A stretch of DNA of 63,969 bases, filler included, from Octopus bimaculoides (lineage: Eukaryota): assembly GCF_001194135.2 (NCBI RefSeq). It is 4 parts of 4 records of this genome, joined end to end, with 100 filler letters (N's around TTAATTAATTAA, not from the genome) between each part and the next. Parts side by side here need not be neighbours in the genome. Positions count along the whole stretch, not along the records: positions 41,281 to 58,535 come from NC_068990.1; 3 more parts are not named here. The stretch is one strand, 5' to 3'. The translations under genes were made by a program, and so were the position numbers. Positions 1 through 63,969 of the stretch are shown piece after piece; the stretch's first letter is position 1; every line of letters begins with the position of its first letter. The notes beneath the pieces are model-generated. The model worked only from the letters and a program-made list of their open reading frames with translations. It was not told where the DNA came from and did not search any database.

Positions 1-22
1 ATATATATATATATATATATAT

Positions 23-290
23 AATTAATGATGATTGCTTCATCTTGACAGATGATAGCTGTCCCATCAATGCACACACTACATCCCATCACACAGTACA
101 ATCACTCCGTTGATGAGCCCTCAGATGATTTTTAAGACCAGCTGCTGACTGATAGGGTTTAAAACACAAGTGACAGATATTATACAAGTTTCTTCTATAT
201 CTTTGCCCTTTGGAATCTGATTCTGAAGGAATGTTTTTGTGAACTAGCTTATGCCTTTTAAGTCCAGATATTGTCTTACAAGTTTTTTGG
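23..290 (-). mobile_element. C2H2 zinc-finger-coding fragment, probably the 3' end of a 5'-truncated LINE (RTE-like C-terminus)
   Basis: The frame gives CHLCFKPYQSAAGLKNHLRAH (intact C2H2) and a degenerate finger (CKTISGLKRHKLVH), then a stop and a short tail ending ATCATCATT. No splice acceptor was seen; the 5' side runs into (TG)n. Confidence 0.45.
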
Positions 291-376
291 TGGGGGTGAC
301 AAACACAGACACACACACACATAAATATATATCATATTATATCATATTATATTATTTCATAATAGAACTGCTGCTA

Positions 377-625
<249 letters not shown>

Positions 626-759
626 TTAAAAGGGTCTAAAATAATGAAAAACAATTTCATTTATTTTCATTTTTGCACTTACCCCCCCCCCCCNNNNNNN
701 NNNNNNNTAATGAAAAACAATTTCATTTATTTTCATTTTTGCACTTACCCCCCCCCCCC

Positions 760-1330
760 AGTAGAGGCAGCAACCAACCTTCTTTTCAGGTGCTGAATAA
801 CATCTCTCCTTCCTGTGTTACCTCCCATATCTCTTTCCCAGTTTTCAGAGTTGGCACTGTAAATGTAGGCACATTGAAGTGTAGGTCTAGTGAGATTGTA
901 GAGATGCTTGAATGGAGACGTGTTGATGTATGTTGCATACAAGAGGTAAGGTGGAGAGGAGCTTCAGCCAGAGTACTCACAGGCAGAGCACATAGGTATA
1001 AACTTTCCTAGGAAGGTAATAGTGATGGAATAGGGGGTGTGGGCATACTTCTTGCAGAGAAATGGACGGTGAAGGTCATAGATGTAGTGAGGGTGTGCGA
1101 TAGAGTATTTAAATTCAGGCTAGTCTTGCAGAATGGTATAGCTACAATTATTTCTGCCTATGCCCCACAAGTGGGCCAACCAAATGAACAGAAGGATCAC
1201 CTTTATGATATTCTTCTGCAGGCTACCACAAAGATGAGTGACAATGATCTCATCTCTGTGACTGGAGAATTTAATGGGTATGTCAGACAGCAATCTGGTA
1301 TCTTCCATGGTGTACAAGACACTTTATTTC
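760..1330 (+). mobile_element. RTE-clade LINE fragment, APE endonuclease, decayed
   Basis: Contains RVGTVNVGTL...DVCCIQEVRW...GVGILL...IISAYAPQVG...GEFNGYV, with an in-frame stop at about 1009. Confidence 0.85.
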
Positions 1331-1675
1331 ACGCTGTTCCAGTTCATTCAGGTATCGAAATGAGTTGTGACATCACTGGTGCCAAGCTGTATCAGCCTTT
1401 GCCTTTCTCTTGAACAACATTGGTGGCATGGAGAGGGGAGGCTGGCATGCATGGGCGACTGCTTGTCTTCCATAAACAAGCTTGCTTGGACTTGTGCCTT
1501 GGAGAACTTTCTAGGTGCTGAAGGGGGTCTTTACCCTTAAAAGGAATGTAAATTAGGTTATGGTTATTTTGCTAACGACTTTGCCCACTCTCAAATTTGT
1601 TATTTTAAAAAATTTATTGAAATATTCTGTGCTTCAGTATGGCTTTTAAATGTGCTGGCTGAGACAAAGTAAAAT

Positions 1676-1735
<60 letters not shown>

Positions 1736-2080
1736 AAAAAGAAAGAAAAAAGAAAGAAAGTAGAGAGAAAGAAAGGAATGATGGAAGAAAGGAAGGAAGA
1801 AAGAACAGAGAATGAATAAAGAAAGCAGAAAGAAAAAAACTAAAGAAAGAAAGAAAAAAGAATTAATGGAAAATGAAAAAGAATAAATAAAGAAATGAAA
1901 GAAAGAAAACAGAAAGAACAGAAAATAGAAAGAAAGAATAAATAAGAAATGTATAAAAGGAAGAAAGAATAAAAGAATTAAAGAAAGAAAATAGAAAAGA
2001 AAAAAGTTTAATCAATGAATAAAAATAATTAAAAACAGAAAAAAAGAATAAAGAAAAGAAAGGAAGAAGAAAAGAAAGAG
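1676..2080. repeat. (GAAA)n microsatellite decaying into a purine-rich tract
   Basis: Direct reading of the sequence. Confidence 0.95.
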
Positions 2081-3117
2081 CTTTCAGCAGTCTGTTATTG
2101 TTTGAAAAATGTTCATAGAATTACATAGTCAATATCTTTGAATTAGCCACTATCAGTGCTCAATGTAGTTTTAATTGGTCTTCAGGGCCATTTTAATTAT
2201 GACTTTGTTAATTGGTAACATTATGAAAATATTTAACACTTTTACAATAGAATGTCATATTTCTATTTACATACCAACTAATTATTTCAACTAATTGATT
2301 GAATATGAAGTCTAGTTTATGAAAAATTTTAAATAAATTAGTTGGAATAGGAGGAGGAGCTGTATGCAATGCATGACATTTGCATGACATTTGCAGCTCG
2401 TTATATGCTAACGAGATTGATGCACGCTGATTTCCATTCTGAACTTTATTTGCAGGTCATTAGGTCTATTAATAAAAAAATTTTTTAACCCCCCCCCCAA
2501 ACAAACAAACATAAGAATGGAAGAAAAAGCAGTAGGTGCTCCTAGCTCTATGTTTTGACCAATCATGTGATAGATTCTTCTTGATCCTCCTGAAACATTT
2601 TGGTACAAGGGTTATAGAAAGGCTTGTCTTTAGCACTAACTTTCAGTGTGTGATGACAACCCACTGTCCAACTCCATACACTTTCTTGCTATCTATAATA
2701 GTCATTTTAATGACTCCTGCTCAACCTGGATACACCATTATAGTTGACTGATATAAACCTAATGTGCATATCTTTTCCTGTCTTTGCAAGCTTCAGTACA
2801 GAGCTTTTGTAATCAACTATTTATGAATGCTGCAGAATTATTTTTTCAATTGTGTTGACTGGTTTATGGAAACTTCCTAATTCATGACCAACCAGAATAT
2901 TACTTGTGTGGTGAAATACAAGTTACAATTAAGTGTTTGCATGGTGTTGTTATATCATTCATACACAGCCTCGCATGCATACCCTCACGGCAACAATGGT
3001 ATTGCATAAATATTCAGTATTTTTAATGTTGATGATGTTGGCATTAGGAAGGGCATCCACCTATAGAAACCCAGTCAAAACACACTATGGAACCTGATGC
3101 AGCCCTTTGCCTTGCCA

Positions 3118-3163
<46 letters not shown>

Positions 3164-3326
3164 NNNNNNNNNNNNNNNNNNNNNNNNNNNNNNNNNNNNN
3201 NNNNNNNNNNNNNNNNNNNNNNNNNNNNNNNNNNNNNNNNNNNNNNNNNNNNNNNNNNNNNNNNNNNNNNNNNNNNNNNNNNNNNNNNNNNNNNNNNNNN
3301 NNNNNNNNNNNNNNNNNNNNNNNNNN

Positions 3327-3378
<52 letters not shown>

Positions 3379-3420
3379 AACAATAACAATAACAATAACA
3401 ATAACAATAATAATTATTAC
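3118..3420. repeat. (GAC)n grading into (AAC/AAT)n, with an internal gap
   Basis: Direct reading; explains the poly-R/D/T ORFs in the track. Confidence 0.95.
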
Positions 3421-3479
3421 AACAATAATAATAGTTTTCAATTGATAATAATTTTTGATTTAGGCATAAATTCAGCAAT

Positions 3480-3660
3480 TTTGAGGGGTGGGTGTTAATA
3501 GATAATATCAACCCCAGTACTTGACAGGTACTTTATTTTATTGACCCCAGAAGGTGAAAAGCAAGGTTGACCTCAGCAGGATTCGGACTCAAAACATAAA
3601 GAGCTTGATGAAATACCACAAGGAATTTTTTTTCTGACGCTCTAACAATTCTGCCATTCC
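3480..3660 (-). mobile_element. tRNA-derived SINE, family A (GAGCTGGCAGAATCGTTAG head)
   Basis: Degenerate reverse-complement match to the copies at 6903 and 38086. Confidence 0.8.
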
Positions 3661-3802
3661 ACAAAGGAGTGGATAAGGTACAAGAATAGGTTACAAAAAG
3701 TGTATGTGGATATGTGCTGTATGTTTGTGTATTTGGTGGTGGCGGCGGTGGGGATTTGTTTACAGATTCAATAAATAAATAAAGAGAAATGGAAAAAAAT
3801 GA

Positions 3803-3817
3803 GTTGCCATTGGCAAC
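3803..3817. promoter_or_regulatory. RFX X-box-like palindrome in a CDKL1 intron
   Basis: GTTGCC-ATT-GGCAAC fits GTNRCC-N(0-3)-RGYAAC and lies 10 nt into the intron after the HRD/DFG exon. Confidence 0.5.
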
Positions 3818-3822
3818 AGCTA

Positions 3823-3918
<96 letters not shown>

Positions 3919-4649
3919 CTAACATGAAAGGTGGGAGAAAAACAAGGAGACAATGAGAACGGATTAGATTTGGGATGGTGTGTGGTGGTGGTGGTGGTGG
4001 TGTTGGTGGGGAGAGGAGGTATTGATGTTGCAATTGTTATTTTACCACCCAAGTCCATCTACCCGTCTAGTGATCAAGCAGACTTGCGATCAAAGGTGTT
4101 CCAGTCATGACCATTCCATCATATTTTTTTTTCAGAACCACATTATTCACCATACTATTTGTTGATAATATATGGCATGATTTTTAAAAGAAATTTGGTT
4201 GCTATTTCTAGCAGGTCAAATTGCCACATAAGAGCTTCCTTGATAGCTCATGTTGATGAATTTATTTGACAATACAATGGTGATGACAATCAATAACCAA
4301 GAAACAATACTGTCATCGATTTCGTTGCTGTCAGCAGCAGTGGTAGTATTGTTTCTTAGTTATTGATCAGCCTTGATTGAGTGACTCTATAATCAAATGT
4401 GTTCCAACTGTGTGGATTCCATCTTTATTTTTGGCATAAAATAGTGTCTCTAGGATTTGTTTTTGAGTTAGACCTGAGGGAGATTTGACTGCTATTTGTA
4501 GCATGTTAAATGTCCTCATAGAAGGGGCTGTACAGGAGAGTAATGAGTTGTACTATGTGTATGTATGCATGGATAACACACAAACACACACACACACACA
4601 CACACACAGACAGACAGAGACAGATAGACACACACATACTTATATTTAA

Positions 4650-4855
4650 TCTTTTCTACTCTAGTCCCAAAGCCCGAAATTTTTGGGGAGGGGGGGCAGT
4701 CAATTAGATCGACCCCAGTATACAACTGGTACTTAATTTATTGACCCCGAAAGGATGTAAGGCAAAGTTGACCTCGGTGGAATTTGAACTCAGAATGTAA
4801 AGACAGACGAAATACCGCCGAGCATTTCTCCTGACGTTCTAACATTTCTGCCAGC
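4650..4855 (-). mobile_element. tRNA-derived SINE, family A
   Basis: Reverse complement of the family A consensus (B-box GAGTTCAAATTCC, GGGGTCGAT core). Confidence 0.85.
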
Positions 4856-5289
4856 TCATCACCTTTGTACACATATTTATTGTCATCATCATCTAGTATC
4901 TGTCTTCCGTGCTAACATGGGTTGGATGGTTTTACAGGATCTGAGGATCCAGAGGACTGTGTTGACTTCCAATGTCTGCTTTGGCAGGTGGGGATTGATC
5001 ACAAGCAAGATTATTGGATAATAGTTATGAGTTCAGTTGGTCATGCTTGGGGACCCAGCTGGATCAATTGAAGACAATTGCCTTGCTTCTGACAGGACCT
5101 GATGGAAGGTGTGCTTGAGGACTCTTCCCCCATGACCCTCTCAGGAATAAGTGGACAAAGAAGATGAGATGAGATGTACCTGTGTATAAAGACACAGCAA
5201 AAATGGTCTGAGAGAGCAGCTAGGTTCTGAATATCAGTCAGCGTGTGCAAGAAAGATGAGTGTGATGTTATTACAGATGTGTATGGTGG

Positions 5290-5439
5290 CACATAAAAGC
5301 ACCCATTACACTTTCAGAGTGGTTAGCATCAGGAAGGACATCCAGCTGTAGAAACCATGCCAAATCAGACTGGAGTCTGGTACAGCCTTCCAGCTTGCCA
5401 GCCCTGGTCAAACTGTCCAACCCATGCGATGGACGTTAA

Positions 5440-5470
<31 letters not shown>
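5290..5470 (+). mobile_element. Retroposon 3' tail ending in (GAT)n (RTE-type LINE/SINE tail)
   Basis: AGGAAGGACATCCAGCTGTAGAAAC...GGACGTTAAATGATGATG; a related piece is at 3045-3120. Confidence 0.65.
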
Positions 5471-5848
5471 GGAGGAGGAGGAGGAGGAGGAAGATGAATG
5501 CTGGATTATAAAGTGTTGATGATGGGGAGTACACATGGAAAGGAAACTCTAGAATGACATGGGAAGAAATAGTGAGATCCAATCTCTCTATGTTTAGTTT
5601 CACTTGCAGTCGCAGGTGGGTTATGAAAGAAACCTGTGCTTCTTTATATATCTTGAGAGATCATGGACCATAGAGATTGACACCTAGAAAGTTCCATTCC
5701 TTGATGTAGGCATGGGTAAAGTTCTATCAACTGCACTTCCCCCTCTCTACACAACACATTTGCAACCTTGCGTCAGTGTGAGAACCAACCCTTGATAATT
5801 CAACCTGCTGTAAGGTGTATTTATACTAAGTTTAACTAAGTGGCTTAC

Positions 5849-5921
5849 CTTATGTTGATGACAGAAATTTACAGCTTTTAATGTTTGGTAAATGATTTTC
5901 TTCACTTGGTTTTCAGCTACT
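5849..5921 (-). CDS. CDKL1: CDKL1-like kinase, internal exon (73 nt)
   Basis: atttacag|AGTAGCTGAA...CATAAG|gtaagc. Translates (G)VAENQVKKIIYQTLKAVNFCHQHK; phases 2/0 fit both neighbouring exons. Confidence 0.96.
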
Positions 5922-5944
5922 CTGTAAATATAAATATAAGTATG

Positions 5945-6002
<58 letters not shown>

Positions 6003-6012
6003 NNNNNNNNNN

Positions 6013-6052
<40 letters not shown>

Positions 6053-6536
6053 TATATACAATCATGCACAATGTTGTATCTATTTAGTGTTGGGAAGTAT
6101 TTTAATTGGAAATACAACACAGTGTAAATGAAAAGAACTGAAATAAATTTAAATATTATAAAGCCTCACTGTAGGTTAAATAACAATGTAAACATTCTTT
6201 CTATACTATTGATGTGAGGAAAAAACAGAATTTGTTGAGGCAGATTTTCTATGGCTGGATGTCCTTCCTGTCAACAATCTTGTTTCCAAGCAAGGTAATA
6301 TTTTCCCGTGACATAACTGGACATGCTTTTATGGAAGACTGGAAATTAGTGACACTTATTATAAAACAAGGACATTCGTTTACGACTATCATGTGATTGT
6401 AAAGGTACACACACACACACAAACATGTACACCATTTCTCTTGTCTGAAACTAGATCTCAAAGCACATATAAAGCTACAAAAATGATAGCATGTAAATAT
6501 CAGGTTGAAAAAACCCTTTTGTACAGAAAAAGTTGA

Positions 6537-6609
6537 AGGCTGCCCATGGGTCTTGAACCCACATCTCTTGTAGACATAACAGGCTGTCTACCATTAGACC
6601 AAAGCAATC
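6537..6609 (-). pseudogene. tRNA-like cloverleaf (tRNA pseudogene or SINE head)
   Basis: A-box TGGTCTAATGG, T-arm GTGGG-TTCAAGA-CCCAT, anticodon arm CCTGT/ACAAG with a mismatch, and a damaged acceptor stem. Confidence 0.5.
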
Positions 6610-6902
6610 CTTCAAATTTCTCTATCCATTTTAGAAATTTTATTCTTACCTATGAGAATTGTATGTTGTTGGCATCATAAGAACTTATAAACTTTCAAGA
6701 GAAATTGAAAGGAATTAAATGTATACTTCATTTTTTTAAAGATAGTACAATCTGATTTCAGGTACTTTGGCTGCTATTTATAGCAAGTTGATTGACCACA
6801 TAAAATCTCTTTTATTGGCTCAAGAAACTCTTTGTTACCAACACAGGTAACAGCTTCTGAACTTATAATTATTTCATATACAGAAAACAGAATTTGATAA
6901 AA

Positions 6903-7535
<633 letters not shown>

Positions 7536-7667
7536 CATGATTGTTATTGTTGATTCTACTGTTGCAGCTGCTTACCTTGTTGTTGCTGCTGCCATCACCC
7601 TTGTTGTCATCATCATCAGATTGCCAATACACCTGTCATCCTCAGTTTGAAAATAAGACAAAAATAA

Positions 7668-7815
7668 TCTTTTCTACTATAGGCACAAGGCCTGAAATTT
7701 TAGGGGAGGGGGCAGTCAATTAAATCGACCTCAATATGCAACTGGTACTAAATTTATCAACCCTGAAAGGATGAAAGGAAAAGTCGACCTCAGTGGAATT
7801 TGAACTCAGAACATA
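7668..7815 (-). mobile_element. tRNA-derived SINE, family A, 5'-truncated
   Basis: Reverse-complement match to the family core and tail. Confidence 0.85.
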
Positions 7816-8224
7816 AAAAAATAAGACAAGAATAATGAAAAATGAAAAATACACAGAAGTACAGAAAATAAAAAATCAACTAAGCTATCCTAGATTTAAA
7901 TTTTGTTTATTTGTAATTAGTGAGCAAGTGAAACTTGATAATATCTCTTTTGTCTAGGAAGGAATGCAGAGTAGCCTAGTTGTGTACTGGCCCCCAAAGC
8001 ATAAGTTCTTGAGTTCAATTTTTGGACTGAGCAGTGTGTTGGGCCCTTGAACAAGGCACTTTATGTTGCTCTTGTCCCTTCATGAATACAGAAAATAGTA
8101 TTAGCCTAGTGATAGTGTAGTCCTTTCTCATCCCATCCATCACATTCTGGATGTTATACTAGCCCAAGGGTGGAAAGAGGGTCATGAGGATATCTACTTC
8201 TGCATGTGGTATATATATTTTTTT

Positions 8225-8432
8225 ATTGCCCACAAAGGGCTAAACATAGAGGGGACAACAAGGGATTAAGTGGATTACATCGACTCCAGTGCATAACTGG
8301 TACTTATTTAATCGACCCCGAAAGGATGAAAGGCAAAGTCGACCTCGGCGGAATTTGAACTTAGAACCTAACGGCAGACGGAATAGCGCTAAGCATTTCG
8401 CCCGGCATGCTAACGTTTCCGCCAGCTCAACC
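8225..8432 (-). mobile_element. tRNA-derived SINE, family A, near full length
   Basis: Reverse complement aligns along 6903-7135. Confidence 0.9.
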
Positions 8433-9323
8433 TAAAAGAATTAATGAAAGCATGGTATGACATACCAAGTCTTATTCATTAATGAATGATGTCTCATTGT
8501 AGTTTAACTGCTTCAAAAAATTTAAGCCCAGATATTTTGGCAAAGCTCTTACTGATATCTTATCACAATTTTTGTAATGTTTATGGCTAGCAAGACTCAA
8601 CTAGTTTGAGGAAAAAAATTCAGAGACACCTTATCTGAGATTCTTGAATTGTATTGAGAAAGTTAGGCACGGTGATTTTATAGAAAATCTTAACATCTTA
8701 TCCTAGTGCACTTTATCTGGGTTTCATTAACAACAACAAGAAGAAGAATAAGACTAAATAGTTTGAGGAAATGCCCAAATAAATCACACCTTATCTAATT
8801 TCTTTAACACCATGTATGGGTTAACTTGAATGAGTTTTTGATAAGTCTTAGGTTTAAGTGACACTTTATCAAAGATCTTTAAACCCTTTTGATAGCAATC
8901 TGCCCGAGACTGACCCTATTTTATGATACAAAACCTTCTATTTTAAAATCTTTACAGTTAAATTAAAATTTTCCCTCATATCATCATCGTTTTAATGTCT
9001 GTTTTTCCACTCATGAATTCATTGAGGCATATTTTCTATGGCTGGATGCTCTTCCTGTTGCCACTCCTCACCTGTTTGTTATGCGGTGGGACTAAATCTG
9101 AAGCCATGTGGTTACAAAACTTCTTACCATATAGCCATGCACCTTACTATATGTATACATACACACACACACATACACACACACACACACACACANNNNN
9201 NNNNNNNNNNNNNNNNNNNNNNNNNNNNNNNNNNNNNNNNNNNNNNNNNNNNNNNNNNNNNNNNNNNNNNNNNNNNNNNNNNNNNNNNNNNNNNNNNNNN
9301 NNNNNNNNNNNNNNNNNNNNNNA

Positions 9324-9358
<35 letters not shown>

Positions 9359-9384
9359 GTCTATATGAGTACAACAAAAATACA

Positions 9385-9715
9385 AATCTTTTATCCTTTA
9401 CTTGTTTCAGTCATTAGACTGTGGCCATGCTGGGGCACCACCTCGGAGAATTTTTAGTAAGTTATGGGGACATAAACACACCAACACCAGTTGGGAGTGG
9501 GTGGGATAAACACAGACATGAACACACACACACACACACACACACATACATGACAGGCTTCTTTCAGTTTCCTTCTACCAAATCCACTCACAAAGCTTTG
9601 GTTGACCTGAAGTTACAGGAAAAAACACTTGCCCAAGGTGTCATGCGCCATGACTGAACCCAGAACCATGTGGTTGGGAAGCAAGCTTCTTACCATACAG
9701 CTATTCCTGGAGAAA
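9385..9715 (-). mobile_element. tRNA-derived SINE, family B (CORE-like, CCTTGGGCAAGTGT)
   Basis: Reverse-complement match to the 61907-62322 copy. Confidence 0.8.
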
Positions 9716-11549
9716 ATCACATCTTTAATTAGTGAATCCACCACACAATACTGATGATTGTTTCTGTTGTGCTAACATATTTAAATACACAGAAAATGTC
9801 AGTCAAATTGATATATTTGAAAATACATCTTAATACAACATTATCAAGGCGATGCAAAATTGGTTAAATTCAAAGTGAACTAAGAAAATATTTCTAGTAG
9901 ACAAACATATACAAAAAGAACACGAAGAAGAAATATAATATTCTAAGAAAAGCTTGTTTGGTATTCAACTTTTGGTGATGTCAGTGTATAATGAAAGAAT
10001 AAAAAATAAGCATATGAATTTTATGTTGCAGCAATTAGAAACATAGAGGTTCTATGTCATGATAATTAATTATCTAGCTATTAAATAATCTAAATATTTT
10101 TAGAAAAATTATGTTTATTATATTATATAAAAGCAATTATAATTAAGAATTGAAATATTTAAATGCTTTTCTAAATTTGTGACAACATTTCAATGTAAAA
10201 TTGCCATCATAATTTAATAATATCAATTTAGAAGTAATTATATAATACAAGTGAAGAATAGTGGAGAATGCTTATTTTAACCGAAGGTACAAGTTATGCC
10301 TAGTTGAGAAAAGAATACTGTTCAAGAACTCTCTTCATATAGGTGGAGACTTTTCGTTCGTGCCCACATGAGGAAAGGTAAATGATTGCTTACCTGTGAG
10401 CTCAATCATGATCATAAATGTTAAGATTCCCAACATAATCTTTCCACCATCACAGTTCCCAGCAAAGTTCCTACCATACACACATAAACTTAAATACTCA
10501 TATTGTCCCACACACGGGGTCAAAAGTTTGGGCACCCAATTCCTCCTCCAATAAACTTCTACACACATATCTATCCTGAACATATACCAATCCTTTAACC
10601 TTCCGCATACACACATAACAACTCATTACGGTTTTTGCTGACATCAGAATTCATCCAGTTTTTTTTTTTGTTTTTTGGATACAGCTCTTGATGGACCCTC
10701 CTTAACCATTTCCCGTTTCACCTTTTTCACAGCACCCATCAACTGGATGTGAAATTTCCCCACCTCAAGTAACAGAGAGTTGTGGCCATTTTTCCATACC
10801 GGCCATCTCTGATGAGTATACTTTATTAGGTAATCGTCTGCTAAAATCTGGCGCAAAACTGATTGGTAAGATCGGCTGTAATGGATCTATAATACTGTAT
10901 ATTTTTAATTATATGTATATATAATACACACACACAAATATACGTATATGTATGAATGTGTGTGTGTGCATGCACGTGTGTGTGTGAACGTGTGCGTGTA
11001 TACACGTGTGCGTGAATATACATAAATATATACATAGATAAATATATATATATACATATACATAAACCTGCATGCATGTATATGTGTGTGTATGTATGTG
11101 TGTATGTGTGTACACATATATATATGTACCTACATACATGTACACACACACACACATATTCACATATCCCCCTTTTACATACACACACATATATTCACAC
11201 AGAGTTGAAACGCTGTTTGATTTATTTTTTCAGCGTACAATTTTCATCATCCCACTACCAAGTATGACATCACCCCTTCCTTCCTTCCTTATTCATCTAT
11301 CACCCCCTTCCTTTCTCACTCATAAACACAAGAGTATTATTATAGTAGATTATCTCGGTAACCATGGGAGCTATGAAAAAATACAAAGCCCAGCATCACC
11401 ACCGGATCATTCTACACATCTGTGTAATTTTTCGCGTAATTCCACCCAACCGTTTGACTATGAATCCCAAGACAAGAAAGAATCACCCATGTCAAATTTA
11501 TATGTATAGATATATATACATATATACAGTATATATCTGTATTATATAT

Positions 11550-11584
<35 letters not shown>

Positions 11585-11795
11585 NNNNNNNNNNNNNNNN
11601 NNNNNNNNNNNNNNNNNNNNNNNNNNNNNNNNNNNNNNNNNNNACACACAAGCAGAAGCAAAGAAAGAAATACATCAAATGGAAGTTATTCTCAGAAAGA
11701 GAAATTGGAAAAATACAGATAGGAGGGCAAATAAACTTTATACATACATACATACATACATACATATATGCGTACGTACATACATACATAGATAT

Positions 11796-11826
<31 letters not shown>

Positions 11827-12261
11827 CATACATACATACATGCGTGCGTGCATACATACATAAGACATTTATAACAATTAAAGACGTAGTCCGTTGGTGG
11901 CAGTCAGTTGCACACTTGATATCAATGTGGTAAAACAAATAGAGAAGATAGTTGATGACATTTATATACCACTGACAAAGAGTTTCCAAATCTATTCCCG
12001 TAAATCAATCTTTCACTTTTTATACCCTTTATTATTGGAGAAAACAGGCTATGGACCAACTCGAGTCGATCGAAGTACGGCTGAACTTGGATTCTGGGGG
12101 ATAAAGAACGTAGCTGTATAATTGTTGCATGAAAAACGAGCAAAGGCATTTGGGACGATATAAGTCTGTTAGTGCTGAAAATTTGAAAGGTAGAATACAT
12201 ACATACATACATACATGCATACATACATACATACATACATACATACATACATACATACGTT

Positions 12262-12955
12262 TTGGCACTGGATACATTATCGTTTCTACTACAGAAAACA
12301 AATGGTTATATGCTACGATCTTCAACTGCCAGAAAAATCAATGTAACTCATAATTTCTTTGTAGACGACCTGAAGATTTATGCTAAAAATGTTAACAATG
12401 GCAAAAAGCAAAAAAACAAAAAACAAAACAAAAAAAAAACAACTGGAATTACTAACAACATTTTCAGCTGATACAGGCATGAAATTTGTCCCCCCCCCCC
12501 AAACGTCCATATTTGATTATAGAACGAGGAAAGTCAGTCCCTCAAACCCAAGACCTGTGCAACAGCGGTCTCTCTATCTCCCCCATTCCACACAAATAAT
12601 GTTACAAGTACCTAGGCATAGACGAAAATGCATCATATGAAACCACTGTGAATAAAGATAGAGTGACCCGAGAATATTACACCAGACTTAGGAAAACATG
12701 GCAGTCGGAACTCTCCTCTTACAACAAAACAACATCCCACAATGCATTTGCGGTACCAGTGCTGATCTGTAGAGCGTCACTGTCTCTCTTGTGCACCAGG
12801 TACTTTGTGGCAATCTCCTGTTCCTGAACAGGAGATTGGTCCGTAGAGGAATTTCACTCCATAGATATTAAAACCCGCAAAGTCCTGACAACAACAGGGA
12901 ACTTCTATGCCAAGCTTTTGACATGATCAATGGTTTACGTTTGCGTCTTCTCAGT
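12262..12955 (+). mobile_element. R4/Dong-type (RLE) LINE fragment, RT C-terminal part
   Basis: Contains HNFFVDDLKIYAKN, FSADTGMKF, YKYLGIDEN and TRLRKTWQSEL, with frameshifts. Confidence 0.8.
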
Positions 12956-12959
12956 GAAT

Positions 12960-13510
12960 TGGTTCATTTTTTTTTATTTTGTGCTTGTGATAAATAAATT
13001 TTACCAATGCTTCTTCGGGGAAGATCTTTATCAGCTCTTATTTCATACCTCTTCTCAAATTCATTTGCTATCCTAATTATGTTGTTGATTTCATGGTCGC
13101 AAACTTCGGTAAGATAGTCACTGGTCTCTTTCCTTTGCTGCAGATGTTGTCTCATTGTCACAATTCGAGCTTCATATGACATCAGTACCGATGTCATATG
13201 AAGCAAAGCCATCATACTCGCGTGGGAAGTATAGCCTGTCTACATCTCCACCGATGTCGAAGTTTCCTGTAACACTGAGTAGCTAGCGAGTTCGAACATC
13301 CATCTCACTGAGTTCTTGTAATGACCAGTTCAGAAGGCCGAACATAGGTATGAAGGCAGGCACTGAAAAGGTGCTGTGGGCAATATGCTTGGTCTAAGCT
13401 TGGAGTTCTGATAACCATATTCTCTTTACTCTCCTGAGGTATTCGTTCCTGGTCCTCTTCTTATTTACGTGTCCATCATATTTCACATTCTCATCCTGTT
13501 AAAGATACCT
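12960..13510 (-). mobile_element. R4/Dong-type LINE fragment (post-RT), tail-to-tail with the previous piece
   Basis: Contains NEYLRRVKRIWLSEL, DVDRLYFPRE and SYEARIVTMRQHL. Confidence 0.75.
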
Positions 13511-13587
13511 ATAACTATCACTTTACTGTAGAGGTTGTATTGTCAAGCCATTCATTGATTCAGTGGGGGTGGGGGGGGGGAAGAAAG

Positions 13588-13655
<68 letters not shown>

Positions 13656-14899
13656 GTTAGCACTACTGCCTCGAACTGATACTCTTTTTATCCTCTCCAA
13701 AGTGTTGAAAAGGAAAATTGACCTCAGGAAGATTTGAATTCAGTGCGTAGACAGCGAAAACAAACATATACTACATATGTTTCGCTCATGCCACTAACGA
13801 CATTGTCAGTTTGTTACCTTTACTCTGAAACCTATGATGCATGTATTATACCTCGATCCATTTCCCAGTCTGTAAAGCTAAGGGTGGCCTTTCGAACTTT
13901 GTACATATACGATGGCGATCAAAGTGAAGTAAAGGGCACTACATCAAAGTGAGAGGTAAACAAACAGATAACTCTTAATTATCGATAATGAAGACGAAAG
14001 TAAATTACTTGGTGTCAAGTACACAAACCAAATATTTCCAGGATATTATATAGTATTGTAAAAATAAATATATATAGATAAAATATATACATACATAAAT
14101 GTATATACCCGTACATAAATACATATATACATGCATACAACACACACACATAGCATGAATACTTGCGGACCAACTCAATGCCTGGGAATCGAACCCGAAA
14201 TCATTGTGTTCAAATGTGAAATTAACAATAAATAACAAACAGGATTCTGTCAAGTTTTGATGACGTCAGCTAACTACTAGCCATTCAGATCTCTGGAAGA
14301 CACAACAAGAGCTTGTACTTTTTAGCAGTAGATAGTTGACTTACGAAAACAATAGAACAAAAACTGCTCAGCTAATTAGATCCAAAATGGGATAAACAAC
14401 TCATGGTTTTGTTATTAACGATTTTGTCTTTGTCACCTTTCCTATGACAGACTTTGGTTATATATAGATGGTGTGTCTGGTAACTAGTGAGTGGTAGTAA
14501 AACAACTGTGATCAATGGTTGCAGGAATTTACGCCACTCAACACATTGTTGACACACACATCTCTCATACACACACATCTCTCATACACACACACGTTGT
14601 AAATATCTTTTTTCCGTCCTAAGTTGCAACAACATTTTTTTTGTTAATGTTAATATATATTTTTTATTTGACACTTCACACAGACTTTTGTCCGTCTGTC
14701 TCAACTAATCAAAATATTCCTTTCATTAGACACACACACACACACACATGTGAATTAATACTGACTTTTATCAGACACTTTGTATATTTATAAATAAATA
14801 TGTAAATATACGATAAATAAGACCCCAAAGTACGATATATAGACGCATATAACGCTGAAGGATTGTACCTGATTGATTTGGAAATTTGTTTTCCCAAAT

Positions 14900-14932
<33 letters not shown>

Positions 14933-14989
14933 ACATAATATGTGTGTGTACATAATATGTGTGTGTGTGTACACATAATGAATATATAT

Positions 14990-15273
14990 GCGTGGCTTAG
15001 TGGTTAGGGTATTCGGCTCACGATAGTAAGGTCGTGAGTTCAATTCCTGGTGACACGTTATGTCCTTGAGCAAGGCACTTTATTTCATGTTGGTCCAGTT
15101 CACTCAGCTGGCAAAAATGAGTAGTACATGTGTCACGCTGAACCTCCTTGAGAACTACGTTAAGAGTATACGTGTCTGTGGAGTGCTCAGCCACTTATAC
15201 GCTAATTTAACAAGCAAGCTGTTCCGTTGATCGTATCAGCTGGGACCCTCGTCGTCGTAACCGACGGAGTGCT
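14990..15273 (+). mobile_element. tRNA-derived SINE, family C (TGTCCTTGAGCAAGGCACTT domain)
   Basis: A-box TGGCTTAGTGG and B-box GAGTTCAATTCC; a related decayed copy is at 7965-8100. Confidence 0.75.
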
Positions 15274-15839
15274 CCTATATATATATATATATATATNNNN
15301 NNNNNNNNNNNNNNNNNNNNNNNNNNNNNNNNNNNNNNNNNNNNNNNNNNNNNNNNNNNNNNNNNNNNNNNNNNNNNNNNNNNNNNNNNNNNNNNNNNNN
15401 NNNNNNNNNNNNNNNNNNNNNNNNNNNNNNNNNNNNNNNNNNNNNNNNNNNNNNNNNNNNNNNNNNNNNNNNNNNNNNNNNNNNNNNNNNNNNNNNNNNN
15501 NNNNNNNNNNNNNNNNNNNNNNNNNNNNNNNNNNNNNNNNNNNNNNNNNNNNNNNNNNNNNNNNNNNNNNNNNNNNNNNNNNNNNNNNNNNNNNNNNNNN
15601 NNNNNNNNNNNNNNNNNNNNNNNNNNNNNNNNNNNNNNNNNNNNNNNNNNNNNNNNNNNNNNNNNNNNNNNNNNNNNNNNNNNNNNNNNNNNNNNNNNNN
15701 NNNNNNNNNNNNNNNNNNNNNNNNNNNNNNNNNNNNNNNNNNNNNNNNNNNNNNNNNNNNNNNNNNNNNNNNNNNNNNNNNNNNNNNNNNNNNNNNNNNN
15801 NNNNNNNNNNNNNNNNNNNNNNNNNNNNNNNNNNNNNNN

Positions 15840-15880
<41 letters not shown>

Positions 15881-16315
15881 AAATGAATACCGCAGTTGAG
15901 TAGCTTTCTACAGCATATCTACGTTAAGTAAGATATACAGAATGCTATTTTAATCTTACACTGCTTCCGTCACTGCGAATGTATTTTTAGCAAGCCTGCC
16001 GGCTACTTGCGTCACCTTTGATTTATTAATCAGTTTTCTATATCAGTAAAGGCTAAATTTATCCAAGCATGCGGTTGCTAGTGCATGTTTGCTACTCTTG
16101 ACTTGCAAATGCGCAGAAATCTAGATTTAGCAATTTCAAAGACGAAAATATCCACCAGAGGATATTTTCGTCTGTTACTTGTATTCTTCTGTGTTTTTCT
16201 TTAGCACTATAGTTCCATATATGGTTTTCTACAGTATATACGTGTCAAGACATACAGAAACACACGCACGTATACACATACACACAACACACACACAGAC
16301 GTATGTACATATGTA

Positions 16316-17943
16316 CAGTAGTGGACATAATATAAGGGTAAGTAAGAATAAAGTGTATTGAAATATTTTTATAAAAGATTAACAAAACATTGAGACTAGA
16401 TATCTTACACATATTTTAGACATGTATATAATATCTATCTTTTGTGAAAATTTCAAGTGAAAGGAATAAATATTTCATATGTTATGAGGAAATAAACAAA
16501 TAATCTTCGAAACTGCAACGGCCAAAAGCTAAGGGTCACTTGGAAAACCAATGGAAAATGGAACAAGAACAAAAAAGAAATCCTTACTATCAATATTTTG
16601 TGAACATCCCTTCACTATCAATGACCTTCTGACGTCTGTTACTCCTGAATTAATTTCATGCAAAATGATGGAGTAATATTGTTCCATTCGCTTTTCAATA
16701 ATCCCAGAGTTCATCTTTGGATTTCTCCTCCTCGCCCCATCTTCAATAATCTTCCAAACGTTTTATATAGGGTTGAGATCGGGACTTTGAGGTGGCCAGT
16801 TCATGAGATCAACCTCTTCATCATTCAAAAAATCTTTGAATCTTTTTGCAGTGTGACAGAGAGCGTTGTCCTGCACGGAGATAGGAGGTTGAACTGACGA
16901 GGTTCGGAGACGTGGAAGGGGATGCTGTCTAAGAATCTGCTTGTAGATTTCAGCATTGACAGTCCCTTGTAGGTGAATAAGTGGACCAGAACCACCAGCA
17001 GAGATCACTCCCCATACCATTACACTGCTTCTCCACATGTCTTCTCCACATGTCTTATTCATACATGCACGAGATAACCTTTTACCCCTTCTTCGTCGGA
17101 CGTACATCCCGCCATTGGAACCAATCACATTAAACTTTGATTCATCACTAAAATGAATCTGCGACCACTGTTCTTCTGTCTAAATGACATACTCGTGAGC
17201 GAAATGAAGACGGGCTCTTTGATTCTTCTGGGAGATCAGAGGTTTCTTTGCCGGTGCTCGAGCAAGCAACCCAGAATTTCGTAACCTCCGAGAAACTGTT
17301 TTGCGCGATACGTTGACATCGGAAGTGGAGCTAAACTCACGGAATATCTCAGCAGCACTCTTAAACCTTTCCTTCACTGACATTCTAACCATAATACGAT
17401 CCTGTCTTGGTGAAGTTTTACGAGGTCTACCGGTTTGGGGTTTAGCATCTGTCGATCCTGACGACTTAAAACGAGCTACAATTCGTTGCATAACACTTCT
17501 GGCCCTTCCTACAGTAGTTGCTATCACAGAATTTGACTTGCTCTCTTGGCGAAGGCACACAATCCTTTGTTTTCCATCACAGGATGGAAAACAGTCGTCT
17601 CTTACAAGCCGCCACATTGACAGTTGAATGTTCCAATAATGTAAGATCATAAGAAGTAACTGTTAGCCCATTAACAGTCTTCTAAACAACAAATACTTCG
17701 GTTAGTAGGTCATTTTTTAAACAGTCACCCTTAACTTTTGGCCACTGCAATTTGGAAGATTGTTTGTTAATTCCTCATAACTTACGAAATATTTATTCCA
17801 TTCACTTGAAATTTTCACAAAAGATAGATATTAGATATATCTAAATATGTGTAAAATATCTAGTGTCAACATTTTGTTAATCTTCTATAATAAATATTTC
17901 AGTACACTTGTTCTTACTGACCCTTATATTATGGCCGCTACTG
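16316..17943 (-). mobile_element. Complete Tc1-family DNA transposon (DD34E type) with ~220-bp IR/DR-type TIRs and an inactivated transposase
   Basis: TA|CAGTAG...CTACTG|TA ends. TIRs at 16316-16539 and 17724-17943. Protein motifs GRPRKT, FSDESKF, VMVWG, QDNA and WPPQSPDLNPI*N, with two stops and a frameshift from an 11-nt duplication. Confidence 0.95.
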
Positions 17944-19029
17944 TATATGCATATACGTATGCATACATATATACATAAATATTTAAAACCGCAAACACAT
18001 ACATACATACATACATACATACATACATACATACATAGATGCATACATACATGCATACATATTCAATTCGTAATTGTTAAGGCAATTTTTTGTAAAAAGT
18101 TAAAATTCATAAAAACGTCCGTTTCAATGTTTAGAACCAAAGCTAAAAAAAACAATAACTTTTTTTTACGATTAATCATCGCAATTAATTACTTTTTAAA
18201 GTTAATAAAGTTAAAACCGTGCAATAAAGTTAAAATAAGGCTAACAAAATGAAATTTTACCGAAAAGAATTTTTTGCTTTGATTAGATACTGAAAAGAAT
18301 GAATAAATTCATTGATATATATTTTTATGTATTGATTAAACCTAAATTTGATACATATTTCTGCTAGTTTTTAGTAGAACTATTGTATTGGACTACCACT
18401 TCGGAGCTATTTTTAGCACTCCCTATAGCTTGTCCTACTCTTCTATGTTGAAAATTATTTGACATCATGAACATCCAGTCATTTGAACACAAACAAAAGT
18501 CTCGTATGTCTATATAGTTTTTCTGTAAGACAAATTTCCGATTTCAAGGTACTTTAACCAATATTAGTTATTGGCGATCGATACCAACTGCTAATATTGA
18601 TTATATGCATCTTTTTTTCCCATTCATGAAACAAGCCTCTTTAAGCATAGAATTATTTATTACCATCCAATTGTAAGTGTATTTACTCACAGTTATAATT
18701 CTTTGCACCTGTTATTTAGGAATTTTAAATTTACCACCGGAGGTAAGTACTTTTCCTTGCCAGTCTTTTCACTTTACATAAATGTACAGTATGCAAGCTG
18801 TTTCTCAATAATATTTCGATATATATTTTTTGTGTATCGTTTAAATTTGTTGTTAACCATTGTGCAAGCTTTTATTTGAAGTTAATTGAATAGAATCGTT
18901 TTCTTTCGTCGTTTCGATGCTGGACCTTTTTGAAGTTGATTGTGGAGTTCGTTTGTCATTGCCTTATTGAGCTGCCTTTTTCCTATTTCAAGTAATTTAA
19001 ATTTTGATTAGTATGATTTTCATATTCTT

Positions 19030-20100
19030 AACTCAGATGCCAAAGCCATACACAAGTCAGAAGGAAAAAACCCTTGAATTAAAAAAAAAAAAAATTCACA
19101 AAAGAATTTATATTGACCCACAATAACCAATTACACTTCAAACTGAGCCCTGTTGATATCAAAATGCGATAAAAAACATTTTGTTGAGTCGTACAGAATG
19201 AGTAAAAAACATTAAAACCATCTTAAAAAGACAATTAAAATTGAACAATAAATCTTGGGGTGCAATGTTGACCAAAGCGTTTTTTGAGGCCGACATTCCT
19301 TTGCAAAAGCTCACTAATCCAAGTCTGAAAAGTCTCTTAGATTCTGTCAATAAGCCACTGCCATCTCAACCTACATGCCGAAAATATGTTGATATGCTTA
19401 GTGTAAACACGGTTGAAAATTGCAAGAACTGCCTGGCTGATCAAAAAATATTTTTAGTTGTTGATGCAAGTGAAATCAATGACAAAAAAAAATTGTTAAT
19501 GTACTTGTTGGTTCTGAATAGAATGTTTGCCACTCGAATTAGCTCTAACTGCCACAGTCGTCGCTCAGATCATCGAAGATTCATTAAGAAGTATGGCGGT
19601 TCTATGAGAAAATTTTCTTCTACGATTGTCTGCTGCCGCTCGGTATATGGTAGTTGCTGGAAAAACATTGCAAGTTATGTACACTAAGCTCTTCCATGTA
19701 ACCTGCTTCTCCCACCTACTGCACAACTGTGCTCTAAAAATAAATGCTTTCTATCCTGCAATCGATTGTCTGATTGCTACTGTGGAAATATACACCGTCG
19801 AAAGTAATTCAAAACAATCGGATACCCCACTCAGCCAATTGTGACCAGGTAGGACAGCTGGTTGGAAACATGCAGTTACTATACCAAGAACCACGCAGAA
19901 GTTGCAAAAATTGTAGAAAATTTTGAAGATGAAGGCATTTTGGTGCGGAGAGCGAAAGAAACTATACGAAATCCTGAGATCAGGAGTCACCTCATCCGAA
20001 TCTGTTCAAACTATCTACAGTTGAAAGAGTTGATTTCGAAAGCTGAGTCAACAGCCTTCCCTATTTACAATGCTTACAAAAGCCTCGAAAAATAGAAATT
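19030..20100 (+). mobile_element. hAT-superfamily transposase remnant (CGGBP1-related type)
   Basis: Contains ADIPLQKLTNPSLKSLL, KIFLVVD and AARYMVVAGKTL..FHVTCFSHLLHNCA, with several frameshifts. TIRs were not identified. Confidence 0.7.
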
Positions 20101-20894
20101 CAACGAAGACTCATGTTGCATCATAATTTACAGTGATTTTAGATTCAATAAAAACCAAATCAATTCGATAACACTGGGAACCAAAAAAAAATTTCGTCAT
20201 GCTATTTGAACTTTTTCAGCTGATTTAGGATAATTTTAGGGTGTTGAATCCTTTTACTTTGATTTAGCGCTTTAGCGCAGGTTGTTTTATTGTTTCTCTG
20301 CGTCCGCCATTTTATATGTACAAAAATCGAAAGATGTCTGGCTATGATCTCAGAGACTAAGAACAGGATAGATTTGCTAAATATGATGGTGGATTTTATG
20401 TCGGTTTCGACGATGTGCATTCAGCTGCGCAAACCACCGAATTCCTTCCTGGATGTGAAATTATAACAACTTCAGAAGAAACCAGAAAAAATAGTGAAAC
20501 GTGTTGGTTAAAAAAAAAAAAAAAAAAAAAGAACAAAGTACCAATCAAGGGAGTCGATCACGGGGCCTTGTGATTACGAATTGAACTTCCAGAATTCTTC
20601 AATGGAGAATCTATGAAATACTTTGCAAATAGACAGAAAACTGTTGATTGTATCACACTAACATGACAGACAGCACCCATATCAAATATCCTTTTCTACT
20701 CTAGGCACAAGGCTCGAAATTTTTGGAGAGGTGGCTAGTCGGTTAGATCGACCCCAGTATGCAACTGGTATTTAATTTATCGACCTCGAAAGAATGAAAA
20801 GCAAAGTCGACCTAGCAGGATTTGAACTCAGAACGTAAAGACAAACGAAATACCGCTAAGCATTTCGACTCAAGTATCTTCTCTAGTTTCTCAC

Positions 20895-21945
20895 TAGGTA
20901 TGAGTGGGAAACTGGAAAAGATACTCGGATGACTGCTTTATATTCTGGAAAAGAAGTAAGGAAAACCTTAAATTTTTTTTTGAAATAATAAACAGCGTCC
21001 ATGGATCAATCCAATTCACTATGGAAATGAATGAAAGGGAACTCCCCTTCCTAGATATCTTAATAATTAAAGAGAATGAGATTATAACAACTGACCTCTG
21101 TTACAAAAACACGGACACACCAATATTTAGACTTCAGATCTTGCCATCCTTCCCATACAAAAAGGAACATACCCTTTAATATGGCAAGACGAATATGTAC
21201 AGTAGTTTCGGAGACAAATAGAAGAGAAAGACGACTTGCAGAACTTAACTTGTTCCTTGAAAAACAAAAATACCCCACCAAACTAATAGACCGAGCGATA
21301 ACTGAAGCTAAAAATATCCCAATTTCTAAACCAAGAAGAAAAAACACTCACACTGAGGATAAACGGAAACATGAACATAAAAATATCCCATTTGTTATCA
21401 CTCACAATCCCAGGAACCACAATATTCTACAAACAGCCAAACGCCTTCTTCCAGTTCTACACCAGTCCCCATGTCTCCGACAAATAATCAATAATCAAGG
21501 AACAACAAATAATCAACAGCCGAAGGCAACCACCAAATCTTAAAGAAACTTCTAACCAAAGCAAGATTTGCATCAAGGGAAGAAATGCTGCAAGTTACCA
21601 AATGTGGAGACCCCCGATGAGGGACATGTCATTTAATAGAACAGGGACCAGCCCAAAAAATTCAAGAATGGAAAAGAATTAAAGGTGAATGCAAATATGA
21701 ACTGTAAAAGCAAAAGCCTGATATATTGTATAACATGCCCACAATGCAACGAATATTATATTGGGGAAACAACAACGAAACTAACCAACCAGGTAAATGT
21801 GCACAGACATCAAATAAAACATCCCGCACTTAGATGTATACCATGTAAGCGATCATTTGGACACCTGTGCACAATGAAAATTTACAATTTTCCCTCTTCA
21901 TTAAATAAACGAAGATTTCTGAGTCCGAAACTAAACCGGAAATAG
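20895..21945 (+). mobile_element. Penelope-like element fragment (RT C-terminal half plus GIY-YIG)
   Basis: Contains WKRYSDDCFIFW, IQFTME...LPFLDI and LIYCITCPQCNEYYIGET. Confidence 0.9.
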
Positions 21946-22217
21946 TCAACAAGAATTTTACTGAAAACAACTTTCACTATATGTAATAACACGTGCTTGA
22001 AAACGTTAAGAACTGAAAGCGCTCGCACATCTATAAAAGCAAAAGCCACACACATTTTTTGAAATCGCTTCCCAAAGGTTAGTGCCTTTCGACTTTCTAA
22101 AAAGGTTCTTTTCTCAATATTAACTCTTTGAGAAAAAAAAATCTTCTCTCCAAATATTATAACTGTATCAAGGAATTTCCAAAACACTCCATATATATAT
22201 ATATATATATATATATA

Positions 22218-22317
22218 NNNNNNNNNNNNNNNNNNNNNNNNNNNNNNNNNNNNNNNNNNNNTTAATTAATTAANNNNNNNNNNNNNNNNNNNNNNNNNNN
22301 NNNNNNNNNNNNNNNNN
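22218..22317. other. Artificial scaffold-join spacer N44-TTAATTAATTAA-N44
   Basis: Exactly 100 bp; the same layout recurs at 41181-41280 and 58536-58635. Confidence 0.9.
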
Positions 22318-22362
22318 TATATATATATATATATGTGCGCGCGTGCGTGCGTGCGTGCGTGC

Positions 22363-22408
<46 letters not shown>

Positions 22409-22524
22409 ATTATGTATACATCTATATATTCCAAATTCTCCCCAAAAAATATTTAATTCTCTGCACCTGAAAAAATATTGAATTCACTTATATCTGATGT
22501 GCGTTATATATTCTACTTTAATAC

Positions 22525-22564
<40 letters not shown>

Positions 22565-22692
22565 CGTATGTATGCATGTANNNNNNNNNNNNNNNNNNNN
22601 NNNNNNNNNNNNNNNNNNNNNNNNNNNNNNNNNNNNNNNNNNNNNNNNNNNNNNNNNNNNNNNNNNNNNNNNNNNNNNNNTGTGTGTGTGTG

Positions 22693-22726
<34 letters not shown>

Positions 22727-23128
22727 ATCATTTCCCTTTCATTCAGTCTCATTTCCTCTCGTTCTCTGTCTATCAGTCCTCTTTCTCTCTCTGTCTTTTG
22801 CTTGATGTACTTTATATCTGTTCATGAATGCACGAGTACGTATGTGCTTTTATCTATCTATCTATCGATCGATCGCTCGAACGATCTCAGAGATGATGAG
22901 AGCAGAAACAGAGAAAATGGGAGATAAATAGGTTGAGAAAAAGAGTGGAGGGTAAAGCGAAAGAAAGGAGAAATGGAGATGGTAACAGAGGTAAAAGTGT
23001 TGGAAAACGTTGCGTGTTTGGGAAGAAATAAGGGTCCAGTTGGTGTGTGATACTTGCTCCATTTTCAGAAGACATTGTTATTCTGTTGCTGTTTGTAGTG
23101 GTGATGGTATCGGTGGAATAATGATTTA

Positions 23129-23160
<32 letters not shown>

Positions 23161-23161
<1 letters not shown>

Positions 23162-24611
23162 TTATGTTTGACTTTTGTTTTGCATTTGTACAAGTTGGAT
23201 CCAAGTCTCACCCAGAGACCTCAAGAGACAACAAGTTAGAAGTTCATGTAGGTGTTATGCCTAGGGTACCATATATTTGCATTTGTACAGTTTTGTTCAA
23301 GTGAATGTTTAAGAAACCATAAGAAAATTATGTGTTTGCTTTAAAATTTGAGATCACATAGACAGTATTTTACGTAGGATATGGGCAGTTCCCATGAGCA
23401 CTATCTTTTGAACTTCAGCCATTTTGGGGTTTCCTGGTATCTGAGCTAGGNNNNNNNNNNNNNNNNNNNNNNNNNNNNNNNNNNNNNNNNNNNNNNNNNN
23501 NNNNNNNNNNNNNNNNNNNNNNNNNNNNNNNNNNNNNNNNNNNNNNNNNNNNNNNNNNNNNNNNNNNNNNNNNNNNNNNNNNNNNNNNNNNNNNNNNNNN
23601 NNNNNNNNNNNNNNNNNNNNNNNNNNNNNNNNNNNNNNNNNNNNNNNNNNNNNNNNNNNNNNNNNNNNNNNNNNNNNNNNNNNNNNNNNNNNNNNNNNNN
23701 NNNNNNNNNNNNNNNNNNNNNNNNNNNNNNNNNNNNNNNNNNNNNNNNNNNNNNNNNNNNNNNNNNNNNNNNNNNNNNNNNNNNNNNNNNNNNNNNNNNN
23801 NNNNNNNNNNNNNNNNNNNNNNNNNNNNNNNNNNNNNNNNNNNNNNNNNNNNNNNNNNNNNNNNNNNNNNNNNNNNNNNNNNNNNNNNNNNNNNNNNNNN
23901 NNNNNNNNNNNNNNNNNNNNNNNNNNNNNNNNNNNNNNNNNNNNNNNNNNNNNNNNNNNNNNNNNNNNNNNNNNNNNNNNNNNNNNNNNNNNNNNNNNNN
24001 NNNNNNNNNNNNNNNNNNNNNNNNNNNNNNNNNNNNNNNNNNNNNNNNNNNNNNNNNNNNNNNNNNNNNNNNNNNNNNNNNNNNNNNNNNNNNNNNNNNN
24101 NNNNNNNNNNNNNNNNNNNNNNNNNNNNNNNNNNNNNNNNNNNNNNNNNNNNNNNNNNNNNNNNNNNNNNNNNNNNNNNNNNNNNNNNNNNNNNNNNNNN
24201 NNNNNNNNNNNNNNNNNNNNNNNNNNNNNNNNNNNNNNNNNNNNNNNNNNNNNNNNNNNNNNNNNNNNNNNNNNNNNNNNNNNNNNNNNNNNNNNNNNNN
24301 NNNNNNNNNNNNNNNNNNNNNNNNNNNNNNNNNNNNNNNNNNNNNNNNNNNNNNNNNNNNNNNNNNNNNNATTCTATGCATTGTCAACAGTTTTCGTATT
24401 TTTCTGCCAACATTACATATTTCAGTAATTGACCAGTTAACGATGTTGAAACTGTAAGTCACGACTGGTATGGCTAGAGCATTGATCGCTTCGATCCTGT
24501 TTCTCGCGTTCAGCTCTGTCTTCAGTATTGTTCTCACCCTGCGATAACATTCTCTTCTGATCCTTTCCCTCATCACTGAGTGCTTGATATTGTCCCCTTC
24601 AATTACCCCTA
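23161..24611 (-). mobile_element. 5'-truncated R4/Dong-type LINE flanked on both sides by (TAA)n
   Basis: Contains RRVRTILKTELNARNRIEAINALAIPV and the C-terminus EVQKIVLMGTAHILRKILSM*, then a 3'UTR and (AAT)n; the middle is a gap. Confidence 0.85.
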
Positions 24612-24612
24612 G

Positions 24613-24656
<44 letters not shown>

Positions 24657-24868
24657 GGCGGTGAGCTGGCAGAATCGTTAGCGCGTCGGGCGAAGTGCTT
24701 AACGGCATTTCGTCTGTCTTCATGTTCTGAGTTCAAATACCGCCGGCATTGACTTCGCCTGTCATCCTTTCCGGGTCGATAAATTAAATACCAGTGAAAC
24801 ACTGGGGTCAATGTAATCGATTAGTCCCCTCACCACAAATTTGAGGTGTTATGCCTCCAGTAGAAAGG
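24657..24868 (+). mobile_element. tRNA-derived SINE, family A, between (ATT)n tracts
   Basis: Family head and core. Confidence 0.9.
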
Positions 24869-24895
24869 ATTATTATTATTATTATTATTATTATT

Positions 24896-25441
24896 GAGTG
24901 AGAGAGCAATGCATGCCATCACTGGGGTAAAATATACAAAGCCCTATATACCCATCATGACTACCCGTCTGATAAGGGTACACCAGGCACATGCATCACA
25001 ACCATATGTGCGAGACACGGCGATCTCATATCAAGATAAACAGCGCATGACCTCGCAGGTGGGGCCCAGTTAGAATTTTCTTTAGGTCGAGTAGCCCATC
25101 CCGCTCAAAAGGTCCCTGAATAAGGTTTGTTTAAGGATGTTGAGCAAAACACCCATGTTTCCAAAGGTGAATTATTCAAACCCCAAATAATTCAGTCTCA
25201 ACACATGGCTATGATGCTCCCCCACTACTTATGCTCATGATCAGAGATGCACATATCGTCAGCCACCAAGGGACATGCTCAACTGGGTAAGGTCAAACAA
25301 CTGACAAGCAAATCTGTGGTATTAAGCAGAATATTTGCTGTAGCCCATCTTTTATACCAAAACAAAACAATGTACATGATAACACTTCCAATCAATTAAG
25401 ATCAGGAGCCATGAGAGCCACTGCCTTGTACTGCATTCGGG

Positions 25442-25442
<1 letters not shown>
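24896..25442. mobile_element. Non-coding ~550-bp interspersed element between (ATT)n tracts, copy 1
   Basis: Colinear second copy at 53253-53745 with the same ends and the same flanks. Confidence 0.8.
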
Positions 25443-25483
<41 letters not shown>

Positions 25484-25487
<4 letters not shown>

Positions 25488-25745
25488 TGGTTTGATTTTT
25501 ATTGCGTGTTATCACTGCACTGCAGAGCGCACTTCTGTGTGCCTTGGGTATTTGGTGTAGTCTGTTTTATTGTTTTTACTCTTACTATATTGAACGTGAT
25601 TTCCGCAAGATGTGTGCGGTACCAAGCTGAGCTATTTTCTGCACTTCAGATATCATTGTAAGTCCTGGGGTTTTACTTATGTATTTGTTTGTATATTTTT
25701 TACCATATCTCGCCTGTTGCTGTTGTATTTTTATTTTACCCTTTC
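25484..25745 (-). mobile_element. R4/Dong-type LINE 3' end
   Basis: SEVQKIAQLGTAHILRK followed by a 3'UTR and (AAT)n. Confidence 0.75.
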
Positions 25746-25829
25746 ATCTATCCGCACTCGATAAAATAAAGTGCCAATAAAGACCACACAAGTGCAACGA
25801 ACCTCTGCAGAATGCACGAGAAGAGTAAG

Positions 25830-26430
25830 TCTTGCGCAGAAAGAGTACAAGCAGAGATACGATAAGGCATCCCAAAACCTTCACTGGCTACTATGACGGA
25901 AGTATGGATATGAGGTAACAGGTGTTTGGTACCAACATACACCACAGAAGGTAATGGACGAGAATGGGAAGGCAAAAATCCTCTGGAACTTTCTTTTGAC
26001 TGCCAGACAGACAAGGTGTTAGAGCACCGAAAGCCGGACATAGTAACCTTTAGGAGGGACAAAGAAATGCCTAATAATCGACGGGGCAGGACCAAGAGAT
26101 CATAATATTATCATGAAAGAGCAAAGATTGATAAATATGGAGAGCTGAGAATTGAGATCGCCAAGATGTGGCAGCTACGAAAGTCAAACAGACGTTGTCC
26201 TTATTGTCATCGGTACATTGGGTTCAATACCACCCAATCTGGAAACTTTAGAAATACCCTACATTCTAGGTGTATTGCAAACATCGGCATTACTTGGAAC
26301 TGCATGCATATTGCGTAAAGTACTGTCTGTCTGAGGTCCTTGTTGTGACTTAACAGACAGTACAAACCCCCGGTAGACACAATATCTTCAATCGACAACA
26401 GCACAATATTGGATACTGTGCGACGTCTTA
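25830..26430 (+). mobile_element. R4/Dong-type LINE 3' end (RLE domain)
   Basis: Contains LAQKEYK, EHRKPDIV and LQTSALLGTACILRKVLSV*, then (AAT)n. Confidence 0.85.
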
Positions 26431-26443
26431 AATAATAATAATG

Positions 26444-26514
<71 letters not shown>

Positions 26515-26866
26515 TTGATTTATTGGCTACCAGGACGAAGGATGAGAGGCGGGAGCAATACAAAGACGGTCATATGTTTGGGCATCTCCAATCAGTTCCT
26601 CGACGCCAAGCGTCAACCTGTTCTCTAACACTGTTGGTGTTTTCTGTGACATTATTGTTGTTCCCTTGATGTTTGTTGAAATTGGTACAGCAGGTGTTAT
26701 TCTTGTTGTAGCTGCATTCTGCCGCAGAGTGTTGCTCCCGAAACAGGTCGACTTTGCCTTCCATCCTTTCGGGGTCGATAAGTTCCAGTGAAACACTGGG
26801 GTCGATTTAATTGACTTGTCCTCTCCCCGCAAAATTTAGGACTTGTGCCTTCAGTAGAAAGAATTC

Positions 26867-26911
<45 letters not shown>

Positions 26912-26932
26912 GCAGCAGCAGCTGCAGTAGTG

Positions 26933-26980
<48 letters not shown>

Positions 26981-27889
26981 TTCGAGCTAACAGAACCGTT
27001 AGTACCTCGGACGAAATGCTGCTAAGCCTCCCCCCTACACACACACACGTGTCAAGTTTCAAGGTCTGTTGGATAGGAGTTAAAGTAACAAATTCACAAA
27101 CACGCAAACTTTCCATTTATTATAAATATATATGCATGTGTGTGTATATATGTTTGTGCGCGTGTCTTTCTCCCCCCCCCCCATCATCGCTTGACAACCG
27201 ATTCTGGTGTATTTACGTCCCCGTAACCTAGCGGTTCGGCAAAAGTGACGATAGAATAAGTACTAGGCTTACANNNNNNNNNNNNNNNNNNNNNNNNNNN
27301 NNNNNNNNNNNNNNNNNNNNNNNNNNNNNNNNNNNNNNNNNNNNNNNNNNNNNNNNNNNNNNNNNNNNNNNNNNNNNNNNNNNNNNNNNNNNNNNNNNNN
27401 NNNNNNNNNNNNNNNNNNNNNNNNNNNNNNNNNNNNNNNNNNNNNNNNNNNNNNNNNNNNNNNNNNNNNNNNNNNNNNNNNNNNNNNNNNNNNNNNNNNN
27501 NNNNNNNNNNNNNNNNNNNNNNNNNNNNNNNNNNNNNNNNNNNNNNNNNNNNNNNNNNNNNNNNNNNNNNNNNNNNNNNNNNNNNNNNNNNNNNNNNNNN
27601 NNNNNNNNNNNNNNNNNNNNNNNNNNNNNNNNNNNNNNNNNNNNNNNNNNNNNNNNNNNNNNNNNNNNNNNNNNNNNNNNNNNNNNNNNNNNNNNNNNNN
27701 NNNNNNNNNNNNNNNNNNNNNNNNNNNNNNNNNNNNNNNNNNNNNNNNNNNNNNNNNNNNNNNNNNNNNNNNNNNNNNNNNNNNNNNNNNNNNNNNNNNN
27801 NNNNNNNNNNNNNGTATTTTATATAAATTCATTTGGTATTTATCGTTGGTTGATATATACATTCATTTATTATTATTATTGTTGTATTT

Positions 27890-28005
27890 TGACCTGAAGA
27901 TTAGCTATATTTTTGAATAAAATTGATTTTCGATAGTTTTAATCGATTTTAATCGATTTAAATTTCCTTTCTATTTGAAAATTAGTTATGAAACACGTGT
28001 AGTCA
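27890..28005 (+). ncRNA. Type I hammerhead ribozyme motif with a long stem II, probably in a Penelope-like terminal repeat
   Basis: tgac-CTGAAGA-T-tagct...agtta-T-GAAA-CACGTG-TA-gtca: full core, palindromic stem III, 4-bp stem I. Confidence 0.65.
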
Positions 28006-28639
28006 TTTTATTATCTTTATCTTATGATATTTACTTTGTATTATATTATACTCATTTATTGTGCTTTTAATTATTAATTTTTCTATGTGACAGTGGATTT
28101 TCATCGATGAGTTCATGAACTTTGGTTCTTTTCCCTAAAACTATATATTTATATATATTTTATTCTGTGAAACTTAATTTAATTTTAATGAAATGATTTT
28201 AATTGAGTTTTTACCTGTAATATTGGATTTTATCCCTAATATTATTATTATTATTATATATATATATAAAAGCAAATTTGTTGTTGAAAATGCACCTAAA
28301 TTTGAAAAACTTGTAATTACTTGAAATAAATTTAATTACATATATACCAAACTAGTTTCAACAATATTTTTTGTTTATAAATGGTAAAAATTTAAACTTA
28401 TGAATTAGAAAAACATCTTTAAAAGTTTCAATTTTGACAAAGTAAAATATTTATAACAGAGAAATTTAGAACTATGAATTAGAAAAACATGTTCAGAAAT
28501 TTCGATGTTGATAAGTTTAAATGTTCATAACAGTCAATAATATTAAAACTGTGCATCAATTTGTTTGAATGTACTAAGCTCATTAGTGTTAGTAGGGATC
28601 GACAAGAAATGAATATCATCAAAGTTTCAGTCATACTAA

Positions 28640-29654
28640 GTTAAGAGGGAAAAAAAGACAAGGGAGGAATGAAGATAGTAATAAATGGGATTTGGTTTAT
28701 AGTTTCCCTGATCCTCTTTCCGTCGTGTGTAGGAACTTTCGCTTGTAGCGGTGTGTTTTTCCCCGCGAGCGGATCTGATTTTTGATTCGTTACAGTACTG
28801 GTAACGCTTGTTTTTCCGGTGGTCAAGTTTGTCGTTTTACCTGGTTGGCTTCCCTATGGAGAACGGTTATCAGTCATTCCGGTTGGTTGATTCTTTTAAA
28901 GGGTCATTTTGTTGTATTTGCTGAAGTTCGGTTTTGATCGGTCTAGAGTTAGATGACGATAACAACTGCTGTTTGTAAAATTTCAATGGCCACGACACAG
29001 GTAACATTGGCAACTGGTGTTTGTATGGTGATTTGGAGTTGCGGTTTCGAAACCCGGGTGGAAGGCTGTTACTAAAGTTTTAAAAAAATGTTTGTTGTTT
29101 CTGGCTGTTTTTCGTGGAGTAATTGAGTCTTTTTCCCTTTTTCTTTTTAGTGCCTTTTCTTCTTTCTAAAGGATATTCAGCTGTGGCTTATATTTTTTAA
29201 TGAGTATGCTTTCTTTATTTAAACGGAATTGGGTTGAAGTGTTTCCAGTGCATTGATAGAGGGGGAAGATTTAGTATTTCAGGTTTATGTTTAGGGAGCA
29301 TTGATTTAGGTGTTTGCTTACGAGAATTTTCCTAGTCGAGTGATCTCGGATTTGTTGCCTGTGCACCGTTAGTCTGTCCCTCAAGTTTGAACTAGTCTGA
29401 CCTATGTAGTCTCCAGCACACCCTCCACATTTGAGAACACAGATTAAATTCTCCGATAGCACAGGTGAAGTGATTTTTTATGGTAAAAGTTTGACGTGAC
29501 TTAAATTTGTACGTTGAGCCCTCTCAGAGGAAGATGTACGTTCCGCAGTTAGGACGGTTGCACTTTTTAACTAGTGGGGTTAACCGAACTTCAGCAAATA
29601 CAACAAAATGACCCTTTAATAGAATCAACTAACCGGAACGACTGATAACCGTTC
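28640..29654 (-). mobile_element. Penelope-like element 3' part (GIY-YIG and 3'UTR) with an inverted terminal duplication
   Basis: Contains NLICVLKCGGCAGDYIGQT...RLTVHRQQI and FRLNKESILIKKYKPQLN. A 73-bp inverted repeat is at 28861-28933 / 29582-29654. Confidence 0.8.
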
Positions 29655-29689
29655 CCCACAATTTCTCCCAGTCGCTCAGCTGTTCCATT

Positions 29690-30260
29690 CATGCAGTCTT
29701 CCTGGTGCGACATCGTTGAGCTGCTTCAAGTTCTGCTATTAATCGTATACTGCAGAGTGACCACAATTAAAGGCAGTGATCCAGACGGCTGAGCACAAAT
29801 GTCCTCCATAGAACTAGCATAGTTTCCTTGTCCCTTGTTCTAAAAGTTCTTAGAATCCATCCGATCATTCGCCTCCACACTGCCACCATCTTGGTGATAT
29901 GTATGTGAAACGAGGCATCGTTGGCCATATCAATCCCAAGATCACGCACTGTATGTGACTCTGGGATTGCCACTCCTTTCGGTCCAAAGTATCGTTGTTG
30001 CGGCTTCTGACCACCAATTAGCAGATAGCTGAGGGCATGGAATTTGCCTGCATTAAATGGCATGTTGCTTTGCTCAGCCCATTTATATTTATGGTATCCA
30101 GGGATTTCTGAGGAAGATTATCATCAGAAGAGTCTTTGATTATTTATACTACATTTGTGTCGTCGACATAGCTAATAAGTGTGGCTGTCTGTGTAACTAA
30201 TGGCATATCTGAGAGAGAGCTACCATGAACAGCAGCGGCACCTATACAGTACCCAGAAGC
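29690..30260 (-). mobile_element. CR1/L2-like LINE RT C-terminal fragment
   Basis: Contains LISYVDDT, MPFNAGKF, VRDLGI and GWILRTFRTRD...VLSRLDHC. Confidence 0.8.
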
Positions 30261-31394
30261 AAACCATATACTTATAAATATATTCCTACATGTTCAGATA
30301 CACACACTTTTTGGCGCACAAATAGAAAAATACAATACATCTAGTACAGTTGATTTTATTTGTTCGAACCTGATTCATATATGTCTGTGTATATATATAT
30401 ATGTGTGTGTATATATAGATTATATATATATATATATATATATGAATACACCCATAAATACATGCTCACATACACACACGTCTGTGTGTGTATGTATACA
30501 TATGCATATATATGAATACACACTCACATATATATATATGAACGCACACTCATATAGATACATACATGCATACAACATATGCGTTTCCTCTATAACCGTT
30601 TGATTGCTTTTGTGTACACTTCGTTTATTATTTTGTCGAATGTCACAAAATTTATTGAATGAATATTTACTAATAGATAAACACACATACTTGTTCTCAT
30701 TTCAGAACTTGTCATTCTTCTCTTTCTTCTTTCTTTTTCTTCTCGTTTTTTTTTTTTTTTATTCTTATTTTAATTGCAATTCCAGCACTGGCACCCACGT
30801 AACCACTACCACCATCATCATCATCGTCATTATCATCATCATCATCATCTCGTAGCAATGCTATAAATATGTACTATATGAATATATATGTGTGTAGGCC
30901 GATATGTATATATATAGATAAGTGTACATATATATAGAGAGAGAGAGAGGGGGAGAGAGAGAGGAGGAGGAGAGAGAGAGAGGGAGAGGAGGAGAGAGGG
31001 AGAGAGGAGGAGAGAGAGAGAGTGATAAGGAAAGAGGGTGAGAGTGATAGAAAGATGAGTGTGTGCGTATAAATGTACATGTGTATTTGTGTTTCTATAT
31101 GTGTGTGTGTGTGTGTGTGTGTACGTAAACGTGCTAAACTCTTTGTAGGAAATGTCTATGTGTATATGTATACGAAAAGCTTATGTCTATGTGTGTGTGT
31201 GTGTGTGCAAAAGGTGTGTTTGAGATTAATATATTTACTTCTCTTTTAATACCATTTTGTTTTGGTGACCTAGATTTTTTCTACTTTTCTCTCTCCCTCC
31301 CTACCTCTCTCTGTGTCTCTCTCTCTCTCTCTCACTCACTCTATCTATCTATCTTTCTTTCCATCTATGTTTTTGATATTTTTATATCCAAGTT

Positions 31395-31560
31395 TCGTCT
31401 GACGTCAGACGATACATTAACGCCATTAACCAGATGTAAACGATATGACTCCACAGGCATTCCAAACTTACCTTGGCTACAATGTGTCACAAAACTCTAC
31501 CTGTCAAACGATATTCCCGCCCTCCGTCACGTCATTGTTGCTAATTTACGTCAATATTTC
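31395..31560 (-). promoter_or_regulatory. Candidate promoter / first non-coding exon
   Basis: 18-bp palindrome centred on TGACGTCA, two more TGACG sites, GGGCGGG, and a consensus donor AAG|GTAAGT at 31472/31471. Confidence 0.35.
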
Positions 31561-31799
31561 CAAGAAAAGTTATATATAAATACATATATTACCCACCCAT
31601 TACCCGCACTAAGTGACTTTTGACATAAGCCAAACACCGAGGGTAACTAAGCCATCTCTCACCTATTTCTTTCATATAGATTTTTTTATAGTTCACTTGT
31701 TTGTTACTATTTTAAGGTTTCTTTTACTGCCAGACTAAAAAGTATGATTGAAATATACTGCCCGATTATTTCAGAGATCATTTCAGACAATTTGTTCTG

Positions 31800-31902
31800 G
31801 CAGAAGTATATGAAAGCAGAAGTATATGAAAGCAGAAGTATATGAAAGCAGAAGTATATGAAAGCAGAAGTATGAGAGTAGAAGTATCTGCAGAAGTATT
31901 TG
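31800..31902. repeat. 16-bp minisatellite GCAGAAGTATATGAAA x4 plus degenerate copies
   Basis: Direct reading. Confidence 0.9.
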
Positions 31903-32384
31903 AGAGATGCTGCATTAAATTAACTGGGTTTTTAGCTTGCGGGACTACTTTACGAATATTTGTATCTCATCATCTGCACTCTGTTCGTGCCAACATCACT
32001 TAATAGTCAAAGGAAAATTTGTGTTAGCGGTCAATAAATCTCATATTGCAAGGTTCCTCAAACCAAGTTACATCTACCTCTAAGGAGCACGCAAGAGAAA
32101 TTGAGGAAATGAACAAAGATTTTTAAAATACTGAAATTTCGAAGTAATCACGACCAACTAAACCTATCTCATGTGTTGTGTCTTGTAAACTTTATCTAAA
32201 ATTAGCACATGCCATCACTGTAAATTATACAACATTTGAGTCCTTAATAGTTATTTTTAGTTGTTGTTGTTGTCGTCTGCTTTCTACACTAAGTTGTTTT
32301 TAGCGGCAGAAGCAAACTAATTTCGCTCATCCAGAAAACTTTTATATTTTCGGTGAAACTTCTGAGTAAAAACGTGCTGAATTG

Positions 32385-32537
32385 GGCGTAGTCGTGATTT
32401 TGTGGTAAGAAAGTACAAAGGTCACTTCCCAAGTTCATGGTTCCGGATTCGGTTCAACTGCGTAGCACCTTGGGCAAGTGTTTTCTACCATAGCCCCGGG
32501 CCGAGCTAAGTCTTGTGAATGGATTTCGCAGACGGAA

Positions 32538-32569
<32 letters not shown>

Positions 32570-32574
32570 AAGAA

Positions 32575-32605
<31 letters not shown>

Positions 32606-32606
32606 A

Positions 32607-32656
<50 letters not shown>

Positions 32657-32835
32657 CGCGCGCGTGATGTGTATGCGCTTGACAATCGGTGTTGGTTTAC
32701 TTCACCGTAACTTCGGTAAAAAATTACTCATAGAATAAGTACCAGATTTTAAAAAACAATTACTGACATTGATTTCTTCGAGTAAACACTTCAAGGCCGT
32801 TTGGCTGCAGTCAAATGAGTGAAAGAAGTAAAATA
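32385..32835 (+). mobile_element. tRNA-derived SINE, family B (CORE-like), with an internal microsatellite
   Basis: GCACCTTGGGCAAGTGT core and a tail matching 61907-62322. Confidence 0.8.
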
Positions 32836-33879
32836 TAAAAGAAAAGAATTGAAAACAATTTCTATTTTTTTCTTTTTTTTTAAGTTTGTCGATTTGTTAG
32901 TTTGTCATGTCGTTTTAGCACTCGTAGATCAGTTTGGAATATTTATATCATATATAAGTGACAACTACAATATTTGTGCTTTTTAAATTCAGGAAATGAT
33001 GATGTACTCTAGTTTACAAAAAGACCATACAATGTAGCATGCGTCGTGTTTGATTCAAGAAATGGACGATAAAGTTTTGTCATAAAGTTTATGTCATAAG
33101 TTTATGTCATAAGATTCTATTAAACCATTCAATGAAGACTGTGAACGGCATTTCTCAACCAACCATCTTTATGCAGCCGACAAAGACTTGTTTTTCGAAT
33201 AGAAGTCATCCAATATGAAACGTATGTAATATAACCAGAGTGGACAAGTATTTCAATAGAAGGGAGCTTTTCTATTTGCTCTATTTGGGTCTCCTGAAAA
33301 TTTTAGAAACAAAAAAAGTTCACAGAATCGAGGAAACTTTGATCTTCTATAAATACTGTTGTTTATGTTGGAAAAAATGCTTCGAAGAAACCGAACGCGT
33401 TGCCACTGTCAAATGATATTGTTTGAAGTATATTTGCCATGTTAAAAGATGTAAAATATTGGAATATTGGAAATCAAAGAGGCTCCGTTAGGTATTTTTA
33501 CCGTTTACTTTGACAAGTCTACAGGCATATTATCTAACACTAAGCAGATTGCGTAAAGATCCGGATTGTGAAGAATTAGGATTTTAAGGAATAATTCATT
33601 CTGGAGGTAGTGCCTTTGTAGTAATGCATGTCTATAAACCATGCAGTGCACGATTCATACGTATACATTATGTACAAAAACAACAGTCTCTGGCTCTCGA
33701 ATCTATCTCCATCAAGCTGTAGGTATGGTGTACTTTGCTAAATTTAATATTTTGGACATAAGGGTGACATGTTTGTTGTGCCAAACTATTGATGCTGATA
33801 AAGAAGTAAATTTATTTTACACAGAAGTGAGATTGATTTCAAGTGGTAATGTGGGTAATTGATTTCAAGTGGTAATCTC

Positions 33880-34080
33880 GGGATTAAACTGAAAGAATTC
33901 TTTTCTAGAAATCAGAATGATAAAGCAATCCAATTTCCAGATAAATTTTCAGACAACAAATGGCCAATAAAGCTAACAAATCTGAATAATATTTTTTTTA
34001 CGAGCCAATATAGTCAACAAGGCGTTCCAAAGCAAACTAGCTGCCGTTATAGACGCCATCGAAAGCGGAGGACATGACGA
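33880..34080 (+). mobile_element. Tc1/mariner-type transposase C-terminal remnant, very decayed
   Basis: KWPIKLTNLN resembles WPPxSPDLN, and KLAAVIDAIESGGH resembles the Tc1-like C-terminus. Confidence 0.4.
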
Positions 34081-34549
34081 AATATGTGCTAACCCCGATA
34101 AAATTTGCTTTGCTGCGTGACAAATTTGACACCTGCTTTCCCGATATTAGGGAATTGGTTGATCAATTCGTTCGAAGTCGTTTAAAACTAATAGCGGATC
34201 AGTTCTAGTCAACCTGCAAGATAAATTTATAGAATTTATAAATGACTTTTGAAACCACTTTCCTAACAAAATGCTGGTATTCCGAAACGAAGTTTTAAGA
34301 GAGGGTACTGAAAAGTCCCTGGCTTTAAGGGTATCCGACACTATAGGGCTGTTACCTTTACGGGAGAGGTAGGATAACAATTTAGAAGATATGAAAAAAA
34401 TCATGATGGCATACAACATATATCTCTTTTTTTGCAGATTCAAGGACATTTACATGAAACCTGTAAAGAGTCCATGTCCTTTATGAATAAATGAATGATA
34501 GCACACACGCACGGTACACATCATGTTAATTTATCATCTTATCAAAAAG

Positions 34550-34900
34550 GATTAAATAGACGATTCTGTTTTGATGCTTCTGTGACTGGTACTCTTTTCT
34601 TGAACTTACTGCGACAATCTGTCAAGTCAAGTATTCAAGAGGACTTTGAAGACGTAGAGCTTTATTTCCAGCATAATAGGGCATCCCCGCACTACGGTAG
34701 TATTGTAAGGGTCTACCATGATCAGATTTTTCCATAAACGTAGGTTGAACGAAAAGGCTCATTATAATACCCTTCGCGTTCAGCGGCCCTCACTCCACTA
34801 ACTTTTTTTTTTCATGGAGATACACGAAGGATAAAGTTTACGGTACAAAATCTGCAACGGTTGATGGATTGAGGACGACCATAGAAAGAGAATACGCACA
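34550..34900 (+). mobile_element. Tc1/mariner-superfamily transposase remnant
   Basis: YFQHNRASPHY..VRVY..QIFP, YPSRSAALTPL and KDKVY match the QDGAPPH / WPPRSPDLTPLDF / KDKVY pattern. Confidence 0.65.
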
Positions 34901-35044
34901 AATACCGAACAAAATGATGTCTTATGTTTGCGATTCCATTGCTTCGCGTTATCGGTAGTAGCTAACCCAGAACGTAAAAGATTCAATTCTGTCTATTAAA
35001 CTTTGAAAATATGTATTTTATAAATACCGACTATAATTATTCAA

Positions 35045-35096
<52 letters not shown>

Positions 35097-35158
35097 GGAC
35101 ATACTGTATATGGAGGCGTATAACAAAAATGATTTCTACTTCTATACATGTGTGTGTA

Positions 35159-35194
<36 letters not shown>

Positions 35195-35214
35195 CTATTT
35201 TTGTCAAACCTATT

Positions 35215-35249
<35 letters not shown>

Positions 35250-35996
35250 AATAAATTTTTTTATATGTTCTATATATACCTACTCCTATAAATATACATA
35301 CACACATATATATTGCACACACACACATATATATATACACACACACGTACACACACATATGTGGGGGGTGTATGTATTCATATGTGTGTGTGAGTGTGTG
35401 TATGTACGTGTGTGTTTTGGGGGGGACATGTGTGAGCGTGTGTAATTGAATTGGCTGAAAGTCACACGTTTCAGTTTATATAATATACTATCCTGTTGGT
35501 CGTCATTTACGTCATAGGCTTCGCTTCACCTATTTAAGAAAACATATAATGGGAATATAGCGATTGAATGTCCGATAATATTTTTCTTTATATCTGTTTT
35601 GTAGAGTATTGTGTTATCACACATACAGGACAAACATAAGCGTTCATTCAGATCAAAACTCACTTGGGTGTGTGTGTAACGATTCAATTATTCAGTCGGT
35701 AATCAAAGTCACCCTTTGGGTGCGAATCTGTCAACGTCAAGAAAGACTTCAACTTGTTCCAAGGTAAAAATCAACTTGATTTTACTAATTAGTTAGATTG
35801 TAGCGATCCGCCTACTGATAAGATTTGGTGAATTTTATCTTTTAGTAGTAGCTACCTATTTTAATTACCTGTATGCAGACACATCTAGACGCGCAAACTG
35901 ACCTAAAACTAAGAAAAAGTAAAATAAATGACGAATTGGCAGAGTCGTTAGAGCATCGGATAAACAGCTTTGCCTTATTTTTTAAAATTCTGTGCT

Positions 35997-36034
<38 letters not shown>

Positions 36035-36359
36035 TATTATTATTAATTATTAATTATTACTATTACTATTATTATTATATTATTATTTTAGGAATGATTG
36101 ACGTAACTCTTCACAAAGGTTAACAGGCAAGACGAAGAGTACGATGCGATTGCAATAGGTAGTTTATTGGTTGAACGATATTTCGACACTCCGTGTATCT
36201 TTTACAAGTTCAAAATACAAATTGAAATTCAATTCAAAGATAGGAAACGCTGAAACATTCAAAATTAAATCGGAATAACTGCATTTCTTCCTGATAATGC
36301 TCTTCTCGGTACATGAGTCGATCCAGTTAACACGATTTTTTGCACCTGGTATCATTTTC

Positions 36360-36672
36360 AAATAGGTTTCAGTACCTTTTTTTTTATCATTCCTAGAGAT
36401 CCTACAATCACTGGTAAGGTAGTCACCTTAAGGTGCCACGTTTTTTCAATTTCTATTAGCAAGTCTTTATATTTACTGATCTTGTCAAATTCTTTCGTCG
36501 CTATATTATGATCGCAAGGAATACTCATTTCAATTAATAAACACATCTTCTTTGTCTGATCTTTTATAATAATATCCAGTTTATTAGCTTTTATTGTTTT
36601 GTCGGTACGTACGGGGAAGTCCCAGAGAATCGACACATTTTCTCCTTCAGTCACAGCTTCAAGTTGTAGTAC
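36360..36672 (-). mobile_element. R4/Dong-type LINE RLE fragment
   Basis: ILWDFPVRTDKTIKANKLDIII...LIEMSIP...KISKYKDL...PVIVGSLG, next to (ATT)n. Confidence 0.9.
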
Positions 36673-36714
36673 AGCAGTACATTATTATTATTATTATTAT
36701 TATTGTTCAGTAGT

Positions 36715-36748
<34 letters not shown>

Positions 36749-36749
36749 T

Positions 36750-37150
36750 CGTTTTATCACAGGTTTCGTTGGAACTCGTTGGAACAGGTTTCACTGGAAC
36801 TCCTGCAAGGCCCTTGCTACCCGCAGCCTACGGTGCCATGCTATTTGTTCTTTTTAGCGATCTAATACTTCCTGAGTATTCTGACAGTGCCAAGGAGGCA
36901 AACCTCTTGTAACAGTTCTACTGGGCGCTCGATTCTAATTTCATTTATATTCCTCTTGATGCCTTCTGATACTGTCCCCAAGGGCCCAACAATTATTGGC
37001 ACTATCTTCCCCTTCTTTATTTTCCACAGCCGGGCTTTTTCGTACTTAATAGGGTTGTATTTATCTATGTTTTCGCTTTCCTTCTTGACTACTCGTGGGT
37101 CAAAGTATCACATTGTATTAGTGCACGACATTAAGGTGACATATACAGAA
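36750..37150 (-). mobile_element. R4/Dong-type LINE 3' end
   Basis: VPIIVGPLGTV...LLQEVCLLGTVRILRK*, then (AAT)n. Confidence 0.8.
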
Positions 37151-37217
37151 ACCAAGTTACCAAAAGTAGAAAGGATTATTATCATCATCATCATCATCAT
37201 CATTATTATTATTATTA

Positions 37218-38312
37218 AGGCGGTGAGATGGCAGAATTGTTAGCACGCCGAGTGAAATGCTTCACGGTATTTCGTCTGCCGCTGCGTTCTAAGTTCAAAT
37301 TCCGCCGAGATCGACTTTGCTTTTCATCCCTTCGAGGTCGATAAAATAAGCACCAGTGGAGTACTGGGGTCAATGTAATCGACAATCCCCCTCCCCTAAA
37401 ATGGCTGCCATTGTGGCAAAATTTGAAATCATTATTATTATTACTATTATTATTATTATTATTAGGCAGTGAGGTGGCTGAATCGTTAGCACACCGGGCG
37501 AAATGGTTAGTAGCATTTCGTCCGTCTTCATCTTCTGAGTTCCAATTCCGTCGAGGTCGACTTTGCACCTCATCCTTTACGGGTCAATAAAATAAGTACC
37601 AGTTGAGTATTGGGGTGGATGTAATCGACTTATCCACCTCACCCAAAATCCAGGTTTTGTGCCTATAGTAGAAAGGGTTATTATTATTATTATCATTATT
37701 ATTATTACTATCGAAGCAGCGAGCTGGCAGGATCGTTAGCACGTCGGATGAAATCCTTAGCAGCATTTCGTCCGTCTTTACGTTCTGTGTTCAAATTCTA
37801 CTGAGATCGATTTTGCTTTTCATCTCCTCGAGGTCGATAAAATAAGTACCAGTGGAGTGCTGGGGGGGGGGTCGATGTAGTCGACTAGGGTCCTCCTCAA
37901 AAGTGTCAGACTTTCTGTCAATAATAGAACTGGTCACCGTTACTATTGTTACGCTGCACTCGACCTCCCAAAACACAACAGGATGTGTCCGATAGCTCAA
38001 AATACCGCGTAGGCGAATCTTAGCAAACCAATTTGCTTAGAGAGGAACAAGCAGTGGTCAAAGAAGTCAGAAAGGTTGCAAATAAGGCGGCGAGCGGGCA
38101 GAGTGGTTAGCACCTCGGGCGAAATGGTTATCGGGATTTCGTCTGTCTTTACGTTCCGAGTTCAAATTCTGCCGAGGTCGACTTTGCCTTTCATCTTTTC
38201 GGGGTCGATTAAATAAGTACCAGTTACGCACTGGAGTCGATATAATCGACTTAATCCGTTTGTCTGTCCTTGTTTGTCCTCTCTATGTTTAGCCCCTTGT
38301 GGGCAATAAAGA
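37218..38312 (+). mobile_element. Four same-orientation family A SINEs (starting near 37218, 37464, 37714 and 38086)
   Basis: Repeated head and core; the first three are separated by (ATT)n. Confidence 0.85.
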
Positions 38313-40539
38313 AAGAAGAAGGGTTGCAAATAACAAACAAAATCGTCGAGTATAACCAAAATACCAGCGCTTTAATTAAGAGGCCAATAACATTAATGAA
38401 ATAAATATACAGTTCTTTAAAGAATTTTTAAAGAGTTCTTTCATTTACCTTTGAAATGTGAAGACTTCTTTTAGTGAGCTTTTCTTTTATTCACCAGTCT
38501 AATGATTTATTTTTTATCTCTTATTTTTCTTCTCTTTTTTTCCGACTGAATCCTGTTGTAACTTCCGAATTCACGGTACCATTCCGCATTCTTTACTTGC
38601 CAAGTTCACATTATCTTCGCAACAAATTCAAAACCTTGCACCTTGCAGAGTCACCAACTTCACACTCAATACCAAATACTGCGTCAACTGTTCCATACGA
38701 AATTGCCCGGCCTCATCGCTCACACCGACCGCATGGCACCGACTACTATATAAAACTGCTCACATCGGCTTCCAGCATATCACACATCAACGTAGCACAT
38801 CGTCTTCCAATCCAAACTTCGAATCACCTGTTCACATTGGCTTCTAGTGCGAAAAACCCGCCACGTGTCCAAATCGTAGTCTTTATACTTCGCCCACACC
38901 ATAAAAGCGCGCCAAAATCATACTGCTTAAGCTTTAAACAGTCACATGACTGTTTTTCGTCTTCGCTTGCAAAACTAGAGTGCAGTGTTCTAATTCGCGT
39001 CGTACGAATGAGAAATTATCTGAATATAATTTTTTTTCGTTCGTAAAACTATTGAAACGTCCAACTGGCAGAATCTTTGCCAATTCGGTAAAATGTTTAG
39101 CCACATTTCTTCTGGCTCTTTACGTTCTGAGTTCAAATGCAGCTGATGTCAACTTTGTCTGTTATCTTTTCGGGATCGAGAAAATAAAGTACCAAGTGGT
39201 GGGGGTTATTGCAGTGGACTTGCCCACTCACCTCGAAATTTCGGATCTTTTCCTTTTGATCAACAGGTCGAGAATTTTTTTTTTTTTTAACTAAACACTT
39301 TCAAACTTCGAATACTGGTAGAATGTGTCATATAAAACATCTTTTACTCTTAGCGTTGTTGAGAAAAGGTATTTACGAAGTTATTTCGTGTTAAAGTTGT
39401 CTTACGTTGATCAGGTAGAATCGTTAGCAAGCTGAACAAAACACTTAGCGATATTTCTTCCGGTTTTGTATATTCCAGCGAGTTCGTATTCCACCGAGGT
39501 CGATTTTGACTTTGACTTTCAGGGACGATGAAACAAATACCAGTTGAGCAGGAGAGTGGATGTAATCGTCTAGTCCTCTCCCTCAAAGTTTCAGGATCTA
39601 TGACTATAGCAGGAAGGATTATCTCTTCACCTCATAGTTCGATGCACAATCATGGTATCATGGTGAATAAACGAAATATGAGAATGCTTAGCGATGAAGA
39701 TACACTGATCAACTTGATAATCATTGTTGTTTTAGATATCAGCATACTTTATTTTATATCGCTTTTTGTGAACATGAGCGTCGTTGTTTACAGGTTTCCA
39801 TTAAATCATTCATTGATTCACTGCTGCATTTTTGACCGTAACAATGACAAGGAATTGTTTGTGCAACAACAGCGAAACAAATATCACTAGGGGTTTCGAT
39901 CTAAAGTATCTGTTCATTGGTTTTCTAGCTGATGTTTACATCTTTACCCAATATGAATTGGCGAAAGATGTGTGCGTGTGTGTGTGTGTGTGTGTGAACA
40001 GCCATGCACAATGTGTTACCATAAAGGAAAAATATGTCACTAAACGCGACTAAGGGTGTCAAGAAGCCTACACTGCTAGAAATATGAGCTACATTGCTCT
40101 AATGCTGTAGTAAAAAGACATAACTGTATACATATATGCTCTCGGGACTATAATCGTCCAAAAACACCTATTCGAAAATTCGCTATACTGAACGTTCGGT
40201 TTCGGCTCTTTCTGTAGCCTCGTCAATAAGGACTGTTCGTTCGGCTATTTCCGGTCTAAATCGACCGTCAGCATATATGCATTTTTCGTAAAAACTCATG
40301 GATGATCTAGCGGATCGCTAATGTGTATACAAAAATTTATATAAACAACTATGCGCAATGTGTTAGCATTAAGGAAAAATATAAGGATCTTTTCCCTTTC
40401 AACGGCAGATCGAGAAATTAATTTTTGTAACTAAACACTTCCAAACTTCGGACACTGTCACATAAAACATCTTTTACTCTTAGTGTTGTTGAGAAACGAT
40501 TATATTTTCAGAAAGTGATAAGTGCAGAATCTGTGGACA

Positions 40540-41165
40540 AAACGGTGAAACCGTATGGCATATTACCAGCCAATGTACGCCACTAGCCCAGAAGGATTAT
40601 AAGAGACGCCACGACAATATAGCCAGGCTTGTCCATTGGACACTTTGCAATAAGTATGGACTTGACAGAGCAAAAAAGTGGTACGACCACAAACCTGGAG
40701 GCATTGTCGAAAATAGAAATGCATAGATCTTGCGGGATTTTATGTTTCCGTGCGACCATGAAATTGAGAATAGGAAGCCGGACATACTCTTAATTGAGAA
40801 AGAAAACAAACTATGCTGGATCATAGATATAGCATGCCCGGCTGACAAGGTATGCGATAAGGAAGAAAGAGAAGTCGAGAGATATGACAGGTTAGCTTGG
40901 GAAGTTAAGCAGTTGTGGTCGATGAAAAAGGTAGCACTAGTACCAATAATTGTCGGAGGCCTGGGAACAGTGAGCAAAAACTCTCGAGAAGTACGTGGAA
41001 CAAATAGGGGCTGCAATAAGGGTGGAGCACTTGCAGAAAACAGCACTGCTTGGAACCGCTCGAATACTCCGGAAGGTGCTCGAAAAATAAGGTGTTACCT
41101 TAGTTCACTGGTAGTGAACAGCTGACACTGTAGTACGTCTCCAGCGTTAGAAGCTGTGCAAAGGT
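40540..41165 (+). mobile_element. R4/Dong-type LINE 3' end (RLE domain)
   Basis: Contains YKRRHDNIARLVHW, RKPDILLIEKENKLCWIIDIACP and LQKTALLGTARILRKVLEK*, then (AAT)n. Confidence 0.9.
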
Positions 41166-41180
41166 AATAATAATAATAAT

Positions 41181-41280
41181 NNNNNNNNNNNNNNNNNNNN
41201 NNNNNNNNNNNNNNNNNNNNNNNNTTAATTAATTAANNNNNNNNNNNNNNNNNNNNNNNNNNNNNNNNNNNNNNNNNNNN
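41181..41280. other. Artificial scaffold-join spacer
   Basis: N44-TTAATTAATTAA-N44. Confidence 0.9.
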
Positions 41281-43620
41281 GATAAAGGTGTGAGTGCCAA
41301 GCAGAACAGGAGTGGAGAGAGCGTGTCTCCCTGGAATATTCCTCTTCTAATGGTGATGGTTTTGGTTTTCACGAGTCCCTCTTTTGTTCGGAGCTGTATG
41401 ACCGTCTGCCATTTATTCATAGATTGTCTTATGTATTTTATAATTATTGGTGCCACTTTGTTTATGGCTAGTGTTTCGAGGATCCACATGTAGGAAAGAC
41501 TATCAAAAGGCTTTCGGTAGTCGATCCAGGCCATACTGAGGCCTTTCTTCTTTCTGTGGCTGTCTTCAGTTATGGCTTTATTGATCATTAATTGATATTT
41601 TCAGCTGTATGAGCCCTTGCAGCATCCCTTCTGCTCTTCTGGAAACAGGTTGTTTTCTCCCAGGTGCTTACTCAATCTTTGAGATATTATTGCAGTAAAG
41701 GCTTTGTAGATTGTAAGGAGACAGGTTACAGGTCTGTAGTTTTGTGGTTTTGCCGTTTCCGTGGATTTGTGAATTAGGATGGTTTTTCCTTTTCGTGAGC
41801 CATTCAGGCATTGTCTCTGGTTCTGCTAGTATGTCGTTAAAATTTTCAGCCATCTTTTTGTGCATTGTTGTCGGATACTTTAACCAGAAGTTGGGGATCT
41901 TGTCTTGCCCAGGTGCCTTCCAGTTGCTTAGTCTTTGCAGTGCCTAGGTGACGTCTTCAGTTGTTATAGAGGTCCAGAGTTGCTCAGGTGGTAAGTTCGT
42001 TGTTTTAATAGTCCTTTACTGAAATTGTTGCTTCACCGACCATATTTCTTCCAGTTCTTCTGCTGTTGGTGCTGCAGTAATGTCTATTTTATTTTTGCCC
42101 AGTTCTTGGTAGAATTTGTTGGGGTTGGATTTGAACTGTTTGTTTTGTTCAAAGAAACGTTGGCGTTTCTCATATCGGCGGATCCTTTGTGCTTTGGCAA
42201 GGATATCTTGCTTTAGCTTTTCTTTTGCCTCAGGTAAATGTTATTTCTGTAATGTATTTGTACAGTATTTTTGCTTTCTTCTTGTTACTTAGTAGTGTTG
42301 ATTGTCTACTAATTTCGTTAAGAATAGACAAATCTTTTCTTTCTTTTTATTTTTGTTTTGGATATTATTTACCCACAAGGTTTGTTTGGGTGGTGGTACT
42401 CCTGTGTGGATAGGTTTGAGGGAGTATCCTGCTTCTTTTTTGGCTGCAGTGGCTGCCGCATATATTATGTCATTTAGCTAAGTGATATTGCCATTTGTTT
42501 CTGTAGCTATTAGTTCCGTGACGGCCAGGTTTATGCTATTTATTATTGATGTTGTTTTATTGTCTATTTCAATTTTTGTGAGGTATAATCTGTGGTCCAT
42601 TCTAAGATCTATTGTTTTCAGTTCCTTGATTATTCACATTTTTATAGTATCATAATCATTAGGCTCCCCTACACTGTTTCCAGATTTTAGATTTGTTTCG
42701 CCTTCCTTCTCATTCATATGTTTGTCTGTGGTGTTCTGGATTGGTGCTTTTTGTACATTATTATACATCCCTCCGGTCTGGGTTTGTTGTTTTTGTTTAC
42801 TTCGTTTTTAGTGGGAATGGTACGTTTGTCTTCGTGTTTTACTATCTCAGTGTTTATATTATTTGGCATTGTTGTGTGGCTACTATATATTTTCCTGATG
42901 TATTTTTCCTTTTAATGGTTCTATTTCTATTTCTGATATTATTTGCTTTGAGAATATATCTTCGTATGTTAGCCAGTTTATTAGGGTTCATTGCTGAATC
43001 TAAGTCTTTATTTAGGTTATTTTTCTTCCATATTTTATATGTATGTGTTGCTGAGCTTTCGTTCTTTGGGTAGAGCGTTGCTGTAAAATAAGCGTGGAGG
43101 ATTGAAATATGTTCCTCACGTGTCCATTTATGCCATTTTGGTTTTCTTTTTGCAGGGCATGAGGAACAACGTCCGGTCCTTTATTTTGACGGTCATGATT
43201 TTCGTAGGGTACCGGTCTGTTCATTTCTGTTGTCAAATTGTTTTGCACGTGTAGTTTTTCGTACGTTTTGTGTAACAAGTTTAAAGTACGCACTTCCCGA
43301 TTGTTATTCTTGGGTTGAATAATACCGGTATTTTAAAAATTTATTTGTAATTTTTTTATACATGGTGTTTGGGGCCGGAAATGGTTTGGTAAGCGTGTTT
43401 ACATGTGCTCTGCGAGCAGTGGAGATGATATCCAGTTAAAATACATCATTCCATTTGCAAAATAGAAATAAATTTCAATGAGTATTACTTTCTCGGATAT
43501 AGTCCAACCCTCTATCAGCTAATTTTGGCTACATGCGATGTTTTTATTTCCGATGTTTTTGGATAAAAATTTCGGAGCAGTGTTTCATCGCTCTCACATG
43601 TTAAACGTCCCCGGTGTTCT
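41281..43620 (-). mobile_element. R4/Dong-type LINE, 5' half including RT domains 0-4
   Basis: Contains NWKAPGQDKIPNFWLK, NYRPVTCL, AWIDYRKPFDS and RRGIFQGDTLSPLLFCLAL; starts directly after (AAT)n. Confidence 0.9.
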
Positions 43621-43623
43621 CTG

Positions 43624-43671
<48 letters not shown>

Positions 43672-44198
43672 GTTCAGTAGTTTTATTTTTATAACGTGCT
43701 TTCACTTCACTACCGAGNNNNNNNNNNNNNNNNNNNNNNNNNNNNNNNNNNNNNNNNNNNNNNNNNNNNNNNNNNNNNNNNNNNNNNNNNNNNNNNNNNN
43801 NNNNNNNNNNNNNNNNNNNNNNNNNNNNNNNNNNNNNNNNNNNNNNNNNNNNNNNNNNNNNNNNNNNNNNNNNNNNNNNNNNNNNNNNNNNNNNNNNNNN
43901 NNNNNNNNNNNNNNNNNNNNNNNNNNNNNNNNNNNNNNNNNNNNNNNNNNNNNNNNNNNNNNNNNNNNNNNNNNNNNNNNNNNNNNNNNNNNNNNNNNNN
44001 NNNNNNNNNNNNNNNNNNNNNNNNNNNNNNNNNNNNNNNNNNNNNNNNNNNNNNNNNNNNNNNNNNNNNNNNNNNNNNNNNNNNNNNNNNNNNNNNNNNN
44101 NNNNNNNNNNNNNNNNNNNNNNNNTCCAGTGTATATAGGTCCCAGCTCTGTCGTGTCTGTGAATATATTCCTTCTTAGCCAGGACTGGGCAGCCAGAG

Positions 44199-44251
<53 letters not shown>

Positions 44252-44253
<2 letters not shown>

Positions 44254-44864
44254 CTTCGTATCACAGTGTAGGTAAAAATGCACTGGAGTCTGTAGTCATC
44301 TGTCAAGTCACAACATGGACCTCAGGCAGATAATACTTTCCTTAAGATGTGCGCTGTACACAATAAAGCTGCTTTTTGCAAGACATCAATCTTGCATGAG
44401 ATTTTCAGTTGCATTAAGAAGTCTCGAAGTTTCATTGGGGCTGAGCCCAACGCTCCGATCACCACTGGTATCACTTTTACATCGCATTCCATACAGTCTT
44501 GACATCTCCACTTTCAATTTAGAGTACTTGGTGATTTTTTTCAACCTCTTTACTCACGACATTATTTGTCTCACTTACTCAATATGGCAATGCCCGGCCT
44601 ACAGTGTTCGATTATACGATCTGTCTGAAAATCATAGTCCCAGAGTATCGTTACACTTCCATCCTCCTGCATAACTTTACTTGGTACATGCTTACACCAG
44701 TTCTCTGTTACTTCATATTGGTTTATTACGGCATAAGAGCCAATGAAGATACACACACATTTTATCGTGGCGGCGCTTGTATTTTTTTTGTGCAAGGTTC
44801 TCACATCCACTTACCAAGTGGGACACATTTTCGACACACTTTCCACAGTCTGCATTTCTGGGTG

Positions 44865-44870
<6 letters not shown>
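44252..44870 (-). mobile_element. R4/Dong-type LINE 3' end between (TAA)n tracts
   Basis: ILWDYDFQTDRIIEHCRPGI; the 3'UTR is similar to that of 25830-26430. Confidence 0.8.
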
Positions 44871-44925
<55 letters not shown>

Positions 44926-45139
44926 CTTCTTTCAATTCTGTTTCCATTTCTTGCCGAGTGTGTTCCTGACACCTAGGGCAGAGAAATACACTGTATGCAT
45001 TAGTTGGTCATTAAAATCGACAAACCAGATTGTTTATTTACAAAGTCATGTGATAGAGCAAAAAGTGGAAGAAAGACTGAGAAAATGGAAAAATAAAAAA
45101 ATGAAAAAGTAAACAAAGAAAGTAAAGGGTGAAACAGGA

Positions 45140-46658
45140 AAGAAAATTCACAGTGACAATGCTCTTCTCAATACGTGTGATATACCAGTCAAGACAATGT
45201 TTTGCGCTTCATGCACGCATGGTAAGCCAGGGAACATTCTTAAATAATTTTCATTTCCCCTTTTGATCATTCCAAGTGCTCTTACAATCACTAGTATCAT
45301 AACCGTCTTGAGTTGCCATATCTTTTCGATTTTAACCATAAATCTTGATATTTTCTGAGCTTATCAAATTCTTTTGTCGAGATATTATGGTCACAGGGTA
45401 TGCTCATGTCAATCAATAAGCAGACTTTATTGTTTTGGTCTTTCAGAACAATATCTGGTTTATTTGCTTTGATGGCCCGGTCTGTACATACTAAAGAATC
45501 ATTACATTTTCTACCTCAGTTACAGCCTCAAAGTGGTGCTTGTACTATTTGTCAGCAGTTTTGATTTTATAATGCCGGCACATTATCCAATGTAGATATT
45601 GGCCAACATTGTAATGTCTTGATTTGTACTTTAAAGGTACTAAAACCTTACACTAAGAGATTAGGTGGTCGACTGTTTCAATCCCATCATTGCAGTATCG
45701 GCACTTTTGGTCTACACTATTTTTCATGAACTTGGCTCGATAGTTCCTGGTCAATAAGCTCTGATCTTGAGCAGCCAAGAGAAAGCCTTCACTCTTTGCC
45801 TTTAGCTCTGAGCTCCGTAGCCACTGATGGGTGTGCTTCTGGTCTACATCAGCTTCTTTGGTACGGGCCACATATTTGCCATGCAGAGGTTTTTCTTGTC
45901 ACCCATCAGCCAATTGTTAAAACGTATTTTGCTTTGCCATTGATTTCACTTTGTTTGCAACTACAGTTTATACACGCTGCTCAACCTGAGTATTATTCAA
46001 ACTCGCTTGAAAATATTTTGCTCCTCTTCATAAGAGAATGAAACTTCTTACGTCTTTAGAATCCAATCATTAGACTTTCAAAATAATTTCTCCGTCTAAT
46101 TGTGGTGGTTTTGTAAGAGATTTCAAATTGGGCCAAGCCTCGACCTCCGTGAGCTCTGGGTAGGTAAAGACGATCTGCGTCTGCCTTTGGGTGGTGCATC
46201 TTATTGCAAGTCAACAGCTTACGGATTTTCCTGTCAATCTTCCTTATTTCGCTCATATTCCACATTGAAACTGTAAATAACAACAGGAAATGCTAAAGAA
46301 GTTATAGCTAACACCTTGTTACGTGCACTTAACTCAGATTTTAGGACTGCTTGAACTCTCCTGTAACATTCCTTCCCGATCTTCTCTTATATGCTTGCAT
46401 GCTGAATGCCAGAGTCCTCATTTATTCCGAAGTATTTGTAAGTGTGTTCCTGCTCGAGTTCTTTTATGACACCACTGAATGTGAGGTCTTCACTTTCCCT
46501 TTCTGGAAAGTGACCTTGGCACATTTATCAAGACCGAATTCCACCCGCATGTCATCACTGTATACTTTCACAGTATGTAGATGTCCTTCAAGCTAATTAT
46601 CGTCTTTGCCATAGAAATTTAAGTCATCCGTATTGAATAGATGACTTATGTTCTTATG
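45140..46658 (-). mobile_element. R4/Dong-type LINE, downstream part of an interrupted copy
   Basis: Runs from SHLFNTDDLNFY through HHPKADADRLYLPR..GGRGL, FLLAAQDQ and CRYC..IETVDHLIS to VLRRALSL*. Confidence 0.9.
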
Positions 46659-46798
46659 GTATGTTGTCAACTTAATGTGACAGGCCCATGAAATGGAAGA
46701 ATGCTACTGCTATTTAGCACCAGGAAACACCGTTTCCAACTGGCTATGACACATTTTCTGTGTCCTTATGTTATCAAAGGGGAGATAAGCACCTCCAT

Positions 46799-46873
46799 CC
46801 AGCAAAGCCAACGTCCAGAGACTAGTTTCAGAGTCATTGCTCATCCTCAGTTTGGAGTAGCATGGCATGCTAG
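46799..46873 (-). ncRNA. Type I hammerhead ribozyme (GUC site)
   Basis: tccaaa-CTGAGGA-T-GAG-caatga-CTC-T-GAAA-CTAG-TC-tctgga, with an extended bulged stem I. Confidence 0.8.
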
Positions 46874-47199
46874 ATGAATTTTTTATTACGACCTTAAAGA
46901 TCAATACATAGTTGGGACAGCACAGGAGAAGACATAAAAAATGTGATGTGTTCGAATGATACCTATTATTTAAAAATATTGACGATGAAATAGTCTTTTT
47001 CTATATGAGTAAGGGATATGCCCTGTTGCCTCAAAGGCCCAGCGGCTATCTCCTTCCTTTTATTTCCCCCTCTTTTCCAAAGCCGATTAAGCCAGGACCC
47101 TTGCACCTACATTTCTTAACACAGATTTCCATCTTTCCTCAAACACACTTTTCGACAGGGTTCTTCTCTCCAGCCCTATCATGCTCTTCAGATGATATC

Positions 47200-48290
47200 T
47201 GAAGTATTGTAGCAAACCAGGGCCAGAAATGAAAGACCCTGTCACGAATCCTTGCATCCTAGTCTTCCACACACATAAAATTATGGATGAGATTGTGATA
47301 CCGGAGGACGTCAAACTACGAGTGGTAGTGGAGGGAAGGCCTCCCATTCGCTACCACTGTGGAGTACGGGGTCACATGCAAGCGAGGTGTCCCCAGAAGC
47401 AAGAAGTGGAACAGGAGGTAGAACAGGAGGAGGTGGAGCAACGTGTGGTGGCGCATGGCCAGGTAAAGGAAGTGGTGGAAGCAGTAAAAGCGAAATACCC
47501 AATCGGAAAGGGAAAGTAGGAAAGGGAGGAAAATGCATTATCGCCTCCAAAAAGCCCACAAAAAAAGAGGAAAGGCAATTTGGAGGAGATGCAGATAGAA
47601 GGCGCAGAAGGAACAAAAAAGAAAATTGCAGAAGAGAGAACAAATAGAAAAGAAAGTATTCAGAAAGGAAAGGAAACAACATGGTAGAGCGGGAGTCAGA
47701 TGGACACACAAGTACAAGGAACATCGGGAGAGAGTTGAGATGGAAAGTGGAAAGAAGTGGCGAAAAGAAGAAATGTGAGGAGGATGATGGAATACAAGAG
47801 GAGTATAGAGATAGAGAAATGGATTACAAAGATGAAAAATGTCATAAGAGGATTACGAAGATGAAAAATGTCATAAGATAACGGAAAGTGAGGGAAATGA
47901 ACATACAGAGGACGACAAGGTGGTTTTGCTGGAAAGTGATAGAGCGGATAAATTGAAAGAATTGTTTGGTGAGCAGATGGATTTAACGGCGTTGTGGTGG
48001 CATTCGAAGACATTGTGCAATACTTTGTCGATGAAAATAGTAAGTAAAATTTGTAAAATTAAAATGTTTTTTTAAAAAAATGTACCATAAACTGTACACG
48101 AACATGAACTGCATAAACAGTTAAATGACACTGTTTGCGTATGGGGTGCGAATAAGACATTTCATTTTTCTCATTATATCACTATATTCATATCCATTCG
48201 ATTTTCGTTTTATGTACCCCACTGTATTGTGTTGTTTGTCTTTGTTCGTCCCATCTTTCTAAGAGCTATATGCTTATAATAAAGAAAAAA
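47200..48290 (+). mobile_element. Internally deleted L1/Tx1-type LINE (ORF1 knuckle and 3'UTR)
   Basis: VVVEGRPPIRYHCGVRGHMQARCP is a degenerate CCHC knuckle; ends AATAAAGAAAAAA. Confidence 0.6.
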
Positions 48291-48606
48291 CGCCTTTTTC
48301 ATCTGCGACCAGTTGTTGCCTACGGTATGTAAATTCGTTTCCTGTTCTGTTATTGCGAATGTTTGTTATATTTGAATTGAAAATTCTATTGGAATTTGAA
48401 TTTTTGTCCTGTGGAAAACAGTAATTTTCGCCCTATGGGGTAGAAAATTTCTGTAAATTTATTGAACTGTGATTTTGTGAAGACACTTTCTGAAAATTTT
48501 TATGTCATTTATGACCAACGAAGTTATGGACACTCAACCAGCCGTCAGCTATGCTACAGCAGCAGAAGGAGTGTAAATAGCTATATGCTCATAGTAAAGA
48601 ATAAAA

Positions 48607-48681
48607 CTAGCAAGCCATGCTACTCCAGACTGATGATGAGCAATAACTCTGAAACTAGTTTCTGGATGCTGGCTTTGCTGG
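48607..48681 (+). ncRNA. Type I hammerhead ribozyme (GUU site)
   Basis: tccaga-CTGATGA-T-GAG-caataa-CTC-T-GAAA-CTAG-TT-tctgga; stem I extends as CTAGCAAGCCATGC / GCTGGCTTTGCTGG. Confidence 0.8.
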
Positions 48682-48883
48682 GTGGAGGTGCTTATTTTCT
48701 TTTTGAAAACATAAGGACACAGAAAATGTGTCAGGGTCAGCTGGAAACGGTGTTTCTTGGGGCTAAATTGCAGTAGCATTCTTCCCTTTCATTGGACTGT
48801 CACATTAAGATGACAACATACCATCACTTTATCGTGCGGCTACTGTATTAATTTCTCTGAGAGATTTAGAAATGTAATATTTC

Positions 48884-50530
48884 TATTTTCCTATGTCCAA
48901 TTTTATATCCACACCCTATTCTATTAAGTTCGCTTGTAAGGGGTATTAGGGCTAAGCAAAACATTAAAGGTGAAAGTAGATCACTTTAGAAATTGCCACA
49001 GTTGATGTTAATGGTTTTTGTGGTCAATAGTCCATTAGAGTTGTAAAATTGGAGATTCGTATTCCACACTAACATGCTTCAGGAAGTTTGAAATGACAGG
49101 ATTAAATTTGAAGATGTACAGCGATTTCAAGATCCATGAATGCAGTATGTTGTCAAAGGCCTTTTTTATAATCAATCTATACGTAACTGAGATTTCTGTA
49201 TTTGTTATGACAGTTCTCAAAGACCATGCGATTGATTAAGAGTTGGTCTTTGCATCCCTATGAGCCTCGTCGGCACCCTTTTTGTTCAGTGAGGAAAATA
49301 TCGTTCTGTTCCATAAATTTGTATATTTTCCCCACGAGGAAGAATTTTAAAATTTTATACGTGGTAGATAGACATTTTATGGGTCGATAGTTTGGGAGAA
49401 ATTTGGTTTCATTATTTTTCGTTAGTAGGTAAGAAATACCTCTAGCTAACCAATCAGGTGCTTTCGTAGTATCTCTCATAATTTCATTGAATAACTGGAC
49501 TAACTTTTCGTGTGCGCACGGGAGCAATGCGAGCCAAAAATTGGAACCCTATCATTACCAGAGGATTTCAACTTAGTGTCATCCTTAGGTTTGCTATTGT
49601 GGTGCCCTCCCCCGCTTGTTCTGTTAAGTTTTGGTAGGATCATTCTGTGCGTCTAATCTAGTCTGCAACTTTCATTGTAAGTCTTTTCATCACTCCAGAT
49701 ATCTTTCCAAAAGTTTTCAACTTCTATAGAAGGGGAGTCTTCAACGGTTATTTTCTCCTTCCCTATTTCTCTGTAGAATGTTTTCGCACTTTGCTTGTAA
49801 AACTTGTTTCTCTTCTCACATCTTCATATTCTTTGAGCCTTTGCTTGGACTTTTTGTTGCAGTGTTTCTTTTGCTGAAAGCAGTTCTCTTGATGAGAATC
49901 TATGTTTTCTCTTCATTTTTCTTCCTTTTCAGGTTTTTACATAATTTCCACAAATTAGTTCATTCAATATTGATATTTCCCCTCTCATTATTTCAATGTC
50001 TTGTTCAATTTTACATTTCCAGACTGGAATTCTCTTGTTTGCATATCTTTGTTTTTTCGGAGGCAATTGTCTTAGCAGCTGCGTAAGTAATTTCGTTTAA
50101 TTCAGTGTTGTTACATAGTTTCCAATTTTAATTTGTTTTCTATTTTGGATTGTATTTGAGAGTTTATGAAGTGGTTCTCTATTAGCGTGTCTTACGACAC
50201 CAAGCTTATTCAGGATTTTCTGCTTCATTTCTATCATAGTCTCTCTATGATCTTCAGTAAATGAATAGTCTTCAAATATTGTTTCTTTACTACTTTCCTC
50301 GCTATCTTTATCTGGTTCATTACAATTTATTTCTGCAGAGGTTTGCGTGTTCTGGTCAGATAACAGTCTTTCAATTGAGACTTGCGGAGAGTTGTTCTCT
50401 TCGTCTGGTTTTTCATTTCCTTTCTGTCTTATATTTAGGTCATTTCCCGTTGCGTGCTTGATCGCGGTTATTTCACTATCTGTGAGTCTTTAATTTCTAG
50501 AGATATCCTTAACATAATATAGTCTGCTGT
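48884..50530 (-). mobile_element. R4/Dong-type LINE, upstream part of the interrupted copy
   Basis: Contains NYRPIKCLSTTYK, EQKGCRRGS, IDYKKAFD and DLLSPLMFCLALIPL...GYKIGHRKI. Confidence 0.9.
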
Positions 50531-50536
50531 CTTGAT

Positions 50537-50574
<38 letters not shown>

Positions 50575-50779
50575 CTTCTTCTTCTTCTTCTTCTTCTTCT
50601 TCTTCTTCTTCTTCTTCTTCTTCTTCTTCTTCTTCTTCTTCTTCTTCTTTGTCGTCCTGACCTTCAAAATTTTGTTCCCTAAAGTTGCTTATTTAGTTAC
50701 TAAACGTTTTTCTATAGCACCACTATTGCATAGGTGGGTCGGTTTGTGTTAATGCCCTTCTTGGAGTCTGTAATCTTAA

Positions 50780-53035
50780 AATAATTGTTTCAAAATTAAT
50801 TTAAAAAGAAAACAAATGTGGTGAAACCAGTCTTGCCGAATAACATAAAAGAGGAGTCGAGAAGTGTTTCAGATAGAGAGTTGTAAGACGCCGCAGTGAC
50901 CTCCGCCTACTACCCACAAATAAAAAGGGATGCGAGCACGCAGCAGGTTCAAATTCTCGCACACAAAATTGCCGGGACTTCAAAAAATAATGTGTCAAGC
51001 TGAGGTAGAAAAGTTAATAAGACTGGAAAATGTGCAAGCCAGTATTACCATCCCACACGAGGTGTTGTCAGAAACTAAAAAGAAAACTGTGTTGTACAGA
51101 TGCGTCTTCGTAAACACGAAGCGGCCAGAAACGGCGAGATAGGCGGACGTGGAAAGGGCACTGAAAGAAATAATGCTCGACATTCTTCATGTTTTGAGGG
51201 CTAAACAGTTTGTGGGCATTTCAGTGCCATTTAAATCAGAAGCTCTGGCTGCCAAACACTCCGTGTTTCCATGTCGGATTGAAAATATGTGCTTCGTCCA
51301 TCCTATTTAGGAAGGAGGATGGTGCGCATAAAGATAGCTGGGATACCACCAGAGGTAAACTTGTGGTGGATTCTCGCAGCGATCGTTTTGGAAGAGGGCA
51401 ACAGCTTCCTGGAGGTCAAAAGGACATGACGTGAAAATTGGCCTGGAACCAGTGTGGAGGTGCTCCTCCACATTCAACCACAAGCTATTCACAAGATCCC
51501 AGATCGCATTCGCCTTCCAGGAGGGGAAGAATTACATGTCACAGTGAATGGTAGAACGCCACAGTGCCACCTGCGTGGAGCGACAGGACACTTGAAAGTC
51601 TTCTTCCCCCCAACAGAAGACAGGGAACTATGGCATTCCTTTACTGCAAACACCAAGTTCCCCAAAACATCAACAACAACAACAACCATACCAACAACGA
51701 CGCGTAACAAAAGCAGCACCAATCCTAGCAACAATGGCACCATCATCAAGAACAGTAAAACCAATAAACCTAACAATAGCAAGCTCAGCAGCATCATCAA
51801 CATCAGTCACAGCAGCAGCACCAGCCACAGCAACAACAACAGCAACCTCAGTAACACCAGCAACACCAACAATACCAATAACACCAGCAACAGATGCACC
51901 AGAAGAGATAATACATAAGAACACACACAACACCCAGGGCTACCTCAACGAAGCTCTCCCTCTCTTCGTCTACTTCAAACCCCATCGACACATGACCTGA
52001 TTCCACAGGTTCAGATTCATTGGCAACACAGCGAAAATGAAGGGAAATCACAAAAACCAAAAAGAAAAAAAACGAAAAGGAATCACAAAAATCCATCAAG
52101 TCCCACATCACCCCACACATCAAGAAACAGAAAATACACCAACAATTGTCACAGACACACATACAGCTTCACCAACCTCTCCAGCACCACAATCACAAAC
52201 CTCGCCACCAACACTACTCGAAATGCAACAACCGACCAAAAGAAAACACTCCTAAGAACAACAACGAGCAACCTCACAAACACCAAACTTCGTGCTAGTG
52301 AGGAGGTCAAATACAAAATTGATGGACCTCCTATCACGAAGGAAAGATGTCGAGAGAGAGGTTGTGATCTTTGGCACCGGCACCTTTAAAGTGCCAGAAG
52401 CATTGGTGTTGGTGCGGAATGCCTATAGAGGCATATAAACTCACTAGGAAGAGCTTCCCACAAGAAATGTAAAGGCCACGGGTAGGCTTTTTAAAGAGTT
52501 CCCAGAGGGACCCCAACAACTCATGGATACGCGAATGGTAAGTAGATGCCCCTTTGCGTCTTCTATCAATTCTGTCCGGTCAACGTGGGATGTTTAAGAA
52601 TAGGTTTGTATTGTCAGAACTAGGGTGCATACTATAAGATACGAGGGGACGAAAACCGTTTGATGGGCCCGGGTGGCAGAAGTACTACGTGTCAACAAAG
52701 TCACAATTCTGTCTTTGTTGGGAAGGGACGGGCGTATGCTACACGAGTTCAAACAGAGGTGTACGGAATTTCAGCAGCACTTCGCCGAACTGTTCGGGGC
52801 GCGCGGCGTGTCAGGGACGAAGGTGGATTTCACCTCCTACCTCGGCAGCATGCTGCGCCTTTTGGCCAGGGATGCGGAGTTCTGCAAGATGCCGATAACA
52901 GCCGAAGACATACGGGACGCCATGAAGGCCTGCACTACAGAGAAGTCTCTGGGGTTGGATGGTCTACCTTTCGAGCTTTATCTTCACATGCCAGACTTTT
53001 TCGGTGATTTCAAAGTGCGCGTTCACTTTGCGTAG
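50780..53035 (+). mobile_element. Decayed, internally deleted L1/Tx1-type LINE
   Basis: ORF1 knuckle VTVNGRTPQCHLRGATGH with a T/N/S-rich linker; ORF2 piece PITAEDIRDAM...LGLDGLPFELY. Confidence 0.75.
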
Positions 53036-53252
53036 AAGTACAGAAAGTGGGATCAAGGTTATGACAAATAATAAGGGTGAACAAAAATCTCCCTGGAAGA
53101 CACCTCTTTTGATTGTCATCACTCGACTACATGCTTATTGTTACAGAAAAGACGTGTTTTCCAACTAGGCACCCTGTTCTTAATCAATGCGCACACGTCC
53201 TCATCTTTTCCACACATGTCGAGTGTTTCCAGAAATTATTATTATCATTATT

Positions 53253-53745
53253 GAGTGAGAGAGCGGTACATGTCATCAAAGTGACGAAGCCGGGTACACC
53301 AGGCACATGCATCACAACCATATGTGCGTGACATAGTGATCTCCTATCAAGATAAACCGTGCATGATCTTGCAGGTGGGCCAGTTAGTATTTTCTTCAGG
53401 TCGAGTAGCCCATCCCACTAAAAAGGTCCCTGAATAAGGGTTGATTAAGGATAATGAACAAAACACACATGTTTCCAAAGGTTAAATTCTCCAAACCCCA
53501 AAGAATTCCTCTCAACACATGGCTATGATGCTCCCCCACTACTTCTGCTCATGATCAGAGATGCACATATCATCAGCCACTAAGCGACATGCTGAACTGG
53601 TCAAGCAACTGACAAGCAAATCTGTGGTATTGAGCAGAATATTTGTTGTAGTCCATCTTTTGGACTACAACAGTGTACATGATAACACTTCAAATCAGTT
53701 AAGATCAAAAGCCATGAGAGCCACTGCCTGGTACTACTTCAGCGC
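53253..53745. mobile_element. Non-coding interspersed element between (ATT)n tracts, copy 2
   Basis: Colinear with 24896-25442 apart from one deletion near the left end. Confidence 0.8.
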
Positions 53746-53796
<51 letters not shown>

Positions 53797-54574
53797 GAAA
53801 AACGTGGGAGAAACTGAGTAAGATAAAATTAAGATTAGACTTGTGTAAATTATTTCTGGTGATTTAATATACAATGCGAAGAATTATCTTAACATATATT
53901 AAGTAATGAAATGATATTCTTGTAGCTTTCGAAAGCAAAAAGATTGTCTGGAAATAATTCATTTCATCAAACGAGATTGTAAGCTCACATTAAAGGCTGA
54001 TGAAAAGAAGCTAACAAAAATGGGAAGTGGGAAGTCTGGGAAAGAGAGAAACTTGCATTTACAGACAGATCTTTGGCATATAGACAGAAATAGAAAAAAT
54101 ATCAGGGGCGTTTAAAAGAAATTAAAAACATATTCTATGGAGAATTTATTACGCATACATATAAAAACAAAGAAGAACAATAAGCCTTACCGAAAACTAA
54201 TAGAACTTCATAAAAGAAAACAAAAATACATGTGGTTTTAGAAGACGATAATTGAATAAACCTTGTTAGAATAAAAGAAAACTAGAATTGACTAAAATGA
54301 AATGTTTAAAATTAATGAATGGATAAAGTAACAACTCGGTAAAAGATATAGATTCGATGAGATTGAGCGGAAGATTGGTCTGAGAACAGATATAGTTAGC
54401 TGAAAGAAACGAAAAATATCCACTTTCCATAAAAAATTATGTTATCAAATATGTGTAATCGTTATGCATTATGAACTAACTTACGTTTTTAATTCAATTA
54501 TTATTATTACTATGCGGCGAGCTTCCAGAAACGTTAGCACGCTGGGCGAAATGCTTAGTGGTATTTCGTCTGTC

Positions 54575-57500
54575 TCTTGTTTCTTACGCGTCGCACATGT
54601 GTTTGTGGTGTTGTGGTGAAAATTGCTGTTTCTTAGTGTTATTATTTATAATAACTGCTGTTTTTGTTAAACTGTTGAATTTCGTAACTGCTGGAGTTTT
54701 CATTTGAAAATACTAAGTGCTTGTAGAAAGCACACGTTGTTCATTCCCCCGTTGGGGGGAAGAATGTCGTCTAGCGAGAGGCCTACGGTTGGAACAGAGA
54801 TGTTTGTTTTTCCTGTCGAAGCGAAGAATTGCATGTTGTCTGGCGAGGAGCCAACTACGAGCAAAGAAATAATGGATTCCCCCGTTGTAAAAAGAATAAC
54901 AAAATGTATGAGTTATTTGGAGATGTGTCTGAAAGCTCGTCAGAACTTTCACAAGAAGAATACCCGAGTTTGCCAAAAAACAAAAGTATTGTGTCCAAAA
55001 GAAAAATTGATGCACCTAGCATCCAAACTGAACAACCAAAAAAAGTAAAAGATAAGTTTTGCGTTGGCAGCTGGGGGTTGAACCCGGCTGCTTTCGACGA
55101 ATAAGTGTGATTTTATGAAATATAGTGAAATGATGCAAATAAATGATAACGTGGTTAAAATACAACTACCGGAGAAATTACAATTATATTTAAAACTTAC
55201 GGTTTGCAAAAAAGAAACATTGAGAGAATTACAGAAGAGAAGATAGAGAAGTTCCTGAAGCCAATCTGGCAAGAGGCAGGAAATTTGGTACGGTGGAAGT
55301 AAGGTTTACCAACAAAGAAATTGCACAAGAACTCTCAGTAGAAACGCTGAAAACGGACGACGTGGTGCTCATCCCCACCTATATGGGAATGAGAACGTCC
55401 AGAATTAAAATCACAAGGGTCCCACCGGAGTGGATCCTACGTGGTTGGTGGCGACAGTCCTAATCAAACAGGAAGAGAAAATTACCCTTCTCCAGGCTGC
55501 CGCTACCGAAAACGCTAACTGTACTGGCTAACCCTAAAATAATTGAAGCAATTCTCGAGACAATTGAGATAGGGAAAGAGACCCTCGTGGTGTCTGTTGA
55601 GGGCCGAGAATCCCGATGTCTTTTGTGCGGCCAATTAGGCCGCATTCGAAGGAACTGCAAGGAAAATGAGGAAGAGGAGGAAGAGAAGAAAGAAGAAAAA
55701 GAGGAAGAAGAAAAAGAAGAAAAAGATGAGAAGAAAACAACAAACAAAAGAAAAATACAATCAGCAACTCAACCGAGAGCGGGGACTACTACGGAACAAC
55801 GACCAAAAAAGACTGCCAGAAGAGAAAAAGAGTAATTAAGACTGCAAAAAAAAAAAAAAAAAACCTTTCGGAGAAAAATAGCAATTATGACATGTATGAA
55901 GTCCCAAATAAGACTCATAGAATTTTACAAAACAAATACCGTAAGACAGTATCATCAATGAGATTGGACTTTAATAAGTCTATATTTCATGGATTACCAG
56001 CCTCGATCCCGCGTGAAAAGGAAAAGGTGGAGACCCCCCTCCACCTGATAATTCTGTGTCGGTAATGAGACGGGATTTTAACAAATCTATTTCCCAAGAC
56101 CTGCCACCTCCGACCCTGTATCAAGAAAAGGTGGAGGGTCCCTCTCCACCGGACAGCCCTGATTAACAGGTAAGTCATGTCTATTCACATTGGTTGTATA
56201 AATGTTCGTGGCCTGTTGTCTAGCTGGAAGCAAGGACGCTTCCTAGATGACATCAAGTCAAGAGAATTGGATGTGATTGTGGCAACAGAAACCCGGGTAT
56301 GAGAAATACGGCTATGAGAAATACGTTTCTCCAAGTCGAACGGCTATGAGAATAGCTATGAGAAATACGTTTCTCCAAGTCGAGCGGAAGGTGGGGTGTT
56401 GGTCCTACTGAAAAGAAACTGGGTAGCCGAGAAAAAGTTGTTTTTTTTCTGATCCAGAAGGCAGGCTGGTCGTTCTCGACCTGACATTCAGTTGTGGCAT
56501 GATAATCAGGCTAGTTGCTATTTATGCACCCAACATTATGGGCCCGCAAAGTGAATATTTTCGTGACCTGCGCAAGTTCCTGAACACGTCGCATTCGCTA
56601 GTATTGTTAGGAGACAATATGTGACACAGTATGTGACGCACACACAGATTGTGTTGGCTCAAACACGAACAGAAAATGTAACCCAGGCTTACGGGATCTG
56701 CTAAGGCACTTCCAGCTAGCAAATCCATATAGGTTGGAACACCCGAACACTCCACAGTGGATGTGGTCAAATACTGACGTGTCTTCCAGAACATATCTAG
56801 ATAGGATTTTAATTAGAGAAACAGATAAGTCCATAGCTAAGTGTCCACAGCTTTTTCTAGTCAGCTACAGTGACCACAAGATGGTTACCTGTAAACTAAC
56901 AATAGATAAGTTACATAGTCAGGGATCTGGCTACTGGAAACTCAATACGTCTCTTTTAGCGATTGAGGAATACAGAAAGCGGATCAAGATGTTAATACAG
57001 AGGGCATTGACAGGTACCATCATTAATAACAAATGGTGGTACGCCCTAAAAAGAGCCATCAAATATGAGTCTATTANNNNNNNNNNNNNNNNNNNNNNNN
57101 NNNNNNNNNNNNNNNNNNNNNNNNNNNNNNNNNNNNNNNNNNNNNNNNNNNNNNNNNNNNNNNNNNNNNNNNNNNNNNNNNNNNNNNNNNNNNNNNNNNN
57201 NNNNNNNNNNNNNNNNNNNNNNNNNNNNNNNNNNNNNNNNNNNNNNNNNNNNNNNNNNNNNNNNNNNNNNNNNNNNNNNNNNNNNNNNNNNNNNNNNNNN
57301 NNNNNNNNNNNNNNNNNNNNNNNNNNNNNNNNNNNNNNNNNNNNNNNNNNNNNNNNNNNNNNNNNNNNNNNNNNNNNNNNNNNNNNNNNNNNNNNNNNNN
57401 NNNNNNNNNNNNNNNNNNNNNNNNNNNNNNNNNNNNNNNNNNNNNNNNNNNNNNNNNNNNNNNNNNNNNNNNNNNNNNNNNNNNNNNNNNNNNNNNNNNN

Positions 57501-58535
57501 NNNNNNNNNNNNNNNNNNNNNNNNNNNNNNNNNNNNNNNNNNNNNNNNNNTCTCTCGGGGTCGGATGCGGAGTCTTGCGAAGGGTCAATCACGTCTGGGG
57601 AGGTGATGGAGGCTTTGGCCGACTGTAAAACGGGTAGGTCGCCGGGACTTGATGGTCTTCCGTACGAGCTGTATAAATGTATGCCAGACTTGTTCGAGCA
57701 TCTACTGGCTGACGTTTACGCGAACTGGCAATAGAGTGGGTTTATCCCCAGATCTGTGCGCCGGAGAATGGTGACGTTGGTCAGAAAGGACCCGGACAAG
57801 GGGGACGTTATAGAGAATTTCAGGCCCATCACTCTGTTAAACGCAGAAGTGAAGATTTTGGCCAAGGTCTTAGCAGAAAGGTTGGCACGTGTCTATCTTA
57901 TCCGATATACCATAGAGAAGGTTGGTAATAAATCTGGCAAAGGTGGGGCATTGGTACGTTTGGACGAGTCTAAGGCTTTTGATAGGGTTTACTATCGATA
58001 CCTGGTGACTGTGCTTGCGTTGTTCGGCCTGGGCCTTGGCTTCCTCAAGTGGTTTATCGCTTTGTACCACAACATGGACTCGATAGTTCGGGTGAACGGT
58101 TTCCTTTCGAAGCCGTTCTGCATCAGACGCTCGGTTCGTCAAGGATGTCCACTCTCACCGCTTTTGTATGTGGTGGCTCTCGAGCCCCTACTACGAAGGT
58201 TGAGTGGCATTCCGAGAGAACCAAGTCTAGTAAAGTTTGTCACAGCTTACCCGGATGATATCACTATCGGCATAACCTCAGTAGCACGCCTACGTGAAGT
58301 GGGTAAGACAATTGAGGCTTACGAAGAGGTGGCAGGAGCAAAGATTAACCGGGAAAAGTTGGTCGGCTTGCAGCTCGGCACCTGGGTTGGCACGCATGCG
58401 TTAAGATTGAGGCACTTCTGGTGGATTCTCCTGGATAGTGAACGGGTGTGGTCTCCGCTGGCCAGACAAATGTTCCCTGAATTCAAAAGTTTTTGCGAAC
58501 AGGAAGCCTGGTGTTCTCGTAGACCAAGGTCGAGT
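54575..58535 (+). mobile_element. Near-full-length L1/Tx1-type LINE (ORF1, EN, RT), decayed and cut by a scaffold join
   Basis: ORF1 CLLCGQLGRIRRNC; EN IGCINVRGL, VATETR, AIYAPN, SDHKMV, GYWKLN; RT SPGLDGLPYELY, FRPITLLN, KAFDRV, VRQGCPLSPLLY, YPDDIT. Confidence 0.9.
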
Positions 58536-58635
58536 NNNNNNNNNNNNNNNNNNNNNNNNNNNNNNNNNNNNNNNNNNNNTTAATTAATTAANNNNNNNNN
58601 NNNNNNNNNNNNNNNNNNNNNNNNNNNNNNNNNNN
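58536..58635. other. Artificial scaffold-join spacer
   Basis: N44-TTAATTAATTAA-N44. Confidence 0.9.
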
Positions 58636-59055
58636 ATATATATATATATATATATATATATAGCGAGAGTGAGAGAGAGAGAGAGAGAGAGAGAAACAGA
58701 TGGGGAGAGAGGGGCAAAGGAGGCAGAAAGACAGAGATGGGGGAGGGAGGGAGATAGATATAGGTATATACACACATACATACAAACACACATAAATACG
58801 TACATACATGTACATACACGCATACATATATGCATACACAGAGAGGTACATACATAAATGCATACATGCATACATACATGCATACATACATGCATACATA
58901 ATACCTACATACATACATATATACATGCATGCATACATACATACAAACACATAGATTAGTGAGTGAATCAACGAAAGTTGCACTCAACATTTCTATTCAA
59001 CGCTAGGTTGACTGAGTGTATATATGTGCATGGGTGTATGAACAAAAATACGTTG

Positions 59056-59091
<36 letters not shown>

Positions 59092-60940
59092 TGATGAGTT
59101 AAATGGATAGATAATTAGATAGACAGATAGATATATAGAGAGATTTACAGACAGATAAACGAGAAAACAGAACAGAACAGTGCCGGGATTTGGTGGCGGT
59201 GGGGGGAGGGGGAGGGAAAGAGACAGAAATGGTATCACGGAACGAAAGGATGAGGAAAAGAAAGGACAANNNNNNNNNNNNNNNNNNNNNNNNNNNNNNN
59301 NNNNNNNNNNNNNNNNNNNNNNNNNNNNNNNNNNNNNNNNNNNNNNNNNNNNNNNNNNNNNNNNNNNNNNNNNNNNNNNNNNNNNNNNNNNNNNNNNNNN
59401 NNNNNNNNNNNNNNNNNNNNNNNNNNNNNNNNNNNNNNNNNNNNNNNNNNNNNNNNNNNNNNNNNNNNNNNNNNNNNNNNNNNNNNNNNNNNNNNNNNNN
59501 NNNNNNNNNNNNNNNNNNNNNNNNNNNNNNNNNNNNNNNNNNNNNNNNNNNNNNNNNNNNNNNNNNNNNNNNNNNNNNNNNNNNNNNNNNNNNNNNNNNN
59601 NNNNNNNNNNNNNNNNNNNNNNNNNNNNNNNNNNNNNNNNNNNNNNNNNNNNNNNNNNNNNNNNNNNNNNNNNNNNNNNNNNNNNNNNNNNNNNNNNNNN
59701 NNNNNNNNNNNNNNNNNNNNNNNNNNNNNNNNNNNNNNNNNNNNNNNNNNNNNNNNNNNNNNNNNNNNNNNNNNNNNNNNNNNNNNNNNNNNNNNNNNNN
59801 NNNNNNNNNNNNNNNNNNNNNNNNNNNNNNNNNNNNNNNNNNNNNNNNNNNNNNNNNNNNNNNNNNNNNNNNNNNNNNNNNNNNNNNNNNNNNNNNNNNN
59901 NNNNNNNNNNNNNNNNNNNNNNNNNNNNNNNNNNNNNNNNNNNNNNNNNNNNNNNNNNNNNNNNNNNNNNNNNNNNNNNNNNNNNNNNNNNNNNNNNNNN
60001 NNNNNNNNNNNNNNNNNNNNNNNNNNNNNNNNNNNNNNNNNNNNNNNNNNNNNNNNNNNNNNNNNNNNNNNNNNNNNNNNNNNNNNNNNNNNNNNNNNNN
60101 NNNNNNNNNNNNNNNNNNNNNNNNNNNNNNNNNNNNNNNNNNNNNNNNNNNNNNNNNNNNNNNNNNNNNNNNNNNNNNNNNNNNNNNNNNNNNNNNNNNN
60201 NNNNNNNNNNNNNNNNNNNNNNNNCACCACCATTCCACCATTCCACCATTCCACCATTCCACCATTCCGTATTTTAGACAAAAGGTTGGTTGGTTGGTAA
60301 TTAACGTCGACTCGCGCACAACTAATTGAACACATCCAACCCAGGGGCATCGCAGCTTCCTGTCAACGGCTTTTTGTTGTTGTTTTTTGTTTTTTTTTTT
60401 ACTAAAGCGCCGTCTAGCGGAAACAGTAGAAATGCCAAGGTCTGTGAGGCAAAATGTCAGACAATGGATATGATAGGAAAGAGATTCCGTCGTCAAGTTA
60501 AGGTTCGCAGCCACACAAAACGGTGTTTGGTGAATTTGGTAACACTCTGTGTATACACGCGTGCGTTTGTGCGCGTGTTAGCGTGCGTGTGCGCGCGTGT
60601 GTGTACGCGTGTGTGTTTGTGAGTGCCTGTATTTATACTTGCCATACGCGTAATTGTATGCATCCGCATGTATATATATTTATTTGTATGCATATGTATA
60701 CATATAAAAGCGTATCTATACATACATGTAAAGCATATATATTCGTCTATAGATATGCATATATATACACTTATATGTATACAACGCGCATGTATATACA
60801 CATATATATATACACAAACACACGTACATAAACATATGCATACATATACATACATATATACATATGTGTACATATATTTGTCTTAGACATAAACGTGTGT
60901 ATACATATACACATATATATGCATATGTATGCGCATGTTT

Positions 60941-61218
60941 AGGAGTGGCTGTGTGGTAAGTAGCTTGTTTACCAACCACATGGTTCCGGGTTCAGTCCCA
61001 CTGCGTGGCACCTTGGTCAAGTGTCTTNNNNNNNNNNNNNNNNNNNNNNNNNNNNNNNNNNNNNNNNNNNNNNNNNNNNNNNNNNNNNNNNNNNNNNNNN
61101 NNNNNNNNNNNNNNNNNNNNNNNNNNNNNNNNNNNNNNNNNNNNNNNNNNNNNNNNNNNNNNNNNNNNNNNNNNNNNNNNNNNNNNNNNNNNNNNNNNNN
61201 NNNNNNNNNNNNNNNNNN

Positions 61219-61265
<47 letters not shown>

Positions 61266-61273
61266 ATATGTAG

Positions 61274-61305
<32 letters not shown>

Positions 61306-61466
61306 ATGAGTTTGTTTGTGTCTGTGTTTATCTCCCACCATCGCTTGACAACCGATGCTGGTGTGTTTACATTCCCGTGACTTAGCGATTCGCCATAAGT
61401 GACCGATAGAATAAGTACTAGGCTTACAAAGAATAAGTCCTTGGGTCGATTTGTTCGACTAAAGGC
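60941..61466 (+). mobile_element. tRNA-derived SINE, family B (CORE-like), gapped
   Basis: Head and tail match 61907-62322. Confidence 0.85.
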
Positions 61467-61906
61467 AATATATATATGCATATATACATGTATATATGTA
61501 TGTGTGTATATATACGATATATATATACACACGCGTTTGTGTAAGTGGTGTGTGTGTGTGTGTGTGTAGAAAGAATGGGAAAGAGAGAGGAAGGGAGAAG
61601 GTAAAAGAAGTTGGTCTAGATAACGATGTTGTTTTTAACATGAATCAGTTGATGAATATTTCCCACAATGCACCTCGATATCTAATATGGTGGACTGTCT
61701 CCCGTGAAACGGAACAATAGACATTCTATGTGTACTGGATTGTGTGTGCGTGTACGTAAACTGTTGTTTATGAAACTGTCTGCTCCTCCCTGTGTATGTG
61801 TGTATGTGTGTGTATCGCCCATTTAGAAAACAGATAACAGATAATTGCCTGTTTGTGGTCAAGATTATGGTCTGGCAGTTATAAAAATACATACATACAC
61901 ATTATA

Positions 61907-62077
61907 GGCGTAGGAGTGGCGCTGTGGTAAGTAGCTTGCTTACCAACCACATGGTTCCGGGTTCATTCCCACTGCGTGGCACCTTGGGCAAGTGTCTTCT
62001 ACTATAGCCTCGGGCCGACTAAAGCCTTGTGAGTGGATTTGGTAGACGGAAGCTGAAAGAAGCCCGTCGTATATATG

Positions 62078-62108
<31 letters not shown>

Positions 62109-62322
62109 TTATGTTTGTGTCTGTGTTTGTCCCCACACGCATCGCTTGACAACCGATGCTGGTGTGTTTACGTCTCCGTAACTTAGCGGTTCGGCAAAAG
62201 ACACCGATAGAATAAGTACTAGGCTTCCAAAGAATAAGTCCTGGAGTCGATTTGCTCGACTAAAAGGCGGTGCTCCAGCATGGCTGCAATCAAATACCTG
62301 AAACAAGTAAAAGACAGAAAAG
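61907..62322 (+). mobile_element. tRNA-derived SINE, family B (CORE-like), full length
   Basis: A-box and B-box head, GCACCTTGGGCAAGTGT core, internal (TA)/(TG) tract, tail ending GAAACAAGTAAAAG. Confidence 0.9.
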
Positions 62323-62454
62323 AGTATACACGCCTTCATACATGCAAGCATACAGCCATCCATATATTCATATACATACACACCTACTTACACTTGCACA
62401 CACACACACACACATACACATACATGATCACACACACGCATACACATACACTAA

Positions 62455-62960
62455 CATATTCTTTTATTCCTTTACTTGCTTGAGTCATTTGGCTGCGGTC
62501 ATACTGGACCACCGCCTTTGGTCGAGCAAATCGACCCCAGCACTTATTCTTCATAAGTCTAGTACTTATTCTATTGGTTTACTCTTTTGCCGAACCATTA
62601 AGTTACAAGAACGTAAATACACTAACATTGGTTGTCAAGTGATGGTGGGGGGACAAACACGGACACATACACAAATATATATATACATATACATATACAT
62701 ATACATATATATANNNNNNNNNNNNNNNNNNNNNNNNNNNNNNNNNNNNNNNNNNNNNNNNNNNNNNNNNNNNNNNNNNNNNNNNNNNNNNNNNNNNNNN
62801 NNNNNNNNNNNNNNNNNNNNNNNNNNNNNNNNNNNNNNNNNNNNNNNNNNNNNNNNNNNNNNNNNNNNNNNNNNNNNNNNNNNNNNNNNNNNNNNNNNNN
62901 NNNNNNNNNNNNNNNNNNNNATATATATATATATATATATATACGACGGGCTTCTTTCAG
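62455..62960 (-). mobile_element. Family B SINE, inverted relative to the preceding copy, gapped
   Basis: Reverse-complement tail at 62455-62660 and ACGACGGGCTTCTTTCAG at about 62943. Confidence 0.75.
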
Positions 62961-63888
62961 ACACCATGATAATATGGAAATAGCAGCTAGGCAAAATTGC
63001 AGCTAGGCGTGAAATAATTGTTATTCAATCTGATCCTTCTCTTCATTTAGGGATAGCTAACCCGATTATGAAACTTTTCTGTAAATTATTTAAACACCTC
63101 GTCCAGAGATTAAAGAAGTTTTAATGAAAGATACTATAAAAAATCTCTGACTCTACTACATCCAACTTTGCTCAAAATGTCGTCTCATCAACCTCTCTTA
63201 ACTGAATAATGCATGAAATGTATATATTTGTTAAATTCTAATCCATTTAAATTCAGCACCAACCAGCATACATACAGGTTTCGAAACAAGTAAAAGCAAT
63301 GTCACTTGCTTTTTAGCTACTGCTGGTATTCGAAGCTTAGAAATTAACAATAAACTAACTTAAAATGAAGAAGCGTATCTAAATTATACAACAGATAAGG
63401 AACAGCGTGCTCTTATTAGCACTCTTTACATAACGCAGTATTTAAATTCCTTCTTCCCAAACTCCCACACTTAACTGACAACACACAAACAATATTTTTT
63501 TGTGTCAACAAAAGTATTTCAAACTTTAGGATTTGTAACCTATAATTTGTAACCTATCACACATCCTACTGGTTAATCTACCACTCGAGATTTCCCGACC
63601 TGCTGTTTAACGCTTCCCACGCAGGCGCTATTCTTCGTAATTCATACAACGACAAACACCATATTTCCACCGCCACTACCACGTACCTATGAATATTAGC
63701 ATCAAATACTCCATCAATTTAGTTCTGACGTCTTCTGAACCGCTCGAACGCATTTATTCACTCTGACTATTTGGATTTCTTCATTGAAATTTTATATTTT
63801 ATGTTGTATAATTCATTTCATATTTCGATTTGATCTATATTTTTCGCTGAACTTAGTGCAAATTACTCTTTTCATGTTTGTATACCTA

Positions 63889-63969
<81 letters not shown>

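What the first reader, a model, noticed from the sequence alone, without database searches (positions are those of the whole stretch)
46659..48883. 2.2-kb insertion with hammerhead-bearing inverted termini and LINE cargo, splitting a Dong RT in frame
SEEN: ~230-bp inverted arms (about 46659-46890 and 48592-48821, roughly 15% diverged by eye) each hold a complete hammerhead pointing outward; the right arm has ~60 extra nt to 48883. The unit is flanked by TATGTTCTTATG (46647-46658) and TATTTTCCTATG (48884-48895), a 10/12 match. Deleting the insert and one repeat gives a continuous minus-strand frame, LSPLMFCLALIPLTSELNRIGCGYKIGHRK-I-SHLFNTDDLNFY, so the boundaries are fixed independently by the host RT. 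The interior shows no Penelope RT or GIY-YIG, only L1/Tx1 remnants. KNOWN: Penelope-like elements carry type I hammerheads in their terminal repeats and can have inverted termini with a 3' tail; retrozymes are non-autonomous hammerhead retroelements. INFERENCE: a non-autonomous ribozyme-bounded element that either carried foreign cargo or was a fold-back dimer later invaded by L1. A transcript of either strand would self-cleave near its 3' end.
Basis: partly seen in the sequence, partly recalled or inferred. Interest (0 to 1): 0.88.

Follow-up and report, generated by a model that had tools for sequence, protein, structure and literature searches.

The report
Penelope-style inverted hammerhead repeat insertion
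An old 2.2-kb retrotransposon insertion that splits a decayed LINE reverse-transcriptase gene ends in two inverted copies of a hammerhead-ribozyme-bearing repeat, with the one-sided "tail" typical of Penelope-like element integration; it is a decayed single example of a known kind, not a new kind of element.

Summary
The arms 46656-46891 and 48589-48824 are inverted copies (206/236 identical, no gaps). A 59-nt extension lies only on the right. A 10/12 duplicated 12-mer flanks the unit. Removing the insert plus one 12-mer restores the host LINE RT frame, which aligns without a gap to 10 of 11 homologues.

Each arm carries an outward-pointing type I hammerhead motif. It has a full catalytic core, a 6-bp helix I with an internal loop, and a 1-bp helix III with the palindromic tetraloop CUAG. 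The base of helix II is a U.U mismatch instead of G10.1-C11.1. No Rfam hammerhead model detects it, but the architecture matches the experimentally active axolotl retrozyme ribozyme Ax353.

The interior has no RT or GIY-YIG. It holds one degenerate LINE ORF1 zinc-knuckle module and about 900 nt of unassigned sequence.

Inverted 3'-terminal copies, a one-sided tail and a TSD are the published signature of Penelope-like element integration, in which both target strands are cut and extended from two RT start sites.

I read it as a single, old insertion of a non-autonomous HHR repeat made by Penelope-like element machinery. No second copy could be found, so a mobile "cargo-carrying" family is unsupported. 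Efficient self-cleavage of transcripts from this locus is unlikely.

The parts
46647..46658 (.). Left copy of the 12-bp target-site duplication (TATGTTCTTATG). Its last 3 nt (ATG) also align to the arm, giving 3 nt of junction microhomology.
46656..46891 (-). Left arm: inverted copy of the HHR-bearing repeat. The RNA-sense strand is minus, the 3' end faces outward (left), and there is no tail.
46814..46856 (-). Left-arm type I hammerhead motif: UCCAAA-CUGAGGA-U-GAG-CAAUGA-CUC-U-GAAA-CUAG-UC|UCUGGA. Predicted cleavage is between 46820 and 46819.
46892..47228 (.). Left part of the interior, unassigned. No protein-family hit and no similarity to the arm or tail.
47229..48030 (+). Degenerate LINE (L1/Tx1-type) ORF1 fragment. 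It holds a beta-strand plus CCHC-knuckle module at 47274-47411 (knuckle about 47352-47396, first Cys lost), then a frameshifted purine-rich K/E/R region. A 29-bp tandem duplication lies at 47821-47878.
48031..48588 (.). Right part of the interior, AT-rich (29-36% GC), unassigned. It may be upstream sequence of the same template RNA as the right arm. It contains a 32-nt direct repeat (48261-48291) of the arm's inner boundary (48576-48607).
48589..48824 (+). Right arm: HHR-bearing repeat. The RNA-sense strand is plus and the 3' end faces outward (right).
48624..48666 (+). Right-arm type I hammerhead motif: UCCAGA-CUGAUGA-U-GAG-CAAUAA-CUC-U-GAAA-CUAG-UU|UCUGGA. Predicted cleavage is between 48660 and 48661. 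Helix I continues through an internal loop (UGCUAC / UGC) into a 4-bp closing stem GCCA/UGGC.
48825..48883 (+). One-sided 59-nt 'tail' beyond the arm. The arm/tail boundary lies in an AC-rich tract just 3' of a small stem-loop.
   Evidence: PMC8557442, PMC11167929
48884..48895 (.). Right copy of the 12-bp target-site duplication (TATTTTCCTATG).
45400..49700 (-). Host: decayed LINE with many stops and frameshifts. It has an RVT_1 domain, a downstream zf-RVT and a KPDIV...LIDMS motif. The insertion splits it between the SPLxF motif and the YxDD box (here NTDD).

Best explanation
This is one old retrotransposition event made by the enzymes of a Penelope-like element (PLE) acting on a non-coding, hammerhead-bearing RNA: a retrozyme-like repeat or a pLTR-derived RNA.

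Proposed steps:
1. The endonuclease made staggered cuts 12 bp apart in the RT region of a LINE copy.
2. Both exposed 3'-OH ends primed reverse transcription from the 3' region of the template RNA.
3. One priming started at the distal start site, giving the right arm plus the 59-nt tail. The other started at the proximal start site, giving the left arm without a tail and with 3 nt of microhomology.
4. The two cDNAs therefore sit in inverted orientation with their RNA 3' ends, and hence their hammerheads, facing outward.
5. The 1.7 kb between them is not PLE coding sequence. Most likely it came with the same event. It could be upstream sequence of a read-through or chimeric template for the right-hand cDNA, or a template switch onto another RNA or cDNA such as a LINE ORF1 transcript while the two cDNAs were being joined.

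The locus has since decayed. The arms are 13% diverged and the TSD is 2/12 diverged. It is not expected to be mobile or to self-cleave efficiently now.

Shown: the geometry, the TSD, the tail, the HHR motif architecture, and the absence of RT/EN. Inferred: which enzyme made the insertion, both-strand priming, and the origin of the interior.
For: Single event with exact boundaries: a 10/12 TSD, host RT frame restored, and 10 of 11 homologues gap-free across the junction with the 12-mer's 4 codons present once.

Inverted 236-nt arms at 87% identity. The arms and the TSD show similar divergence (13% against 2/12), which fits copies made at the same time.

The asymmetric 59-nt extension is part of the insert, not of the host.

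Published PLE hallmarks:
- An inverted 5'-truncated copy forming inverted repeats, and a 30-40 bp tail often present at one end only (PMC8557442).
- The purified Poseidon protein cleaves and extends both target strands. It initiates RT at two adjacent internal sites, and the tail is the sequence between them (PMC11167929).
- Paired HHRs on opposite strands 100-700 bp apart have been seen in Schistosoma (PMC4209133).

HHR motif: it occurs only in the arms, with 0.023 expected per shuffle. Its architecture is identical to the active axolotl Ax353 ribozyme, CUGAUGA-U-NNN-loop-NNN-U-GAAAC. Three of the 4 inter-arm differences in the 43-nt motif fall at N7, loop 2 and H17.

No RT or GIY-YIG in the insert.

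Retrozymes are proposed to be mobilised by PLEs and derived from them (PMC7229834; bioRxiv 10.64898/2026.07.22.740005).
Against: No second copy of the arm, and no autonomous PLE sharing it, could be examined. The source genome is not in any collection available here. PLE involvement therefore rests on architecture alone.

The tail is 59 nt, against the usual 30-40 nt.

The HHR is of the canonical retrozyme type rather than the minimal type reported in PLE pLTRs. No Rfam hammerhead model reports it, even at E<=10.

Retrozymes normally sit in direct tandem, not in inverted pairs.

The interior could equally have arrived after the insertion. No internal TSD or poly(A) signature decides this either way.

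Part of the arm divergence could reflect two different source copies rather than age.
Confidence: 0.55

Rival explanations
1. The insertion was PLE-type as above, but the interior is secondary. The original insert was a head-to-head inverted dimer, or a PLE copy with an inverted truncated partner. Its centre was later replaced by a LINE fragment and other sequence through nested insertion, deletion or repair at the palindrome centre.
For: The locus is old: the arms are 13% diverged and the host LINE is full of stops. Long inverted repeats are fragile (general knowledge). The interior is a patchwork of compositionally distinct segments. A LINE ORF1 piece lacking its own 3' end is not what a simple template read-through predicts.
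Against: No nested TSD, poly(A) tail or LINE 3' end flanks the ORF1 fragment. An internal 5'-side LINE fragment is not what target-primed LINE insertion normally leaves. At 13% divergence a PLE RT would still be detectable, and none is found, so large deletions would also be needed.
Confidence: 0.22
2. The whole 2.2-kb unit is one member of a genuinely mobile, non-autonomous composite family. The family would be bounded by inverted hammerhead repeats and carry captured LINE sequence as cargo.
For: A clean TSD surrounds the whole unit. PLEs are reported to retrotranspose foreign transcripts in trans (PMC8557442).
Against: No second copy was found anywhere I could search. An RNA with 236-nt inverted termini folds into a long hairpin. 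A PLE RT starting in the right arm would not by itself regenerate the left inverted arm, so the structure is better explained as a product of integration than as a template.
Confidence: 0.1
3. The arms are terminal inverted repeats of a cut-and-paste DNA transposon or foldback/MITE-like element, and the hammerhead-like motif is fortuitous.
For: 236-nt inverted termini and a TSD. No Rfam hammerhead model reports the motif, even at E<=10.
Against: The TSD does not abut the right arm. 59 nt of non-host, non-repeat sequence intervene, and no alternative duplication exists at the arm ends. A 12-bp TSD fits no common TIR superfamily (from general knowledge). The HHR motif is expected 0.023 times per 17 kb by chance, yet it has the full canonical type I layout including the loop 1 and loop 2 arrangement of retrozyme HHRs.
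Confidence: 0.05
4. Assembly artefact: a mis-join or collapsed repeat created the inverted arrangement.
For: The scaffold has N gaps elsewhere (43718-44124 and 57077-57550). PLE tandem/inverted structures are known to confuse short-read assemblies (PMC8557442).
Against: No N run lies inside the interval. The flanks are two halves of one RT gene, in frame, with a TSD. The arms differ at 30 positions, so they are not a collapsed identical repeat.
Confidence: 0.03

Closest known systems
Penelope-like element insertions (Penelope/Poseidon, Neptune clades): pLTR with HHR, inverted 5'-truncated copy, one-sided tail
   Same: Inverted terminal copies of an HHR-bearing 3' region. An extension present at one end only. 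A TSD. HHR sense strands read toward the 3' ends. The arm/tail boundary lies in an AC-rich tract next to a stem-loop, which resembles the Poseidon (PAc) RT start site. An AUG at the start of HHR stem II, as in PAc.
   Different: No RT or GIY-YIG ORF anywhere in the insert. The tail is 59 nt rather than 30-40 nt. The HHR is of the canonical type (6-bp helix I, loops 1 and 2), not the minimal PLE type with a long helix II. No direct (tandem) pLTR is present. The sequence between the arms is non-PLE.
Metazoan non-LTR retrozymes (e.g. axolotl Rtz_353 with HHR_Amex2 and Rtz_331 with HHR_Amex1; PMC7229834)
   Same: Non-coding and low in GC. Repeat length is in the 170-400 nt range (arm plus tail is 295-308 nt). 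Canonical type I HHR. U.U at the base of a 3-bp helix II, exactly as in Ax353. Single-bp helix III with a palindromic tetraloop, as in Ax330 and newt. Similar loop 1 flanks (GCUxC ... UGCU).
   Different: The copies are inverted and 1.7 kb apart, not in head-to-tail tandem. No sequence similarity to the axolotl units outside the HHR module. Copy number and circRNA expression are unknown.
L1 twin priming (inversion with 5' truncation during target-primed reverse transcription)
   Same: The same geometry: the second target strand's 3'-OH also primes cDNA synthesis, giving oppositely oriented segments inside one TSD.
   Different: In L1 the two segments come from different parts of one RNA, so there is no duplication. 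Here both arms copy the same 3' region, as expected when an RT uses a defined internal start site on both strands.
Plant LTR retrozymes
   Same: Non-autonomous, with hammerhead-containing terminal repeats.
   Different: Plant retrozymes have direct LTRs with type III HHRs, PBS/PPT and 4-bp TSDs, and are mobilised by Gypsy elements. None of these features is present here.

Membership tests
Hammerhead ribozyme, type I | Conserved core CUGANGA ... GAAA ... UH at the three-way junction | tested here: met
   Both arms: CUGAUGA/CUGAGGA, GAAA, and GUU or GUC at the cleavage site.
Hammerhead ribozyme, type I | Helices I, II and III around the core, with helix I open-ended | tested here: met
   Helix I is 6 bp (5 bp plus an A.C mismatch in the left arm), followed by an internal loop and a 4-bp closing stem. 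Helix II is 3 bp with a hexaloop. Helix III is A-U closing the palindromic CUAG. The minimum-free-energy (MFE) fold of the right arm forms helices I and II.
Hammerhead ribozyme, type I | G10.1-C11.1 pair at the base of helix II | tested here: not met
   U.U in both arms; the strict descriptor fails. The same deviation occurs in the active axolotl HHR_Amex2/Ax353.
Hammerhead ribozyme, type I | Match to a curated Rfam hammerhead covariance model | tested here: not met
   No hammerhead family reported at E<=1 over the piece or at E<=10 over each arm alone.
Hammerhead ribozyme, type I | Covariation or conservation across copies | tested here: inconclusive
   Only two copies. There are 4 differences in 43 nt: three at N7, loop 2 and H17, and one that breaks a helix I pair. 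With 13% divergence, an intact core is not statistically significant.
Hammerhead ribozyme, type I | Site-specific self-cleavage | not testable with these tools
   Needs in vitro transcription of monomer and dimer constructs.
Penelope-like elements (autonomous) | Telomerase-like RT ORF | tested here: not met
   No RVT hit in six frames of 46659-48883 at E<=1.
Penelope-like elements (autonomous) | GIY-YIG endonuclease | tested here: not met
   No GIY-YIG hit in six frames.
Penelope-like elements (insertion architecture) | HHR-bearing terminal repeats, direct or inverted, with an inverted 5'-truncated copy | tested here: met
   Inverted 236-nt arms, each with an HHR motif. Feature as described in PMC8557442.
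Penelope-like elements (insertion architecture) | [quoted passage not shown] | tested here: met
   59 nt at the right end only, inside the TSD. This is longer than the published 30-40 bp.
Penelope-like elements (insertion architecture) | Sequence relationship of the repeat to the pLTR of an autonomous PLE in the same genome | not testable with these tools
   The source genome is not available. No hits in the viral, metagenome or GTDB contig collections or in the protein collection.
Metazoan non-LTR retrozymes | Short non-coding unit (about 170-400 nt) carrying a canonical type I HHR | tested here: met
   Arm of 236-253 nt plus a 59-nt tail. Canonical type I layout. No coding constraint on the 46-codon frame.
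Metazoan non-LTR retrozymes | Head-to-tail tandem copies with an HHR in each unit | tested here: not met
   The copies are inverted and 1.7 kb apart. No tandem unit is present; only a 32-nt fragment repeat lies 315 nt upstream.
Metazoan non-LTR retrozymes | Multi-copy in the genome and expressed as linear or circular RNA | not testable with these tools
   No genome or transcriptome of the source organism is available.
TIR (cut-and-paste) DNA transposons / MITEs | TSD directly abutting both terminal inverted repeats | tested here: not met
   59 nt of extra sequence lie between the right arm and the TSD. There is no duplication at the arm ends themselves.
R4/Dong-clade LINE (host element) | RT plus a C-terminal restriction-like endonuclease, and clade placement by phylogeny | tested here: inconclusive
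   RVT_1 (E=3e-13) and zf-RVT (E=3e-6) hits. A CCHC-like motif and a KPDIV...LIDMS motif are visible in the translation. No phylogeny was done, so the clade label is unverified.

The most novel reading that the evidence does not exclude
The locus may be a preserved footprint of PLE enzymes mobilising a canonical type I hammerhead retrozyme RNA by priming on both target strands, while co-copying foreign (LINE ORF1) sequence. That would be direct structural evidence for the proposed link between retrozymes and PLEs. It would also show that such ribozyme repeats can transduce or frame cargo, possibly as a recurrent composite family in this genome.
Probability: 0.12. Interest if true: 0.6.

Novelty: new member of a known kind. 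Interest (0 to 1): 0.3.

Why it matters
Whether Penelope-like elements mobilise the animal hammerhead retrozymes is still argued mainly from co-occurrence and pLTR similarity. Here a canonical retrozyme-type hammerhead repeat sits inside a TSD with the PLE-specific inverted-copy-plus-tail signature. That is a small but concrete piece of structural support for the link. It also matches what the in vitro finding of extension on both strands from two RT start sites predicts for genomic insertions. Beyond that, it is one decayed insertion in a decayed LINE, with no sign of present activity or host function.

Tried and rejected
- Rfam scans of the piece and of each arm separately found no hammerhead family. 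The only hit in the piece-wide scan at E<=1, CrcZ at 53707-53790, is a (TAA)n artefact; the arm-only scans gave only chance snoRNA and lncRNA matches far below their gathering scores.
- Other copies of the arm were sought in several ways. blastn and tblastx within the piece found none. Exact-pattern scans of viral, metagenome and GTDB genome contigs with two conserved blocks found nothing, apart from one 21-nt chance match, L001. A profile of the arm's open frame against 5.8 billion proteins found none. A full-text search of papers for the HHR sequence found none.
- Organism identification through the host RT and the intact Tx1-like RT failed. The best hits were only about 50% identical and unnamed; named hits (Xenopus, Leptobrachium) were 32-35% identical. 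The organism remains unknown.
- The tail has no similarity to any other part of the insert, so a simple circular or tandem template is not visible.
- No nested TSD or poly(A) was found around the ORF1 fragment.
- Sensitive local alignment of all interior segments against arm plus tail found only the 32-nt repeat at 48261-48291.
- The idea that the frame opened by the HHR's AUG encodes a PLE N-terminus was rejected. It has a shared stop after 46 codons, 14 nonsynonymous against 3 synonymous differences, and no homologues.
- The ORF1 profile search mostly returned generic multi-knuckle proteins. Only the single-stretch hits were informative, and those weakly.
Full report
**1. The observation**

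- Arms. The inverted arms are 46656-46891 and 48589-48824. They are 236 nt long, 206/236 identical and have no indels (blastn E=3e-77). The repeat finder extends them to 253 nt at 85%. The 30 differences are 17 transitions and 13 transversions.
- Tail. Beyond the right arm lie 59 further nucleotides (48825-48883) before the flanking 12-mer. They resemble nothing else in the piece.
- Duplicated 12-mer. TATGTTCTTATG (46647-46658) and TATTTTCCTATG (48884-48895) match at 10 of 12 positions.
- Host frame.
- Independent check of the boundaries. I searched the reconstructed RT against the protein collection and found 107 homologues, the best about 50% identical. I aligned 11 of them. Ten cross the junction without a gap. 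The spacing between GYKI and HLF is six residues in the query and in these homologues. The four codons of the 12-mer therefore occur once in uninterrupted relatives. The duplication is real, and the insert boundaries are fixed to within the 3-nt microhomology (ATG) at the left junction.
- Assembly. No N run lies in the interval. The two gaps in the piece are at 43718-44124 and 57077-57550.

**2. The hammerhead**

No Rfam hammerhead family reports either arm. This holds at E<=1 over the 17-kb piece and at E<=10 over each arm alone. I therefore evaluated the motif directly.

On the plus strand of the right arm the layout is:
- helix I 5' strand UCCAGA;
- CUGAUGA (48630-48636);
- U-GAG-CAAUAA-CUC-U;
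- GAAA (48651-48654);
- C-UA-G, so that A15.1 and U16.1 close the palindromic tetraloop CUAG;
- U-U, with cleavage after 48660;
- helix I 3' strand UCUGGA.

Helix I continues through an internal loop (UGCUAC on the 5' side, UGC on the 3' side) into a 4-bp closing stem GCCA/UGGC.

The left arm, on the minus strand, carries the same motif with CUGAGGA, loop CAAUGA, a GUC cleavage triplet and one A.C mismatch in helix I.

A descriptor requiring the core, three helices and at least 5 of 6 helix I pairs finds exactly these two sites in the piece on both strands. It finds 0.023 sites per dinucleotide shuffle. The same descriptor recovers the four experimentally characterised retrozyme ribozymes printed in the supplement of PMC7229834: coral Amil224, mussel Mg353, and axolotl Ax330 and Ax353.

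The one departure from the canonical core environment is U.U in place of G10.1-C11.1. [quoted passage not shown] Ax353 reads CUGAUGA-U-GCC-CACUA-GGC-U-GAAAC, against CUGAUGA-U-GAG-CAAUAA-CUC-U-GAAAC here. Ax353 self-cleaves 22% in one hour as a monomer and much better as a dimer.

The single-bp helix III with a palindromic tetraloop is the HHR_Amex1/newt feature. It is associated with poor monomer activity (6% per hour) and efficient dimer activity.

Of the four inter-arm differences inside the 43-nt motif, three lie at N7, loop 2 and position 17, and one weakens helix I. With only two copies this is compatible with constraint but does not demonstrate it.

Conclusion: a structurally complete type I hammerhead motif of the canonical retrozyme type is present in both arms, pointing outward. 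Its catalytic activity is untested and, by analogy, probably weak as a monomer.

**3. The interior**

Six-frame translations of the insert hit no RT and no GIY-YIG in Pfam at E<=1. The only relevant hit is a weak zf-CCHC.

The 96-aa ORF 47229-47519 contains ...VKLRVVVEGRPPIRYHCGVRGHMQARCPQ... This matches two other places in the piece, 51490-51627 and 55584-55709, by tblastx (E=7e-5 and 5e-4). The second lies upstream of an L1/Tx1-like endonuclease/RT. The ORF also matches the ORF1 of an unrelated locus, L003, which encodes zf-CCHC, Exo_endo_phos and RVT_1 in that order (45% over 31 aa, E=8e-7).

A three-sequence profile found 888 relatives in the 1.84-billion-protein library. Most matched through the knuckle only. 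The single-stretch hits are small CCHC proteins.

The fragment is degenerate: the first Cys is lost and the downstream K/E/R-rich part is frameshifted. It carries a 29-bp tandem duplication at 47821-47878.

Segments 46892-47228 and 48031-48588 match nothing. 'LINE cargo' is therefore correct for about 150-800 nt. The other roughly 900 nt are unassigned.

The right arm's inner boundary is defined only by where homology to the left arm stops. The right-hand copy may therefore extend further inward.

**4. What it is**

The geometry is that of a PLE integration product.

Craig et al. (PMC8557442) describe PLE insertions as frequently carrying an inverted 5'-truncated copy that forms inverted repeats, and a 30-40 bp tail often present at one end only. 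Both features are attributed to the endonuclease-mediated resolution step.

The in vitro study of the Anolis Poseidon element (PMC11167929) reports three things:
- the protein cleaves and extends both target strands;
- reverse transcription starts at two adjacent internal sites in an AC-rich stem-loop;
- the genomic tail corresponds to the sequence between these sites.

Priming from both strands of a staggered cut puts two cDNAs of the same 3' region in inverted orientation, with RNA 3' ends facing outward. One carries the tail and one does not, and both sit inside one TSD. That is what is seen here. Even the arm/tail boundary falls in GACAACATACCATCAC, next to a small stem-loop, and there is 3 nt of microhomology at the tail-less junction.

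Cervera and De la Pena also noted paired HHRs on opposite strands 100-700 bp apart in Schistosoma.

The ribozyme type, however, is the canonical one. These authors assign that type to non-LTR retrozymes rather than to PLE pLTRs. Retrozymes have been proposed to be mobilised by PLEs and to derive from PLE pLTRs.

My best reading (confidence about 0.55) is a single old insertion of a non-autonomous HHR-bearing RNA, mediated by PLE enzymes. The interior was captured during the event, either as an upstream read-through of the right-hand template or by a template switch while the two cDNAs were joined.

The main rival (about 0.22) is the same insertion with the interior acquired later. I found no nested TSD or poly(A) to support that, and nothing excludes it either.

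The other rivals and why they rank low:
- A truly mobile composite family (about 0.10) lacks any second copy.
- A TIR DNA transposon (about 0.05) is contradicted by the 59-nt asymmetry inside the TSD.
- An assembly artefact (about 0.03) is contradicted by the in-frame flanks and the 30 differences between the arms.

**5. How it would behave**

- Each strand carries only one sense HHR, of a type that needs dimerisation through the palindromic ACUAGU.
- In a full-length plus-strand transcript the MFE structure pairs 212 of 236 right-arm nucleotides with the left arm. This includes 41 of 43 HHR nucleotides (duplex energy -355 kcal/mol).
- Only a transcript starting inside the interior would leave the HHR free. 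In that case the local fold does form helices I and II.

**6. Limits**

The source organism could not be identified. No copy of its genome is in the collections available. Copy number, family consensus, tandem arrays, an autonomous partner and the empty site in related species all remain untested. These are the decisive analyses.

**7. Verdict**

- The feature is a new, decayed member of a known kind: a PLE-style inverted, tailed insertion of a retrozyme-type hammerhead repeat.
- It has modest value as structural support for the retrozyme-PLE link.
- Interest: 0.3.

Noticed in passing
window 48261-48291 and 48576-48607: A 32-nt direct repeat (28/32 identical, z=8.5 against shuffles) spans the inner boundary of the right arm. 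The spacing of 315 nt is close to the arm-plus-tail length (308 nt). The sequence between the two copies (48292-48575) shows no similarity to the arm. It could be a remnant of a tandem junction or of a template switch. Unexplained.
   Followed up: partly
window 48636-48779 (+) and 46701-46844 (-): The AUG formed by A9-U-G of the hammerhead opens a 46-codon frame in the right arm, closed by a TAG that both arms share; the left arm has an additional TAG two codons earlier. The Anolis Poseidon ORF likewise starts at HHR stem II. There are 14 nonsynonymous against 3 synonymous nucleotide differences and no homologues, so it is not under coding constraint.
   Followed up: yes
window 48797-48840: The arm/tail boundary (48824/48825) lies in an AC-rich tract (GACAACATACCATCAC) just 3' of a small stem-loop (GUCA-CAUUAAGA-UGAC). 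This is reminiscent of the AC-rich stem-loop where Poseidon RT initiates in vitro.
   Followed up: partly
window 55000-58535 (+): An L1/Tx1-like LINE. It has ORF1 with a CCHC knuckle (55587-55835), an ORF whose motifs look like the C-terminal end of an AP endonuclease followed by a GYWKLN motif (56734 onward; assigned by eye, Pfam gave no endonuclease hit), and an open RT ORF (57756-58583, RVT_1 E=9e-20). It is interrupted by an N gap at 57077-57550 and cut by the edge of the piece.
   Followed up: partly
window 51200-53035 (+): A second LINE remnant. It has ORF1 RRM-like strands plus a degenerate knuckle (51454-51627), a T/N/S-rich low-complexity run, then an RT N-terminal region (52673-53035), apparently with an internal deletion.
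   Followed up: no
window 41281-41588 (-): A second copy of the host-type LINE RT (...GIFQGDTLSPLLFCLALTPL). The edge of the piece cuts it just before the position homologous to the insertion site, so it cannot serve as an empty-site control.
   Followed up: yes
window 47821-47878: A perfect-register 29-bp tandem duplication (96% identical) inside the LINE ORF1-like interior.
   Followed up: no
window 43600-44250, 44880-44960, 50540-50650, 53707-53790: (TAA)n/(ATT)n-type microsatellites and a long poly-T run. The only Rfam hit in the piece-wide scan at E<=1 (CrcZ, 21 bits against a gathering score of 95) falls on one of them and is an artefact.
   Followed up: yes
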